Shown here piece after piece: positions 1 through 64,000 of a stretch of 64,000 bases of DNA. A program made the translations under genes and the position numbers. The notes under the pieces were generated by a model. It had not been told where the DNA came from. It was given only the letters and a program-made list of their open reading frames with translations, and did not search any database. The number at the start of each line of letters is the position of its first letter. The stretch's first letter is position 1. The stretch is from an uncultured cyanobacterium (lineage in GTDB: Bacteria; Cyanobacteriota; Cyanobacteriia; Cyanobacteriales; CAWUOF01). Where the stretch lies: positions 4,096,001 through 4,160,000 of the forward strand of contig CAVUSO010000001.1 of NCBI GenBank assembly GCA_963744145.1, in the 5' to 3' direction.

Positions 1-942
1 AATTAAACCTTCGATCCAAGCAGATTTTATTTCTTGATAACCAAATCTTGCTCCTAACAATGCACCAGCAACTGCTGCATTAGTGTCTGCATCTCCACCT
101 TCATGAATGATGGTGAGAATACCTTCTGTAAATGTTTTTGCATGACGCAATGCCCAAAAACCTGCTGCTAAGGTTTTGAGAGTGTAGCCATAAGTAACCT
201 TCTCGTGACTATTTAGTCCTTCATCTAAATCTAATACTGCTATTGAATCAGCTTGTGTTTTTTGGAAATAGGTGTTCATTTCTGGATGGTATTCTTCAAC
301 TTCTTTAGCGATCGCATCAACTAACTTATCTAGATCTTGTTCTCCTTGTAATAGCTGACTAATTGCTAAACAAACAGCGACACAAGATCCAATACAACGG
401 GGATCTGCATGAGTTATTCGACATACTGTTTCAGCATTAAAACGAACTTTTTCTGGTTCTAAATATTGCCAAATACCAAGGGGTGAAGTTCTCATAACTC
501 CGCCATTTGGGGCTGATTTTCTTCCCTTAGATTCCCAATATTCTTCAGATGCTAAATGGGGATTTTTGAGAAATTCTGAATGATGAATAACATTATAGAT
601 TGTTCCACCAATCCCAAAACCATCGGTTTGAGCCCAATGATGAAACCTTGCAGCAATATCATAAATATTGATAGATTGATGAGTAATTATACTGTCAAGA
701 ATACAAAGCATTTGGTCTGTATCATCTGTCCAATCTCCTGGAGACCAACGTGGATCATCAAGTTGTTCAAATTCGTTGGTAATTTTAGAAAAAAATCTTA
801 AGTCAGAATAATTGTGTAATCCATTCGGAAAGGTGAAATCAACCTCAGCACGAGATAAGAATTCAGTACCAATACCAAGTGCATCTCCTACAGCTTGACC
901 AAATAACACCCCACGAATTTTATCTATAACTATCAAATTCAT
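1..942 (-). CDS. ADP-ribosylglycohydrolase family protein (3' end runs off window start)
   Basis: Not in the ORF track; manual translation from ATG at 942: MNLIVIDKIRGVLFGQAVGDALGIGTEF..., with DWTDDTDQ, NGGVMRT, THAD and GGDADTNAAVAGALLGA motifs typical of DraG/ARH. Confidence 0.9.
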   Translation of the reverse strand, partial: MNLIVIDKIRGVLFGQAVGDALGIGTEFLSRAEVDFTFPNGLHNYSDLRFFSKITNEFEQLDDPRWSPGDWTDDTDQMLCILDSIITHQSINIYDIAARFHHWAQTDGFGIGGTIYNVIHHSEFLKNPHLASEEYWESKGRKSAPNGGVMRTSPLGIWQYLEPEKVRFNAETVCRITHADPRCIGSCVAVCLAISQLLQGEQDLDKLVDAIAKEVEEYHPEMNTYFQKTQADSIAVLDLDEGLNSHEKVTYGYTLKTLAAGFWALRHAKTFTEGILTIIHEGGDADTNAAVAGALLGARFGYQEIKSAWIEGLI

Positions 943-1044
943 AATATATTCTGTAAAGTTTACTAGATACTATATTATATGGCTAATATTCTGTCTACTA
1001 TTGAGTGCTGATCGGCTATCTATCATTTACCGGGGCAATAAATT

Positions 1045-1686
1045 ATGGCAATTTATCTTGATTCGGCGATTATATCTGAAGCTGAAGCGGTAAGTAAATT
1101 CGGTTGGGTATCGGGAATTACTACTAATCCCACACTTTTAGCCAAAAGTAATTTACCGCCAGATGCGACCCTAAAGAAACTTGCACAACTAACTGCTGGG
1201 GAGGTATACTATCAGATTATCGCCCCTAATTTTGAGGGAATGGTAGCAGAAGGAAAAGCTGCATTTCAATTAATTGGACAACAAACTGTATTGAAACTAC
1301 CAGCAACAGCGGTGGGTTTTCAAGCAGTGGCACATTTGTCACCGGATATTCCTTGTGCGGTAACTGCGATCTATAGTCCAGCACAAGCAGTGGTAGCAGC
1401 AGCAGCGGGGGCAAAATATGCAGCAGTTTATGTGAATCGGGCTACTAGAATTTTAGGAGATGGTATGGCTTTGGTACGGGATCTGGCAAGTGTTTTGAAG
1501 GGAAGTAATACGGAAATTTTAGCAGCAAGTTTGAAATCTCCAATGGAAGCGGTGGCAAGTTTACAAGCGGGTGCAAATCATTTGACACTCAATTTTGAGG
1601 TATTGCAAGCAATGGGATTCCATGAACTATCGGAGCAAACTATTGATGAATTTGCGAAAAATGGGCGGGGAATTGGTACTGTCTAG
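1045..1686 (+). CDS. Transaldolase / fructose-6-phosphate aldolase family (short type)
   Basis: YLDSA, GITTNPTL, LKLPAT and ILAASLK motifs; 213 aa. Confidence 0.9.
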   Translation: MAIYLDSAIISEAEAVSKFGWVSGITTNPTLLAKSNLPPDATLKKLAQLTAGEVYYQIIAPNFEGMVAEGKAAFQLIGQQTVLKLPATAVGFQAVAHLSPDIPCAVTAIYSPAQAVVAAAAGAKYAAVYVNRATRILGDGMALVRDLASVLKGSNTEILAASLKSPMEAVASLQAGANHLTLNFEVLQAMGFHELSEQTIDEFAKNGRGIGTV

Positions 1687-1761
1687 GATTGAGTGCGATC
1701 GCTGGCTTGTTGGGTTTGGGGAGTGCGATCGCTATTAGTAATAGATTAGAGCTTTTAGAGC

Positions 1762-3138
1762 TTACAGGTTACAAGTCTTGGCGCGAGAGAAAACTCGGTG
1801 AAACCCAATCACAAATTCCTTCAAAACAGGGAGATGACCTAGAGCAGCGGTGGTGTTAAAAGTTAGATCACTATAGTTCAACCACTTGCCTCCTTTTTTC
1901 CATCCTACTTTTTCACCAAATTTGTGTTCAATCTCTATTACAGCATTGGGATAACCACCAACATCTTTACTTTCCCATATCTGTTTTTGAACGCTGATCC
2001 CAAAATGACCATTAGAATATTTTACCCATAAGTTATCTATAGTCTGAAGGTCTTTACAAGGAAACTTTAACCAATCATCACCAGTGAGATATCCTTCTTT
2101 TTCACGATTAGCAGCTTCAAGTACAAGACGGTAAGTTTTCTTATCAGCCTCTTTCCATATCCCAGCAGCTAATAAATTAAGCAGAGGAGTGTAATCTATT
2201 TTTCTTTCACTTTCAAGAATAATTTGAGGTGTTTTAGGTAATGACTTAGGATTAAGTTCTTGCAATACTTCACTAGTAGACTGATAGCGATCGTCTAAAG
2301 GAATCGATATCATTTTATCTAAAATAATACTCAAATCACTGCTCACATTAGCATATTGCTGCCATACCCATTTCATCTTATAAAAATCAAACAACTTGTC
2401 TATATTATTACCATTTTCTTCTTCTAATAAACAACCCGTTAAAAGCCGAATACAAGTAACACCTAAACCATATAAATCACTAGCAGGAAAAGTCTGTCCC
2501 TGTAATTGTTCTGGAGCTGCATAACCAGGAGTACCAACCGTTGTACCTATTTTGGTCATTACAGTACCGCTTAATTGTTTCGATACTCCAAAGTCAATCA
2601 GCATCAAACGATTATTAACATCTCTAATAATGTTCTCTGGTTTAATATCTCTATGGATTACATTCTTTTGATGCACAAACTCTAAAACAGGTAAAAGTTG
2701 ATTTAATAAATCTCTAATCTTTTCCTCATTAAATTTTCCGTTCTGTTTTAGTTCTTCTAATAAATCTTTTCCATCAATAAATTCTTGAACTAAATATAGC
2801 CGTCCATCTTGTTCAAGGAATGCTAATAAGTCAGGTATTTGAGGATGTTTACCTAAGTCTCTTAATCGGATAGCTTCTTGTTTAAATAATTCTGTAGCTT
2901 TTTGTAATGCTCCACTACCTTGTAACTGAGGTAAAAATTGCTTAATCACACAGAATGTATCTAATCGTTGTTCATCTATTGCTTTGAATGTTTTACCAAA
3001 ACCGCCCTCTCCAAGAAATTCTACTGCTCGATAGCGATGCGAGAGTAATAACTTATTTCCACAAGATTGACAGAATTTCCAATCAGGTGGATTGTTAATA
3101 TTATTGCATTCAGGAGTTAGACATAAACATTGATTCAT
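1762..3138 (-). CDS. Ser/Thr protein kinase with N-terminal Cys4 motif and C-terminal GUN4-like domain
   Basis: GEGGFG, HRDIKPEN, DFG and APE motifs; C-terminal WKEADKKT...IDNLWVKYSNGHFGISVQKQIW...GHLP. Confidence 0.92.
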   Translation of the reverse strand: MNQCLCLTPECNNINNPPDWKFCQSCGNKLLLSHRYRAVEFLGEGGFGKTFKAIDEQRLDTFCVIKQFLPQLQGSGALQKATELFKQEAIRLRDLGKHPQIPDLLAFLEQDGRLYLVQEFIDGKDLLEELKQNGKFNEEKIRDLLNQLLPVLEFVHQKNVIHRDIKPENIIRDVNNRLMLIDFGVSKQLSGTVMTKIGTTVGTPGYAAPEQLQGQTFPASDLYGLGVTCIRLLTGCLLEEENGNNIDKLFDFYKMKWVWQQYANVSSDLSIILDKMISIPLDDRYQSTSEVLQELNPKSLPKTPQIILESERKIDYTPLLNLLAAGIWKEADKKTYRLVLEAANREKEGYLTGDDWLKFPCKDLQTIDNLWVKYSNGHFGISVQKQIWESKDVGGYPNAVIEIEHKFGEKVGWKKGGKWLNYSDLTFNTTAALGHLPVLKEFVIGFHRVFSRAKTCNL

Positions 3139-3423
3139 ATCTAATTGCCCTTTTTATTATTCAACGGTTTTACGGGCTCAGTCATGACTTTTTTGGGCAT
3201 TGTGGGTATTTCACAAAACTCGCGTACTCATTCTAATGTATAACCGGGCAAACGTCTAGTAGCCATTATTTGGCCAAGTTTGTGAAAGTCCAACCCAAAC
3301 CAGGAACCATCTGGGAATACCTTTGGGTCTTTGGTATCATAACTAGGTCTTGTGAGTGCGATCGCTTATTTTAACAAAAGACCAGCTATATAATGGTTGA
3401 GTAATCAACTACTGGTAAAGTTT

Positions 3424-4404
3424 ATGGGAATCTTTGATAGGGTTGCTCAAATTGTTAGAGCAGAAGTAAACAGTCAAAAACTTAATTACGATCACCAGAA
3501 ATTTGTGGGACTTGGGTTAACAACAACTGGCGCTATAGTTGGGGGCAATCTGGGTAAAGCTGGAATTCTAGCAGCAGGTAAAGGTTTTAGTGTCGGTAGT
3601 TTTGGTTTAGCAGGTGCAGGTGCTTTAACTGGTTTAGCTATTTATGAAGCAATATTAATGATCACTCAAAATGATACTTCCTCATTACCAGCGGGTATAG
3701 CAGGTGCTACAGTAGGAGTAGGAATATCAGCCAGTATTGGGAAAATAGGTGTTAGTCTTGCGGGTACTACTTTTGGAGCAGGTTTACCTCATTTAGCTGT
3801 AGCAGGTGCGATCACTGGATTAGGTTTAGCGGGTTTAAATCGATTGTTATTTGAGGGGGAAACTTTAGAAACAACCCTGGAATTAGCAATTGCAGATATG
3901 GAAGAGCAGGTATTACTTTTACAGAAAGCGGTTAAGAATGCTTTTGCCGCTCAATCAGGAGCTGAAAAGATAGCTCAAAAAGATTATAATCATGCTTGTT
4001 CTGAATTAGAAAAATGGAAAAATAGGACTAAACTGGCTTTACAATCTGGTAATCAAGAATTAGCCAGTGAAGCAGAGTTTCAATGGAGACGTTATGACGC
4101 GATTGTTTCCAGGTTAACGCCTTTAATGAATCAACCAGCCAATCCAATATTGGCAGATTTAAAGGCAAAATTAGGTATTTTAGAAGGAAAATTAAGGGAA
4201 GCTAAGACACAGAAAAGTTCTCTTTTATTAGCGATCGCTCAATCTCACTCTAAATATAAATATGAAAAAGAGCTAGTTGATACCTTCGTTAATGATTTTT
4301 ATTTGGATGAACCAGTAACTAGATTAAATAGTTTAGGTTTAGAAAATTCCGAAAAGCAAGTAACAGATATTGAACAACGGTTAATTGAGTTAGAAACTGA
4401 GTGA
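3424..4404 (+). CDS. PspA/Vipp1 (IM30) family protein with a long Gly-rich hydrophobic insertion; probably extends to 4539
   Basis: MGIFDRVAQIVRAEVN N-terminal helix; LELAIADMEEQ...KWKNRTKLALQSGNQELASEA coiled coil; ATG at 3424 preferred over the TTG at 3397. Confidence 0.7.
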   Translation: MGIFDRVAQIVRAEVNSQKLNYDHQKFVGLGLTTTGAIVGGNLGKAGILAAGKGFSVGSFGLAGAGALTGLAIYEAILMITQNDTSSLPAGIAGATVGVGISASIGKIGVSLAGTTFGAGLPHLAVAGAITGLGLAGLNRLLFEGETLETTLELAIADMEEQVLLLQKAVKNAFAAQSGAEKIAQKDYNHACSELEKWKNRTKLALQSGNQELASEAEFQWRRYDAIVSRLTPLMNQPANPILADLKAKLGILEGKLREAKTQKSSLLLAIAQSHSKYKYEKELVDTFVNDFYLDEPVTRLNSLGLENSEKQVTDIEQRLIELETE

Positions 4405-4701
4405 TCGAATGAGAATAGTCCCATTAATAAAAAATTAAGTGAGCTAGAGTCTCAGTTATCAAATAATAATCAAGAGCGATCGCCCGATCTAGATTTGATT
4501 AATATTAAATTAGCTGAGTTAGAGTCCCAATTATTATGATTCTTTTGGTTGTGTTTTGTTTCGGGAAGTGAAGGGCGATCGCTTCTAGATTTTGAGAATG
4601 AAATGCGATCGCCCTTAATCCCCTACTCTAATTAATGTTGGTCAGAGGTGAGCGCGATCGCCGAAACCTAGCTCAAAAAATATTTGGGAGGATGACTAAT
4701 T

Positions 4702-4926
4702 TCATTGCTGATGGAACGGAGCTAAATTTGAGCTATCATGATTCTTCGGGTCGCAGTTATATACATTCCCTTGATCATCATGACATGTATTTTCATTCAG
4801 TGATATATTTAATTTCACATTTGAGTCTTTTTGAAGTGCGATCGCTGAAGCTGAATTGGCATTCATCAACACAATTATACCCATAAAAAGCGAAAGGATT
4901 GGGGATATTATCAGAATCAATTTCAT
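4702..4926 (-). CDS. Small putative secreted protein with two Cys
   Basis: Hydrophobic N-terminus and A-x-A signal-like site; 74 aa. Confidence 0.5.
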   Translation of the reverse strand: MKLILIISPILSLFMGIIVLMNANSASAIALQKDSNVKLNISLNENTCHDDQGNVYNCDPKNHDSSNLAPFHQQ

Positions 4927-5286
4927 AAGTTATTTCCTAGTTAGTAAATCAATTTTTAGCCTTCTTAATTAACTATTAGGAAAAATCTGGAATAATATGC
5001 ACCAGTCAGAAAAATTTTCCCAATCATAATTGCTATCCCCAGAAAATAATCGGCAAATCATTATGTGAAAAAAGTCTGGAATAGATCACAGACTATTTGC
5101 TGCTGATTACAGCTTCCGAAGAGTGACAAGCACTCAATATTGTCAAACCAACTAAATAGACTAGGTAGTAACAGTCCAATGTTGGTCTAATATATAATTG
5201 TTAAAAGTTTAAGTTTTTATGCAAAAATGCTAAATTTTTGATCTAAAATTAGAATAGTAACACACTTGCACCAAAACCCTACTATT

Positions 5287-5667
5287 ATGAACCAGCATAG
5301 CTCGAAAATTTTTCGTTTCCAACTTCCTAGTGTCGGTAGTTTGCTCACCCTAATAGTAGTGATTTGGTTGGTGTGGTCGATTGGGTTAAACGGAATTATT
5401 AATTCGTTCTTAATCCTGATGGGACTATCAATTATTGCCCCAGTGCTAATTTGGTGGGGGTTCCGGTGGTGGTTAAGTCGTAATCTGATTGAATCACAGT
5501 GTCCCGTCTGTGCTTACGAATTTAGAGCTTTCAACCATACTCAATCCCAATGTCCCAATTGTGGGGAACCAATTCAAATTGAAAATGGTCAATTTCAACG
5601 CTTAACCCCACCTGGAACGATCGATGTCCAAGCAATTGACGTATCCACTAAACAAATTCACGATTAG
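5287..5667 (+). CDS. Membrane protein with CxxC...CxxC zinc ribbon (cyanobacterial hypothetical)
   Basis: Two TM segments, CPVC/CPNC, C-terminal PPGTIDVQA; ATG at 5287 more likely than the TTG at 5266. Confidence 0.75.
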   Translation: MNQHSSKIFRFQLPSVGSLLTLIVVIWLVWSIGLNGIINSFLILMGLSIIAPVLIWWGFRWWLSRNLIESQCPVCAYEFRAFNHTQSQCPNCGEPIQIENGQFQRLTPPGTIDVQAIDVSTKQIHD

Positions 5668-6125
5668 TTGGACTTTTGGGAAATCGAAAGGGTAAAAGGA
5701 TGTTGACCTTGGCGATCGCCAATATATATGGAATAAGTACCTTGATCTCCATAACCAGGAAATTCGATTTTTCCCCCAGAACCATCTTCAAGAATACAGA
5801 AGCGACCTTTTGGCCCTTCAATTAACAGGGTAACATTGGCTTTACTTTGAACAGTAAACCGCAAAAAGGAGATATTCTTGGTGACTTCTAAAACTTGATT
5901 GGGTGTTTTAGCAATAAATCCACAGTCATCAGTGGGGACAGTTCCCCCAGAATTACCTGTAATAGTAATTGGGTCGGGCTGAAAATTGGGGGCAATGGTC
6001 AGCGTGTCACTAAGAGCTAAACTAGAAGTAGCTAAAATTATCCCGAAAACTGTAGGCACACTGATCCAATGAATACCTAGTTGCATATTGGTTATTCCTG
6101 TCCTGGAAGTTGCAGGACTAAACAA
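5664..6125 (-). CDS. Hypothetical secreted protein (PPC-like beta domain); start may lie further downstream
   Basis: Signal-like segment, CGFI, LLIEGPKGRFC, GTYSIYIGD. Confidence 0.65.
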   Translation of the reverse strand: MFSPATSRTGITNMQLGIHWISVPTVFGIILATSSLALSDTLTIAPNFQPDPITITGNSGGTVPTDDCGFIAKTPNQVLEVTKNISFLRFTVQSKANVTLLIEGPKGRFCILEDGSGGKIEFPGYGDQGTYSIYIGDRQGQHPFTLSISQKSN

Positions 6126-6259
6126 TTAGATCTATATATATTTAGACGATCATAGTCTGGGGAGGTTCCGGAGTAACTCAAAAATATTAATGCTATCAAT
6201 ACATATAATAGGAATCAAATCCGATTTTGTCGATCAATTACTAGAGAGATCAAGGTAAT

Positions 6260-6592
6260 ATGAATTCTCAAGAACCTCCAAACTGGGAACGCAAACTCCA
6301 AGAATTAGAAGCAGAATTAAGTAAAAGTCAGACTGCTTTTAATCCGGAAGAAAGACCGATTACAGTGAATATATCGCAACTGTTCCAAATGTTAGTTTAT
6401 CAAGCCTTACACTGGTTTAATGGACTGGCTCAAGTTGGCAAAATTGTCACCATAGTTGGAGTCGGAATTGTGGCTCTTGCTGTTTTACAAGCAGTAGTCC
6501 AGTTAGTATCTCTATTGATGACCTTATTGGTGTTAGGTGGTTTGGGTTTTGTTGGTTATAAGTTTTTCCAACAAAGTAAAAGTAATAGTTAA
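6260..6592 (+). CDS. Hypothetical membrane protein
   Basis: N-terminal coiled coil WERKLQELEAEL plus two TM helices. Confidence 0.7.
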   Translation: MNSQEPPNWERKLQELEAELSKSQTAFNPEERPITVNISQLFQMLVYQALHWFNGLAQVGKIVTIVGVGIVALAVLQAVVQLVSLLMTLLVLGGLGFVGYKFFQQSKSNS

Positions 6593-6595
6593 TGA

Positions 6596-7366
6596 CTAAG
6601 GACGACGGTGAACTAGAGTAGCATTAGCTTGATCGACTGGAACCAGCATAACTTCACTGATATTAACATGAGCTGGGCGAGTCACACAGAAAAACACCAC
6701 ATCAGCAACATCAGCTGGGGTGAGCGGAGTGAGATTTTGATAAACTCGATCAGCGCGATCGCGATCTCCATGAAACCGAACCAGACTAAATTCAGTTTCT
6801 ACTAAACCTGGTTGTACTTCTGTTACTCGGACCGGAGTTCCTAACAAATCTTGTTTCAAACCTTCAGAAATTGCCCTAACCGCTGCTTTAGATGCACAAT
6901 AAACATTACCACCTGGATAAGTTTGACGACCAGCGATCGAACCAAGATTAACGATATGTCCTCTCCCACGTTGAATCATTCCGGGTAGGAGAGTTCTAGT
7001 TACATATAATAAACCTTTGAGATTGGTATCAATCATTTCTTCCCAATCTTGAATATTACCTGTCTGGAGTTGATCTAAACCTCGACTTAATCCAGCATTA
7101 TTAATTAAAATATCGATCGCAGCCCAATCAGTTGGTAAATTAGATAAAACAGATTCTACTTGATGGCGATCGCCTACATCAAAGGATAATAAACGAATTT
7201 GACTAGCAAACTCTTTAGTTAATTGATCTGCAAGTTGTTCGAGTCGATCTAAACGTCTTGCTGTCAAAATTAATTTCGCCCCAGCTTGAGCAAAAACTTG
7301 GGCACAAGCTGCACCAATTCCGCTACTAGCACCAGTAATTAAAACTATTTGTTGAGAAATCATCAT
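6596..7366 (-). CDS. SDR family NAD(P)-dependent oxidoreductase (YdfG-like)
   Basis: TGASSGIG, NNAG, YCASK motifs; start placed at MMISQQ because the upstream extension overlaps a REP-like hairpin. Confidence 0.92.
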   Translation of the reverse strand: MMISQQIVLITGASSGIGAACAQVFAQAGAKLILTARRLDRLEQLADQLTKEFASQIRLLSFDVGDRHQVESVLSNLPTDWAAIDILINNAGLSRGLDQLQTGNIQDWEEMIDTNLKGLLYVTRTLLPGMIQRGRGHIVNLGSIAGRQTYPGGNVYCASKAAVRAISEGLKQDLLGTPVRVTEVQPGLVETEFSLVRFHGDRDRADRVYQNLTPLTPADVADVVFFCVTRPAHVNISEVMLVPVDQANATLVHRRP

Positions 7367-7378
7367 TTTCTTGATTAA

Positions 7379-7402
7379 AGGGCGTATCACCTACGCCCCT
7401 AT
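7379..7402. repeat. REP-like hairpin (GGGCGTA...TACGCCC family)
   Basis: agggcgta-tcacc-tacgcccctat; related copies at 16404, 16780 and 43957. Confidence 0.65.
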
Positions 7403-7410
7403 TAATTGAT

Positions 7411-8322
7411 TTAATTAGTACCACTCACAACCCGTAGCCGTTGAGTAACGGCAATCATCCCACCATTACGAACTATAATCGCAGAAAGCCATTGATTATT
7501 GGCTTGATTAGGAGCATGACCAACCTTGAAAATGCCCCCTGCTGGTAAGGTTTGGAGGTCAAAGGAAGTTGGCTTCAAATAGGTACTTAAATTAATTGGT
7601 TCCTCAAGAGTAGTGCCAATCAACAAATCATTTCCTAAAGGTTCTTGCACAATTGCATCAAACTCATAAGTCTGTCCAGGTTTAACCTGGTCTGGTAAAC
7701 GAAAATCAACAGTTGGTGGTTTTTCACCCGCAGTTAATTGAGTACGTTCTGCGAGAATATCCTGATGCACAATCTGCTGATTTTCGATCCTTTGACGAGA
7801 GCGGATGGTTGATTCAAGACGAAAGTTTTTACTATCTACAGTTTTGTTGCCATTAATATTGGTAACAGTCTCAGCGGTAATTCCCTGACCATCAGTTTGC
7901 CAAGATGTAATTGCTGTGGTGTATTTTAGCTGGGGATAACCTTGCCAGAGTTGGGTCAAAGCTTGTTGCAAATTTGGACGGTTTAAACCATCAGAATTAG
8001 TAAAATTGGGACTATAAAACTGGATAATTCCCTGAATATCTTGGTGATTTGCTGCCGAATCAATACTAGACAAGAGACTTGTTAATTCGGGAGGTGCATC
8101 ATTAGCACTTTGTGCCCAGACATCTAATCGAGGGAGTGCCATTATTCCCCAAAGTGCTAAACCTAAGACCAACGGTGTGAAAACCTTGGTCTGGAATCGG
8201 GAAAAAATGGATGAGCAAAATCGCTGATACTTAGACATAGAAGAAAAATGTTTGCCAATATCTATACAATGATAGCTGAGAGAATTGAACACCAGATAGC
8301 TGTCGAGGAACCGGAATTTCAA
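7411..8322 (-). CDS. NTF2-like fold secreted hypothetical protein (true start likely downstream)
   Basis: Signal-like segment then IDSAANHQDIQGIIQFYSPNFTNSDG. Confidence 0.7.
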   Translation of the reverse strand: MKFRFLDSYLVFNSLSYHCIDIGKHFSSMSKYQRFCSSIFSRFQTKVFTPLVLGLALWGIMALPRLDVWAQSANDAPPELTSLLSSIDSAANHQDIQGIIQFYSPNFTNSDGLNRPNLQQALTQLWQGYPQLKYTTAITSWQTDGQGITAETVTNINGNKTVDSKNFRLESTIRSRQRIENQQIVHQDILAERTQLTAGEKPPTVDFRLPDQVKPGQTYEFDAIVQEPLGNDLLIGTTLEEPINLSTYLKPTSFDLQTLPAGGIFKVGHAPNQANNQWLSAIIVRNGGMIAVTQRLRVVSGTN

Positions 8323-8368
8323 GTCTGCTAGCTGAACTCGTCCAGAAGAAATAGGAGAGATAACAGGA

Positions 8369-9424
8369 GTGGTCAGATTACTAATTGCTGCGAGTGGGAC
8401 AGGGGGACATATATTTCCCGCGATCGCGCTAGCTCAACAACTAAATAATGATCAGATCGAATGGTTAGGTGTCCCCGATCGACTGGAAACCCAGTTACTC
8501 ACTCAATATCCCTATCCTCTTCATACTATCTCAGCTAGTGGATTTCAGCAGCGTTTTGGCTTAAACACCCTCAAAATCCTCTTGCGTCTGCTCACCTCAA
8601 TTCAGACTACTCGACAATTACTCAAACAAAAAGAATTTTCTGGAGTTTTCACCACAGGGGGTTATATTGCAGCACCAGCAATTATTGCAGCTCGGTCTTT
8701 AGGATTACCAGTTATTCTCCATGAATCTAACGCTTTACCAGGTAAAGTAACTCGCTGGTTAAGTCCTTTATGTACTACTGTGGCTTTAGGATTTGCTAGT
8801 GCGGCTAAGTATCTACCCCGAGCTAAAACAATTTATGTTGGTACTCCCGTCCGGACTGATTTTCTCCAAGATGCCAAAATTGACTTACCAATTCCGGACA
8901 ATGTGCCTCTAATTGTAGTTGCAGGGGGATCTCAGGGAGCAGTAGCAATTAATAAGTTAATACGTCAGTGCGCTCCTCAATGGTTTACCGCAGGAATTTG
9001 GATTGTCCATCAAACGGGAGATCATGATCCAGAAGCAGATAATCTACAACATCCCCAATATTTTGCGCTGCCTTTTTCTAATAATATGGCAGGACTATTT
9101 AAGCGAGCAAATTTAGTGATTAGTCGTGCTGGTGCTGGGACTCTAACTGAATTAGCAATCACTAAAACACCGTCAATTCTAATTCCTTATCCTTATGCAG
9201 CTGAAGATCATCAAGCTTTTAATGGAGCAGTTTTTAGTGATATTGGAGCAGCTTTAGTATTCCGTCAAGCAGAATTAACTCCCGAATTATTAACCAGTAA
9301 GGTATTAGATTTATTTTCTCAACCTGAAATTCTCTCCCAAATGGCTGAAAAAGCAGCATCTTTAGCAGTCCCCGATAGTGCCACACAGTTAGCTAAGTTA
9401 GTGCAGCAATTGATGATCAGTTAA
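8369..9424 (+). CDS. murG: Undecaprenyl-PP-MurNAc-pentapeptide GlcNAc transferase
   Basis: SGTGGHIFPA, GGY, HESNALPG, GGSQGA, SRAGAGT and DHQAFN motifs. Confidence 0.96.
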   Translation: MVRLLIAASGTGGHIFPAIALAQQLNNDQIEWLGVPDRLETQLLTQYPYPLHTISASGFQQRFGLNTLKILLRLLTSIQTTRQLLKQKEFSGVFTTGGYIAAPAIIAARSLGLPVILHESNALPGKVTRWLSPLCTTVALGFASAAKYLPRAKTIYVGTPVRTDFLQDAKIDLPIPDNVPLIVVAGGSQGAVAINKLIRQCAPQWFTAGIWIVHQTGDHDPEADNLQHPQYFALPFSNNMAGLFKRANLVISRAGAGTLTELAITKTPSILIPYPYAAEDHQAFNGAVFSDIGAALVFRQAELTPELLTSKVLDLFSQPEILSQMAEKAASLAVPDSATQLAKLVQQLMIS

Positions 9425-9427
9425 ATT

Positions 9428-11422
9428 ATGGAACAATTATCTTTACCTTTAGTTTTTGCCAATACATTACCAGAGCAATTAATATGGTTCAAGGAAATAT
9501 TAGCCTTTCTGAATATTAATCCTAATCTTAATTGGCCCGATGCTTTTGGATTATCGTTGCGTAACTACTTTACTAAAAGTAACTATACACCCATTAAAAC
9601 TTTAAGTTTATTTACAGGAGGAGGGGGACTTGATATCGCTTTCCATGATGCTGGTTTTGATATTGTGCAAATGGTAGAGTTAGAAGCTAAATATATTCAA
9701 ACTCTTTTAAAAAATTCTCAGCCAGGAAGATTGTTAGAAAATTCTCAGCCTATTTGCATTGATATTAGAGAGTATTTTCCCAATTCTGAACTAGCAATAG
9801 ACTTTATCATTGGCGGACCACCATGTCAAACTTTTTCCGCTGCGGGCAGAAGAGCGTCAGGTGTTGCTGGACTTAGTGATACTAGAGGAATGCTATTTGC
9901 AGAATATGTTCGCTTAATCAAAATACTGCAACCAAAAGGATTTCTTTTTGAAAATGTTTATGGTATAACTGGTGCTGAAAATGGCGAAGCCTGGAAAAAA
10001 ATCCAAAATGCTTTTAAACAAGCAGGATACCAAATTAATTTTCGCGTTTTAGATGCAGCAGATTACGGAGTACCACAACATCGAGAACGTTTATTTATTG
10101 TCGGAATTAAAGAAGGTAATTATTTATTTCCCTCTCCTACTCATGGTCCTGATTCACCAGGACAAATACCTTTTTATTCAGCTGGAGCAGCAGTTATTGG
10201 TGCTGATCCATCGGACGCAGAATTAGGAATTAGTGGGAGGTATGGATATTTGCTCAATGATATACCACCAGGACTTAATTATAGCTTTTACACAGCAGAG
10301 ATGGGGCACCCTCAGCCTGTATTTAGTTGGCGTTCTAAATTTTCTGATTTTCTTTATAAAGCTGATCCAGAGCTTCCAGTTCGGACAATTAAAGCCCAAG
10401 GTGGACAATACACTGGTCCTTTTAGTTGGGAAAATCGTCGTTTTACAATTGCGGAATTAAAGCGTCTACAAACGTTTCCTGATGCTTATGAAATTGTTGG
10501 TAATCGTTCTAGCTGTATCGAACAAATTGGTAATTCAGTTCCACCACAATTAGGGAGGATTTTAGCTCTGAGTATTTTGGAGCAAGTCATGAATATATCT
10601 CTCCCATTTTCCATGCACTATTTACCACCAACAAAACAGTTAGGATTTCGACAACGCAAACGTCAATTAACTCAGAGATATGCTCAAAAAGCTCAAGCTG
10701 CGATCGCCTTCTTGAAAAGTAATGGTAAATTCAGTTCATCCGCTTCCCCTCATCCGAGATTATCAGAAAAATCTGTACGGTTTTTATCTGAAAATTTTGC
10801 TTGGAGTAAAAATGAAACTTGCCTGAGTACCAAAATTTTTCTGAAGTATGATTTTCAACCAGAAAGCTGGATAATTGAAGCTAATCTTAATGATATTTGG
10901 GAGATTGAAGGTAAATATATAATTGATATTTCATCAGCTAATGGTTGTGAAAATTGGGGTTTAGATACAACCCAAGTAAAATTAATAGCTAGGGATTTAG
11001 ATGGGCGAATTTTTACAGCTTTATGGAAAGCATTCGAGGAAAAATTAACTGAATTGACTCGCAAAGCTGATTTAGTACAATTATCTGGTTATTACCAATA
11101 TAAACCGCATCTAAATAGCAAAATGACAATTAATGATCAATTAAAGAATGACAAATTTTGGCAAATCATTCAATGTCTAATTAATGGAATAGGAGTAGCA
11201 AATCAATTATCTAAACAGCAGCTTGCTTTTCTTTGGGGAGTTAATAATAATGAAATATTTTCCTATTTAAAAAGATTAAGAATTATGGGTTACGAAATTA
11301 GGAATCATCAGACAAATCCTCAGATTAATCCGGGAGAATATTTAATTCCTTATGCTTTTCCGACGCTAACACCCAAAAGTGTGCAATTACGAAAAACCTT
11401 GGGAGAAAATGATGATGAGTGA
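9428..11422 (+). CDS. DNA (cytosine-5) methyltransferase with long C-terminal extension
   Basis: LFTGGGG (motif I), GGPPCQTFS (IV), ENV (VI), QHRER (VIII), RLQTFP (IX), QIGNSV (X). Confidence 0.92.
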   Translation: MEQLSLPLVFANTLPEQLIWFKEILAFLNINPNLNWPDAFGLSLRNYFTKSNYTPIKTLSLFTGGGGLDIAFHDAGFDIVQMVELEAKYIQTLLKNSQPGRLLENSQPICIDIREYFPNSELAIDFIIGGPPCQTFSAAGRRASGVAGLSDTRGMLFAEYVRLIKILQPKGFLFENVYGITGAENGEAWKKIQNAFKQAGYQINFRVLDAADYGVPQHRERLFIVGIKEGNYLFPSPTHGPDSPGQIPFYSAGAAVIGADPSDAELGISGRYGYLLNDIPPGLNYSFYTAEMGHPQPVFSWRSKFSDFLYKADPELPVRTIKAQGGQYTGPFSWENRRFTIAELKRLQTFPDAYEIVGNRSSCIEQIGNSVPPQLGRILALSILEQVMNISLPFSMHYLPPTKQLGFRQRKRQLTQRYAQKAQAAIAFLKSNGKFSSSASPHPRLSEKSVRFLSENFAWSKNETCLSTKIFLKYDFQPESWIIEANLNDIWEIEGKYIIDISSANGCENWGLDTTQVKLIARDLDGRIFTALWKAFEEKLTELTRKADLVQLSGYYQYKPHLNSKMTINDQLKNDKFWQIIQCLINGIGVANQLSKQQLAFLWGVNNNEIFSYLKRLRIMGYEIRNHQTNPQINPGEYLIPYAFPTLTPKSVQLRKTLGENDDE

Positions 11423-12734
11423 AATACATTTGCGTGTATTTAAAAATCGAAGTGAGTTAGTGCGATCTGATGGAACAACACAGGTTTTCTTAGAGGGTAG
11501 CATGAATGAAGCAGCAAAAGCTAGATATCAAAAAATAGCTAATGAATTATCAAATAGTTATCTCGAAAAGCAAATCATGATTTGTTATGAGCATCCTGCT
11601 GATCTAGTTTTTTCTCAATTAAAAGAGAATCATATAAATATTTTGACTAGACTGGTAAATTCAGTTACAAGTGAAGTTGGTAGAGCCATAGTTGGGTTAA
11701 CTATTTTGCAATTATCGGTGAAATCAATTGAACCTATGCAAAGTATTAGGTTGCACAAAGGTAGTTCTAGCGTAACAGCTTTTTCATGGTGTGATGGAAT
11801 ATCAATGCGTTCTTTAGATAAGCAATATATCACTCCTATTTTACGAAAATATGACTTACTTAGACTGAATGCGGATGGTTTTATGATGACTCGCAGTTTA
11901 GCAGAAAACTATCCTTATTCACCAGTGTATAAAGCTAATATTAAAGGTGCGCGTCAAGAGTGGCTAAATCTTGTAGAATATATAGAAGTTAATGAAATTG
12001 ATCCTAAATTAGCTTTACATTACATTTTATCTCAATTACTGAATCGAGCAAATGTGTTTAAAATTTTATCTGAACAAACTATCTTATCTCTACAAACATT
12101 TTTAGAGCTAACTAAATCTTGTTTAAATAGAGAATATGCTACTCAATTGATCACAACACATATTAATGAATCCAATTATGCAGCGCGAATTATGGAAATT
12201 GCTATGCACAGTCTGATGCAAACTATGCAAGAATATATGATTTTTTTACCGGGAGAATTACAATCTTTATCTCAAATGCGATCGGCTAATAAAAAACATG
12301 GTAATATTGGAGATATCGAAATCTTAGAAAATGGACAAATTGTTGAAGTATGGGATGCAAAATATGGCAAAAGTTATTTAAGAGATGAACTAGAAGAGTT
12401 AAACGATAAACTTGGTTCTCACCCAAGTGTTTTATTAGCTGGTTTTGTTACGAGTGTTGAACCTGAACGACGTGAAGAGCTAATCCCTCGCTGTCAAGAA
12501 ATAGCAGATTTTTTTGGGATTACAATAGAAATAGTTACTTTTAGAGAATGGATACAACAGCAATTTCAACGAGCAATTAAATCTGAGTTAGTCAACGAGC
12601 AACAATTAGCACAGAAATGGTTAATTGCTTACACAGAATCATTAGCCCAAAAACGTCGAGATATTGCTCCTATTGACGAACCTTGTCAACAATGGTTAAC
12701 TACTTTAAAGCTTTTACTTGAAACTTATAAATAA
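11409..12734 (+). CDS. Putative type II restriction endonuclease (PD-(D/E)xK-like)
   Basis: Overlaps the MTase stop; GDIEILENGQIVEVWDAK resembles a catalytic motif; specificity not determinable. Confidence 0.65.
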   Translation: MMMSEIHLRVFKNRSELVRSDGTTQVFLEGSMNEAAKARYQKIANELSNSYLEKQIMICYEHPADLVFSQLKENHINILTRLVNSVTSEVGRAIVGLTILQLSVKSIEPMQSIRLHKGSSSVTAFSWCDGISMRSLDKQYITPILRKYDLLRLNADGFMMTRSLAENYPYSPVYKANIKGARQEWLNLVEYIEVNEIDPKLALHYILSQLLNRANVFKILSEQTILSLQTFLELTKSCLNREYATQLITTHINESNYAARIMEIAMHSLMQTMQEYMIFLPGELQSLSQMRSANKKHGNIGDIEILENGQIVEVWDAKYGKSYLRDELEELNDKLGSHPSVLLAGFVTSVEPERREELIPRCQEIADFFGITIEIVTFREWIQQQFQRAIKSELVNEQQLAQKWLIAYTESLAQKRRDIAPIDEPCQQWLTTLKLLLETYK

Positions 12735-12923
12735 TTCAAATATTACTCCTATTTAAGCATCTTGCTAAATCTGTTTGACTATGGAAAGATGTCTTTTAAG
12801 AGACTGGTTAAGTTATGGGCTTCAGAGTGAGGGCCAAAAGCGCGATCGCTAGCTAGTAAATTTTTTCCCTGATGGTGAAACCCCTACTATAAACTCAAGT
12901 TCCAGTTTTTGATCCAAATAATT

Positions 12924-12954
12924 GCGATCGCTTACCCAATAGATAGGATAATTC
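12924..12954 (+). repeat. 31-bp direct repeat, copy 1 (begins with HIP1)
   Basis: gcgatcgcttacccaatagataggataattc; 29/31 identical to 14775-14805. Confidence 0.9.
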
Positions 12955-12964
12955 TAATTTAAAA

Positions 12965-13813
12965 ATGCTTGTAACTGACATGATAAATTTTTTAGGTAAA
13001 CCCTACTTTCAAGCACCCAATTGCTTGATTTATCAGATGGATTGCTTAGAGGCAATGTTAAAGCTACCAAATGAATGTATTAATCTTACTGTCACCAGTC
13101 CTCCGTATAATATTGGCAAAGAATACGAAAAAATAATGCTACTAGATCAATATTTAAAATGGTGTGAAAAGTGGATAAGTGAGATTTACCGAATTACCTC
13201 TTCTCAAGGAGCTTTTTGGCTAAACTTGGGTTATTTATCAATTCCTAATAGAGCTAAAGCAATTCCTATTCCTTACCTACTGTGGGACAAAATTTCTTTT
13301 TACCTCATTCAGGAAGTAATCTGGCACTATGGTGCTGGAGTTGCTGCCAGTAAGTTTTTTTCACCACGTAATGAAAAGTTTCTTTGGTATGTCAAAAACC
13401 AAGAAAGTTATACCTTTAACTTAGATGATGTGCGCGATCCTAATGTCAAATATCCTCATCAAAAAAAGAATGGCAAAATTAAAGTCAACCCCCAAGGCAA
13501 AAATCCGACAGATGTTTGGGATTTTCCCAAAGTAACATCTGGTCAAAACAGATCGTCGAAAGAGCGTACTGATCACCCTGCTCAATTTCCTAGGGCTGTT
13601 ATAGAACGTATTATCAAGGCTTCATCCCATCGAAATGAAATTATTTTAGACCCTTTTCTGGGTTCAGGAACTACTGCGGTTGTTGCTTTAGATTTGCAGC
13701 GTACTATCATTGGATTTGAGATTTGTAAAAGCTACTGTGATATAGCTGCTAATAGAATTGATGATTTTCTCAGACAAAAACAGCTTAGTGAAGCTCAATT
13801 ATCTTTATTTTAG
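12965..13813 (+). CDS. Beta-class amino DNA methyltransferase (probably N4-cytosine), partner of the ScaI-like REase
   Basis: TSPPY precedes HPAQFP and DPFLGSGTT. Confidence 0.92.
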   Translation: MLVTDMINFLGKPYFQAPNCLIYQMDCLEAMLKLPNECINLTVTSPPYNIGKEYEKIMLLDQYLKWCEKWISEIYRITSSQGAFWLNLGYLSIPNRAKAIPIPYLLWDKISFYLIQEVIWHYGAGVAASKFFSPRNEKFLWYVKNQESYTFNLDDVRDPNVKYPHQKKNGKIKVNPQGKNPTDVWDFPKVTSGQNRSSKERTDHPAQFPRAVIERIIKASSHRNEIILDPFLGSGTTAVVALDLQRTIIGFEICKSYCDIAANRIDDFLRQKQLSEAQLSLF

Positions 13814-13827
13814 AGAAAATAAATTTC

Positions 13828-14433
13828 TTAAATTGGTAATGACAGTAACTTATATTTTTCTACACCAGGACTTAATCTAGCCTGTTGGCCAGTAGCTGCT
13901 TTTTGTCCTTGCCAATCTTCTAGATCAATCCATCCAAATCGAACTAAACTAATTTTTGGAGTTTGTCTGCATTTAATTTTTGGATCAAATTTCTGGAAAT
14001 TAACTACAAGATAATAGCCAGACTTGTCTTTTTTTGACTTTGATCCTGTGGTACTCTGTTGAGCATAACTGCGATTACCGTAAGTGTTGTGATAACTTGA
14101 AGAAGTTTTAATTTCAATTGAGAAGTAATCGTTCTCAATATAAACAATATCTTTGTCAGTATTGCTATGATGGCGTCGCCAAATTTCCGGGTATCGGTTG
14201 GCTAATTCTAATGGAATTAATTCATGCAAAAAAAAGCCCATAATTTGGGGAACTGGAAATAAATCTACTCCTATTTTGTAGCCTCTATTGGTTATACTGG
14301 ACTGAAAGATTTGATCCCAAACTTGCATAACTATTTGATAAATTTCCTGCGACTCAAGAGGGTGTCTCTCGATGAGTTCCAATGTCTTTGCTTGCCAATC
14401 TTGAATAGGAAGTCCTGTATAAGGTGATTCCAT
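13828..14433 (-). CDS. ScaI-family type II restriction endonuclease
   Basis: SPYxGLP..W...T.ELI..HPL N-terminus, PQIMGFFLHELIP, KDIV...SIEIKTSS and YGNRSYAQ, recognised from family memory. Confidence 0.8.
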   Translation of the reverse strand: MESPYTGLPIQDWQAKTLELIERHPLESQEIYQIVMQVWDQIFQSSITNRGYKIGVDLFPVPQIMGFFLHELIPLELANRYPEIWRRHHSNTDKDIVYIENDYFSIEIKTSSSYHNTYGNRSYAQQSTTGSKSKKDKSGYYLVVNFQKFDPKIKCRQTPKISLVRFGWIDLEDWQGQKAATGQQARLSPGVEKYKLLSLPI

Positions 14434-14655
14434 TTACTCCATTCCTCTCAATAGCTCGCTAGGTGACACTCCTAACGCTTTGGCTAACCGCAAAATATTT
14501 AACAGGGCTATGTTTCTCTCACCCCGCCCAATACCACCAAGATAGTTCCGGTGTATACCAGCTAGTTCAGCTAACTCTTCTTGAGAAAGATCCCTAATTT
14601 TTCTTAGTCTGCGAACTTGCTCTCCAAATTTTTTTAACTCTGGATTTTCTGCCAC
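14434..14655 (-). CDS. R-M controller (C) protein, XRE HTH
   Basis: FGEQVRRLRK..LSQEELAELAGIHRNYLGGI.RGERNI; abuts the REase start. Confidence 0.88.
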   Translation of the reverse strand: MAENPELKKFGEQVRRLRKIRDLSQEELAELAGIHRNYLGGIGRGERNIALLNILRLAKALGVSPSELLRGME

Positions 14656-14678
14656 ATAAGCAAGATACTCATAACAGT

Positions 14679-14704
14679 GCGCTAAAATCTACACACTATA
14701 AGTG
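14679..14704 (-). promoter_or_regulatory. C-box operator pair upstream of the C gene
   Basis: Minus strand CACT-TAT-AGTG TGTA GATT-TTA-GCGC matches the GACT-N3-AGTC-TGTA-GACT-N3-AGTC layout of C.PvuII-type boxes. Confidence 0.75.
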
Positions 14705-14774
14705 TGATTTTCTCTGAGGATCACAAAGGAAAATTGTCCCGCAACCAATAAGTGGACAAGGGTATTCATCAACC

Positions 14775-14805
14775 GCGATCGCTTGCCCAATAGATAGTAT
14801 AATTC
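14775..14805 (+). repeat. 31-bp direct repeat, copy 2
   Basis: gcgatcgcttgcccaatagatagtataattc. Confidence 0.9.
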
Positions 14806-14913
14806 CTTTATCTTGACTGTGCTTTTGGTTGATGAATCTCACTTACTATCAAAAACGGTCAATCAAGATCAAAATAAGCATATTTACTTATAATTAACCC
14901 AGAGGATGACAAA

Positions 14914-16368
14914 ATGGCACTAAGAAATATGGAAAATATACCCGTTTTAGAACAATATTTAGCATCCCTGTCTCAAGCACAGCTATTGGATTTGATTTGG
15001 CAATTATGTGATGAATCTAAAGAAGTAAGAACATTTTTGCTCAATCATATTAATGTGCCCAGAGAAATTATTAATAATCAACCTAGTAATGATGATCAAG
15101 TTGAACAGCTCAAAGAAGAAATTAAGCAAATTTTTGATGAACTTGAAGAGCTAATGATGGAGGAAGATGAAGATGAGTATCGATATGATTATGATTATGA
15201 AGATGAAGATGAGGAAATACTAGAGCCTAAACTAGATAGTGTGTTTGAGACTGCTAGATTTTTAAATCTGGCAGATCAAGTGCAAATATATTGGGAGATT
15301 ATCAGCACAGGAACTGATTTATTTGATCGCATTGAAGACTTTACTATTGGTACTACCCAAATTGAAAAAGCTTTCCAATTTTTTGCGGAAACTATTCAAA
15401 ATTTGGAGTTATCACCTCTAGAAAAACAACCTTATTTGCGGGCACTGGTTGCTCTTTTTGATCGGATTATATTTAGCGATCGGGATATCAGAAAAGCGAT
15501 TAAGAACGCGATGGAACTGATTTGTGATGTTCCGGAAGATTACTACTATTTAATTTCCCAAATGGAGCCAAAAGAAGCTGAAGCTATTGATTGGATTACT
15601 GGTTATTATCTGAAATTAGCTGATCATGAAAACTATCTGCGAGTCCGATCAGCTCATCTTGAGCAAGAATCTGATTATCTCGAATTAGCAAAATATTGGC
15701 AACAAAAAGGAAATTCAGAAAAATATTTAGCGACTCTAGAACAATGGATTATCAATCTAGACTTAGATCCAAAATCATCTAATTATGGATTGAGAAGGTT
15801 TTCGATTGATAGCTATCATTTCGTTGAAAAAAAAGTGTTTGATGAACTAACAGAATATTATCGTCAACAAAAAGATGATGATAATTTAAGTCGAATTTTG
15901 TTAAAAATAGCCGAACATCGTTATGTTACTTTGGATTTGTATAAAGAGGTGAAAGAACTTGGTAATAAGTTAGGTAAATGGCCAGAAATGCAGGTAAGTT
16001 TAATTAAATATGCAGAAAAACATGACGAAATTTTAGCCAAAATATATCTATATGAAGAAAATTGGGACAAAGCTCTGGAAATTACCCAAAAAAGTAATAT
16101 TCATGAAGGAATTCAAGTGGTAATTGCGGAGGGAGTTAAACAAAATCGTCCCTTTGAGGCGATCGCAATTTACGAAAAAATAGTTGAATATAATATTGAC
16201 CAAAGAAAACGCGATCGCTATCGTCAATCTGCGACTTATGCTAATAAAATTAAAGCCATTTATTTGCAGGTGTTAAATGATCCAGATGGTTGGCACCGTT
16301 ATCTGAGTACAATTAGAGAAAATCATCGTCGTTTGCCAGCTTTAATTGATGAATTTAGAAGTTTTTGA
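14914..16368 (+). CDS. Hypothetical helical-repeat protein (resembles the C-terminal part of SWIM-associated proteins); stop codon supplied by the IS end
   Basis: 484 aa, acidic stretch, C-terminal RENHRRLPALIDEF. Confidence 0.7.
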   Translation: MALRNMENIPVLEQYLASLSQAQLLDLIWQLCDESKEVRTFLLNHINVPREIINNQPSNDDQVEQLKEEIKQIFDELEELMMEEDEDEYRYDYDYEDEDEEILEPKLDSVFETARFLNLADQVQIYWEIISTGTDLFDRIEDFTIGTTQIEKAFQFFAETIQNLELSPLEKQPYLRALVALFDRIIFSDRDIRKAIKNAMELICDVPEDYYYLISQMEPKEAEAIDWITGYYLKLADHENYLRVRSAHLEQESDYLELAKYWQQKGNSEKYLATLEQWIINLDLDPKSSNYGLRRFSIDSYHFVEKKVFDELTEYYRQQKDDDNLSRILLKIAEHRYVTLDLYKEVKELGNKLGKWPEMQVSLIKYAEKHDEILAKIYLYEENWDKALEITQKSNIHEGIQVVIAEGVKQNRPFEAIAIYEKIVEYNIDQRKRDRYRQSATYANKIKAIYLQVLNDPDGWHRYLSTIRENHRRLPALIDEFRSF

Positions 16369-16398
16369 CACTCCCCGGTCTTTCATACACGGGGATTC

Positions 16399-17637
16399 TT
16401 AAGGTAAGGGCGTATTGCTATACGCCCCTTCAGGGGATGAATCGCGCCAAAGCTTTTTTCTTAAAGGGTTCGTCAGCAACCCACTACCCACTCGCTCAAC
16501 AATAGAGTCTGTGGCTACTTTTGATTTTCTAATGATATTAGCCGCACCGTTAACATCTGCATTCAGAATTAATCCTTGAGCAGAACGATACAAACCTCTT
16601 TTTATCCTTTTTCCAGATGGTTGCCAATTGTCAGGTTTTTCGCCGACTGTCACTGGCAATAAATCTCGGTCTAAGAAACTGGATTTTGATGTGTAAGATT
16701 CGTCTTGTTCTATGAATCGCCATCCCCTTAGATCGCATTCTTGCTGTAGTCTCTCCTTGACTTTGGCTGTGGGGATTTGGTAGGGGCGTATTGCAATACG
16801 CCCGTACTGATTGGTTACTCTTCCCATATTAACTTCTTGTTTCTGTCCTTTATTCCAACCAAAGACGATCACATTGATTTGATGATTTTCGCAGTATTTT
16901 ATGATAGTTCTCACCGCTTTATTCACTGCATCTCTCATCCTTCTAGCGCGAGTTTCTGACAACTGTTGTAGCCGTTTTGATGAAAAACCTTTGGGTAATT
17001 TAGCTTGAGAGTGCCTGGTTTGGATTCGGGCTTTTTCTTGGTTAAACAGTTGATTCCAAGACTTGATTTTGCGACCATCAATGATGAATGGTTTGCCATT
17101 ACTAGAAACACAAGTTAACCAGTTGTTTATCCCATGATCTATTCCTAGAATTCCTGTTACTCCTAAGCTACAACTAAGTGCTTGTTTGGTCAGAGATTCA
17201 TGGACATATTCAACCCAGACATCACCATTTCTGGGGATTAGCCTGAGTTCTTTAATTTGGCAATCTCTCAATCTTTCCGGCCATGTCAACCACAGGGCAT
17301 CAGTTCCGAAATGTTCTTTGCCTTTAGTCCCTAGAGGTAATCTCACCCGATTGTCAACTATTTTTAGAGCTTGTCCTGGATAGGAAATTTGATATTTGCC
17401 GCCCTTAACTCTGTATTTAGGTAGTCTTGGCTTTTGGTTAAGTTTTCCTGTCTTGGCTAACTTTTCCAGGGCTAGAAAAGAACTAAAGGATTCTGCTACA
17501 GACTTAAGAGTTTGTTGTGCCACTTGAGAGTAAAGAAAACCGTAATTTTCGTTAGTTTTTGCCATCTTGTACAGCTCAAGATACTTAATTACTTTTTGAT
17601 CTTTAAAGTACCGTTTGTCTTTTTGGACTGCGTACAT
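16399..17637 (-). CDS. tnpB: TnpB RNA-guided nuclease (probably degenerate)
   Basis: MYAVQK start; SQVAQQTL, PRLPKY, GIDHGINN, VFGWNKGQKQ, DESYTSKSSFLD, GKRIKRGLY and NADVNGAANI motifs. Confidence 0.88.
   Translation of the reverse strand: MYAVQKDKRYFKDQKVIKYLELYKMAKTNENYGFLYSQVAQQTLKSVAESFSSFLALEKLAKTGKLNQKPRLPKYRVKGGKYQISYPGQALKIVDNRVRLPLGTKGKEHFGTDALWLTWPERLRDCQIKELRLIPRNGDVWVEYVHESLTKQALSCSLGVTGILGIDHGINNWLTCVSSNGKPFIIDGRKIKSWNQLFNQEKARIQTRHSQAKLPKGFSSKRLQQLSETRARRMRDAVNKAVRTIIKYCENHQINVIVFGWNKGQKQEVNMGRVTNQYGRIAIRPYQIPTAKVKERLQQECDLRGWRFIEQDESYTSKSSFLDRDLLPVTVGEKPDNWQPSGKRIKRGLYRSAQGLILNADVNGAANIIRKSKVATDSIVERVGSGLLTNPLRKKLWRDSSPEGAYSNTPLP
16780..16807. repeat. REP-like palindrome inside the tnpB coding sequence
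   Basis: gtaggggcgtattgcaatacgcccgtac; near-identical hairpin at 16404-16430. Confidence 0.8.
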
Positions 17638-17657
17638 AAGATTTTTGTTAACTACTA

Positions 17658-19237
17658 AGTAGTCGGACAAAAGTAATAGGTACTGTATTAACTTTTGTAA
17701 AACGTATGGGTCAAGCAATAAGCTGGACAAAGTCATCGAAAAATTAGTCCAATCTGGGGAAGATTGGCCAAAGAAGTGGCTGGACAATGGGAGCAAAAAA
17801 TTAGACTTATTTTGGTAATTAAGGGGATAAGTGAGGTCGATTTTAGCTTCAAAAAAAACACCCTGATTGTGAAATAATTATAGAGCTAACTTAAAAGTTT
17901 GAAGAAAATGTCATCTCCTCCTTTGAGAATATTTTTAACATCTGCGGAAAATCAAACCTTATGGGAATTAAATAGAGCCGAGGGAGTTCCACTAAGAACA
18001 AGAGATCGGGCTGCGGCCTTGAGATTATCATCAATGGGATGGAAAGTGGAACAGATCGGCAAGTATCTGAACTGGTCAATTAAGACAGTGAGAGCCACAA
18101 TACATCGTTGGGAAAAACAGGGATTAGCAGGATTATGGGATGCGCCTCGTCCGGGCAGGAAAAGAAAATGGAGTCAGGCAGATTTGGCAGAAATTGAAAA
18201 AAAACTAGAGACAGAGGAACGAGCTTATAATAGTCGTCAGTTAGTGAAATATCTAGCCCAGGAAAGGCAAGTAAAACTGAGCCAAAGACAGTTGCGTCGA
18301 ATCCTCAAAAAAAACTATCGGTGGAAAAGAACGAGAACATCTCTAAAAGGAAAGCAAGACCAGGAAAAAAGAGCAACTAAAAGAAATGATTTAGAGATGT
18401 TGGAATTCGCGGCAGCCGCGGGTGAAATATGTTTAAAATATTTGGATGAATCAGGATTTAGCCTGTGGGCTGAACCTGTATATACCTGGGGGAAAATCGG
18501 CCAACAGAAACAGATCAAACAGCCTAAAAAGAAAGGGAAAAGATTAAATATATGTGGATTTTTGGCCGTGGGAGAAAGCTTTGAATATGGATTAAGTTTT
18601 AAGAGTTTTGACAGTAAGAATTATATCAAATTAATGGATTGGCAAGCCGCGCAAGCGGAAACTAGATTGAAAGAAACGGGCAAAATAACTGTAATTGTCC
18701 AAGACCAATATTCCGTTCACGTAAGTAAATTGACGAAGAGCAACTATGATCAATGGGAAAAACAAGGATTATATATATTCCTATTATCCAGTTACTCTCC
18801 CGAATTAAATCTGATTGAAACGGAGTGGGAAAGAATCAAAGAAGATGAATTAGCTGGTCAAATGTTTGAGAATGAATATGAATTAACCATCGCGGTAAGA
18901 GCAGCAATCGAAGCTCGTCAAACTAGTAAGGGCTTAGAAGTAAAAAGATTTAGATTTGGTGGTCAGCCTAGCCAGGATGAACAAAAATCCTAATCGGGTT
19001 TATTCTAGTTCTAGTCAACCGGAAAAATTCCATTAATTGTTTAATGAGAGGCTGAGGCAAAACTGACCATATTTATAGTTAATAGAAAATCTGGAAATGC
19101 AGTTTTCTTACTCTCTAGTGAAACCTATTCAGTTGGACGGAGGGAATACTTTTATATGCTTTTCTCTGGTAAATTTGTGGGTCAAATTTACTCTTAAATA
19201 AAGTTAACATAGTTAACTTTATTTATGTCCGACTACT
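17658..19237 (+). mobile_element. IS630-family insertion sequence
   Basis: TIRs agtagtcggaca / tgtccgactact, TA duplication at 17656-57 and 19238-39, CTAG target. Confidence 0.92.
17908..18993 (+). CDS. IS630 transposase (HTH + DDE), single reading frame
   Basis: GLWDAPRPGR, YLDESGF, VQDQYSVH and YSPELNLIE motifs. Confidence 0.92.
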   Translation: MSSPPLRIFLTSAENQTLWELNRAEGVPLRTRDRAAALRLSSMGWKVEQIGKYLNWSIKTVRATIHRWEKQGLAGLWDAPRPGRKRKWSQADLAEIEKKLETEERAYNSRQLVKYLAQERQVKLSQRQLRRILKKNYRWKRTRTSLKGKQDQEKRATKRNDLEMLEFAAAAGEICLKYLDESGFSLWAEPVYTWGKIGQQKQIKQPKKKGKRLNICGFLAVGESFEYGLSFKSFDSKNYIKLMDWQAAQAETRLKETGKITVIVQDQYSVHVSKLTKSNYDQWEKQGLYIFLLSSYSPELNLIETEWERIKEDELAGQMFENEYELTIAVRAAIEARQTSKGLEVKRFRFGGQPSQDEQKS

Positions 19238-19498
19238 TAGTTTTTAGTCTATTATATTTACATGAAATATGCTCTTGCTTACGGCAGGATAAATCCTGCA
19301 ATTTGTTTTCATCCCCGGTTTTTAAACCGGGGTTTTCAACTCCGATCCTTATAAGGAGCGAAGTTGGTCCCTAATATGTTTTTTAGCCGAGGATGTTACT
19401 CCGTCCCCGCACCTTGAGTGGTGTAGTCTAGCAATTTCACCACCAACCAAGTTAAACTGAACTTGAGTCTCCCATAATTTATCCCAGTTTATTTTGAC

Positions 19499-19763
19499 AT
19501 GGAAACGATCAGAGTATCAGACCAAGGACAAATGATTATTCCTCCATCTCTGGGGAAAGCTTACGGTTGGGAAGCTGGTCAGGAATTACTCTTAATTGAC
19601 ACTGGTGATGGAATTTTGATCAAACCGAAAAAACCTTTTGTTGAAACAACCTTAAATGATGTTGCAGGTTGTTTAAAATTTCGCTAGTAAAGCAAAAACG
19701 ATCGAAGAGATGGATTATGCTCTTCGTCAAGGAATGGAGGACGAGTGGTGTGGTCGCAGTTGA
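19499..19763 (+). pseudogene. AbrB/MazE-type antitoxin (VapB), +1 frameshift near 19685
   Basis: METIRVSDQGQMIIP...VAGCLKFR, continuing in the shifted frame as SKAKTIEEMDYALRQGMEDEWCGRS*. Confidence 0.75.
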
Positions 19764-20140
19764 TACTAATATTGTAGTCCGGCTATTGACTCAAGATGAT
19801 GAGTTACAGTACTGAAAAGAGTCGAGAAATTTTTCAGACTCAGGATGTTTTTGTTCCTGATACAGTAATACTTGAAACCGAATGGGTACTCAGATTTGCC
19901 TACAAATTTAAACCAACTGAAATATGTTTGGCTTTACATAAACTCTTTGGCTTGTCAAATGTTTACCTTACTAATTCAAACCTAGTTTCTCAAGCATTAC
20001 AATGGCACGAAGCTGGACTAGATTTTGCAGATGCTTTTCATTTAGCTCAGAGCCAGCCATATAATTACTTTTATACCTTTGATGAAAAACTAATCAAAAA
20101 AGCTAGTGGGCTAACATCCTGTGAAGTTAAGAAACCCTGA
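19750..20140 (+). pseudogene. vapC: VapC PIN-domain toxin, +1 frameshift near 19813
   Basis: GTG start: VAVDTNIVVRLLTQDDELQY, then EKSREIF...ETEWVL...DFADAFH...TFD in the shifted frame. Confidence 0.8.
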
Positions 20141-20280
20141 TGAGTTGAATTGCACGTAAAGCATTCCGACGTAATCCCAATTTCATAAATTAGCACTACA
20201 GATAACTGATCTAGACCATCTGTAGTCATAATTACCAGAATTGCTATTACATGGGATCTGCCAATCAGAGCCTACTCTCA

Positions 20281-21516
20281 TTAGTCGCTAAATTTACTAA
20301 ATAAAGCAGCTAGCACAGTATTAGAAAATAAAAAACCCTCTGGATCAGTTAACCTAATTTGTCCTGCTTTTGGCAATTGACCATGAGGTACTAATCTGAT
20401 AGCTTCGCTATTTAATCCAACCAGGTCTACCCACCCTTGATCATAATAAGGTTGCAAACAATTCCAAACTTGGAGCAATGTTTGCTCCCCAAATTCTTCA
20501 GCTAAGGTAGATAATTTAATTCCATCACTTAAACGCAATCCTAACATCAGCTTTTCTAATAAAATATCGTTTTTTTGACTAGACAGATTACTAGATAAGT
20601 TAGGTTCATTTTCGGTAAATTGTCGCCGATTTCTGACCCAATTGTAATACTCTTTAGTTTGCCGAGGTCTGGTAAAACGATATCCATTTACATAACTGGT
20701 TGCTCCCATTCCAAAAGCATAATAGGGACGATTTTCCCAATAAACTCGATTATGACGACATTGATGTCCGGGTAGAGCATAGTTAGAAATTTCATAATGC
20801 TGATAACCTACATCGGTGAGCATTTGTTGGGCTAACCGATACATTTGAGCTGTGGTTTCTTCTGTTGGTAGTGGTTCCCGATTCGGTTGATAATAACGAG
20901 CAAAGACCGTTTTTGGCTCTATAATTAAATCATAACTAGAAATATGGGTAGGTCTAATCTCGATCGCTGCGACTAAAGATGCTTCCCACTGTGTGATGGT
21001 TTGATGTGGTAATCCAGAAATTAAATCGATACTCCATTCACTCACCCCGACTTCGCGCATCGCTGCGATCGCGGCAAAAATATCATTAACATTGTGCGAT
21101 CGCCCACAACTAGCTAACAAGTCATCTTGAAAAGCTTGTATTCCTAAACTGAACCGATTCACACCAGCTAATTGGTATCCTTGTAACTTTTGGCTCGTAA
21201 ATGTTCCTGGATCAACTTCTAGGGAGATTTCCGCCTCAGCGGCGATCGGCAATTGTCGAGCTAATGCTGTTAAAATCCGATTGACTTGCTCTACTGATAG
21301 TAAGGAAGGTGTACCTCCCCCAAAAAAAATAGTCTCTAACGGTTGACAAAATGATTCAGTTGTGTTAATTTCCTCAATCAAAATTTCCACATATTGCTGA
21401 ATTGTCCCCGAATTATCGCCATGTTGGCGATCGCCGACTACGGAGACGGCAAAATCGCAATAATAACAACGACGACGACAGAAAGGAATATGTAAATAAG
21501 CTGAACTAGGAATCAC
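20281..21516 (-). CDS. hemW: Radical SAM heme chaperone HemW (HemN-like)
   Basis: YLHIPFCRRRCYYCDF, GGGTPS, YEISNY and HNRVYW motifs. Confidence 0.88.
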   Translation of the reverse strand: MIPSSAYLHIPFCRRRCYYCDFAVSVVGDRQHGDNSGTIQQYVEILIEEINTTESFCQPLETIFFGGGTPSLLSVEQVNRILTALARQLPIAAEAEISLEVDPGTFTSQKLQGYQLAGVNRFSLGIQAFQDDLLASCGRSHNVNDIFAAIAAMREVGVSEWSIDLISGLPHQTITQWEASLVAAIEIRPTHISSYDLIIEPKTVFARYYQPNREPLPTEETTAQMYRLAQQMLTDVGYQHYEISNYALPGHQCRHNRVYWENRPYYAFGMGATSYVNGYRFTRPRQTKEYYNWVRNRRQFTENEPNLSSNLSSQKNDILLEKLMLGLRLSDGIKLSTLAEEFGEQTLLQVWNCLQPYYDQGWVDLVGLNSEAIRLVPHGQLPKAGQIRLTDPEGFLFSNTVLAALFSKFSD

Positions 21517-21746
21517 GCGAGATCACTTTTTCATCCGATTTTAAGTAATTTCCAGCACAATTCCCACTCAATTGCTCCCCATAAACTGATGTTTACCATA
21601 CAGCTAAAAAAAAGGGGGAAAAACTAGACAGTATAATTCAGAGTAGTAGCTATGAGGAGCAATTTGGCTCATTCTGGCGAATTTCCGGACATATTTCCAG
21701 GGATTTACATCTGGAAGTCAAATATAAATTCAACTGGTTTAGCACC

Positions 21747-22826
21747 ATGATTGATGCAATTATTATCCTTTCATTCATCTTATCAGCCGCAGGCATAGGT
21801 TTCTACAGCGTTGACTTACTACCTAATGATGTCTTGAAACAAGTTAACAATCCGGAAGGATTGGGTCTAGTCACCGCAGGTTTCGCTGCTCTCATTGGTG
21901 GGGCAATTGGGTTAATCGTCCAGACCGGATATCGTCGATTAGAAATCCAAGTTCGGCAAATGCCCGTCGAAGTCATCCTCACGCGCTCAATTGGCTTAGT
22001 TATTGGGTTACTGATCGCCAATTTAATGTTAGCACCAGTTTTCTTATTGCCATTCCCCTGGGAATTTGCTTTCATTAAACCCCTAGTCGCGATCGTGGGT
22101 AGCGTCATGTTCTCGTTTTTGGGGATCACTTTAGCAGATACCCATGGTCGGGCATTTCTGCGGTTAATTAATCCCCATTCAGTGGAAACCATGTTAGTCG
22201 CTGAAGGTACTCTCAAACCAGCCGCGACAAAAGTATTAGATACTAGCTGTATTATCGATGGTCGAATTGAAGAATTGCTGGGAACTGGATTTCTGGAAGG
22301 ACAAATTCTCATTCCCCAGTTTATTCTCCAAGAATTGCAGTTAGTCGCAGATGCAGCCAATGATCAAAAAAGAGTCAGGGGACGTTGGGGATTAGACATC
22401 CTGAATCGGATGAAAGAAGCTTATCCAGAAAGGATCGTGATTAATTCGGCTGACTACGATGATATTACGACCGTTGACGCAAAATTAGTACATTTAACTC
22501 AAGAAATTAACGGCACTTTGCTAACTAATGATTACAACTTAAGTAAAGTCGCCCAATTACAACGAGTTCCAGTGCTAAATATTAATGACCTGACCCAAGC
22601 GGTGCGTCCCAGTTATCTTCCTGGAGATAGTATTGATTTGAAAATTCTCAAGGAAGGTAAGGAACCAGCCCAAGGGATTGGTTACCTTGATGATGGGACA
22701 ATGGTAGTAGTGGAAGAAGGTAGTAACTATGTTGGTGTCCAATTACGGGTAACCGTCACTTCGGCTTTGCAAACTTCAGCAGGACGGATGATTTTTGCCC
22801 GTCCTCACGCTTCAGTAGCAGCTTGA
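21747..22826 (+). CDS. PIN/TRAM domain membrane protein (YacL-like)
   Basis: LDTSCIIDGRI, TNDYNLSKVA and GKEPAQGIGYLDDGTMVVVE motifs. Confidence 0.92.
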   Translation: MIDAIIILSFILSAAGIGFYSVDLLPNDVLKQVNNPEGLGLVTAGFAALIGGAIGLIVQTGYRRLEIQVRQMPVEVILTRSIGLVIGLLIANLMLAPVFLLPFPWEFAFIKPLVAIVGSVMFSFLGITLADTHGRAFLRLINPHSVETMLVAEGTLKPAATKVLDTSCIIDGRIEELLGTGFLEGQILIPQFILQELQLVADAANDQKRVRGRWGLDILNRMKEAYPERIVINSADYDDITTVDAKLVHLTQEINGTLLTNDYNLSKVAQLQRVPVLNINDLTQAVRPSYLPGDSIDLKILKEGKEPAQGIGYLDDGTMVVVEEGSNYVGVQLRVTVTSALQTSAGRMIFARPHASVAA

Positions 22827-22948
22827 GAGTTAGATTTTGCTAATTCTGATCATCGTGACTGAGGTGACGCGCGGATGATAATTTTCCGAACTACCGCAAG
22901 ACAGCTCTATTGCTCCAGAGTTGTCCAGCGTCACACCGTCAGCCGCGA

Positions 22949-23839
22949 TTAATTACCAGACGGTGTAGAGCGATGCCAACGTATTCCTAGAAATATATCG
23001 TAGACAAAGCTTAAAAAACTTTTGCCTTGTAGTAGTCCCAGCGTTTGGGGTGATCCTTTTTCATCTAAAAGATGCTTAGTGGCTAAATAAGCTGGTTGGT
23101 ATTTATACCAGGGAATTGATGGCCATAAATGATGGATCAGATGATAGTTTTGTCCCATAATCAATATATTGAGAATCGGGCTGGGATAAACTCGGGCATT
23201 TTTCCAGCGATCGCGTTCTGTAAATGGTCGATGGGGTAAATAGTCAAAAAACAATCCCAATGCTAGTCCTACCACCAAAGCGGAGGTAAACCAGTAATTC
23301 ACTAGATAGTGAAAAAATCCATATTGAATGGAAAAATAGACGATTAAACCGACCACTAACCGACTAAAAAACCATTCCCATAGCTCATACTTGCGCCACA
23401 GTTGGCGTTTAAAAAAGAAGATTTCATGGTAAAAGAACCGTGCGGCAATCAACCAGAGTGGGCCACCTGTAGAGACAAAGTGGTCTGGATCATTATCGGG
23501 ATCATTAACATGGGCATGATGTTGGATATGAACCCTGGTAAAAACTGGGAAAGCAAAGCCTAAAATCAAAGCACTGCCATGTCCAAGTAAAGCATTGACA
23601 ATTCGGTTACGATGTGCAGCATGATGGGAAGCATCGTGAATTACTGTTCCAGCCATATGTAAGGAAATCACATTCAGGACAAAGGAACACCAATGGGGCC
23701 AATTCCACCACCAATAACCACAGGTAGAGATCGTAAAAATTCCTACTGCGGCAATGAACATGAGCATGGTCGGGTTGAAGTCACCAGGAGGACTCAGATA
23801 CTCTTTGGGCACTGTCAGTGGCTTGCTGGCCTCCGACAT
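22949..23839 (-). CDS. crtR: Beta-carotene hydroxylase
   Basis: His boxes HDASH, HIQHH and HLIHH; PDNDPDH and FFDYLPHRP. Confidence 0.9.
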   Translation of the reverse strand: MSEASKPLTVPKEYLSPPGDFNPTMLMFIAAVGIFTISTCGYWWWNWPHWCSFVLNVISLHMAGTVIHDASHHAAHRNRIVNALLGHGSALILGFAFPVFTRVHIQHHAHVNDPDNDPDHFVSTGGPLWLIAARFFYHEIFFFKRQLWRKYELWEWFFSRLVVGLIVYFSIQYGFFHYLVNYWFTSALVVGLALGLFFDYLPHRPFTERDRWKNARVYPSPILNILIMGQNYHLIHHLWPSIPWYKYQPAYLATKHLLDEKGSPQTLGLLQGKSFLSFVYDIFLGIRWHRSTPSGN

Positions 23840-23947
23840 GATATTTTTACTCCTAAGAACTACTTTTCGGTAGTATACGATAAAGTTTTGTGAATTAAAC
23901 GGCCTGAAGCTGCGGTAGCGAGATGATTAATATCTGGAAATGATTAA

Positions 23948-24019
23948 AGCCGATGGTGGGATTTGAACCCACGACCAACTGATTACGAATCAGCTACTCT
24001 ACCCCTGAGCTACACCGGC
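23948..24019 (-). tRNA. trnT: tRNA-Thr (anticodon CGT)
   Basis: GCCGGTGTAGCTCAGGGGTAGAGTAGCTGATTCGTAATCAGTTGGTCGTGGGTTCAAATCCCACCATCGGCT folds as a cloverleaf; TATAAT at 24040-24035. Confidence 0.96.
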
Positions 24020-24040
24020 ACTAGACAATCTTCAATTATA

Positions 24041-24074
24041 GCAGGTTAGCTAGAAAAACGATCTAGCAACCTGC
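24041..24074 (-). terminator. Stem-loop downstream of pyk
   Basis: gcaggtt(a)gctaga...tctagcaacctgc inverted repeat. Confidence 0.5.
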
Positions 24075-24108
24075 AAAAATTAGCCGAATTTTGGACGATC
24101 GATCAAAA

Positions 24109-25899
24109 TTAAACTGGCAAAAGGGGCTCATTTTGACCAGCGACCGTCCCGGAGTAAATCAAACCTCGCTGCATATCCATGGTCAGGATTGTCCCTTCAC
24201 GAATATTATTAGTCGCATTTTTGACACCGACCATCACTGGTACACCCAAGCGTAAACCAATAATTGCCGCATGACCTGTCAAACTTTCCTCCTCGGTAAT
24301 TACTCCCGCAGCTTTCCGCATCGCTTCCACATAATCCACACTGGTACTAGGTACAACTAAAATTTCACCAGGGCTAAAGTTACCAATTTCTGTCGCACTC
24401 TGAGCTACCCGAGCTCGACCACTCACGACCGTACTTTGTCCTAGAGCTACACCTTTACCCAGGATCGAAGTTACTACTTCAACTTTAATTAAATCCGTTG
24501 AACCAGAAACTCCCTGAAGTGCACCCGCAGTCATCACGACCAAATCACCCTCCGCGACCATGCCGGTTTCCTGGGCCACATTCATCGCCGCTTGGAAAGT
24601 CTGACCGGTAGAATGCAAATCTAACACTAAGAGTGGTTTTACACCCCAGACTAATTGCAACTGTCGTGCGACATCAACATGGGGTGTAATTGCTAAAATA
24701 GGTGTACTCGGTCGAAATTTAGACACATTTCTAGCTGTCGCTCCGCTTTTCGTCAAGGTCATAATTGCCGCAGCATCTAACTGTTCAGCAATTGCACCGA
24801 CAGCTTGACTAATCGCATTAGTGATCGAACGTGGGGAGTGATCTAGATTGTCTACATTACGAGTAATTTTTTCCCTTTCAATTCTCGTCGCAATTTTTGC
24901 CATCATTTCTACTGCTTCCACTGGATATTTACCTACAGCAGTTTCATTCGAGAGCATCACTGCATCAGTACCATCTAAGATCGCATTAGCCACATCCGAA
25001 ATTTCGGCTCTGGTGGGTCGAGGATTATTCAGCATACTATCTAACATTTGGGTAGCAGTAATGACCGGAATCCCCAAATGATTAGCTTTAGCAATTAAAC
25101 GTTTTTGCAGAACAGGAACATCTTCAGCTGGTAATTCTACTCCTAAATCACCGCGAGCTACCATGACCCCATCACACAGGGAAAGAACCTCATCCATCTG
25201 TTCGATTGCTTCATGTTTTTCAATCTTGGCAATCACTGGTACTTGTTTACCAGCACTAGAAATTAGTTCTTTAATCTCCAATATATCTTGGGGATTACGG
25301 ACAAAACTTAACGCTACCCAGTCTACCCCTTGATCTAAACCAAATAACAAATCTTGACGGTCTTTATCTGTCAAGGCTTTAATCGATAGGTAAACACCAG
25401 GAAAATTAACTCCTTTATTATTAGAAAGAGTTCCTCCCACAACTGTCCGACAATATAATTCTTTGGCAACGCGATCGATTTTTTCGACCCGCATTTCGAC
25501 TTTACCATCGTCCAACAGAATGTTCGCATTTTCTGGAACTTCATCTGCTAAAGGTTCATAAGTAACACAAGAGATTTTCTCGGTTCCTGGAACTGATCGG
25601 CTAGTTAAGATGAAGGGATCACCTTTTTGTAATACAATTGAACCAGTCTCAAATTTTCCAAGGCGAATTTTTGGACCTTGTAAATCCTGCAAAATACCGA
25701 CTGGTTGATTGAGTTCAAACGATATCTGTCGGATTAAGCGGATTGTCCGTTGATGATCTTCATGGGTCCCGTGGGAAAAATTGAGACGCAGGGTGGTAGC
25801 TCCTGCCAAAATTAAAGCACTCAGCACTTCAGGTTTAGCCGTAGCTGGGCCAATAGTGGCTACAATCTTTGTCCGACGCAGAGAATGTGGCAATTGCAT
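24109..25899 (-). CDS. pyk: Pyruvate kinase with C-terminal PEP-utiliser domain
   Basis: RRTKIVATIGPA, RLNFSHG, MVARGDLGVE, ATQMLDSM and TGHAAII motifs. Confidence 0.96.
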   Translation of the reverse strand: MQLPHSLRRTKIVATIGPATAKPEVLSALILAGATTLRLNFSHGTHEDHQRTIRLIRQISFELNQPVGILQDLQGPKIRLGKFETGSIVLQKGDPFILTSRSVPGTEKISCVTYEPLADEVPENANILLDDGKVEMRVEKIDRVAKELYCRTVVGGTLSNNKGVNFPGVYLSIKALTDKDRQDLLFGLDQGVDWVALSFVRNPQDILEIKELISSAGKQVPVIAKIEKHEAIEQMDEVLSLCDGVMVARGDLGVELPAEDVPVLQKRLIAKANHLGIPVITATQMLDSMLNNPRPTRAEISDVANAILDGTDAVMLSNETAVGKYPVEAVEMMAKIATRIEREKITRNVDNLDHSPRSITNAISQAVGAIAEQLDAAAIMTLTKSGATARNVSKFRPSTPILAITPHVDVARQLQLVWGVKPLLVLDLHSTGQTFQAAMNVAQETGMVAEGDLVVMTAGALQGVSGSTDLIKVEVVTSILGKGVALGQSTVVSGRARVAQSATEIGNFSPGEILVVPSTSVDYVEAMRKAAGVITEEESLTGHAAIIGLRLGVPVMVGVKNATNNIREGTILTMDMQRGLIYSGTVAGQNEPLLPV

Positions 25900-26006
25900 G
25901 GCGAAAGTCCAGGAAGTTAGCAAAAATGTTCGGGAATTCCCGATCGCATGGAAGCTAGTGTCTCATTATCTGTTGCTTTTAAACAATCCACTATATTTAT
26001 TTTGCT

Positions 26007-26043
26007 CTGTCCCACCATGGTGGGACAGACATCTTGTCTGTCC
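26007..26043. repeat. REP-like palindromic element
   Basis: Perfect 22-bp palindrome ctgtcccaccatggtgggacag overlapping hairpin ggacagacatcttgtctgtcc; same family as 61503-61523. Confidence 0.75.
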
Positions 26044-26175
26044 TAATTTCAAGAATATCCTGACTTAGTGATTAATGGGCTGAAAAAAACAATATCTGCG
26101 GTTGGGATTGATTTTGCTGCTTTCCACCCATAACAACTGCATCTCCCTAAAAAGCCCTTTTATTTTTGGATTACC

Positions 26176-28461
26176 GTGACCGAGCTTGCTGTTCCAGATT
26201 TTTCCGCTTGGAATCAAAAAATCTATCAGCGTCTGAAAGTGGCTCTGAGTCTAGGTTTACGTCGGCAAATTTTTGTGGCTATTTGTGATGAGATCGGGGA
26301 AAGAAATCGTTTTTCTACTTGTTTACACAGAGATTTAGTTGTACCCAAGCGCGATCGCCATCCGATCGCTCCATCGGAGGAACAACCAAACTTATATCCC
26401 CATTTCGTCAGTTTAGACTTGAATCTCAGTCATCCTCATCTGATTAACCAAATCTTGGGTTGGATTACAGTCCATCCTCCACCTCTAATTCATACTGGGT
26501 CTGTTCCATCTAAACGTCGCAAATCTTTACCCTCCTTTGAGATTTTAGGTGTGGAACTATTAACCCATCAACCTGCTCAGGTGCAGTATTTATTTCTCAA
26601 ATATCTCCAAGCTATTCCTCTGGAACTAGAAATGGTAGAGTTTAGCTTTTTAATTTGGCTCTCGCGTCCTTGGGTACATACAATTCAGCAATCTGCACCA
26701 AATTTTTGGCGTTGTTGTACTGGTATATTTCCGTTTCAAGAAAACCTAGCGGTGGAACCGGAAAATTTTGTCCCAGAAAACTCAGAAACTAAGGTTAGTA
26801 AGAAAGTGTTGGAAAATCAACTACTCACTGGTTCAGACTCTAGTCCTTTGGTTTGGAATGGCATAGCATCTGCTATCCCTTTTTCATTAAATCAAGAAAT
26901 TCGACCGTCAAACTCAATTCGGTTAACTTTTCCAAAAAATCAACCTGATCAGCAAGAATCTAGCTCTATTTGGGGCATTTCTCCTCTGCAACTTAAGAGT
27001 GTAGCTGCACTTGATGCTGATCAAATTCCGGTGGTTTCATCAAATATCACTAGACAGTTTAATTCTACCAAATTCTTGGCTGAAAATTTGAGCAATAGAA
27101 CTCAGGCTAATCTAGCTAATTTAACTTCTAAGACTAGCACAGAAGCACCGACAGAAACTTTACCAGTAATTTCTCAGGTTTTATTACCTGACTCACCAAT
27201 AGTTTCTCCCTGTCCAGCAACTTCACTGACAGGAATTAAGGAATATATCGATCGCTTACATCGGGAATCAAGTCCACCAACAGCGCTATTAACAGCTTAT
27301 CGCACTCTGGGTGATTTCTGGCGCGATCGCATTGAAGCTGGGGAAGACTCTATTGATAATTTACTCCATGCAATCCGTGCTTATGAACAGGTGTTAGTAT
27401 TTCTAGAGCCAGATTCTACTCTCTGGGCAGATATTTTAAATGATCTGGGTAATCTTTACTGGATGTTATCTCGGATTGCTGGTAATTCTGACCAAATTAT
27501 TGCTTATTTAGATCAAGGAATTCAAGCTTATCAAAGTGCTTTAAGAAATCTTGATCCGCAAACTGCTGCTGCTGCTTATGTGCGGTTACAAAGTAATTTA
27601 GGATCAGCAGCGGTCGATTTAGCCCACTATCGCAATCCGACTGAAAATTTTCGGAAATCTATCCATAGTTTTGAACAAGCACTTTTATATCGTCCAGTGG
27701 AGCATGAAGACGATCGCACCCAGGATGCAGCTATTCACAATAATTTAGGTACTGCTTATTGGCATTTAGCTCAATATCAAACACCGAGTGAACATCTGAA
27801 ACAGGCGATCGCTGCTTATCAACAAGCACTCGAATTATATCAGCAAGAACCAGATTATCTTAATTACGCAATGGTGCAAAATAATTTAGGTACTGCTTAC
27901 TGGAATTTAGCTCAATATGAGGAAACTGAAGAATTATTATGGCAAGCAATTGATCATTATTCCCTAGCTCTAAAATATCGTACTCCTGAAGTAGTTCCTA
28001 GTGCGAGTGCGGCAACTTTTAATAATTTAGGTATTGCTTTTTGGCATCTAGCTAATCATTATAAAAGTCAGATGGAAATCCGACTGAAGTTTTTAGAAAA
28101 AGCGATCGAGGCTTATGAAAAAACCTTGAATATTGCCAGTAATTTGCCTAATCATATTTTACTGACTTTTGATTTATTTACTACCCATAGTAACTTAGGA
28201 ATTGCCCATTATCAAATTGCAACCGAAGCTAATTCTACTTTAGCAGATGCGACTAAATCTAGCCATTTAGAAGCAGCACTATTCCAACATGTACAAGCTT
28301 ATATGGGTTGGAAACAAAAACCAGAATTCCATGAAAATGCTCTGAAATATTTAGTGCAAACAATTCGAGCTTTTTATCAACTCTTTAGTTTACCAGGACA
28401 AAATCTAGCTCTTTCTAAAATTCCGGCTCAATTATTACCAGAAATCCTCCCAAAATTGTGA
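26176..28461 (+). CDS. Tetratricopeptide repeat protein
   Basis: Repeated NNLGTAYWxLA...AI.AY..AL units. Confidence 0.88.
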   Translation: MTELAVPDFSAWNQKIYQRLKVALSLGLRRQIFVAICDEIGERNRFSTCLHRDLVVPKRDRHPIAPSEEQPNLYPHFVSLDLNLSHPHLINQILGWITVHPPPLIHTGSVPSKRRKSLPSFEILGVELLTHQPAQVQYLFLKYLQAIPLELEMVEFSFLIWLSRPWVHTIQQSAPNFWRCCTGIFPFQENLAVEPENFVPENSETKVSKKVLENQLLTGSDSSPLVWNGIASAIPFSLNQEIRPSNSIRLTFPKNQPDQQESSSIWGISPLQLKSVAALDADQIPVVSSNITRQFNSTKFLAENLSNRTQANLANLTSKTSTEAPTETLPVISQVLLPDSPIVSPCPATSLTGIKEYIDRLHRESSPPTALLTAYRTLGDFWRDRIEAGEDSIDNLLHAIRAYEQVLVFLEPDSTLWADILNDLGNLYWMLSRIAGNSDQIIAYLDQGIQAYQSALRNLDPQTAAAAYVRLQSNLGSAAVDLAHYRNPTENFRKSIHSFEQALLYRPVEHEDDRTQDAAIHNNLGTAYWHLAQYQTPSEHLKQAIAAYQQALELYQQEPDYLNYAMVQNNLGTAYWNLAQYEETEELLWQAIDHYSLALKYRTPEVVPSASAATFNNLGIAFWHLANHYKSQMEIRLKFLEKAIEAYEKTLNIASNLPNHILLTFDLFTTHSNLGIAHYQIATEANSTLADATKSSHLEAALFQHVQAYMGWKQKPEFHENALKYLVQTIRAFYQLFSLPGQNLALSKIPAQLLPEILPKL

Positions 28462-28466
28462 TTTTT

Positions 28467-31400
28467 TTAGCTTCCATGACAGTTAAATAACTGTAATTGG
28501 AAACTATGGGGAACTATTCCTTCCGGATTAGTAGTCAGAACTATTCTACCTCGCTCATCGACCATCCAACCTTGAGCTTCGATAATTTGAGTGGGGATGT
28601 GAGCATGAACAACTTTTTGGGAATTGTGCTGTAGTTGAGATGTTGCTGAAGATACAGCGATCGCTGCTAAATCTACTAATATTGCTGGGTCATTCAAAGT
28701 CTGATGAGGATTTGATGGTAATCCTCCTTTACCAGTAAAATAAAATTGACTGACTCGCGCTTTTTGACAACTATTAGTAATTAAAGAATTGACATCAACT
28801 ACCTTTTGGGTGAGAGCAACTAAACCTTTACTCGGATCAAGATCAGGAGTTTTAATTGCGACTGTCCCATTAATACCAAATTCAGAACTAGCAGTAATAT
28901 TAGTTTCAGGAGATTGAAAAATACCTTGAGTAGCAATTGCAATATTACCACCCTGTCCTTTAACCGCGTTAGCGGTAATATTACTATTTTCTAACAGCAC
29001 TAAATTATCAGAATTAATCCCAATATTACCACCAGTAGCTGTCCCAGTAGCATTAGTAGTAATATTACTTGCATGACGTAAAAATATATTAGCAGCATCC
29101 AAGGTAATATTACCTTGAGATCCGGTTGCAGTATTAGCGTTCAAACTCCCATTATCATCTAAATTAATCTGATTAGCATTTACTTGTAAATTACCCGCAC
29201 CTGGGGAATTTGCACCAGCACTAACATTGACAATTCCACCATTTTGAACAATCAATTTACCAACATTTAAGATTAAATTACCAGCCATACCTGCACCAGT
29301 AGAAGCAACAGATAAACGACTGTTTAAATTTCCATTACTAGAAATACCACTGACTTCCAAGTATGGTGAAGTGATAGTAACAGTACCAGCATTTCCAGCA
29401 CCAGAAGTACCAGCAGTTAGATCAGCACCAGCTTGTACTGCTACGCGATCGCTAACAATAGTTAAATTACCACCTTTACCTGTACCTGTAGAAGCAACTT
29501 GTGCAAATAGGGTACTAGAAGACTTTCCATCGGGAGAAACACCAGATAATTCTACATCTTTAGCATTTACTATTAAACTACCACCATCTCCCATCCCAAA
29601 TGTACCGACAGATATAGCAGCTCCATCAGTGAGGTGCAAAAGATCGGTGACAATAGTTAAATTACCACCCTTACCAGTCGCATTAGGATTAACTTGAGTA
29701 GTCAAACCACCTGGAAAAATACCATTAGGTGAAATCCCGGTTAGTTCGATATCATGAGCTTTGACATTTATATTACCTGCATTTCCTGAACTGATCGTGC
29801 TAGCTGAAACTTCTGCACCACCTTCAATTCGTAATAGATTAGTTTCTACCATAATATTTCCACCTTGACCAGTACCATCTTGACCAATCTGACTAAATAA
29901 TCCACTCGGATAAGACATGGTAGTTACTTGAACAGGATTAGTGGGGGATGGTCCATTGACAGTCTCGGTAACACTGGTGGAAGTGATTGCTTCAGTAGAT
30001 TTACCAATCAAATCGATTTCATTAGCATTGATTGCGATCGTTCCTCCAACGCTATTTCCTATATTACTAGCAGATATTTCGGCTCCATCTTCCAGTCGTA
30101 AAGTTTGAGTATTAATCGTTATATTACCACCTTGACCTGTTGCTAGTGAACCTATTTCTGTATCCAATCCACTTGCTGAACTCAGATCAACAAATCTACC
30201 AGTTAAGTCGATTGTACCTGAGTTAATAATAATGTTAGAACCATTACCACTACCATTAACTGATGCGGATATTTTTGCTCCACCTGCAATCTGTAAGCTT
30301 CCTGTATTTCCTGTATTGATCGTAACATTCCCACCGTTTCCCGTAGCATCTAGATCGACTAAAGAATAGATTCCACTGCGATAATTCCCATTACTTGATT
30401 CACCACTTAATTGAATATTATTAGCTGTAACTGTTAAATTACCTGCATTTCCTGCACTATTAGTGGTATCTGAGATCGCTCCTCCATCAATAATTTGTAA
30501 ATTTTGAGTATTAATGGTTAAATTACCTGCATTTCCGGTTGCTCCTGATGCGGTTACGGAAGAGATGAGACTAGGAAAAGCATCATTAATTGTTTCAGTA
30601 CTACTTATTTTTATAGTTGGAGAATTAATCGTTAAATCACCAGCATTACCTAGACCTAAAGTATTAGTGATAATTCCACCTCCATCAGCAATTTGTAAGT
30701 TAGCAGTCTGAACTATTATATTAGCACCATTACCTGTAGCATTAGGATAAACATCAGCAATTAAACCACTAGAAATTGCGTTACTATCTGTAGTTGTACC
30801 TGTGACCGTGAAACTTTGCGGAGCCGAGATAGAAATATTACCCCCAGAAACAGATCCCAAGGTATTAGCAATCAAAATTGAGCCATCATTAAGAGCGACT
30901 TGGTTACCTTGCAAATGAATATTACCACTACCATTACCACTAACCTCAAGAGACGCAGCACTATTCAGGGTAATATTGCCATAAGTAGTAGTTGTATCCT
31001 GGGGATTAAGAATAATTTCGCCGTTATTATTTAACGATAGAGATAACTGACTATTGCTGACTGACCAAAGTTCAATTCTCCCTGATGGTGCGGTGAGATT
31101 AGCACCCGTCAGAGTAATATCACCTCCAGCCAGAGTTAAAGTTTTCCCTGGTGCTACCATTAAACCAGCAGGTCGATGATCTTCATTCAGTAAATTGGTT
31201 TGGGGATCTACACTGAGGTTATGTCCCGCTCCCTGGAGGAGGATACTACCTGGATTAGACCCAAATTGCAAGCCGATCGGTACATTGATCGATAATAAGG
31301 GAGTTGTGCTAGGATTGAGGGTATTAAATTCGCTGCCATCAGCAAATTTGATGCTATTAGCAGTAGTACCAAGAAAAGAACCACCAATATTTAAAGCCGC

Positions 31401-31775
31401 ATTAGGACCAAAAATAATTCCATTCGGATTGAGTAAAAAGAGGTTAGCAGTACCATTAGCTTTTAGCACACCATCTAGATTAGAAAGAGAGCTACCAGTA
31501 ACACGAGTAATGATATTTTGAATATTTAGGGAATTATTAAAAAAAGCTGTGTCACCGGTCGGGACAGAAAATTGACTAAAACTATGAAAAAGATTACTAC
31601 CCGCTTGACTACCACCAGAAATTATATGGATATTATTTTGTTGAGTAACAATTGAATTAATGGGTAGAGTAGCATCAGGGATAATCTGGGCACAAGCGAT
31701 TTGGGTGATAATGTTCTCAGTCATTGGCAACATAACGATCAGACTAGCGAGCGAAATAAAATGATCAGATTTCAT
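28467..31775 (-). CDS. Filamentous haemagglutinin-family (TPS domain) exoprotein
   Basis: NLFHSFSQFSV, NLFLLNPNGIIFG, many GNGGNITI repeats, C-terminal IIEAQGW. Confidence 0.92.
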   Translation of the reverse strand: MKSDHFISLASLIVMLPMTENIITQIACAQIIPDATLPINSIVTQQNNIHIISGGSQAGSNLFHSFSQFSVPTGDTAFFNNSLNIQNIITRVTGSSLSNLDGVLKANGTANLFLLNPNGIIFGPNAALNIGGSFLGTTANSIKFADGSEFNTLNPSTTPLLSINVPIGLQFGSNPGSILLQGAGHNLSVDPQTNLLNEDHRPAGLMVAPGKTLTLAGGDITLTGANLTAPSGRIELWSVSNSQLSLSLNNNGEIILNPQDTTTTYGNITLNSAASLEVSGNGSGNIHLQGNQVALNDGSILIANTLGSVSGGNISISAPQSFTVTGTTTDSNAISSGLIADVYPNATGNGANIIVQTANLQIADGGGIITNTLGLGNAGDLTINSPTIKISSTETINDAFPSLISSVTASGATGNAGNLTINTQNLQIIDGGAISDTTNSAGNAGNLTVTANNIQLSGESSNGNYRSGIYSLVDLDATGNGGNVTINTGNTGSLQIAGGAKISASVNGSGNGSNIIINSGTIDLTGRFVDLSSASGLDTEIGSLATGQGGNITINTQTLRLEDGAEISASNIGNSVGGTIAINANEIDLIGKSTEAITSTSVTETVNGPSPTNPVQVTTMSYPSGLFSQIGQDGTGQGGNIMVETNLLRIEGGAEVSASTISSGNAGNINVKAHDIELTGISPNGIFPGGLTTQVNPNATGKGGNLTIVTDLLHLTDGAAISVGTFGMGDGGSLIVNAKDVELSGVSPDGKSSSTLFAQVASTGTGKGGNLTIVSDRVAVQAGADLTAGTSGAGNAGTVTITSPYLEVSGISSNGNLNSRLSVASTGAGMAGNLILNVGKLIVQNGGIVNVSAGANSPGAGNLQVNANQINLDDNGSLNANTATGSQGNITLDAANIFLRHASNITTNATGTATGGNIGINSDNLVLLENSNITANAVKGQGGNIAIATQGIFQSPETNITASSEFGINGTVAIKTPDLDPSKGLVALTQKVVDVNSLITNSCQKARVSQFYFTGKGGLPSNPHQTLNDPAILVDLAAIAVSSATSQLQHNSQKVVHAHIPTQIIEAQGWMVDERGRIVLTTNPEGIVPHSFQLQLFNCHGS

Positions 31776-31939
31776 AATTTTCAGGAGAAAAAGAGTAAAA
31801 TAGTAGATGAGGTTTCACGCTTTGAGTTAGATGGGTGTTTGGCAAACGACAGCTAATTCAGGGAAAAACCATTAAATCTGGTTTTAATTAAAAACGATTT
31901 TTCTCGCGCCCTATTATTAGTAATATTTTTGGAATCATT

Positions 31940-34900
31940 GTGCTTGAACATTTGTTAAACGACGCGGATAGTTCTAACCCGGAGAAATTCTTTCCCTTTC
32001 CGCTAGATGATTTTCAGCTCGAAGCGATCGCTGCGTTAGATGCTGGTAAATCAGTAGTTGTCTGTGCCCCCACTGGTGCGGGCAAAACTTTAATTGGGGA
32101 GTACACTATTTATCGTGCTTTGTCAAGAGGTCGTCGAATATTTTATACAACTCCTTTAAAAGCACTTTCTAATCAAAAACTACGTGATTTTCGGGAACGT
32201 TTTGGAGCTGAAAAAGTTGGGTTAGTGACGGGGGATGTCTCGATTAACCGAGAAGCACCGATTCTAGTGATGACAACCGAGATTTTCCGTAATATGCTAT
32301 ATGGTACTCCCATTGGCGAAATTGGCACGTCTTTAGTAGATGTAGAAGCTGTAGTGTTAGATGAATGTCACTACATGAATGATCGACAGAGGGGTACGGT
32401 GTGGGAAGAATCAATTATTTATTGCCCCCGAGAAATTCAATTGGTCGCACTCTCCGCTACAGTAGCTAATAGTGACCAACTGACAGATTGGATCAGTAAA
32501 GTTCACGGAGACACGGAATTAATTTGGTCTAATTATCGACCTGTACCTCTAGAATATCACTTCTGTACTCCTAAAGGATTGTTTCCGTTATTAGATAGCA
32601 CCCAAACTAAGATTAATCCAATTTTAGCAAAAAGTAAAAAACATAGTGAAAAAGATAAAAGACCAGAAAACAAAAATTTAGCTGAGATCCGCAATCAATT
32701 ACGCCAAAAAGACTATCACCCAACTATATATTTTAATTTTAGTCGCCAAAGCTGTGAACGTGCTGTGCTAGAATTAGATAACATTGTGTTAGTTAATCAG
32801 GCAGAAGAAGCCCAAATTAAAGCAGAGATTCACAAATTTATCAGCCAATTACCGCGGGAGCCAGATAAACAAATTAAGCTCCTCCTCGAACCACTAATAA
32901 GAGGAGTTACGACCTATCATGGACATCTGATTCCAGAATGGAGAAGTTTAGTTGCCCGTCTATTCCAGCAAGGATTAGTAAAAGCTTTATTTGTAGTAGA
33001 AACAGTTTATGCTGTTAAACATTTGCAGCAACGGGATATGTTGCCAGCAATATATTTTATATTTAGTAGAAATAATTGTGATTTAGCTGTAGCTGAATGC
33101 GATCGCGCCGTGAAAGAGTTAGGTCTTTTTTCGCTAGTTAATCAAACAGAAATCAGCCAACTAAAATTGCTCATTGATGAATTCTTAGAGCGCAATCCAG
33201 AAGCAGGACGTGCTAATCAAATTGAACCACTTTATCGGGGAATTGCTGCCCATCATGCGGGAATTTTACCCGCATGGAAGTCTTTGGTCGAAGAATTATT
33301 TCAAGCGGGATTAATTAAAGTAGTTTTTGCGACAGAAACTTTAGCCGCAGGCATTAATATGCCAGCTAGAACCACAGTAATTTCCAGTCTGTCTAAGCGT
33401 ACTGATGACGGTCATCGTCTGTTAAATGCTTCGGAATTTTTACAAATGGCTGGAAGAGCAGGTCGTCGTGGGATGGATAAAATTGGTCATGTAGTCACAG
33501 TCCAAACACCCTTTGAAGGTGCCAAAGAAGCTGCTTATTTAGCAACTTCTGAAGCTAATCGTTTAGTGAGTCAATTTACCCCAAGCTATGGAATGGTATT
33601 GAATTTACTCCAAACCCATAGTATTGAAGATGCCAAAAATTTAGTAGAAAGAAGTTTTGGTCAATACTTAGCCACGCTGTATTTGAAGCCAGAACAAGCT
33701 AAAATTAATAAGCTAAAAACCGATGTCGGACATTTAGAAGCCCAAATTGCTGGGATAGATTGGTTCCAACTCAGAAATTATGAAGAACTATACGAACGTT
33801 ATAAAACAGCTAAACGTGAATTGAAAGATTTACAAAAAGAATATGCAATTATTAAAGCTAGTGATTTAGCCGCAGCTTTACCTTTTGCGATCGCTGGCAC
33901 AATTCTGAGTTTGAAGGGCAGACATATTGCTGTACCTTTACCTTTAAGAGCAGTATTAGTCAAAAAAGTACCAGGATCTGGGCAATATCCCTATTTAGTT
34001 TGTTTAGGACAGGATAACCGCTGGTATGTAGCTACTAATATGGATGTGGTAGGATTACATGGGGAAATTCCGCGACTGAGTGCCGTTGATTATTTAACTT
34101 TACCAGAAGAATTGCCACTCAGACCCGGACCTTATATGAGGAGTACGGAAGCTACCCTGATAATTGTCAATCAAATTCCCCAGAGTAGCGAATTAGATAT
34201 TGCTCCAGAAGTAAAGGCTCAACAAGAACGGGCGATCGCGTTGCAAAAACAATTAGAAAATCATCCTATCCATGAATATGGGAATCCGAAAAGTATCCTG
34301 AAACGACTCAGACGGATTGAAGAATTACACGCAGAAATCGAGGAACGTCAAACCGAATTAGACCAGGAACTAGCTCGTCATTGGCAAGAATTTTTAGCTT
34401 TAATTGCTATTTTACAAGATGTGGGTGGTTTAGAAGGATTACAACCGACTCCGATCGGTGAAGCCGCAGCCGCAATCCGTGGTGATAATGAATTATGGTT
34501 AGGTTTAGTCTTAATGTCGAGAGAATTAGATGAACTCGATCCTCACCATTTTGCCGCAGCTTGTGCTGCGATAGCAACAGAAGTTTCTCGTCCCGATTGT
34601 TGGACTAGCTATAAACTATCAGAACAAGTGAAACAAGCTTTAGGTCGATTATGGGGGCTGAGAAAACGACTAATTAAGAATCAAAAACTTCATGGTGTGG
34701 TCATGCCCGTATGGCCCGAAAAAGAAGAACAGAGTGCAATTTTCGCTCTGGTGGAACAATGGGCACTCGGATTAGAATGGACAAAATTATGTGAAAATAC
34801 CAGTTTAGATGAAGGAGATGTAGTTAGGATTTTACGTCGAACATTGGATTTCTTATCTCAAGTACCCCATGTTCCACATCTTTCGACCGAATTACGTCGG

Positions 34901-34960
34901 AATGCTTTACGTGCAATTCAACTCATGGATCGATTCCCAGTTAATGAGATTATCGATTAA
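31940..34960 (+). CDS. Ski2/HelY-like SF2 RNA helicase with DSHCT domain
   Basis: APTGAGKT, DECH, SAT, TETLAAGINMPA, QMAGRAGRRG and LDEGDVVR motifs. Confidence 0.92.
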   Translation: MLEHLLNDADSSNPEKFFPFPLDDFQLEAIAALDAGKSVVVCAPTGAGKTLIGEYTIYRALSRGRRIFYTTPLKALSNQKLRDFRERFGAEKVGLVTGDVSINREAPILVMTTEIFRNMLYGTPIGEIGTSLVDVEAVVLDECHYMNDRQRGTVWEESIIYCPREIQLVALSATVANSDQLTDWISKVHGDTELIWSNYRPVPLEYHFCTPKGLFPLLDSTQTKINPILAKSKKHSEKDKRPENKNLAEIRNQLRQKDYHPTIYFNFSRQSCERAVLELDNIVLVNQAEEAQIKAEIHKFISQLPREPDKQIKLLLEPLIRGVTTYHGHLIPEWRSLVARLFQQGLVKALFVVETVYAVKHLQQRDMLPAIYFIFSRNNCDLAVAECDRAVKELGLFSLVNQTEISQLKLLIDEFLERNPEAGRANQIEPLYRGIAAHHAGILPAWKSLVEELFQAGLIKVVFATETLAAGINMPARTTVISSLSKRTDDGHRLLNASEFLQMAGRAGRRGMDKIGHVVTVQTPFEGAKEAAYLATSEANRLVSQFTPSYGMVLNLLQTHSIEDAKNLVERSFGQYLATLYLKPEQAKINKLKTDVGHLEAQIAGIDWFQLRNYEELYERYKTAKRELKDLQKEYAIIKASDLAAALPFAIAGTILSLKGRHIAVPLPLRAVLVKKVPGSGQYPYLVCLGQDNRWYVATNMDVVGLHGEIPRLSAVDYLTLPEELPLRPGPYMRSTEATLIIVNQIPQSSELDIAPEVKAQQERAIALQKQLENHPIHEYGNPKSILKRLRRIEELHAEIEERQTELDQELARHWQEFLALIAILQDVGGLEGLQPTPIGEAAAAIRGDNELWLGLVLMSRELDELDPHHFAAACAAIATEVSRPDCWTSYKLSEQVKQALGRLWGLRKRLIKNQKLHGVVMPVWPEKEEQSAIFALVEQWALGLEWTKLCENTSLDEGDVVRILRRTLDFLSQVPHVPHLSTELRRNALRAIQLMDRFPVNEIID

Positions 34961-35034
34961 GAGTAAAGATTCCGCTTTATCCTATCAGGTGAAGCAGTTG
35001 TCATATCTCAGTGAGGCAGAATTAACGAAATCAC

Positions 35035-35059
35035 TAGGAGCGAAAACCATTCGCTCCTA
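35035..35059. terminator. Hairpin between convergent genes (REP-like or terminator)
   Basis: taggagcgaa-aacca-ttcgctccta. Confidence 0.6.
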
Positions 35060-35072
35060 ACTTTAACTCCAA

Positions 35073-35489
35073 TTACTCGTATTTGAGCGTACCATCAATG
35101 TTGGCAATGTGCGTATCCAGAGAGATCTCTGATTGGTTGAGAGTATGGCCATCAGATTTTTCACACTTAGCTGCAAGTTCTAATTGTCTGGTGCTAAGAG
35201 ATTGGGCGACACCAGCATTTGCACAGGTGAGAGAAAATTTCCGATCTCCCCAAGATAATACTCCATTTATATTGCCGATGTAAGGATCTAAGTTAATAGA
35301 AGTTGGCTGATAGGAACCATTAATTTTTTCGCACTGAGCGGAAAGAATAGCTCCATTAATTTCTACATCGTAACAAGTTTGGCTAAAATTTCCTTTTGCC
35401 ATTGCTTGATCGACGATCAAGTTAAGGGAAATAATGCCAGCAAACAAAAATGTGAAAGCAACTTTTAGCAATAGTGAGATTTTCTTCAT
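35073..35489 (-). CDS. Cyanovirin-N homologue (CVNH lectin) with signal peptide
   Basis: GNFSQTCY...C..INGSY..TSINLD..IGNINGVL.W; ends HIANIDGTLKYE as in cyanovirin-N; four Cys. Confidence 0.92.
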   Translation of the reverse strand: MKKISLLLKVAFTFLFAGIISLNLIVDQAMAKGNFSQTCYDVEINGAILSAQCEKINGSYQPTSINLDPYIGNINGVLSWGDRKFSLTCANAGVAQSLSTRQLELAAKCEKSDGHTLNQSEISLDTHIANIDGTLKYE

Positions 35490-35937
35490 TTTTGATTTAC
35501 CTCAGCTAAGTTGAAGATTTGGATGTGGTTTTAAAACTAGGACAATAATATCGGTATCTAAATTGATTTCTGGCAGTGCTTAAAAAAAATTTACTGTCAA
35601 TGTTGGCAGTGGTGATCGCCATCCTAGAAAAACTAAAACAGCGGACATACTGGAATAGCGATCGCCACTCCCAAAACCTCTGTATGTTTGGCCATACCTA
35701 AAAAACTATAGACTTTTTGACCATTTCTGGGACCTGGTTACATCAACCTAGAATACCAGAGCCCGATACCTAAATTTTACTAACTTTGGAAATATTTCCG
35801 AACTTTAGAGAATTTAAGCTTAGTTAATGCTTTGATTAATTTGGGTTTAATTTGGAAGATTGGGAGCGATCGCGTCTCAAAACAAAAAACCAAGTCTTAG
35901 TGTATTCTAGCCAGAAAATACCCTAACCTAAATTACT

Positions 35938-37557
35938 ATGGAAACTAAACAATCAGACGCAGATAGTACACCAAACCTGGTTAAGGTTAAAAACCAGGAC
36001 TCCACTAAGCGATCGCCTAAATTTCGTTTAGGTGAAACATTTAATGAAATGAGTAGTCAACTGCAAGCATCTTTCTATGCCTTATCCCAAGCTAATACTG
36101 AATTAGAAAAACGAGTAGAAGAACGCACCGCAGAACTGAAACAAGCTAAACAAATAGCAGATAATGCTAATCAAGCTAAAAGTGAATTTCTTGCTAATAT
36201 GAGTCATGAACTCCGCACACCTCTAAATGGTATTTTAGGTTATGCCCAAATTATCGGACGTTCTAAAGCTATTCCAAATAAGGAAAAACATGGAGTTAAC
36301 GTTATTCATCAATGTGGTTCTCATTTACTAACTCTAATCAATGATGTTCTAGATATCTCCAAAATTGAGAGCTTCCGTAAGCTAGAACTTGCCCCTAGTG
36401 CTGTTCATTTACCTTCCTTAGTGCAAGGTGTAGTAGAAATTTCTCAAATCCGCGCTCAACAAAAGGGTATTGATTTTTACTATACACCTGACACTAATAT
36501 ACCTAATGGGGTTATCGTTGATGAAAAACGGTTAAGACAGGTATTAATTAATCTCTTAGGTAACGCCATCAAATTTACTGATCAAGGTAGTGTTACCCTG
36601 CGGGTTGAACAATTAAACTCAAATATTGACCCAAATTCCTTTGTTTACCTACGTTTTTCTGTTATAGATACGGGAGTTGGTATTAGTGAAGAAAATATTA
36701 ATAAATTATTCCAAGCTTTTCAACAAGTAGGCGATCGCGCTCGTCAAGCTGAAGGTACGGGACTAGGATTAGCTATCAGTCAGCAAATAGTGCAACTGAT
36801 GGGAGGACAGATTAAAGTTGAAAGTGAATTGGGAACAGGCAGTAAATTCTTTTTTGAAATAGAATTACCACTGAATGAAGAATGGGTGCAGCAGCAAAAA
36901 AATAATGCAGGTAATATTATTAATTATGATGGGGATAAGAAACGGATATTAATTGTAGATGATCGCTGGGAAAATAGAGCGGTAATTGTCAATCTATTAG
37001 AACCGATTGGTTTTGTGGTTATGGTCGCTGAAAATGGACAAATAGGCTTAGATAAAATCAGAGAAAATTTACCAGATTTAGTAATTACAGATTTAGCTAT
37101 GCCCGTTATGGATGGGTTTGAGTTTCTTAAACAGTTACGAAATGATGAAAAATTGAAACATTTAAAAATTCTTGTTTCTTCAGCTTCAGTAGCACAAATA
37201 GATCAACAAATGAGTCTAGACGCGGGTGGTGATGATTTTCTCGCTAAACCAGTGAATGCCCCAGACTTATTTAATCTCTTAGCCCATCATTTACAACTGA
37301 CATGGAATTATGAAGGAGTAGAAGCGGTAAACGAGCAAGAAATGATATTCCCACCAGCAGCGGAACTAAAACAAATCTATCAAGCTAGTCGAATTGGTGA
37401 TCTGGATATAATCCTAAATGAAGCTAATCGATTAGAACAGTTGAATTCTGACTATAAACCTTTTGTTACTCGCTTGATTGATTTAGCCAATGAGTTTGAT
37501 GATACTGGGATTATAAAATTTATTGAGCCGATTCTGCGATCGCAGCAAATAGTTTAG
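35938..37557 (+). CDS. Hybrid histidine kinase/receiver lacking a sensor domain
   Basis: [36 protein letters not shown] and DLAMPVMDG motifs. Confidence 0.9.
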
Positions 37558-38080
37558 TTAAGGTGAGAAATCGTCCAGATCGCAAGCTATTTGGATGATA
37601 GTTCGGCGTGATAGAATATCAGTCATAGCTGAAACCCAATTCTTCTCATCTTACTATTCCTTGAATTGACAGATTAGGAGTGAGCGGTAGTTTTGGGGGC
37701 GATCGCTATCTGATGGACTTGATGAGAAAGATATCGCTGCTTTAGTGGGCGGGTAGGCTGTTGACTTTGTGAGTTTTTGAGCGATATTTTTCAGGCAATC
37801 ACCATGTCCGAAAAATCCCCCTTTTTCAGGGGGATGCGATCGCGCTCGGATAGTTGGAGTCTGACATTTCTATCTAATAAAGCGAGGACTACTAGGGCAT
37901 TTTAATTTATTACAGCATAAATGCGATCGTCCTCCCAAACTCTCTCAATATCTGGCTACTCTATGATGAAGTATGTTGTCGGGTTGTTTTTTAGAAAACA
38001 TTCAGAATCAGAAACATCTGTTAGGCTAAAAGCACACTCAGATTCTTAAAAGTATCCACAAAATAGAAGGCAATGGCAAT

Positions 38081-38635
38081 ATGTACCCTGGAATAATTGC
38101 CTCAATTTTCTTAATTCTATTTGGCTTGATGGAGTTCTTTCTACGTCGTGGAGCAACTGCCAAATCTGTCAAAGCAGGCTCTGCCGATCGGGGGACAACG
38201 CTACTCATCTTTGGATCTTACACTCTGACAATATTCGTTCTGAGTATCCATATTCCAGGAATTGTCTGGATTAAAGAATTGTGTTGGCTAGGGGTTGGCT
38301 GTTCTGCACTAGGCACATTGCTCAGGATTTGGTCAATGACCACTTTAGGACGTTACTATACCCGTACTCTAGTCACAACTACAGAGCAAACAGTCGTGCA
38401 GAATGGTCCCTATCGCTATATCCGTCATCCTGGTTATCTTTCTGCGCTACTAATTTGGGTCGGTGCGACGGTGGCATCTGGTTCTGTAAGCGGGACTGTT
38501 TTAGTATTAATGTTGCTCAACATTGCCTATATATATCGGATTAAGACTGAAGAGCAGATGTTGATTGAGACATTTGGTACAGCCTATTCCGATTATCAAC
38601 AGAGAACTTGGCGGTTAATTCCATTTATCTATTGA
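38081..38635 (+). CDS. Isoprenylcysteine carboxyl methyltransferase (ICMT/PEMT) family membrane protein
   Basis: GPYRYIRHPGY, RIKTEE and Y..YQQRTWRLIPFIY motifs. Confidence 0.9.
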   Translation: MYPGIIASIFLILFGLMEFFLRRGATAKSVKAGSADRGTTLLIFGSYTLTIFVLSIHIPGIVWIKELCWLGVGCSALGTLLRIWSMTTLGRYYTRTLVTTTEQTVVQNGPYRYIRHPGYLSALLIWVGATVASGSVSGTVLVLMLLNIAYIYRIKTEEQMLIETFGTAYSDYQQRTWRLIPFIY

Positions 38636-38968
38636 TGGCGATTGATGACAGCGACCTTTGAAAAACTTCAAACTCTGAACAGAAAATAATCCTTCAATGC
38701 GATCGGCCACCAGAAATCTAGAAATACCTGGCCACTCCTTGAAAAATCAGCCAGATAATATTTTTTAACTGTAAGCAATAGGTATAATTATGCTGTCAAC
38801 TTTCCTCTAATCAATATGTCCTTCGACTTTTTGTTCCTACCTACTCCGAAACTCTATCTTAATTGCAGAACGGTATCCCCTAAATCAAATCTTGAATAAA
38901 GTTGCGATCGCTAATCAGTCAAATTCTGGTAAAATAGAATATTGAGTCTAAAGATTAGGAGCAAAACA

Positions 38969-39760
38969 ATGGGGAAGAACCGCAAATCTAAAAATAAAAA
39001 TATAACCAAGATACCTTTTAAAGTTCCAGAGATTGGAGACCAAATTACTATTACAGATCGTAACCATCCATATTTTGGGAAAAAAGCCTATATTAACTCA
39101 GAACTTATCCATGTCGGAGATGGATACGATCCATTAGATATAGCGATAAAAATACAGATAGATATTTCCTGTATTGATTTCGACCCGCAGAAATACCAAT
39201 ACTTATTAGAAAATCAAAAATTAAAAGATTTAATAAATGAGGTTAACGAGGATAATAAGCTTAAAGGCAAGAACACAAACTATACTCTTGAAATTACAGA
39301 TTTTGACTGGTATATTGCACAACAAGAACTCGCAATATTTACAGTACCTATTTCGTATATTTTCAATAAATCTACCAAAGGGTTTGGAACACTAGCTAAA
39401 ATTAAAGTACCTCCAACTCCTATTTTTAATATTCCTGATAAAAATATTACCGTTTCCCAAATACCAGTTCCCTCCTACATGGAAGAAGATGAAAATGGAA
39501 AAGTTGATCGAATTAATTGGGATAAAAGAGGAAGATTGGCTAATAAAAATACTGTGGAAGAAATAATAAAAGCCATGTTATTAATGTGTGAAACTAAAAA
39601 TGTACCTAGTCTACCTACACCCAACTCTATACTTGATGGCATAACCCCGAATGATGTGTTAATCCTCAGTGATGGTACGTTTTGGGTTGATACTGATTGG
39701 AAGTTACTTGATGCTGTTTTGGTTGAAATCGTAGAAAAGAACGGTGAAAAAAGAAGTTGA
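38969..39760 (+). CDS. Hypothetical protein
   Basis: Long AT-rich ORF; ATG at 38969; no motif recognised. Confidence 0.6.
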   Translation: MGKNRKSKNKNITKIPFKVPEIGDQITITDRNHPYFGKKAYINSELIHVGDGYDPLDIAIKIQIDISCIDFDPQKYQYLLENQKLKDLINEVNEDNKLKGKNTNYTLEITDFDWYIAQQELAIFTVPISYIFNKSTKGFGTLAKIKVPPTPIFNIPDKNITVSQIPVPSYMEEDENGKVDRINWDKRGRLANKNTVEEIIKAMLLMCETKNVPSLPTPNSILDGITPNDVLILSDGTFWVDTDWKLLDAVLVEIVEKNGEKRS

Positions 39761-39820
39761 TAAAAGCCTGAAGTGTCTATATGCTAAAGGTTACAAATCT
39801 GAACTGCCCCACTAACAAGT

Positions 39821-40453
39821 TCAACTACCACCCTTCTCCCCATTCAAACAACCAGCCTGCCTAGCCGTGATCGGATATTTCTCTAATAAATCCTTGCAAC
39901 AGATATGATATGGCTGCCCCCCCACACCATACTGCTCACAAAACCCTTCCCCCCTACCCAATGTTCTCAGGTTACACTCCTCCCTCCGCTCTGGATATCC
40001 AGGCGCTATGCCTTCTAAAGCTATTAGCTGTCCATTCCTGAGAGGTAACATGGCTCCCCACCCAAGTTCTCTCCAGTAGTCCTTCCTGAAGGATAACCTT
40101 ATATCATCCCTTGTTTCACTTACACTCCATGTCTTGTCTATCTTTTGAATGATACCGCAATCAACTTTCTGCCAATCTTCGGCATTAAGTTTTCCTTCAT
40201 TCTCTCGGTCAACAGCATTGATGAGCATTTGACGAGTTTTCAGACCAGCGTCCTCCACTTTACCTGCTTTCAACAACTGCTGCACGGTATCGTAGTCGCT
40301 TTGGTCTGGGGTTTGCGCTATTGATATGATTTTTTGTCTTTGTAACCCAAAATTATCAGCTACAGATGGTCTGGTGATGGAAGGAATTAGTAAGCTAGTA
40401 CCAACTATTAAAGCAACGGTTCCCGACCAAAAGAATAAAGATTTGACTTTCAT
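39821..40453 (-). CDS. Secreted protein with a partial GUN4-like domain and Cys-rich C-terminus
   Basis: Signal-like N-terminus; DY..VQQLLKAGK...A..RENEGKL..EDWQKVDC..IQKIDKTW aligns by eye with the other GUN4 domains here. Confidence 0.6.
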   Translation of the reverse strand: MKVKSLFFWSGTVALIVGTSLLIPSITRPSVADNFGLQRQKIISIAQTPDQSDYDTVQQLLKAGKVEDAGLKTRQMLINAVDRENEGKLNAEDWQKVDCGIIQKIDKTWSVSETRDDIRLSFRKDYWRELGWGAMLPLRNGQLIALEGIAPGYPERREECNLRTLGRGEGFCEQYGVGGQPYHICCKDLLEKYPITARQAGCLNGEKGGS

Positions 40454-40617
40454 GGTTTGGATACTTATCTGTTTTACTAAACTTGGATTTTTAGACTAAC
40501 ATCAGTTTATTTTATTTTTCCAAAAGTAATCAATACAAGTGAGCGCAGAAATCAACAGTAGGTAATAATGATAAAAACTGGTTAGAGCTGGCTGTAATAT
40601 CACAATTGTCAAGTAAA

Positions 40618-41040
40618 ATGAGACAGAGTTTAATCATTGCCTTACTGCTGGGAGCGAATATGGCGATCGCGCCCATCGCTCAAGCAGACGACCCAACAGG
40701 GGGATATTTTGATGGAACCGAGATTCAATGTCCTGGTATACCGAGAGGCGAATCAAACGTTACGCAGTGTAACGAAGTGGCCTTTCAAAAGGCCGATATC
40801 GAGTTGAATGCGGTTTATCAACAGTTGATGAAACAAGCAGATGCAAAGGAACAGGAGTATTTACAGGAGATGCAATCGGCGTGGATTAAGCTCAAGGAAT
40901 CACAATGTGGTTTGACTCAATATTATTATCGTGATGCACGCTTCAGCGATAAGTGGGAATCTTCTTGTGAAGCCGTAATGACCATTCGCCGTGTGCAGGA
41001 GTTAAAAGCTTTGGGAACGGGAATTTCCTGGCAAAAATAA
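40618..41040 (+). CDS. Lysozyme inhibitor LprI (DUF1311) family protein
   Basis: Signal peptide; C...ADIELNAVYQQL...Q.AWIK.KESQC...C...MT.RR..EL pattern. Confidence 0.85.
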   Translation: MRQSLIIALLLGANMAIAPIAQADDPTGGYFDGTEIQCPGIPRGESNVTQCNEVAFQKADIELNAVYQQLMKQADAKEQEYLQEMQSAWIKLKESQCGLTQYYYRDARFSDKWESSCEAVMTIRRVQELKALGTGISWQK

Positions 41041-41205
41041 GAATGAGTTGAAATCGGATTAGTTAGAAACTGGATATTATCTCAAACTATTGAGCCTATC
41101 TGGTTTCAATTTCTACTAACAAAACTTCCTATTTACTCTTCGGCGATCGCACCCACCTAATAGCAAACAACCGATAAAATTAGTAATCAAAACACCTAAG
41201 TAAAT

Positions 41206-41475
41206 GCTATCCGCTAAACACTGGACATATCTGGACAACCAGTACATAAAGTGTAGAGATGGCCAGTCTCAGTCAATCGTCAAGCGAAAGACTACGTTAC
41301 TTGGGTCATGGCACCTACGAGTGCTTTCCAGCTTGTAGCTCTGCCGTTCAGTTTTAAACATTCCTATAAAGCTCAAGAAAGTGAACTGAGCCGAACAAGC
41401 CTAAGTAACATTGACGAGGAAACAATTACCATTCGACTACGCTCACGGCGAGCCTGAGCAATCAGAGTTTTAATT
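41206..41475 (+). ncRNA. omegaRNA / HEARO-like scaffold of IscB (boundaries approximate)
   Basis: Directly upstream of iscB; HEARO-like blocks CCAGTCTCAG, ACTACGTT, CACCTACGAGTGC-TTTCCA-GCTTGTAGCTCTG, TAAACA, AACATTGACGAGG and ATTACC; pairing gttacttggg/cctaagtaac. Confidence 0.75.
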
Positions 41476-41626
41476 ATGTCTAATGCAAGTTTTCGTGATC
41501 GACACCAACAAGCGCCCAATTAATCCTGTTCATCCAGCACAAGCACGGCTGTGGTTAACTCAGGGGAAAGCTGCTGTTTTTCGTCGGTTTCCTTTTACGA
41601 TCATCTTGAAAACTGGATCAACTGAT

Positions 41627-42772
41627 ACCAATTCTTGCAACTTTGACTACAGATAGTGTAGAGTATAATTTGAGTAGAGTTGAAGGAAAAATATGGCAGG
41701 AGTTTATCACCTAGACATTAAGGAAAGTGAAGCCGAGCTGAAGAAATTGCTCGCAGTGGAAAAAACTGGTCCAGGAAAAGAACGATTACAAGCATTATAT
41801 CTACTCAAGATAAACAAAGCTAAAACAGTCACAGAAGTTGCTGAAATCTTGGGCAGAAATCGAGTTACCGTTCAAGATTGGTTAGCCAAATACCGTCAAG
41901 GAGGATTGGCCAAATATCTGGGGAAAAAAGTGGGTACAGGCCGACCGAGAAAAATTCCTGACTGGGCGGTAAAAAGTTTAGAAAAACGACTAAATGAAGA
42001 GGAAGGATTTAATAGTTATGGGGAAATTTGTCAATGGCTATCATCCACCCTTGGGATAGAAGCTAAATATAAAACCGTTCATCAATTAGTGCATTATAAA
42101 CTAAAAGCCTCACCAAAAATCGCCAGGCCGAAAAGTACAGAACAGTCAAAAAAAAAGTTAGATAATTTTAGAAATCACTTGGCAGAGGACCTAGCTATGC
42201 TGAGTTGGTTTGCCATAACAGTAATGAGTTTAGGAGATAAAGTCAGATTTTTATGTCAAGATGAAACGCGGATCGGCATGAAAACGATTAGTGGGAGAAA
42301 AATTACCATTCGTGGGGTAAAACCAATTGGTAAAGTGCAGTGGAAATTTCAAGCGACTTATATTTATGGCGTAGTAGAGCCAAAGACAGGGGAACATTTC
42401 TTTTACGAGTTTACTCATCTCAATAGTCAATGCTTTCAGATATTTTTAGACTTAGTAGCCGCGCATTTTTCGGATAGTATTTTGATCATTCAGTTAGACA
42501 ATGGTGGTTTTCATAAAGCTAAAAAGTTGGTAATTCCTAAAAACGTTATTTTAATGTTTCAACCATCCCATTGTCCTGAATCAAATCCAATCGAACAGGT
42601 ATGGCAGTATCTCAAAAAGGGATTGAGATGGGAATTACCAAGAAACTTAGATGAATTAAGACTTTTAATTAGTAAAGAACTAGAAAAGATGAATTCAAAA
42701 GTAATTGCCTCAATTACGGGACGAGCCTATATATTAGAGGCACTATCTGTAGTCGGTATTTAGAGAATTGGT
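41627..42772 (+). mobile_element. IS630-family insertion sequence inside iscB
   Basis: Inverted ends (at)accaattct / agaattggt(at) enclosing a DDE transposase. Confidence 0.9.
41693..42763 (+). CDS. IS630 transposase
   Basis: HTH, GRPRKI, QDETRIG, LDNGGFH and CPESNPIEQVW motifs. Confidence 0.92.
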   Translation: MAGVYHLDIKESEAELKKLLAVEKTGPGKERLQALYLLKINKAKTVTEVAEILGRNRVTVQDWLAKYRQGGLAKYLGKKVGTGRPRKIPDWAVKSLEKRLNEEEGFNSYGEICQWLSSTLGIEAKYKTVHQLVHYKLKASPKIARPKSTEQSKKKLDNFRNHLAEDLAMLSWFAITVMSLGDKVRFLCQDETRIGMKTISGRKITIRGVKPIGKVQWKFQATYIYGVVEPKTGEHFFYEFTHLNSQCFQIFLDLVAAHFSDSILIIQLDNGGFHKAKKLVIPKNVILMFQPSHCPESNPIEQVWQYLKKGLRWELPRNLDELRLLISKELEKMNSKVIASITGRAYILEALSVVGI

Positions 42773-44004
42773 ATGAAATAACTAAACCAGTTCAGTTAAA
42801 AATAGATCCTGGCTCCAAAACTACGGGGATCGCATTAGTATCCGAGGATGCAGTTATTTGGGGTGCTGAATTAACCCATCGTGGTCAGGCAATTAAAGCT
42901 AGTCTTGAGTCTCGACGTTCACTGCGTCGTACTCGACGGAACCGCAAAACTCGTTACGCGCCAACCACGGTTTTTGAATAGAACTCATCCCAAAGGCTGG
43001 TTAGCCCCCAGTCTTGAACACCGAGTACAAACTACCCTAACCTGGGTAAATAAATTAAAGAAATTTGCACCAATTAGTTCTATTTCCCAAGAACTGGTCA
43101 GGTTTGATCTGCAACGGTTGGAAGATCCTGAAATATCGGGCATTGAGTACCAACAAGGAGAGCTACAAGGCTACGAAATTCGCGAATACTTACTGAACAA
43201 ATGGGGCAGAAGATGTGTTTATTGTGGTGCTGAAAACACGCCTTTAGAGATTGAACATATCTTAGCTAAAAGTAAAGGTGGAACAGATAGAGTTAACAAT
43301 CTTACCCTAGCTTGTCATACTTGTAATCAGAAAAAAGGTAATCAGTCAGTTGAGAAATTTCTCCACAACAAACCAGATGTTTTGAGACGGGTTCTAGCGC
43401 AAGCAAAAGCACCATTAAAAGACGCTGCGGCGGTCAACTCTACCCGATGGGCATTATTCAACCGACTCAAGGAAACCGGATTACCAGTTGAAACCGGAAC
43501 TGGTGGCAGAACCAAATTTAACCGCGTTAAGTTTGGGATTGAAAAGCGTCACTATCTAGATGCAGCCTGTGTGGGTGTGGTTGAAAAATTAACTTTGAAA
43601 ACTACTAAGCCCTTACTGATTACTGCTAAGGGTTGGGGAATGCGCCAAATGTCTACTACCAACCAATATGGTTTTCCCATCAAACACCGCACCAGACAGA
43701 AAGCTTTTTTTGGGTTTCAAACTGGGGATATAGTCCGCGCTATCCTACCGACTGGAAAATACGCTGGAACACATATCGGACGCTTAACTGTTCGCGCCAC
43801 AGGTGTGTTTGAAATGGTGACGGTAAAGGGGAAAGTTAGCCCTGTCAGAGCTAAATACTGCAAAATCCTGCATCGAGTTGATGGATACAATTATGCCGTG
43901 TAATCCACATTTGTCCACATATTCGGCGATTAGAGGTGATCCGATCGCACCAGCAAGTACGGGCGCAAGAGCAATACGCTCCTATGCGATCGCTATGAAA
44001 ACAT

Positions 44005-44661
44005 CTAGATTTTACAAGTTACTAATCGTTGTATAAGTAATTGAGGGTCCCATTTGAACCATTCTGAGTTTTCTACTTCATAATGATTATCGATATATTC
44101 TCCATGTTCACTATATACTATTTTTTGAGAGTAAGGCAGAAATCCTTCAGGAAAATTGATATTAAATGGACGGTCTGAATAATCATTCCAGTATAAATCT
44201 TTATGCCATCCCAAACGCTCACCTAAGTATACCTCGGTTGAAGCATCATTTTTTCCACCTAGTTGTAACCAGATTTTCTTTTGAACACTAAATCCAAAGT
44301 GACCATTACTATATTTTACCCATAATTGATCAATGGTACGAAGATCGGTACAGGGAAATTTATTAATTGCATTTTCATCAAGGTTTGCATCTTGTCCTTC
44401 ATGAGCTGCTTTTAACATTACTTCTTTTGTTTCGTTATCTGCTTCTTTCCATTTCCCAGCTTTAAGAAAATTCAGTAGGTTTGTATAGTCTATTCCTACC
44501 TCTGATTCTAAATTTTCAGATGGAAAACTATCCGCTAAATAAGGTTTAGATAAGTTATCAATACTTTCTAAACTTGATACTTTTTCGCCAGAGATTAACC
44601 AGAAAAGCAATAATCCAGTACAACCTAATTTCTTCAAGGAATCCCAATTTTTTTTCAGCAT
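44005..44661 (-). CDS. GUN4-like domain protein with signal-like N-terminus
   Basis: SEVGIDY..L...LKAGKWKEADNET...FPCTDLRTIDQLWVKYSNGHFGFSVQKKIW. Confidence 0.88.
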   Translation of the reverse strand: MLKKNWDSLKKLGCTGLLLFWLISGEKVSSLESIDNLSKPYLADSFPSENLESEVGIDYTNLLNFLKAGKWKEADNETKEVMLKAAHEGQDANLDENAINKFPCTDLRTIDQLWVKYSNGHFGFSVQKKIWLQLGGKNDASTEVYLGERLGWHKDLYWNDYSDRPFNINFPEGFLPYSQKIVYSEHGEYIDNHYEVENSEWFKWDPQLLIQRLVTCKI

Positions 44662-44739
44662 AAATATTTGGGTTGCTCCAAAAGCGATCGCTACTAGGAA
44701 GATTATAGAGCGATCGCTGTTCTTAGCACTGACTACAAC

Positions 44740-47700
44740 CTAGTGGACAAAATAATCTTGCAAAGCTTTTACATCCAAAGGTTTTAATTTCAGAGAGTGA
44801 ATTGCTGCTGTCGTAGCTTTGGCTGCGGCTATAGTAGTAATAATTGGAATTTTGTAGGATAAAGCTGTGCGACGAATTAGTCTTCCTTCAGCACGCGCTT
44901 CTTCACCAAAGGGAGTATTAATAATTAAATTAATCCACCCATTTTTGATCCAATCCAGGACGTGAGGACGACCTTCACTTAATTTTAATACCAGTTCCAC
45001 ATCCACACCATGTTCTCGTAATACCCGACGAGTACCAGTAGTAGCTAAGATCCGAAAACCTAAATCTCTCAATTCTTCCACAATCGGAACAACTGCTTTT
45101 TTATCTTTATCACCTACTGAAACAAATACAGTTCCTGATAAAGGTAAACGAGCACCTGCTGCTAATTCTGCTTTTGCATAAGCACTTCCAAAGTCGGTAT
45201 CAATCCCCATTACTTCTCCTGTCGATCGCATTTCCGGACCAAGAATTGTATCAACTCCAGGGAATTTTTCAAAGGGAAGCACTGCTTCTTTAACAGAAAT
45301 ATGGGTAGGAATTATTTCTTTAGTAAATTGCAAAGATTCTAAACTATTGCCAGCCATTACTAAAGAAGCTATTTTAGCTAAAGGAAAACCGATCGCTTTA
45401 GACACAAAAGGTACAGTCCGAGAAGCTCGGGGATTAGCTTCGAGAATATAAACTTGTGCTTCTCCACCATTGCTATCAGGTTTAATCGCATACTGAATAT
45501 TCATCAATCCGACGACATGGAGAGCTTTAGCTAGTTTAACCGTCCAAGTACGGATGACTGCTAACAGATCAGCATTCAAGGAAGTAGAGGGGAGAGAACA
45601 AGCGGAGTCTCCTGAGTGAATTCCTGCTTCTTCAATATGTTCCATGATCCCACCAATCACGACTTGACCTGTCGTATCCGCGATCGCATCCACATCAACT
45701 TCGATCGCGTTTTCTAGGAACTTATCAATCAAAATTGGTTTTTCTGGTTCTACTTGCACAGCATAGGTCATATACCGATCAAGTTGTTGATCCGAGTAAA
45801 CAATTTCCATTGCTCTCCCTCCTAATACATAGGAAGGACGAACTACCACTGGATAACCAATTTTCTTAGCTATTTGGAGTGCTTCAGAATAGCTTCTCGC
45901 TATTCCATTGGGTGGTTGACGGATATCCAGCTCACGGAGAATTTTCTCAAACCTTTCCCGATCTTCAGCAATATCAATCGAATCGGGAGATGTCCCCCAA
46001 ATTTTGCTCGTAATTCGAGAACATTCTGTAGGAGAGCTAATTTGTTGATTCAGATATTCTTGGAGGGGTACTGCTAATTTCAGGGGAGTTTGTCCACCAA
46101 ATTGAATAATAATCCCTTCCGGATTTTCAGCTTCAATGATATTCAGAACATCTTCTTTAGTCAGAGGTTCAAAGTAGAGGCGATCGCTGGTATCATAGTC
46201 GGTGGAAACTGTTTCTGGGTTGGAATTAACCATAATTGTTTCAAATCCCGCAGCTTTCAGAGCGTAAGCAGCATGACAACAACAATAGTCAAATTCAATT
46301 CCCTGACCAATTCGGTTCGGACCACCTCCCAAAATCATGACTTTGCGCTTAGTTGAGGCAAATACTTCACTTTCACTTTCATAAGTGGAATAATAATAAG
46401 GTGTCATTGCTTCAAATTCAGCCGCGCAAGTATCTACCAGTTTATAAACTGGTAAAACTCCTAGTTGCTGTCGGTAACTCCGGACTTGATCTTCTGTCTT
46501 TTTGCTCGCATAAGCAATTTGCCGATCGCTAAATCCCTGTTGCTTGATTGCATATAATTTCTCTTTGGTCAAACTTTCTAAAGGTGTACGTTTGAGCAAT
46601 TTCTCGGTTTCCAGCAATTCTTGAAACTTATCTAAAAACCAGGGGTCAATCCCAGTCAACTCGTAGATTTCTTCCCCCGTCATTCCCATTTGAAAAGCAT
46701 GACGTACTGTAAAAATCCGTTCCGGATTGGGAGTTCTGAGTCCAGCACGAATTTGTTCTAAACTGGGTAATTTTTCCGACTTATCACAACCCCAACCAGC
46801 TCGACCAGTTTCTAAACTTCTTAAAGCTTTCTGGAATGACTCATTAAATGTCCGTCCAATCGCCATTGCTTCTCCCACTGATTTCATCTGGGTCGTCAGA
46901 GTTGTTTCCGCTCCAGGGAATTTTTCAAAAGCAAATCGGGGCACTTTGGTCACCACATAATCGATCGTTGGTTCAAAAGATGCGGGAGTTTTCTTAGTAA
47001 TATCGTTGGAAATTTCATTTAAGGTGTAGCCTACTGCTAATTTAGCGGCAAATTTCGCGATCGGAAAACCTGTTGCTTTAGAAGCAAGCGCACTAGAACG
47101 ACTCACCCGAGGATTCATTTCAATCACGATTAATTCACCAGTCACTGGGTTAATCGCAAACTGAATGTTTGAGCCACCTGTTTCTACTCCGATTTCCCGG
47201 ATAATTTTAATGGAAGCATCACGCAAGCGTTGATATTCTTTATCTGTCAGGGTTTGAGCGGGAGCAACCGTAATCGAGTCTCCCGTATGGATACCCATAG
47301 GATCAATATTTTCAATTGAGCAGATAATCACCACGTTATCTGCTAAATCGCGCATCACTTCTAGTTCGTATTCTTTCCAACCAAGTAGGGATTTTTCAAT
47401 CAGAATTTGACTAACTGGGGAAGCATCTAGACCAAATTGTGCCATTTCTTCATATTCTTCTTGGTTATAGGCAATTCCTCCACCTGTACCACCAAGAGTA
47501 AATGCGGGACGAATAATGAGGGGGTAAGCACCAATTTTTTTCGCGATTACTTTAGCTTGATCGAGAGTTTCTGCGGTTCCTCCTGGACAAACACTCACCC
47601 CAATCCGGTTCATGGCTTGCTTAAATAATTCCCGGTCTTCTGCTTTCTCGATCGCAGGTAATTTCGCGCCGATTAATTCCACACCATACTTTTCTAATAC

Positions 47701-48018
47701 ACCATTTTTGGCCAAGGCTACGGCTAGATTTAAAGCAGTTTGACCACCCATGGTTGGTAACAGAGCATCAGGACGCTCTTTAATAATGATTTTTTCGACC
47801 ATTTCCGGTGTTAACGGCTCGATGTAGGTGCGTTCAGCTGTTTCCGGATCGGTCATGATTGTGGCTGGGTTAGAATTAACCAGTACCACCTCATAACCTT
47901 CACTCCGGAGTGCTTTACAAGCTTGAGTACCAGAGTAGTCAAACTCACAAGCTTGGCCAATTACTATCGGGCCAGCACCCAGCAGCAGAATTTTGTGGAG
48001 GTCGTTGCGACGAGGCAT
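44740..48018 (-). CDS. carB: Carbamoyl-phosphate synthase large subunit
   Basis: [22 protein letters not shown], two ATP-grasp halves and MGS domain. Confidence 0.97.
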
Positions 48019-48145
48019 AGTTTTTATGAGGATAGACAATTATTAAACCCAGACCATTTTAATGGTTTTCCGCCTAATCATTGCAGTTTTTAGCCGATCG
48101 ATTTAACAAGGTTTGATGACTTTTTTGGTTTCTAGTGCCCAAAGA

Positions 48146-49849
48146 TTAACTAATGAGTGAATATTCGGCAGCGGGCCATAATTGCCATTTGCCCTGTTCT
48201 TTGATTTCTAAAACTAAACTGTGATATGGGAGTAAACTGGGACGGTGTCCGACACTGACAAAGGTAGTCGTAGTGGTTTGGAGATATTGATAAAGTTGTT
48301 TTTCATTTTTGACATCTAAGGCGCTGGTTGATTCATCTAAAATGGCATACTTTGGTTTAGTGACGAGTAATCTGGCAAAAGCTAGTCGTTGTTGTTCTCC
48401 TAAAGAAAGAACTTTACTCCAGTCTTCTTCTGTATCTAGACTCCCAAATCGTTCGGTTAATTCTGGTAGGTTTACTTGTTTGAGAATCAGGAAGAGTTCT
48501 GCTTCGGAGATTTGGCTGATTTGTTGCGGATATAAAAGCTGGTCACGTAGACTTCCTAACACCAGATAAGGACGTTGCGGTAAAAATAAGATCTCTGTTA
48601 ATTTTGGTCGGACAATGGTTCCCGTTCCTGTATCCCACAATCCCGCGATCGCTCGGAGTAATGAACTTTTCCCACAACCACTCGGACCGACAATTAATAA
48701 TCCTTCTCCTGGAGAAACTTCCACGACTAGATTTTTGATTAAGGTTCTTTGATAATTTGGGGTCATTAAACTGACATTGCGGAAGGCTAAATAGTTAGCT
48801 TCGACGGTAATTATATTCAGATCCAGTTTGGCAATTTCTGCGTTGGGAGATTCTAGATATTTTTCAAAATTTTCTAATCGAGTAATTCCCGCTGTAAATT
48901 TAGTTAATAGTTCAAAATGAGTAATGATTACTTGTAAGGAAAGAAAAATTGTTAAAAAAGCCTCTCTTGCTTGTGTAAGTGTACCTATTCCGGTTTGTCC
49001 TGCTAGGATTTGTGGCCCGATAATTAGGGCTGGGACGATAAAAGTTACAAACTCAAAACCATTTTTAAACATATTCAAATCTAGTTCGCTTTTAATTAAT
49101 TTAGTAAAGTTATCCAAGATTTTTTGGAATCGTTGTTTCACCTGATCAGCTTCTCTTACTTCTCCCTGATAAAATGCGATCGATTCGGCATTTTCCCGAA
49201 TCCGGACTAACCCAAAGCGAAAGTCAGCTTCTCGTTTGATTTGTTCAAGATTTAGTTTAATAAATACTTTACCAAAGACAAAACTGGTAATTATTGTGCC
49301 ACCACAGGTATAAATAATCAGAAAAATTACCAGTTTTTTAGAAAGCAACCACAGCACTCCACTAAAAGCAATTAGCTGCATGAGTGAGCGCAATAATTTA
49401 ATCATAATATATAAAGAATTACTAGTAAATGTTTTAATATCTTCGGCAATTCTCTGATCAGGATTATCAATATCTTCGAGAAAATTAATTTGATAAAAAG
49501 AACGCTTTTGAAAATATTTATATAAAAAATAATCTGTCATCCATTGTCGCCAATAAAAAGATAATTTACTTTGCACGTAATCGTCAGCAGCAAATAAGGG
49601 AATGGCAATAATTAGCATCGCTAAATTAACAGTGAGTGCCAAAATAAATTTTTCACTATTCATTGCTACTAAAGATGAAATAATATCCGCTCTTTGATAA
49701 TTCCGAATGACATTGACAACACTGGAGCTTAATAATATGATTAAAATCAGGCTCAGTAATCCGATCGCTTTCCATTTTTCTTCAGATGACCAATAGGGTT
49801 TAGCAAGTGCCCAAAAACGCTTAAATATCTGAAAATTAAATCGATTCAT
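48146..49849 (-). CDS. ABC transporter fused permease/ATPase (ABCD/YddA-like)
   Basis: DNPDQRI, ENAESIAFY, GPSGCGKSS, LSLGEQQR and LDESTSALD motifs. Confidence 0.92.
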   Translation of the reverse strand: MNRFNFQIFKRFWALAKPYWSSEEKWKAIGLLSLILIILLSSSVVNVIRNYQRADIISSLVAMNSEKFILALTVNLAMLIIAIPLFAADDYVQSKLSFYWRQWMTDYFLYKYFQKRSFYQINFLEDIDNPDQRIAEDIKTFTSNSLYIMIKLLRSLMQLIAFSGVLWLLSKKLVIFLIIYTCGGTIITSFVFGKVFIKLNLEQIKREADFRFGLVRIRENAESIAFYQGEVREADQVKQRFQKILDNFTKLIKSELDLNMFKNGFEFVTFIVPALIIGPQILAGQTGIGTLTQAREAFLTIFLSLQVIITHFELLTKFTAGITRLENFEKYLESPNAEIAKLDLNIITVEANYLAFRNVSLMTPNYQRTLIKNLVVEVSPGEGLLIVGPSGCGKSSLLRAIAGLWDTGTGTIVRPKLTEILFLPQRPYLVLGSLRDQLLYPQQISQISEAELFLILKQVNLPELTERFGSLDTEEDWSKVLSLGEQQRLAFARLLVTKPKYAILDESTSALDVKNEKQLYQYLQTTTTTFVSVGHRPSLLPYHSLVLEIKEQGKWQLWPAAEYSLIS

Positions 49850-49949
49850 TGATGCTGGTGCTAGCTCTTTTTATCAAGATAGCATTGATTTTTGTTTTCT
49901 GACTGGGCAGTTTTGATTCAAAATAGGGATAATAACACTAAAAAAAAGC

Positions 49950-52790
49950 TTAACCTGATTGAACCTGAGCATTTAAAACTTTATTAATCCGATCGCGTAC
50001 TTCATCCAAATGCGCTTTGGTATAAATATCTGCACCTTTCCCATGTTTGAGTAATTTCTTGTCAATTGCTTTGCTTAATTCTCCCAACTGATAACGAGCT
50101 AAAGTTTCCGCATCAGCTGGTGCATCGATTTTTCTTAATACCAAACCAATCAAAATTTCCAAATGTTCACGCTGAATTGATCGACGAAAATTCGCGATTT
50201 GGATTACTTGGTGATTGTCTGACAAGACCTCACTCCAAATTCCCTGTTGCAGATTTGCAAATAACTCTGGTAAAGTCAATGCTTCACCAGGAGCATTCTT
50301 TAATTCTAAATCCTGTAAACGACTAAGACGTTCTGGTAACATCAATACTCGCAATATTATCCTTTGGACTAAAAAAATTCGCTCCCCAATTGGATAATCT
50401 AGCGGATTAATAGTCGGAAATTCTCCCCAATGATACCAACGTGATGGGGCTAATTTATTTAACAGATCTGGTGAAAAAACAAAAGCTTTTTCATCAAAAA
50501 TATATTTTTGTAATACTGTTAATGCTTCTCTCTGTTTGGAGAGTGACACTAACTGAAATGGTAATCTTGCATTTGGACTTCCAGCTCGATCGCGGTTAAA
50601 TAATTCTCCCCCAACATACTTAGTAATTAGCATAGCTTGGTTATAATAATAAAACAATACAAAGTCAAAAATTTCGCGCAGCTCACTATAACTTTCTTCG
50701 GTTTGGGGATAATACTGAGCCAGACGTAACCAAATTTCTTTAGCATTATCCATTTGCCATTGAGAATAAAGTAATATATTACTACTCAAGTCAAAGGTAT
50801 TCACCATCGGATCAAGAAAATCAACACTATCCTCATCTGTTGCATAAGCTAATTCTGGTTGAGATGACCGATCTGCGATCTCTTTCAATAAGCTTAACTG
50901 GGCGATCGGATTAGCTGAAGGAAATGGTTTATATCCATACTCGATCGCCCATTGATCATAAATACCAATCTGATTGGTAAAATAGTCTCCCTGGGTCACT
51001 CCGATCGGCGCTAAATTCACTCCATTATAATCCATTACTGAGCTAACTAAACCCTGAGCATGAGTGAGTTCTAGATTATTTAATTCCTCTGGTTTTAACA
51101 ATGTACTTCCATGAAAATTATGTCTTAATCCTAAGGTATGACCAACTTCATGGGCAATTAATTGACGCAAATACTGATTTATATATGTTTTCATCTCGTT
51201 GCTATCATGCGTCACATTCTGTAAAATATTTAAAGCGATCGCACTAAAAGCGAACTGATTAGTTGCATTCATGGTATAACAAATATCACCCGATTCTACC
51301 AGTTGGGAGGCAAAATTTGGATCTAAATTACTACTAGCTGCTGAACTTCCAATTCTGGTTTTATCTAGGAAGGAATCAGGAGTTGCACCGGATATAATTT
51401 GCTCTAAAGATGGTAACCCATAAAGATTACAACGATTAGCTAAGTTAGGGAATAAGAAAGAGTGTTGATTCGCTCGTTTTTGTTCAATTAATTGGTGATA
51501 TCCCTGCTTCATTAACCGGACGACATTACCATCAATAACAATATCTGCATCGACAATTTCTCCAGTGACTGGATTAACCCTAGATATACCAATTCCCAGG
51601 AAAGTCGGAGCTAAAGAGTAAGACCACCTGATCACATTATAACGCACATCAGCAGCATCCCATTTAGCATCATTGGGCATTTGTCGGGCTTCAATTGCAT
51701 TTAAAAAACCCACTTTTTCAAAAGCTTTATTCCAAGCTAATATACCCTCACGAAAAATCTCTCGATATTCTAGTGGTACAGTATTTTCAATCCAGAAGAC
51801 TATCGGTTTTTTTGGTGGAGATAGTGCTGCATTAGGGTCTTGCTTTTCTAAATCCCAACGATTAATATAGCGGACAAATGGCTCGGTGGCAGTGTCCGTC
51901 GAAAAATCTTGATAAGCTGTAATAAAATAGCCAATTCTTTCATCAGCAATCCGCGGACGATAAGCAGGATTTTGAGGAAGTTTGGATAAGCTATAATGGA
52001 CAGAAATATTGAAAGAACGAGAGTCAGCGAGAAAGGGAACTTCTACAGGAGGACTATCCCCTGAGAAACCATAAACAGATTCAATTTCTAGGTTGAGAGG
52101 AAAAGACTTGATCGTCCGAAAATAGGTTTTGTCACTATCGATATGATAGGATGAACCAAGTATAGATGCAAATCCAGGTAAATCTGTCAGTAATAGGTTT
52201 CCGAGATCGATGAGCAGACTTTTCCGTTGGGGATGAATGCTTTTAATCGGTAGAGAGGATAACACTGAATCGCTAAATGAGCTATTGATTGCTCGCGATC
52301 GCACTTCACTATTCTGAGCCCGAAAATATAAATTAGAAACGACAAATTGGACAGTTTGATTTACCCGACGGAAAGAAAACAAAAATTCGTTTACGGGTAA
52401 TCCTCTGATTAATCCTTCCCCCCCAAGACCCGATTCCATTGTCACCATATTTAGGTAACTCTGATTAAGTTGGTCTGGTTGAATTTCTAGGTAAACTTTC
52501 CCAGTTTCTTGCTGACGATATAGAGTAAATAATCCGGTTATTTTTTCAGTATTTTTAATTACTTCATCAAATGCTTGTAGTGCTGTTGGATCAGCAGTTT
52601 TATCTTTAGGATCGGTTGATAGTGATAATAGAGGTGCAGATTTCAAATCCCTTTTCAGCAGGAATTCGCTCTGTTTATGTTCGGTTGTCTGATTGCTATT
52701 TGGTTGAGCTGATAAATATTCTGGCTGAAAAGATGTACACTGAATAAAAACTAACAAAAATAGTAGTAGGAATTTTTTGATCTTTTTCAT
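49950..52790 (-). CDS. Secreted zinc-dependent metalloprotease (EcxA/DUF4953-DUF5117-like)
   Basis: HEVGHTLGLRH, SSVMDY Met-turn, signal peptide. Confidence 0.88.
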   Translation of the reverse strand: MKKIKKFLLLFLLVFIQCTSFQPEYLSAQPNSNQTTEHKQSEFLLKRDLKSAPLLSLSTDPKDKTADPTALQAFDEVIKNTEKITGLFTLYRQQETGKVYLEIQPDQLNQSYLNMVTMESGLGGEGLIRGLPVNEFLFSFRRVNQTVQFVVSNLYFRAQNSEVRSRAINSSFSDSVLSSLPIKSIHPQRKSLLIDLGNLLLTDLPGFASILGSSYHIDSDKTYFRTIKSFPLNLEIESVYGFSGDSPPVEVPFLADSRSFNISVHYSLSKLPQNPAYRPRIADERIGYFITAYQDFSTDTATEPFVRYINRWDLEKQDPNAALSPPKKPIVFWIENTVPLEYREIFREGILAWNKAFEKVGFLNAIEARQMPNDAKWDAADVRYNVIRWSYSLAPTFLGIGISRVNPVTGEIVDADIVIDGNVVRLMKQGYHQLIEQKRANQHSFLFPNLANRCNLYGLPSLEQIISGATPDSFLDKTRIGSSAASSNLDPNFASQLVESGDICYTMNATNQFAFSAIALNILQNVTHDSNEMKTYINQYLRQLIAHEVGHTLGLRHNFHGSTLLKPEELNNLELTHAQGLVSSVMDYNGVNLAPIGVTQGDYFTNQIGIYDQWAIEYGYKPFPSANPIAQLSLLKEIADRSSQPELAYATDEDSVDFLDPMVNTFDLSSNILLYSQWQMDNAKEIWLRLAQYYPQTEESYSELREIFDFVLFYYYNQAMLITKYVGGELFNRDRAGSPNARLPFQLVSLSKQREALTVLQKYIFDEKAFVFSPDLLNKLAPSRWYHWGEFPTINPLDYPIGERIFLVQRIILRVLMLPERLSRLQDLELKNAPGEALTLPELFANLQQGIWSEVLSDNHQVIQIANFRRSIQREHLEILIGLVLRKIDAPADAETLARYQLGELSKAIDKKLLKHGKGADIYTKAHLDEVRDRINKVLNAQVQSG

Positions 52791-52817
52791 CTTCGATTTA
52801 GAACATATCGGTAAGAT

Positions 52818-54578
52818 CTAGTTTACCTGAATATCAAAACCTAAAATTTGCCTAACTGGACCTACCTGATTAGGTTCAGGGAAAATATTAGGGGGATAGG
52901 AATTAATCCCAAAAGTTTTTACTGATAGAGTCTGACCATCAGCACTTACATCTAATGTAACATAGTTAAAGGTATCTGGAGAATAAAAATCGATTGGTTG
53001 TCGTAATCGATCAGCATACTGGTCATCTTCTCGGAAGACATTTTTTAACCCAGGATGTGCTGGATCTAAACCAAAGGGATTAATCCCCTTACTTTTTTGA
53101 GCAGTAATTAATTTATCTACTGTCAGTTTCAGATTACTAAAACTATGATCAAGGAACACATTAGGTCCATCAGCACCAATCGGTCCATCTACAATTGTAA
53201 ATGCTTTAGGTAAAACTCTTTTAGTACCATTGTGATCTAAATAAGTTAACTCATTAACTCGATTTTGATGATCATCAGTGGTCAGAAAAACTACATTTTC
53301 AATTCGCTGATCAGCAATATATTGGAGTAAATCATTACGTTCTGCTCGATAACCACCCATCCAAGATTTACCCCCATCATCACCAGTTTCATCAATTGGT
53401 GATGAAATCGCAATAAATTTCCAAATTACCCCTTTTGTCTGAGCATTTGTTAGGGTTTGCTTTAACCAGTTTAGTTGAGTTTTCCCTAACATAGTGCGCT
53501 GCGGATTATCTGCGCGAATACCAGTATCATCTTTATGATTTGCTGTTTTTAGTCGAATATCTCGATAGGAGCGATCGTCTACATTAATTAATATCGCATT
53601 TGCTCCCCATGGTTGAGCAAAATATAATTGTAATGTGCCATTAATGAGCGGATCATTATCGGCTTTAATGATTTTTTCCCGAATGGGTTGATAGTCGCTA
53701 TATGCTTGAACTAATAATTTAAACCCAGGTGTTTTATTGATATACTGAGCAGTATTATTAACATCATTGCTCTGATTAGCCGCATCTACACCTGCACCTT
53801 GAGGATTACCTGGGGCAGCACCTCCATTAATAAATTGTTTATTACCTAATTCATGGTTATCTAACAAAGTATAGTTACCTTGACTAGCAAAGAAACTTTG
53901 GAGACTAGGGAAACCACCTGGATTAACTGGCTGTATATTTTCTCGATATTTCCGATGGTAATCTATTAATGCTTGTTTAGGATCAGTGAAAGGATCGCTC
54001 GCAGCCGGAGACATTTTAGCATCAGTTTCATAAATTGTATCACCTAGAAAAATGAAAAAATCTAATTGCTGTTGATTAATATCTTTAGTTAAAGGATAAG
54101 GTCTCCATCTTGCATCAGTATCACCGCTAAAAGCAAAATGTAAAGGAACTTTATCGGTATCATGAGGAGCGGTTTTAAAAGTTCCGACTTGGCTCATTTC
54201 TCCCCGAGGAGCGACAAAGCGATAGTAATAGCGGGTATTACTTTGTAAACCAGTATCATCAATTTTGATAATATAGTCTCTTGCCGGTTGAGATTGAGTA
54301 TTAATTGACTGTTGAATATGCTTAAATTCAGGATCAGTAGCAACCTGGGCGATCGCTTTACTCTTGATACCTGTATTAGTTTTACTCCTGACCATCCTTG
54401 TCCATAAAATCACACTATTTTCGGTTGCATCTCCTGCTGCAACAGCGTTAAAAATTATTCGGGGATGCTTGAGCATACCCTGTGCCCGATCGATTGACCC
54501 TATGGTCCCAGGGATTAATATCAATAATAATATTATGATCTGAAACCGGAATTGCCAGAAAGTTTTTTTGCTCATCAC
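52818..54578 (-). CDS. phoD: Alkaline phosphatase D family protein
   Basis: VAAGD...VILWTR, FLGDTIY, DNHE, D.RSYRD and LTTDDH motifs. Confidence 0.85.
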   Translation of the reverse strand: MMSKKTFWQFRFQIIILLLILIPGTIGSIDRAQGMLKHPRIIFNAVAAGDATENSVILWTRMVRSKTNTGIKSKAIAQVATDPEFKHIQQSINTQSQPARDYIIKIDDTGLQSNTRYYYRFVAPRGEMSQVGTFKTAPHDTDKVPLHFAFSGDTDARWRPYPLTKDINQQQLDFFIFLGDTIYETDAKMSPAASDPFTDPKQALIDYHRKYRENIQPVNPGGFPSLQSFFASQGNYTLLDNHELGNKQFINGGAAPGNPQGAGVDAANQSNDVNNTAQYINKTPGFKLLVQAYSDYQPIREKIIKADNDPLINGTLQLYFAQPWGANAILINVDDRSYRDIRLKTANHKDDTGIRADNPQRTMLGKTQLNWLKQTLTNAQTKGVIWKFIAISSPIDETGDDGGKSWMGGYRAERNDLLQYIADQRIENVVFLTTDDHQNRVNELTYLDHNGTKRVLPKAFTIVDGPIGADGPNVFLDHSFSNLKLTVDKLITAQKSKGINPFGLDPAHPGLKNVFREDDQYADRLRQPIDFYSPDTFNYVTLDVSADGQTLSVKTFGINSYPPNIFPEPNQVGPVRQILGFDIQVN

Positions 54579-54603
54579 TCAACCTTACCAAAATATCATT
54601 AGT

Positions 54604-57600
54604 TCACTTTTTGAGGGGCCAAGAAATACTATTGTCTTGGGCTAAATACTGAGAAATACTATAAGCACCATAACGATTCAGGTGACTAGGATCAGTAAAA
54701 AAGTCGTTTTGATTTAGCCAGATTTGAGATAAATCTCGAAACCTAAATCCTTTTTCTAGGGCAAGTTGAAACATATATTTAGTAAACATTTTTTCATATT
54801 CCATGCGGGAAGAATCTAAGTAATCTTGAGTAAGTGGGAGGTTAATAAAAAGCACTGGAATGCGATGGGTTTGGGTGAAATCTAGAAAAGAAATAAAAGC
54901 AGATTCTTGTTTTCCTTCTAGTCGGAAAAATTGATAATCTCCATCATAGTCACCCGAAACGCGCGGGTGCATCTGATAATAAGTTGCTGGTTCAAATCTG
55001 ATGGATATTGGTAAAAATCCATTTATATCTATACTCTGATCTGATACCTGCTGCTGATTTTGCCAATTGACAGTTTCATCATTAGTTGGTATTCCTTGCC
55101 ATGAGGAAGAAATGCTCGAATCGGATTTCTCATTTTCTGGAGATAATAAGATTGGATCAGACTGATTCCACTTTGATAAATTTTCACTCAAAGCATTTTT
55201 TAGGCGATCGCGTTGAGGATAACTTTGGGAAACGGAACCAGCTAGGTTATTAATTTTCTCATTCCAATTCCGATAATTAGCCGTCATTGAACTTAAGGGA
55301 ACTTCTGCTGCTGGTTTAGCACCTGGTTCACTCAATAAATTGGTGGAATTTGCTGGTTTTGGTTCGATCGCTATTTTTTGATCTGTTCTTGAAGCCAATT
55401 CTTTATAACCGTCAGAAACTGCGATCGCATTATAAGTAACATCAATCCGACCACTATTAAATGCTCTGGCTCCATCTGCCCAAATAATCATTTTTGGTAA
55501 CTGTTCTGGTGGCAAAATTTGACGAATTAGCAAATCTACCACTTGTGCAGTCGCGCCATTAATGCCAAAGTTAAAGATATCCATATTTGGATATCCAGCT
55601 CTAGCTAAAGATGTTTGTAAAGCGACTGGATCGATCCCACGGATAGCCCGAGAACTACCAACAATTAAAATATCGGGAGGTCCACTTTGAGCGATCCGTT
55701 GTTGATACAAGGCTAATTTTTCATCTAATTGACTACTTTTAAAAGTTCGATAAGGCGATCGAGCTGCGGCTAAAATTGCGCTTTGAGTAGCACTAGGTAA
55801 TAAAGGAGAAGCTACCAATGTCGATACTTCCGGTTTAGCTAACTCCTTCGTGGTGGCAATTGGGCTTTTTTTAGCAGGATTTTGGCGCTGGGTAATGACT
55901 AATTCATTTCCTGGTTTAGCAAACTCCGAAGAATTGAAAATCCGGTGATTATCTTCTTTGAATTTTTGTAATGATCCCGGAGGCAATTCTAAATTTTGCT
56001 TAATGTTTCGGTCTTGATTAGCTAAACTTGGAGTGTTTATTGTTTTCTGAGCAAAATTTTGGTCACAATGCTCTGCTCCTAAACAAGCAGTCAGCGCTTC
56101 CTTGGGAGTCTGATTATTTTTAAAGATCATTTGGGCGATCAACCAATCAACCTGGACTGTCAGCAATACTCCGACAATTGCCCAAACAATTGCCACTTGC
56201 GGATGATTAACCATCCCCTGACCTTCTAATTTAGACTTGCTGACATGACGTGGAATAATATTTTGGTCAGCAGGAACAAACAATTGAGTTCGCAGTAACA
56301 TTACCTGAAATGCTTGCACCAGGGTAGAAGTAGGATTTTTTTTCCCTTTTTTGTCTGTGGGCGATCGCTCCGGAGTTAATACTGGGTGCATCACCAATTC
56401 CCCAGTCCGGATATGTAAAAATTCTTCTAAATCGTTAGTATGTGTCGCTGCAAATTCGGGAATTGGTTCGGTCACTTTGGTTGAGGTTCCACCAAAATCA
56501 AAACCATATTTCCAGAGCGGTTGTTTGGCTCCAGCACGACGACCATAGATCCGCACACCAGCAATTCCGGGAATTTCTAAACTCTGAAGAAATTTCGTAA
56601 TCGGAAGAGTAACTTGATCTTCGGACCGGACAAACTGGGGCTTCGCTCATGATGTGCCACAGGTTTTCTTTCCGCAGGATTAAAATGCGAATCCCACCAG
56701 TATTTAATTTGTGATCAATATTAGGATTAAGTAACCGATCTAGCAAAAATGTGAGGGCTTCCTGATGACCAGTTTTTGCTAATTGTCGGGTAGACATCGC
56801 TTTTTCCGGTTGATCAGCAGCAGGGAGATTGAGCCATTCAATCCAAGCAGGTACTTCTTCTGGAAAAGCGGAATTAGGAATTGAGAAGTTTAATTTTTTA
56901 TGAGTTGCGTTAGTTTTACCTGAGATCCCATAAATAGTAGCTGCTTGCATTCCTTGGGGCGCGATCGCCATCAAAATTGGGGTAATAATGGCGACAATTT
57001 TTTGCTGATCGGGAGTCCGAGGTAAGGATGGTAGGGCACTACAACATAAATGTAGCGTTGATTCTTTCATGACTGCCCGGACTTCTACCTGTTCAGCCGC
57101 CAACTTTTGATTGAGTAAACGGGCGATCGCCTGACCATCCCCCCAACTTGCCCAATTGTTCAACATTTGATCAGGAGGAGTCAGATCCACGCGCAGAATC
57201 CAGTCTGGGACTGTTTCTCCTGTTACCTGATATAAAATGGCTGCATCATAGAAACCTTCTAGTTTCAGATCCCGCAACCTTTGGGCAATGGGTTCAGCGA
57301 CTAACAGGGGATCAGGACTATAAGCGGAGGAACAGAAGACCCAAAGCCGATTGAGGATGGTTTTACTTTGGTGATTTTCTAATCCTTTCACCTCAGTGCG
57401 GACTTTAACCGCGACTCCGAGTTCACTGAGGACTTCACTTAAATATAAGGCGATCGCTGAGGGTATACCAGCTTGAGCTAATTTCCTCTGATCAATCTGG
57501 GGAAGATCTGGAGGATTAACTTGAGAGTGATCAACAACAACATCTGTTTCCAGTCGAGATAACTCCTGAGCAACAAACCGTGATAGAGCGGACTGATCTG

Positions 57601-58000
57601 GTTTTGCTGGTGACAATTCCGGGGAACTCATCGACAAGAATATTTTCGAGTCCGGACCTGCAACTTTCAGATTTTCTGCTACCAGATGTAATTGATTCAG
57701 GTCAATTCCCAAAGACCAATCTGGGTTTTCTTGTCCGAGCCGCCGACCATAGATAAATATCTGATAAATCACCGCGTGATCTGCTGGGAGCAGCAGCATT
57801 AAATTGGTCACCTCAAGAGCTTTAACCAGACGAGTCACTACAATCTTGCGATCGGGACATTGAACACCTTCACAGAGAATATGGAGGTTATTGCCCCGCC
57901 ACCGGACTTGGATCTGGGTATGAGGAAGTCCAATCGCTTTTTCAGTCCACTGAATCAAGCGGGAACGATTGATTGGCGGGGCATTTTCTACCTTTAACAT
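54604..58000 (-). CDS. Large cyanobacterial hypothetical with C-terminal SGNH-like (DUF1574-like) domain; one gene split by a +1 frameshift near 56627
   Basis: Removing one base joins PVCP-SEDQVTLPITKFLQSLEIPGIAGVRIYGRR; VGSSR, NFGINGA and DPSHLN motifs. Confidence 0.72.
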
Positions 58001-58111
58001 CTCCAGTCCTGCTAAATGATCTTGCTGAGATAACTAATTATGTCTTTTATGGATAACATACCCTGACAATAGTTTGGCATAGTTAAGCTATTGAAATTTT
58101 TAACTGAGCCT

Positions 58112-58369
58112 ATGTCACCTTCTAGGAAAAAATTACCAGAAACCGAGTCAGAACAATTGCTGTTTGGCATCATCTCTGCGGAAATTTTGGTCAGTGTCTG
58201 TACTGCACCCTTCTTAATTTGTTGGTGTGGAAGTAATACAATTAAAGACTGGTTGCAAGAAATTGGTCAAACAAGTGAAGAATTGTTTCGAGGCAATCGT
58301 CTCCCGGTTCTGAATTTTCCCAATCAAGCCCCAGACTCTCAACCCCAAGCAAATCGAATCGATAGTTAA
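58112..58369 (+). CDS. Small cyanobacterial hypothetical protein
   Basis: TAPFL...LQEIGQTSEELFRGNRLPVLNFP. Confidence 0.65.
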   Translation: MSPSRKKLPETESEQLLFGIISAEILVSVCTAPFLICWCGSNTIKDWLQEIGQTSEELFRGNRLPVLNFPNQAPDSQPQANRIDS

Positions 58370-58430
58370 ATAGCTAACTATCAAATTTACCCTCTAAAAT
58401 TATTCAGTATCGCCGCGAGTATGTAAAACT

Positions 58431-61400
58431 ATGAGTTCGGTACTCCAATCGTCAAATCGGGAAATCGTCACATCATCTACATCAGATTTATTTTTGCGCC
58501 ATCGACTCAAAGTTGTGGAGGACCTATGGGAATCGGTTCTCAGACAAGAGTGTGGTCAGGAATTAGTGGATCTGCTCAATCAATTGCGTGATTTAGGGTC
58601 ACCAGAAGGACAAGCTGCTCAATTTAAAGAATCTGAGGTCCGTCTAATTGTCGAAAAATTAGACCTGAATGCGGCTATCCGCGCTTCGAGGGCTTTTGCT
58701 CTATATTTCCAGCTGATCAATATTATTGAACAGCGTTACGAACAGCGTCATCAACACCAAGCCCAAACCAATATCAATAGCGCTAATTTTAATTTCTCCT
58801 CAGACAATACTTACCCAGAATTGTCGAGTCCAGGAGAAGTGGCCCAACCTGTGGTGCCTGGGGCGGATATGCTGGAAAAAACTCTGCAATCTAAACCCGC
58901 ATCGAAGCGACAGATGGGTACATTTCAATGGCTATTTCCCCACTTACGTCATCTAAATGTCCCACCACAACAAATCGAGCGGTTAATTAAAAATCTTGAT
59001 GTCCGCTTAGTGTTTACAGCTCACCCCACCGAAATTGTTCGTCATACTATTCGTGATAAGCAGCGTCGGATTGCGAAAATTTTACAGCAGCTCGATCAGG
59101 TCGAAGAAGAACTTCAGTCCGTGGGTTTGGTCTCTTCCTGGGAATCGATCGCTCTGGTTGAGCAGTTGACAGAAGAAATTCGGCTCTGGTGGCGCACTGA
59201 TGAACTCCATCAGTTTAAACCAACGGTACTCGATGAGGTAGATTATACCCTCCACTATTTCCAAGAGGTGCTGTTTGATGCTGTACCGAAGCTTTATCAG
59301 CGTCTGAAAGTGTCTCTTTACAATTCCTTTCCCTATCTCTCTCCCCCTCGCTATAATTTTTGTAAGTTTGGCTCTTGGGTTGGCTCCGATCGCGATGGTA
59401 ATCCCTCGGTTACCCCCCAAGTTACCTGGCAAACCGCTTGTTATCAACGTAATTTGGTCTTAGAAAAATACTGTCAGTCGGTGCGATCGCTGATTGAGTT
59501 GTTAAGTCTATCCCTCCACTGGAGTGATGTATTACCGGAATTGCTCGACTCCTTGGAACAAGATCGGGTCAAAATGCCTGAGATTTATGAAAAATTAGCA
59601 ATTCGTTATCGGCAAGAACCCTATCGGTTAAAGCTAGCTTACATCCTGAAGCGGTTGGAAAATACTCGCGATCGCAATTGGCGTTTTTACACGGGGGAAG
59701 TTCAGCAACGGGAACTAACAGAGACAGAACCAGTTTCGATTTATCAGACTGGCATTGAGTTTTTAACGGAGTTAGAACTAATTAAACGTACTCTGACCGA
59801 AACTGGTCTAAGTTGTAGTGATTTAGAAAATCTGATTTGTCAGGTCCAAATCTATGGTTTTAACTTAGCTCATTTAGATATTCGTCAAGAGTCTTCCCAC
59901 CATTCGGACGCTTTTAATGAAATTACTGAATACTTGCAAATTTTACCTCGTTCTTACAGTAATTTAAACGAGTCAGAGCGAGTTGAGTGGCTGGTGCAGG
60001 AACTCCAAACCAGAACGTCCTTTAATTCCGGCTGAATTACCTTTCTCGGCTAAAACTTGCGAGACGATTGAAACCTTGCGGATCGTGCGGCAGATGCAAC
60101 AAGAGTTTGGTCATGATCTCTGCCAAACTTATATTATCAGCATGAGCCATGATGTCAGTGATTTGCTGGAAGTATTGCTGTTAGCTAAGGAAGCTGGTCT
60201 TTATGATCCAGCGACAGGAGTTGGTACACTCCAAGTCGTACCTCTATTTGAAACGGTGGAAGACTTAAAACGTGCCCCAGAAGTCATGCAGGCTTTGTTT
60301 AAGTTACCTTTGTATCGGACTTTATTAGCTGGTAGCTACTCGACTGAATCTAAACCATTAACCTCTTTGTTTACTCCTAATTTACAAGAGGTGATGTTAG
60401 GTTATTCAGATAGCAATAAAGATTCTGGTTTTCTCAGTAGTAATTGGGAAATTCACAAAGCCCAAAAAGCTCTCCATGTCATTGCTGAATCTTATGGGAT
60501 CTCGTTACGCATCTTCCATGGACGTGGTGGGTCGGTGGGTCGAGGTGGCGGCCCAGCCTATGAGGCGATTTTAGCTCAACCAGGTCGCAGTATTAATGGT
60601 CGAGTCAAAATTACTGAACAGGGAGAGGTGTTGGCTTCTAAATATACTTTGCCAGATCTAGCTCTCTTTAATCTGGAAAGTATTACTACCGCAGTCATTC
60701 AAGCAAGTTTGCTGGGTAGTGGGTTTGATGATATCCAACCTTGGAATGAAATCATGGAGGAATTGTCGAACCGATCGCGTGTTCACTATCGGGCCCTGAT
60801 TTACGAACAGTCTGATTTTATCGATTTTTTCCATCAAGTTACTCCCATTGAAGAAATTAGCCAATTGCAAATTTCTTCTCGTCCGGCTCGTCGTCGTGGT
60901 GGTAAAAAAGATTTAACCAGTCTACGTGCTATTCCCTGGGTGTTTAGCTGGACCCAAACTCGCTTTTTGCTACCCGCTTGGTATGGTGTCGGTACTGCTC
61001 TCCAAGACTTTTTGGATCAGGAACCGGAAGAACACTTGAAGTTGTTACGTTATTTTTACTTAAAGTGGCCATTTTTCAAAATGGTCATTTCTAAGGTAGA
61101 AATGACTTTATCTAAGGTAGATTTGCAAATTGCTCACCACTATGTGTGCGAATTGTCCGCAGCCGAAGACCAAAACCGTTTTCAAGCTCTGTTTGAACAA
61201 ATTGCCCAAGAGTACCATCTGATCTGTGGTTTGGTCTTAAATATTACTGGGCATAAACGGCTGTTGGATGGAGACCCAGATCTACAGCGTTCTGTTCAGT
61301 TACGCAATGGGACAATTGTTCCCCTCGGATTGTTGCAGGTTTCTCTGTTAAAACGTTTGCGCTATTATGGAGCCCATGCCAATCCTGGTGGGATTAATTC

Positions 61401-61482
61401 TCGTTATAGTCGCGGCGAGTTACTCCGTGGTGCTTTGCTGACAATTAATGGGATTGCCGCCGGAATGCGTAATACGGGTTAA
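58431..61482 (+). CDS. ppc: Phosphoenolpyruvate carboxylase; apparent +1 frameshift at about 60015 (likely sequence error)
   Basis: [44 protein letters not shown] and C-terminal MRNTG; removing one A restores LQTRRPLIP. Confidence 0.95.
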
Positions 61483-61526
61483 TCGGACAGGCAAGGTTAA
61501 TCGGACAGGCAAGATGCCTGTCCCAC
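61477..61526. repeat. 18-bp tandem duplication plus REP-like hairpin after ppc
   Basis: ggttaatcggacaggcaa x2, then ggacaggcaagatgcctgtcc. Confidence 0.85.
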
Positions 61527-61898
61527 AGCCCTAAGCTGATTGCTAATAGTTAGTTAATCACTAAAAATATTCAGGGTTTTTCTTTTTTAGTTGGTTATTA
61601 GCTATTAGCAATTATTTATTGATTCAGACAAGAATTTTTAGTTTCAAACCATTGATGGAATTTTGACCGGATGAGGGGCGAGTGCCTCTTTCCGATCCGC
61701 GTAAAAATGTATTAGCATATAAAAAATACCCTTTCCTTCTATTTAACATTTGGTGCATAAAGTTCTGTGTTGATTGCCTTTCATAATCCGGATGATTATG
61801 ATTTTAAAAAGGTATATCCGGATCTTAAATAATTTAGTCTGGCCGACATGGGTGTGATTACCGTTATCTGACATGAGTGTATAGAGAGACAACCTGTG

Positions 61899-62789
61899 AT
61901 GTTATTTAACGCTACTGAACTACTAATTGACGATTTTGTCAAAAAATTGAAAGAAGGTTATCACCGTACCTATGGGGGATATAAGTCTGACTATGAAGAA
62001 ATCATTGGTTGGGCTGGTGGTATGGCTTTGGAGAATATTGCCAATAGCGATGCTTTATATCATAACGTTGAGCATACGATCTTGGTGACTTTGGTGGGAC
62101 AAGAAATGTTACGGGGCAGACACATTCGTGAGGGTGGAGTGTCCTGTGATGACTGGTTACATTTTATTATTTCTTTGTTATGTCACGATATTGGCTATGT
62201 TAAAGGAGTGTGTCGTCACGATCAAGATGGTTGGTATGCTACAGGTAAAGATGGTAAAATGGTGGGTTTACCTCCCGGATCTACTGATGCTAGTTTGACT
62301 CCTTATCATGTCGATCGGGGTAAACTATTTATTGAGGAGCGTTTTGGTGGTCATAAGTTAATTGATGCGACGGTAATTAAACGCAATATTGAACTCACTC
62401 GTTTTCCTGTACCAGGAGATCAAGATCATCAAGATACAATTAATTATCCCGGGATGGTTCGTGCTGCTGATTTGATTGGACAATTAAGTGATCCTAGATA
62501 CTTAAAGAAAATTGCTGCACTGTTTTATGAGTTTGAAGAAACCGGGTTTAATCAAAGGGTCGGATATCGTCATCCAGGTGATTTACGGAAAAATTACGCT
62601 AAGTTTTACTGGAATGGTGTCTATCCTTTTGTTCAGGATGCACTTTATTATCTATCTTTGACACAGCAGGGAAAACAAATTATTGCTAATCTCTATGCTA
62701 ATGTCTTTGTGGTAGAACATGAAAAATATGAAGAATTTGATGATCTTGATGGACATTTGGAGATAACTGCGATTAGTAAAGCTGGTTAA
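61899..62789 (+). CDS. HD-domain metal-dependent phosphohydrolase
   Basis: YHNVEHT, CHDIGY, HVDRG and AADLIGQ motifs. Confidence 0.85.
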   Translation: MLFNATELLIDDFVKKLKEGYHRTYGGYKSDYEEIIGWAGGMALENIANSDALYHNVEHTILVTLVGQEMLRGRHIREGGVSCDDWLHFIISLLCHDIGYVKGVCRHDQDGWYATGKDGKMVGLPPGSTDASLTPYHVDRGKLFIEERFGGHKLIDATVIKRNIELTRFPVPGDQDHQDTINYPGMVRAADLIGQLSDPRYLKKIAALFYEFEETGFNQRVGYRHPGDLRKNYAKFYWNGVYPFVQDALYYLSLTQQGKQIIANLYANVFVVEHEKYEEFDDLDGHLEITAISKAG

Positions 62790-62858
62790 TCTATTGAGGA
62801 TTTTTCCAGATCGTTGATGAAAATTAATTCAATCTCTAGTTAAATTACTGTAGCAGAT

Positions 62859-62913
62859 TGACCTCTCCCCCAACCCCTCTCCTCCGAGGAAAGGGGGTTG
62901 GGGGGTTAGGTCA
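62859..62913. repeat. Cyanobacterial GC-rich palindromic repeat / terminator between convergent genes
   Basis: tgacct-ctcccccaacccct...agggggttggggggtt-aggtca. Confidence 0.7.
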
Positions 62914-62981
62914 AGCATTTAGTTCAAGCGCATAAAACAGTCCTGTACTTTGCTCCCGATCGGATTGATAATTAAGTTCTA

Positions 62982-63810
62982 TTAATCTAAAGTTTTTAAC
63001 ATGGTTTTTAACATATCCACAATAATTTGTTGAGGATTATTCAGAATGAAATACTTATAACTGGGATGGGAGTTTATTTCAATTAACCAATATTTTTGGT
63101 CCCGATCGATGGCAATATCTAAACCAGCATAAGGGATCGGAAGCTTGAAGAAAATTGGCTCTATAAATTTTTCAATTTCTGCAATTATCTTTTGGTCAGT
63201 GATCTGGATTGCTTTTGCACCTTCCCAGTGCAGAGGAGATAGATTACCAATAAATTGAGCTTCAGCTTTATTCTTTTCATACAGAAGCATTAATTTATTA
63301 TTAAAAACAATTGCCCGATATTCCTGGATAATATCAATATATTCCTGCACCAGTGCCACATAGTCAAAATTTTCATGATTGATATTAAAAATTTTGGTCA
63401 AAGATAGTTTGATTTGGTCTAGATGATCACAAAGAAATACATTAACTCCACATGAGCCAGAATTACTTTTAACAACTACTGGCATGGTAAAATTGTTGTT
63501 TATTTCTTCTAAAATTGCATCCAATATCTGCAAATTTTACATATTTTTTATATTTTTTTTTGGTGTCAGGGTATAAAAAAGCTAAAGTTTTTGGAATATT
63601 AACTAGATCCTTGATCACATGGTAAGCATAGTCTTTGTTCTTAAAGATTTCAGCAACTGATTTAGAAATAAAAGGTGTAGATAAATTAGTAAAATAGTAA
63701 AAATTATTATTAATCTTAATTCTCACTAAGCTTTGGTGAGAAGGAATTATTTCAAAATCGAGATTTAATTGTTGACAAGCTTCTACTAAAAGTCGAAGAT
63801 GAGTATTCAT
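62982..63810 (-). CDS. RimK-like ATP-grasp protein split by a +1 frameshift near 63521
   Basis: PVVVKSNSGSCG, VQEYI..QEYR and GLDI...IEINSHP motifs; removing one G joins FADI-DAILEEI. Confidence 0.78.
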
Positions 63811-64000
63811 TTTTGATGATTAATTGTGATTGATTTATTGGAACGGGTCTCAACATAACATAGATTGAGATTTAAGTCAATTCAATAATCAATAGAGCAG
63901 AAAATGCCTGATATATCACAACTTTTCACTAATTCCCAGCCTAACTGAAATTTTGAATTTGGCGCAGGAGAAATTTACTTTTGGCCTGAAACCAGATATG

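Follow-up and report, generated by a model that had tools for sequence, protein, structure and literature searches.

A cyanobacterial IscB/omegaRNA transposon subfamily with inverted repeat-array ends next to HIP1

IscB, which is regarded as ancestral to Cas9, has been described as travelling on IS200/IS605 elements, where a single short motif is read by both the transposase and the nuclease. TnpB, for its part, has changed partner between IS605 and IS607. The window (the whole 64,000-nt stretch of cyanobacterial DNA that was analysed) contains an iscB locus that carries short phased repeats at its omegaRNA scaffold and directly behind the gene. The original prediction, which was made from the letters alone, read it as a non-autonomous IscB element with IS607-like repeat arrays in place of IS200/IS605 hairpins. 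The locus thus raises the question of where this element begins and ends, what kind of ends it has, and which type of enzyme would recognise them.

Parts and state of the window element

The features of the element are collected in Table 1. The coordinates predicted for GCTATC, GATGGC, CTGGACA, TCCACAT and the iscB stop all matched the sequence. The predicted IscB parts (PINP, IDPG, bridge helix, RuvC-II, HNH and HYLDA) were likewise present, and the RuvC-I, RuvC-II, RuvC-III and HNH motifs were visible in the translations; the gene is broken, however. The C-terminal ORF matched the NCBIfam model NF040563 (guided_IscB) with 314.5 bits (cutoff 175), and the C-terminal fragment was 81% identical to the intact protein of relative L001 across residues 4-313. 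The insert in iscB has the composition of an IS630 element, namely a family transposase (NCBIfam transpos_IS630, 211 bits; cutoff 100) between terminal inverted repeats of 34 nt that are 79% complementary. A direct TGA flanks it on either side (41623-25 and 42774-76), and removal of the insert together with one TGA left iscB in frame with L001. Additionally, we found a +1 frameshift near 42958-42960, which appears as a single-base gap against L001 at alignment column 335. The window copy lacks an uninterrupted iscB reading frame as a result of the IS630 insertion and the extra base; its iscB is a pseudogene, and the element is a dead copy because of these two lesions.

Table 1. Coordinates of the features of the window element
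Feature	Position	Strand	Basis
IscB/omegaRNA transposon copy	41206 to ~43940	+	homology start; L085 empty sites
Candidate omegaRNA guide: host flank adjoining the scaffold on its 5' side (16-20 nt)	41186..41205	+	predicted
omegaRNA scaffold, HEARO RF02033	41206..41429	+	cmscan
omegaRNA-proximal transposon end	41206..41263	+	helices and two CTGGACA repeats
iscB N-terminal fragment, PLMP-like domain (PINP)	41483..41625	+	translation; aligns to intact L001 gene
IS630-family insertion in iscB	41626..42773	+	transposase ORF 41693-42763
iscB middle fragment: RuvC-I (IDPGS), Arg-rich bridge helix	42775..42957	+	translation
iscB C-terminal fragment: RuvC-II, HNH, RuvC-III (HYLDA), TAM-interaction region	42959..43903	+	stop TAA 43901-43903
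iscB-distal transposon end	43904..43940	+	alignment of 14 members
Degenerate HIP1 CCGATCGC, putative target site and likely TAM	43941..43948	.	alignment, empty sites

The proximal boundary was evident from two sources, as the Rfam model and the homology with the relatives described below both begin at 41206, and the flank 5' of this position varies between copies. The predicted position of the guide, directly 5' of 41206, fits this boundary. The upstream host gene (40606-41040) is on the same strand as the element. The distal boundary probably lies at about 43940, judging from the empty sites of member L085; the end at 43935 that had first been proposed was corrected accordingly.

Ends of the element and its relatives

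We found 13 cyanobacterial relatives with the same ends, comprising 11 loci from a genome scan and two plasmid members (L081 and L085), which makes 14 members when the window copy is counted. Oscillatoria nigro-viridis PCC 7112 and Nostoc sp. C057 are among the hosts of the subfamily with complete genomes. Homology detected with blastn and nhmmer begins at 41206 and ends at a GATCG site in the 11 genome-scan loci. The predicted non-autonomy was borne out by these 11 elements, which are 1549-1578 bp long and have iscB as their sole gene. The ORFs of the relatives are intact, with 424-482 aa by ORF calling at the 11 loci and an annotated 1293-bp iscB in both L081 and L085. A quick tree of 75 IscB rows placed 12 of the 13 rows of the subfamily in one clade (SH-aLRT 98). 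In more distant relatives (~55-65% protein identity), the two ends mostly form GC-rich hairpins that match each other, the arrangement known from IS605; among the other 79 loci that were read, many have GTCA(A/G)C and a GC-rich hairpin on the 5' side and a like hairpin with ...ATGA/ATGG on the 3' side. The window copy belongs to a distinct cyanobacterial IscB/omegaRNA transposon subfamily. Its order of parts is the usual one for IscB: a guide beyond the boundary, then the HEARO scaffold and iscB, and last a target motif that directly follows the distal end. At the sequence level, about 55 nt of the omegaRNA end and the entire distal end are unlike the IS605-type termini of the distant relatives. 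Hairpin ends further out, which would have spoken against the repeat-array reading, were not seen, as the homology with the 13 relatives runs from 41206 to the HIP1 site and the L085 empty sites agree.

The predicted HEARO-like scaffold proved to be a full-length match to RF02033 in cmscan, scoring 111.2 bits (gathering score 83; E-value 4.5e-22) over model positions 1-211 of 211. As expected of an RF02033 member, the match lies on the same strand as iscB and ends 54 nt 5' of its start; scaffold or leader sequence that has no model score runs on to the iscB start at 41483. The outer helix, the small hairpin, the pseudoknot region and the 3' domains all align with the model. In particular, GCTATC (41206-41211) and GATGGC (41258-41263) align as the HEARO outer helix, where the consensus is GUCAac/guUGAC, and the second of the two CTGGACA repeats (41221-41227 and 41231-41237) aligns to the conserved small hairpin of HEARO. 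Two differences were evident: the outer helix of the subfamily is GCUAUC/GAUAGC whereas that of HEARO is GUCAAC/GUUGAC, and an inner helix round a GACAA-containing loop replaces the variable GC-rich first hairpin. The first ~55 nt are specific to the subfamily, and other relatives do not align to the family HMM before about position 44-131.

The prediction that the repeat array is built into the first omegaRNA loop was upheld by pair counts on the 14 members, in which the TGGACA-type repeats sit within the first omegaRNA helix. The helices of this end are an outer one (41206-11/41258-63), an inner one (41219-22/41250-53) and a hairpin (41231-34/41239-42), and 88.7% of their 221 cells were paired, compared with 20-43% in slid controls; none of 500 shuffles reached this value. 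Compensatory changes were found at two pairs (CG in seven and GC in five members; CG in nine and GC in three).

At the distal end, TCCACAT occurs at 43904-43910 and 43914-43920, directly 3' of the iscB stop; TTGTCCA at 43911-17 is the reverse complement of TGGACAA, and a conserved ATTAGAGG block follows at 43929-36. Each end has two TGGACAA-type motifs 10 bp apart, and their orientation is inverted between the ends. The motifs lie at unequal distances from the termini, about 16 nt at one and about 25 nt at the other, and a subterminal inverted repeat of ~18 nt is accompanied by a short imperfect terminal inverted repeat. The arrays were conserved at both ends in all 13 relatives, as anticipated, and the CCG/CGG mirror that had also been suggested was not consistent across the family. 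An HMM of either end matched the opposite end on the other strand at 6-8 loci. The exact arrangement GACAA-N5-GACAA occurred 20 times in 917,590 bp (the window plus the loci), where about two were expected, and 19 of the 20 were at IscB ends; the window copy is outside this count, as its first motif reads GACAT. RNAalifold placed no pairs in the distal end, and single-strand DNA folds of the distal ends revealed no common hairpin. When the alignments were read by eye, the motifs at the two ends were found to vary independently around one consensus. End-to-end base pairing was rejected on this ground as the cause of the inverted motif, and the independent variation fits a binding site better.

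No cargo other than IscB was found with the same ends, either by end HMMs over all loci and the window or by blastn of the ends against plasmids. Besides IscB elements, these searches gave a 32-nt remnant adjoining gatB (L040:8254-8285) and a motif pair without IscB on Nostoc plasmids, between dnaN and xisH-xisI. A TnpB element in the window (16399-17796, minus strand) was considered as a carrier of like ends and rejected, since its gene is followed by an ordinary hairpin and arrays of this kind are absent. Three GGACAA copies upstream of that TnpB, spaced ~57-60 nt apart, look like chance.

HIP1 at the insertion site

HIP1 is an abundant palindrome, the most over-represented octamer of cyanobacterial genomes, and its function is still debated; the 64-kb window holds 60 copies. 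The original prediction had overlooked the conserved GATCG(C) 3' of the element, which corresponds to HIP1. HIP1 (GCGATCGC) was perfect in nine of the 14 members; GATCG was present in all 14 and was preceded by GC in 12, and the element itself starts with GC in 14 of 14. The left terminus matches HIP1 at five of its first seven positions.

Empty-site alleles, on which the prediction depended, do exist. We compared the occupied site of L085 with seven empty homologous sites (L086-L091 and L093) on Nostocaceae plasmids; for L081, the plasmid collection contained no empty site. Insertion of L085 took place at the 5' edge of HIP1, and the empty sites have one HIP1 or near-HIP1 at exactly its insertion point. 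Each L085 junction has a GC, the empty site has a single one, and apart from this ambiguous 2-nt GC there was no target duplication. From these comparisons we infer that HIP1 is the insertion target, and it is likely also the TAM of IscB.

Candidate mobilising systems

IscB elements are described as IS200/IS605 members that Y1 TnpA moves without target duplication, their target motif lying 3' of the distal end (Kapitonov 2016, PMC4810608; Meers 2023 preprint), and their guide is placed outside the element boundary (Meers 2023 preprint). As far as these ISC elements are characterised in the available parts of the two sources, the subfamily resembles them in several respects: IscB alone is encoded and the element is non-autonomous; one end is overlapped by a HEARO omegaRNA, whose guide lies beyond the boundary; the upstream host gene is on the same strand; and a specific target motif directly follows the iscB-distal end, insertion beside it being free of duplication in L085 as compared with the seven empty sites. 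The ends are different. ISC elements have two like, imperfect subterminal hairpins on one strand and no terminal inverted repeats, whereas the subfamily has inverted pairs of a 7-nt motif with 10-bp spacing, a proximal end that folds, a distal end that has no consensus structure, and the subterminal and weak terminal inverted repeats. The ISC target is a 4-bp motif such as ATGA or GT|GG, whereas that of the subfamily would be the 8-bp HIP1 palindrome, and GC is common to both junctions in the subfamily.

The ends of IS607, as outlined in the available text of Chen 2018 (eLife, PMC6188088), combine short direct repeats in helical phase with an imperfect inverted repeat whose copies lie unequally far from the termini; both junctions carry a dinucleotide of which the empty site has one copy, and the target is not duplicated. 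All of these features were also found in the subfamily. In contrast, IS607 has GG at its ends and in its targets, and its target specificity is low (Chen 2018, PMC6188088; 2026 review), while the subfamily has GC and a highly specific palindrome of 8 bp. IS607 can carry the OMEGA nuclease TnpB whereas the cargo here is IscB, and the available portion of the 2026 review gives IscB as cargo only for IS605. Moreover, IS607 encodes a serine TnpA with an N-terminal DNA-binding domain, and no such gene was found in cis in the 14 copies or nearby.

The search for an enzyme covered several sets of genes. No Y1 or resolvase Pfam domain was found in the 71 neighbour ORFs at 11 loci, no Y1 or IS607-type transposase among the 44 window ORFs scanned with NCBIfam, and no gene of either type, by annotation, in the two plasmid neighbourhoods; a transposase of any kind adjoined the element in 0 of 14 copies. 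A motif screen of 1511 ORFs revealed one resolvase-type protein, the domain order of which is not that of IS607, and zero Y1 proteins, a count that means little because the regular expression was crude. A missing neighbour transposase is in any case uninformative, because the canonical relatives also have no TnpA nearby.

The reading that we prefer, at a probability of roughly 0.45, is that the locus is a dead, non-autonomous IscB element whose repeat ends would be read by a double-strand DNA-binding protein acting in trans, with a serine recombinase as the best candidate, and in which HIP1 would be both target and TAM. The inverted, independently varying motifs would be putative sites for this protein. 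A serine recombinase that acts in the manner of IS607, through a circular junction, would be the best candidate class because of the shared 2-nt GC, the lack of target duplication and the phased subterminal repeats; this is the weakest step of the proposal. After excision, the guide together with HIP1 would mark the empty site for cutting by IscB and re-copying, and the occupied site, which reads GCTATCC and not GCGATCG, would escape cutting. A putative recombinase that binds double-stranded DNA, possibly a serine recombinase, would fit the anatomy of the ends as the mobilising enzyme. The serine-type enzyme that the original prediction had invoked is a candidate on the end anatomy; the absence of serine or Y1 genes beside the 14 copies, the GC in place of GG, the palindromic 8-bp target, and a possible weak bulged hairpin at the distal end speak against it.

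We regard as tentative, and on the whole somewhat doubtful, the wider claim that an IscB clade gave up the single-strand hairpin ends of IS200/IS605 in favour of double-strand repeat arrays on which a serine recombinase (IS607-like or XisF-like) acts, and adopted HIP1 as insertion site and TAM. If true, this would be the first case of an IscB that works with a transposase other than Y1, and HIP1 would for the first time be tied to a mobile element and an RNA-guided nuclease. The different ends would mean that nuclease and guide can pass as a module from one mobilising partner to another, like TnpB between IS605 and IS607. The subfamily would also supply an IscB with a long, defined TAM, and HIP1 would be linked to a mobile element that is able to find about one target per kilobase.

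An unlikely alternative to a double-strand reader, though the one that fares best, is an ordinary element of the IS200/IS605 (ISC) type that is mobilised as a single strand by a Y1 TnpA in trans with drifted hairpin specificity. The TnpA sites would then be the omegaRNA-end hairpin and a weak bulged distal hairpin, and the cleavage motifs GATAGC and GATCGC (in IS605 orientation) would be presented by base pairing. The published descriptions of IscB elements given above and the hairpin ends of the more distant relatives agree with it. All 14 members keep the outer helix GCTATC/GATAGC, which resembles the IS605 pairing of guide and cleavage site; the two cleavage motifs have GAT.GC in common, and GATAGC resembles the target half GATCGC. 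A bulged distal stem of 5-6 bp (TTG.CC/GG.CAA) is possible in most members, with 78.6% of 84 cells paired (slid controls, 20-50%), but its paired percentage and covariation score were attained by 31-32 of 500 shuffles. This stem is unlike the proximal hairpin, shows almost no covariation and was missed by RNAalifold; other small stems replace it in L002, L003 and L044, and it is weak in L001, L005, L073 and L085. The common motif is inverted between the ends, which gives complementary and not like sequences on any strand. Finally, no Y1 gene was seen in any locus by the Pfam scan of neighbour ORFs or the crude motif screen.

We consider it improbable that another system tied to HIP1, such as a host or plasmid site-specific recombinase or nuclease with activity at HIP1-like sequences, moves the element, with the TGGACAA pairs bound by an accessory DNA-binding factor of the host. 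The element would then be bounded by the HIP1-like GCTATCC on one side and by a true HIP1 on the other, in keeping with the partial HIP1 match of the left terminus and the HIP1 at the right junction. We know of no HIP1-specific recombinase. The motif pair without IscB, between dnaN and xisH-xisI on three Nostoc plasmids, has an inverted partner ~80 bp away. L091 and L089 have opposite orientations of an 18-nt segment between two HIP1 copies, which includes CTGGACAAC. According to the available part of one report (PMC4874684), the serine recombinase XisF has XisH and XisI as accessory factors. The three plasmid instances are 97% identical, however, and count as one; nothing ties XisHI to the TGGACAA motif, and TGGACAA is only mildly enriched overall (185 observed against 125 expected).

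Highly improbable is a role at the RNA level alone, in which the repeats would be omegaRNA scaffold and their distal copies would pair with the 5' part of the transcript or otherwise regulate expression: the proximal repeats do sit in a helix-supported structure, the second of them being the conserved HEARO hairpin, and the ends are complementary over ~18 nt, but changes at one end lack compensation at the other (L025, L081 and L085), the ends must still carry the transposase recognition, for which no other common feature is evident, and in a second subfamily (L029, L038 and L050), the helices of which are different, both ends still have GACAA arrays, the distal one with three copies in phase.

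The window element and its relatives

The motifs and coordinates named in the original prediction were all found in the window, and a covariance-model search matched the whole HEARO (omegaRNA) model there. The outer helix of this model corresponds to GCTATC (41206-11) and GATGGC (41258-63), where the consensus is GUCAac/guUGAC, and its conserved small hairpin aligned with the second CTGGACA. The predicted span of 41186..43935 held for the scaffold start at 41206 but not for the distal limit, as the element end is now placed at approximately 43940. The window iscB is a pseudogene; compared with the intact gene of L001, the only frame-breaking differences were an IS630-family insertion, which lies within the predicted span and was absent from the prediction, and one extra base near 42958.

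Features of the window element and octamers at the empty plasmid sites
Feature	Position or octamer	Strand	Details
HEARO (omegaRNA)	41206-41429	+	Rfam model, whole model covered; 111.2 bits (gathering score 83)
iscB N-terminus	41483-41625	+	translation
IS630-family insertion inside iscB	41626-42773		inverted repeats of 34 nt; flanked by direct TGA
IS630-family transposase ORF	41693-42763		211 bits
iscB middle part	42775-42957		followed by the extra base
iscB C-terminal part	42959-43903		NCBIfam guided_IscB, 314.5 bits
Empty-site octamer	GCGATCGC		L089, L091, L093
Empty-site octamer	GCGACCGC		L086, L087
Empty-site octamer	GCAATCGC		L088
Empty-site octamer	ACGACCGC		L090

Relatives were sought with the iscB C-terminal fragment in one genome per species; of 273 candidate stretches, 219 proved to be relatives, from which the best 80 were retained. 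Among these best 80 of 219, the closest relative was L001, from Argonema antarcticum, with 81% protein identity. When blastn was run with extended flanks, the homology of 11 loci in this set (L001-L005, L008, L009, L025, L032, L044 and L073) started exactly at 41206 and stopped at approximately 43947-43949, and an HMM built from the 11 sequences was matched from position 1 by these 11 only among the best 80 of 219. The same HMM matched L029, L038 and L050 from position 11-12 and the remaining loci from approximately 44-131; because of these start positions, the first ~55 nt constitute a separate module, while the omegaRNA body is common to the relatives. With the window copy and two plasmid-borne members, L081 (Oscillatoria nigro-viridis PCC 7112) and L085 (Nostoc sp. 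C057), the subfamily has 14 members. The 11 genome-scan elements were 1549-1578 bp long, with iscB as the sole gene. A quick tree built from 75 IscB proteins placed 12 of the 13 rows of the subfamily in one clade (SH-aLRT 98), which L073 adjoined on a long branch.

A lone 32-nt remnant of the omegaRNA-proximal end, comprising the terminus and both motifs, was observed in Scytonema sp. NIES-4073 (L040:8254-8285), next to gatB; a canonical IscB element lies ~1.2 kb away. At L001, L003, L044 and L073, the element starts inside the last few codons of a same-strand upstream ORF, such as an aminotransferase ORF (L001) or hypD (L003); transcription of the guide by read-through from the host gene fits these four starts.

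Architecture of the two ends

At many other loci among the best 80 of 219, a GC-rich hairpin came after GTCA(A/G)C at the omegaRNA end, and at the distal end a like hairpin preceded ...ATGA or ...ATGG. GC-rich hairpins at both ends are the IS605-type pattern of ISC elements, which the accessible part of Kapitonov 2016 (PMC4810608) describes with hairpin ends and 4-bp targets. The subfamily possesses neither hairpin, and shared hairpins were also absent further out. Its omegaRNA end consists of GCTATC, a short spacer, two TGGACAA-type motifs at 10 bp spacing and a closing GATAGC, and its distal end of TCCAC, 4-5 nt, TTGTCCA, ~10 variable nt, ATTAGAGG, ~5 nt and an invariant GATCG. TTGTCCA and TGGACAA are reverse complements, and the motif pairs, which were kept at both ends of the relatives as the original prediction requires, are therefore inverted between the two ends; their distance from the terminus is ~16 nt at one end and ~25 nt at the other. 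The HMM of each end matched the opposite end on the opposite strand at 6-8 loci. Exact GACAA-N5-GACAA occurred 20 times in 917,590 bp against ~2 expected, 19 of them at IscB ends. Among these matches were those of a second subfamily (L029, L038 and L050), whose outer helix differs; in L029 and L038, the distal end bears three phased copies.

The repeats at the omegaRNA end lie within a nested outer helix, inner helix and hairpin, which bears out the predicted placement of the array inside the first omegaRNA helix: 88.7% of 221 cells were paired compared with 20-43% for slid partners, none of 500 shuffles equalled this, and two pairs switched between CG and GC. At the distal end, RNAalifold gave no consensus structure, and single-strand DNA folds gave no common hairpin on either strand. 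A weak bulged stem of TTG.CC with GG.CAA is possible there (78.6% of 84 cells paired, 20-50% when slid). Covariation is nearly absent from it, as the paired percentage and the covariation score were each matched by 31-32 of 500 shuffles, and it does not resemble the proximal hairpin. The motifs at both ends varied independently around one consensus, for example in L025, L081 and L085, which argues for a binding site over end-to-end pairing.

Further cyanobacterial IscB families without GC-rich hairpin ends were observed (L029/L038/L050, L043/L047 and L060/L061/L065), with short distal ends, other phased short repeats and a terminal ...GGAG. A host start codon lies a few bases past the distal end in L038, L043, L047 and L060, and given this proximity those elements seem to sit at or supply the ribosome-binding site. 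GG preceded the omegaRNA-end terminus in two of three L029-type copies.

Empty sites and the HIP1 target

A plasmid search with the L085 element and its flanks revealed homologous regions without the element, the empty sites on which the original prediction depended. In the occupied site, host flank and GC-TATTC... form the first junction, and the second junction reads ...GTA-GC-GATCGC; in the empty sites the same flank is directly followed by one octamer (Table). This comparison places the L085 insertion at the 5′ edge of HIP1, the abundant cyanobacterial octamer palindrome, with GC at both junctions, once in the empty site, and no other duplication. It also shows that the conserved GATCG(C) following all copies is target lying outside the element. 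GATCG was present in 14/14 copies, preceded by GC in 12, and HIP1 was perfect in nine; the window octamer is degenerate (CCGATCGC, 43941-48). HIP1 (GCGATCGC) occurred 60 times in the 64-kb window compared with 0.4 expected, and 1404 times over 956,699 bp compared with ~19. A chance position at the element edge was rejected, as its probability at the observed density is ~0.0015 per given position.

In IscB elements the TAM, the target-adjacent motif read by IscB, comes next after the distal end, according to the accessible part of a preprint (Meers 2023), which makes HIP1 the likely TAM in this subfamily. With GCTATCC in the occupied and GCGATCG in the empty site, the occupied site would be spared from cutting.

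Close to the L085 insertion site, on its downstream side, an 18-nt stretch between two HIP1 copies, with CTGGACAAC, is inverted in L091 (~165-200) relative to L089 (~205-240), two of the empty sites, which suggests inversion between neighbouring HIP1 palindromes. The window also carries a DNA methyltransferase gene cluster (9428-13810), with a cytosine-5 type at 9428-11419 and an adenine-specific type at 12965-13810.

The mobilising enzyme and other window features

The anatomy of the ends favours a protein recognising DNA in its double-stranded form, because on any one strand the motifs of the two ends are complementary, not alike, and the ends share no hairpin. Movement by a dsDNA-type mechanism, a serine enzyme included, is our leading but tentative reading, with a probability of roughly 45%. 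The serine enzyme of IS607 fits best of the known transposases: in the accessible part of Chen 2018 (PMC6188088), IS607 ends have phased short direct repeats and an imperfect inverted repeat at unequal terminal distances, and insertion leaves no target duplication, with a dinucleotide common to ends and target. The subfamily differs from IS607 in its dinucleotide, GC instead of GG, and in its far more specific target. No Y1 or serine transposase domain was found in the 71 ORFs neighbouring element copies, the 44 window ORFs scanned or the plasmid neighbourhoods, and the one resolvase-type match among 1511 ORFs had the wrong domain order for IS607. IscB elements as a rule have no adjoining transposase, so this absence is uninformative. 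The original observation was confirmed and sharpened, and its interpretation, a dsDNA-binding serine-type recombinase acting in trans, is partly supported, by the end anatomy but not by the GC dinucleotide or by any serine transposase gene next to the copies.

A drifted Y1 system is an unlikely mover; the GCTATC/GATAGC helix fits how Y1 enzymes present cleavage sites, as does the resemblance of GATAGC to GATCGC, but the two ends show complementary rather than like motifs on one strand and share no hairpin. Another HIP1-linked or host system is less probable still, and purely RNA-based roles for the repeats are the most doubtful reading.

The crossover repeat of the serine recombinase XisF is TATTC, and TATTC follows the GC at the terminus of three subfamily members. 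On Nostoc plasmids, the same two phased TGGACAA motifs lie between dnaN and xisH-xisI (L082:4005-4118, also L083 and L084), with an inverted imperfect copy ~80 bp on; the three plasmids are 97% identical there, and the region lacks both an IscB element and termini with GCTATC or HIP1. It may represent a miniature derivative; alternatively, a DNA-binding protein of the host or the plasmid may bind there. According to the accessible part of PMC4874684, XisF is assisted by XisH and XisI.

Searches of openly accessible main texts found no paper in which IscB is described together with either IS607-type ends or HIP1. The accessible part of a 2026 review links IscB with IS605 only and TnpB with IS605 as well as IS607, and the main text of Kapitonov 2016 (PMC4810608), as far as accessible, mentions neither HIP1 nor GATCG.

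On the minus strand, the window also contains a gene for TnpB (16399-17796; 131 bits for NCBIfam guided_TnpB), which is adjoined by a second IS630-family transposase gene (17899-18993); no TnpA lies nearby. Three GGACAA copies upstream of the TnpB gene, spaced by ~57-60 nt, are probably due to chance. Finally, phosphoenolpyruvate carboxylase (58431-61479) is split into two overlapping ORFs, 58431-60032 and 59983-61479. Because these match positions 1-442 and 440-898 of one NCBIfam model, either a frameshift or an error in sequencing lies near 59983-60032.
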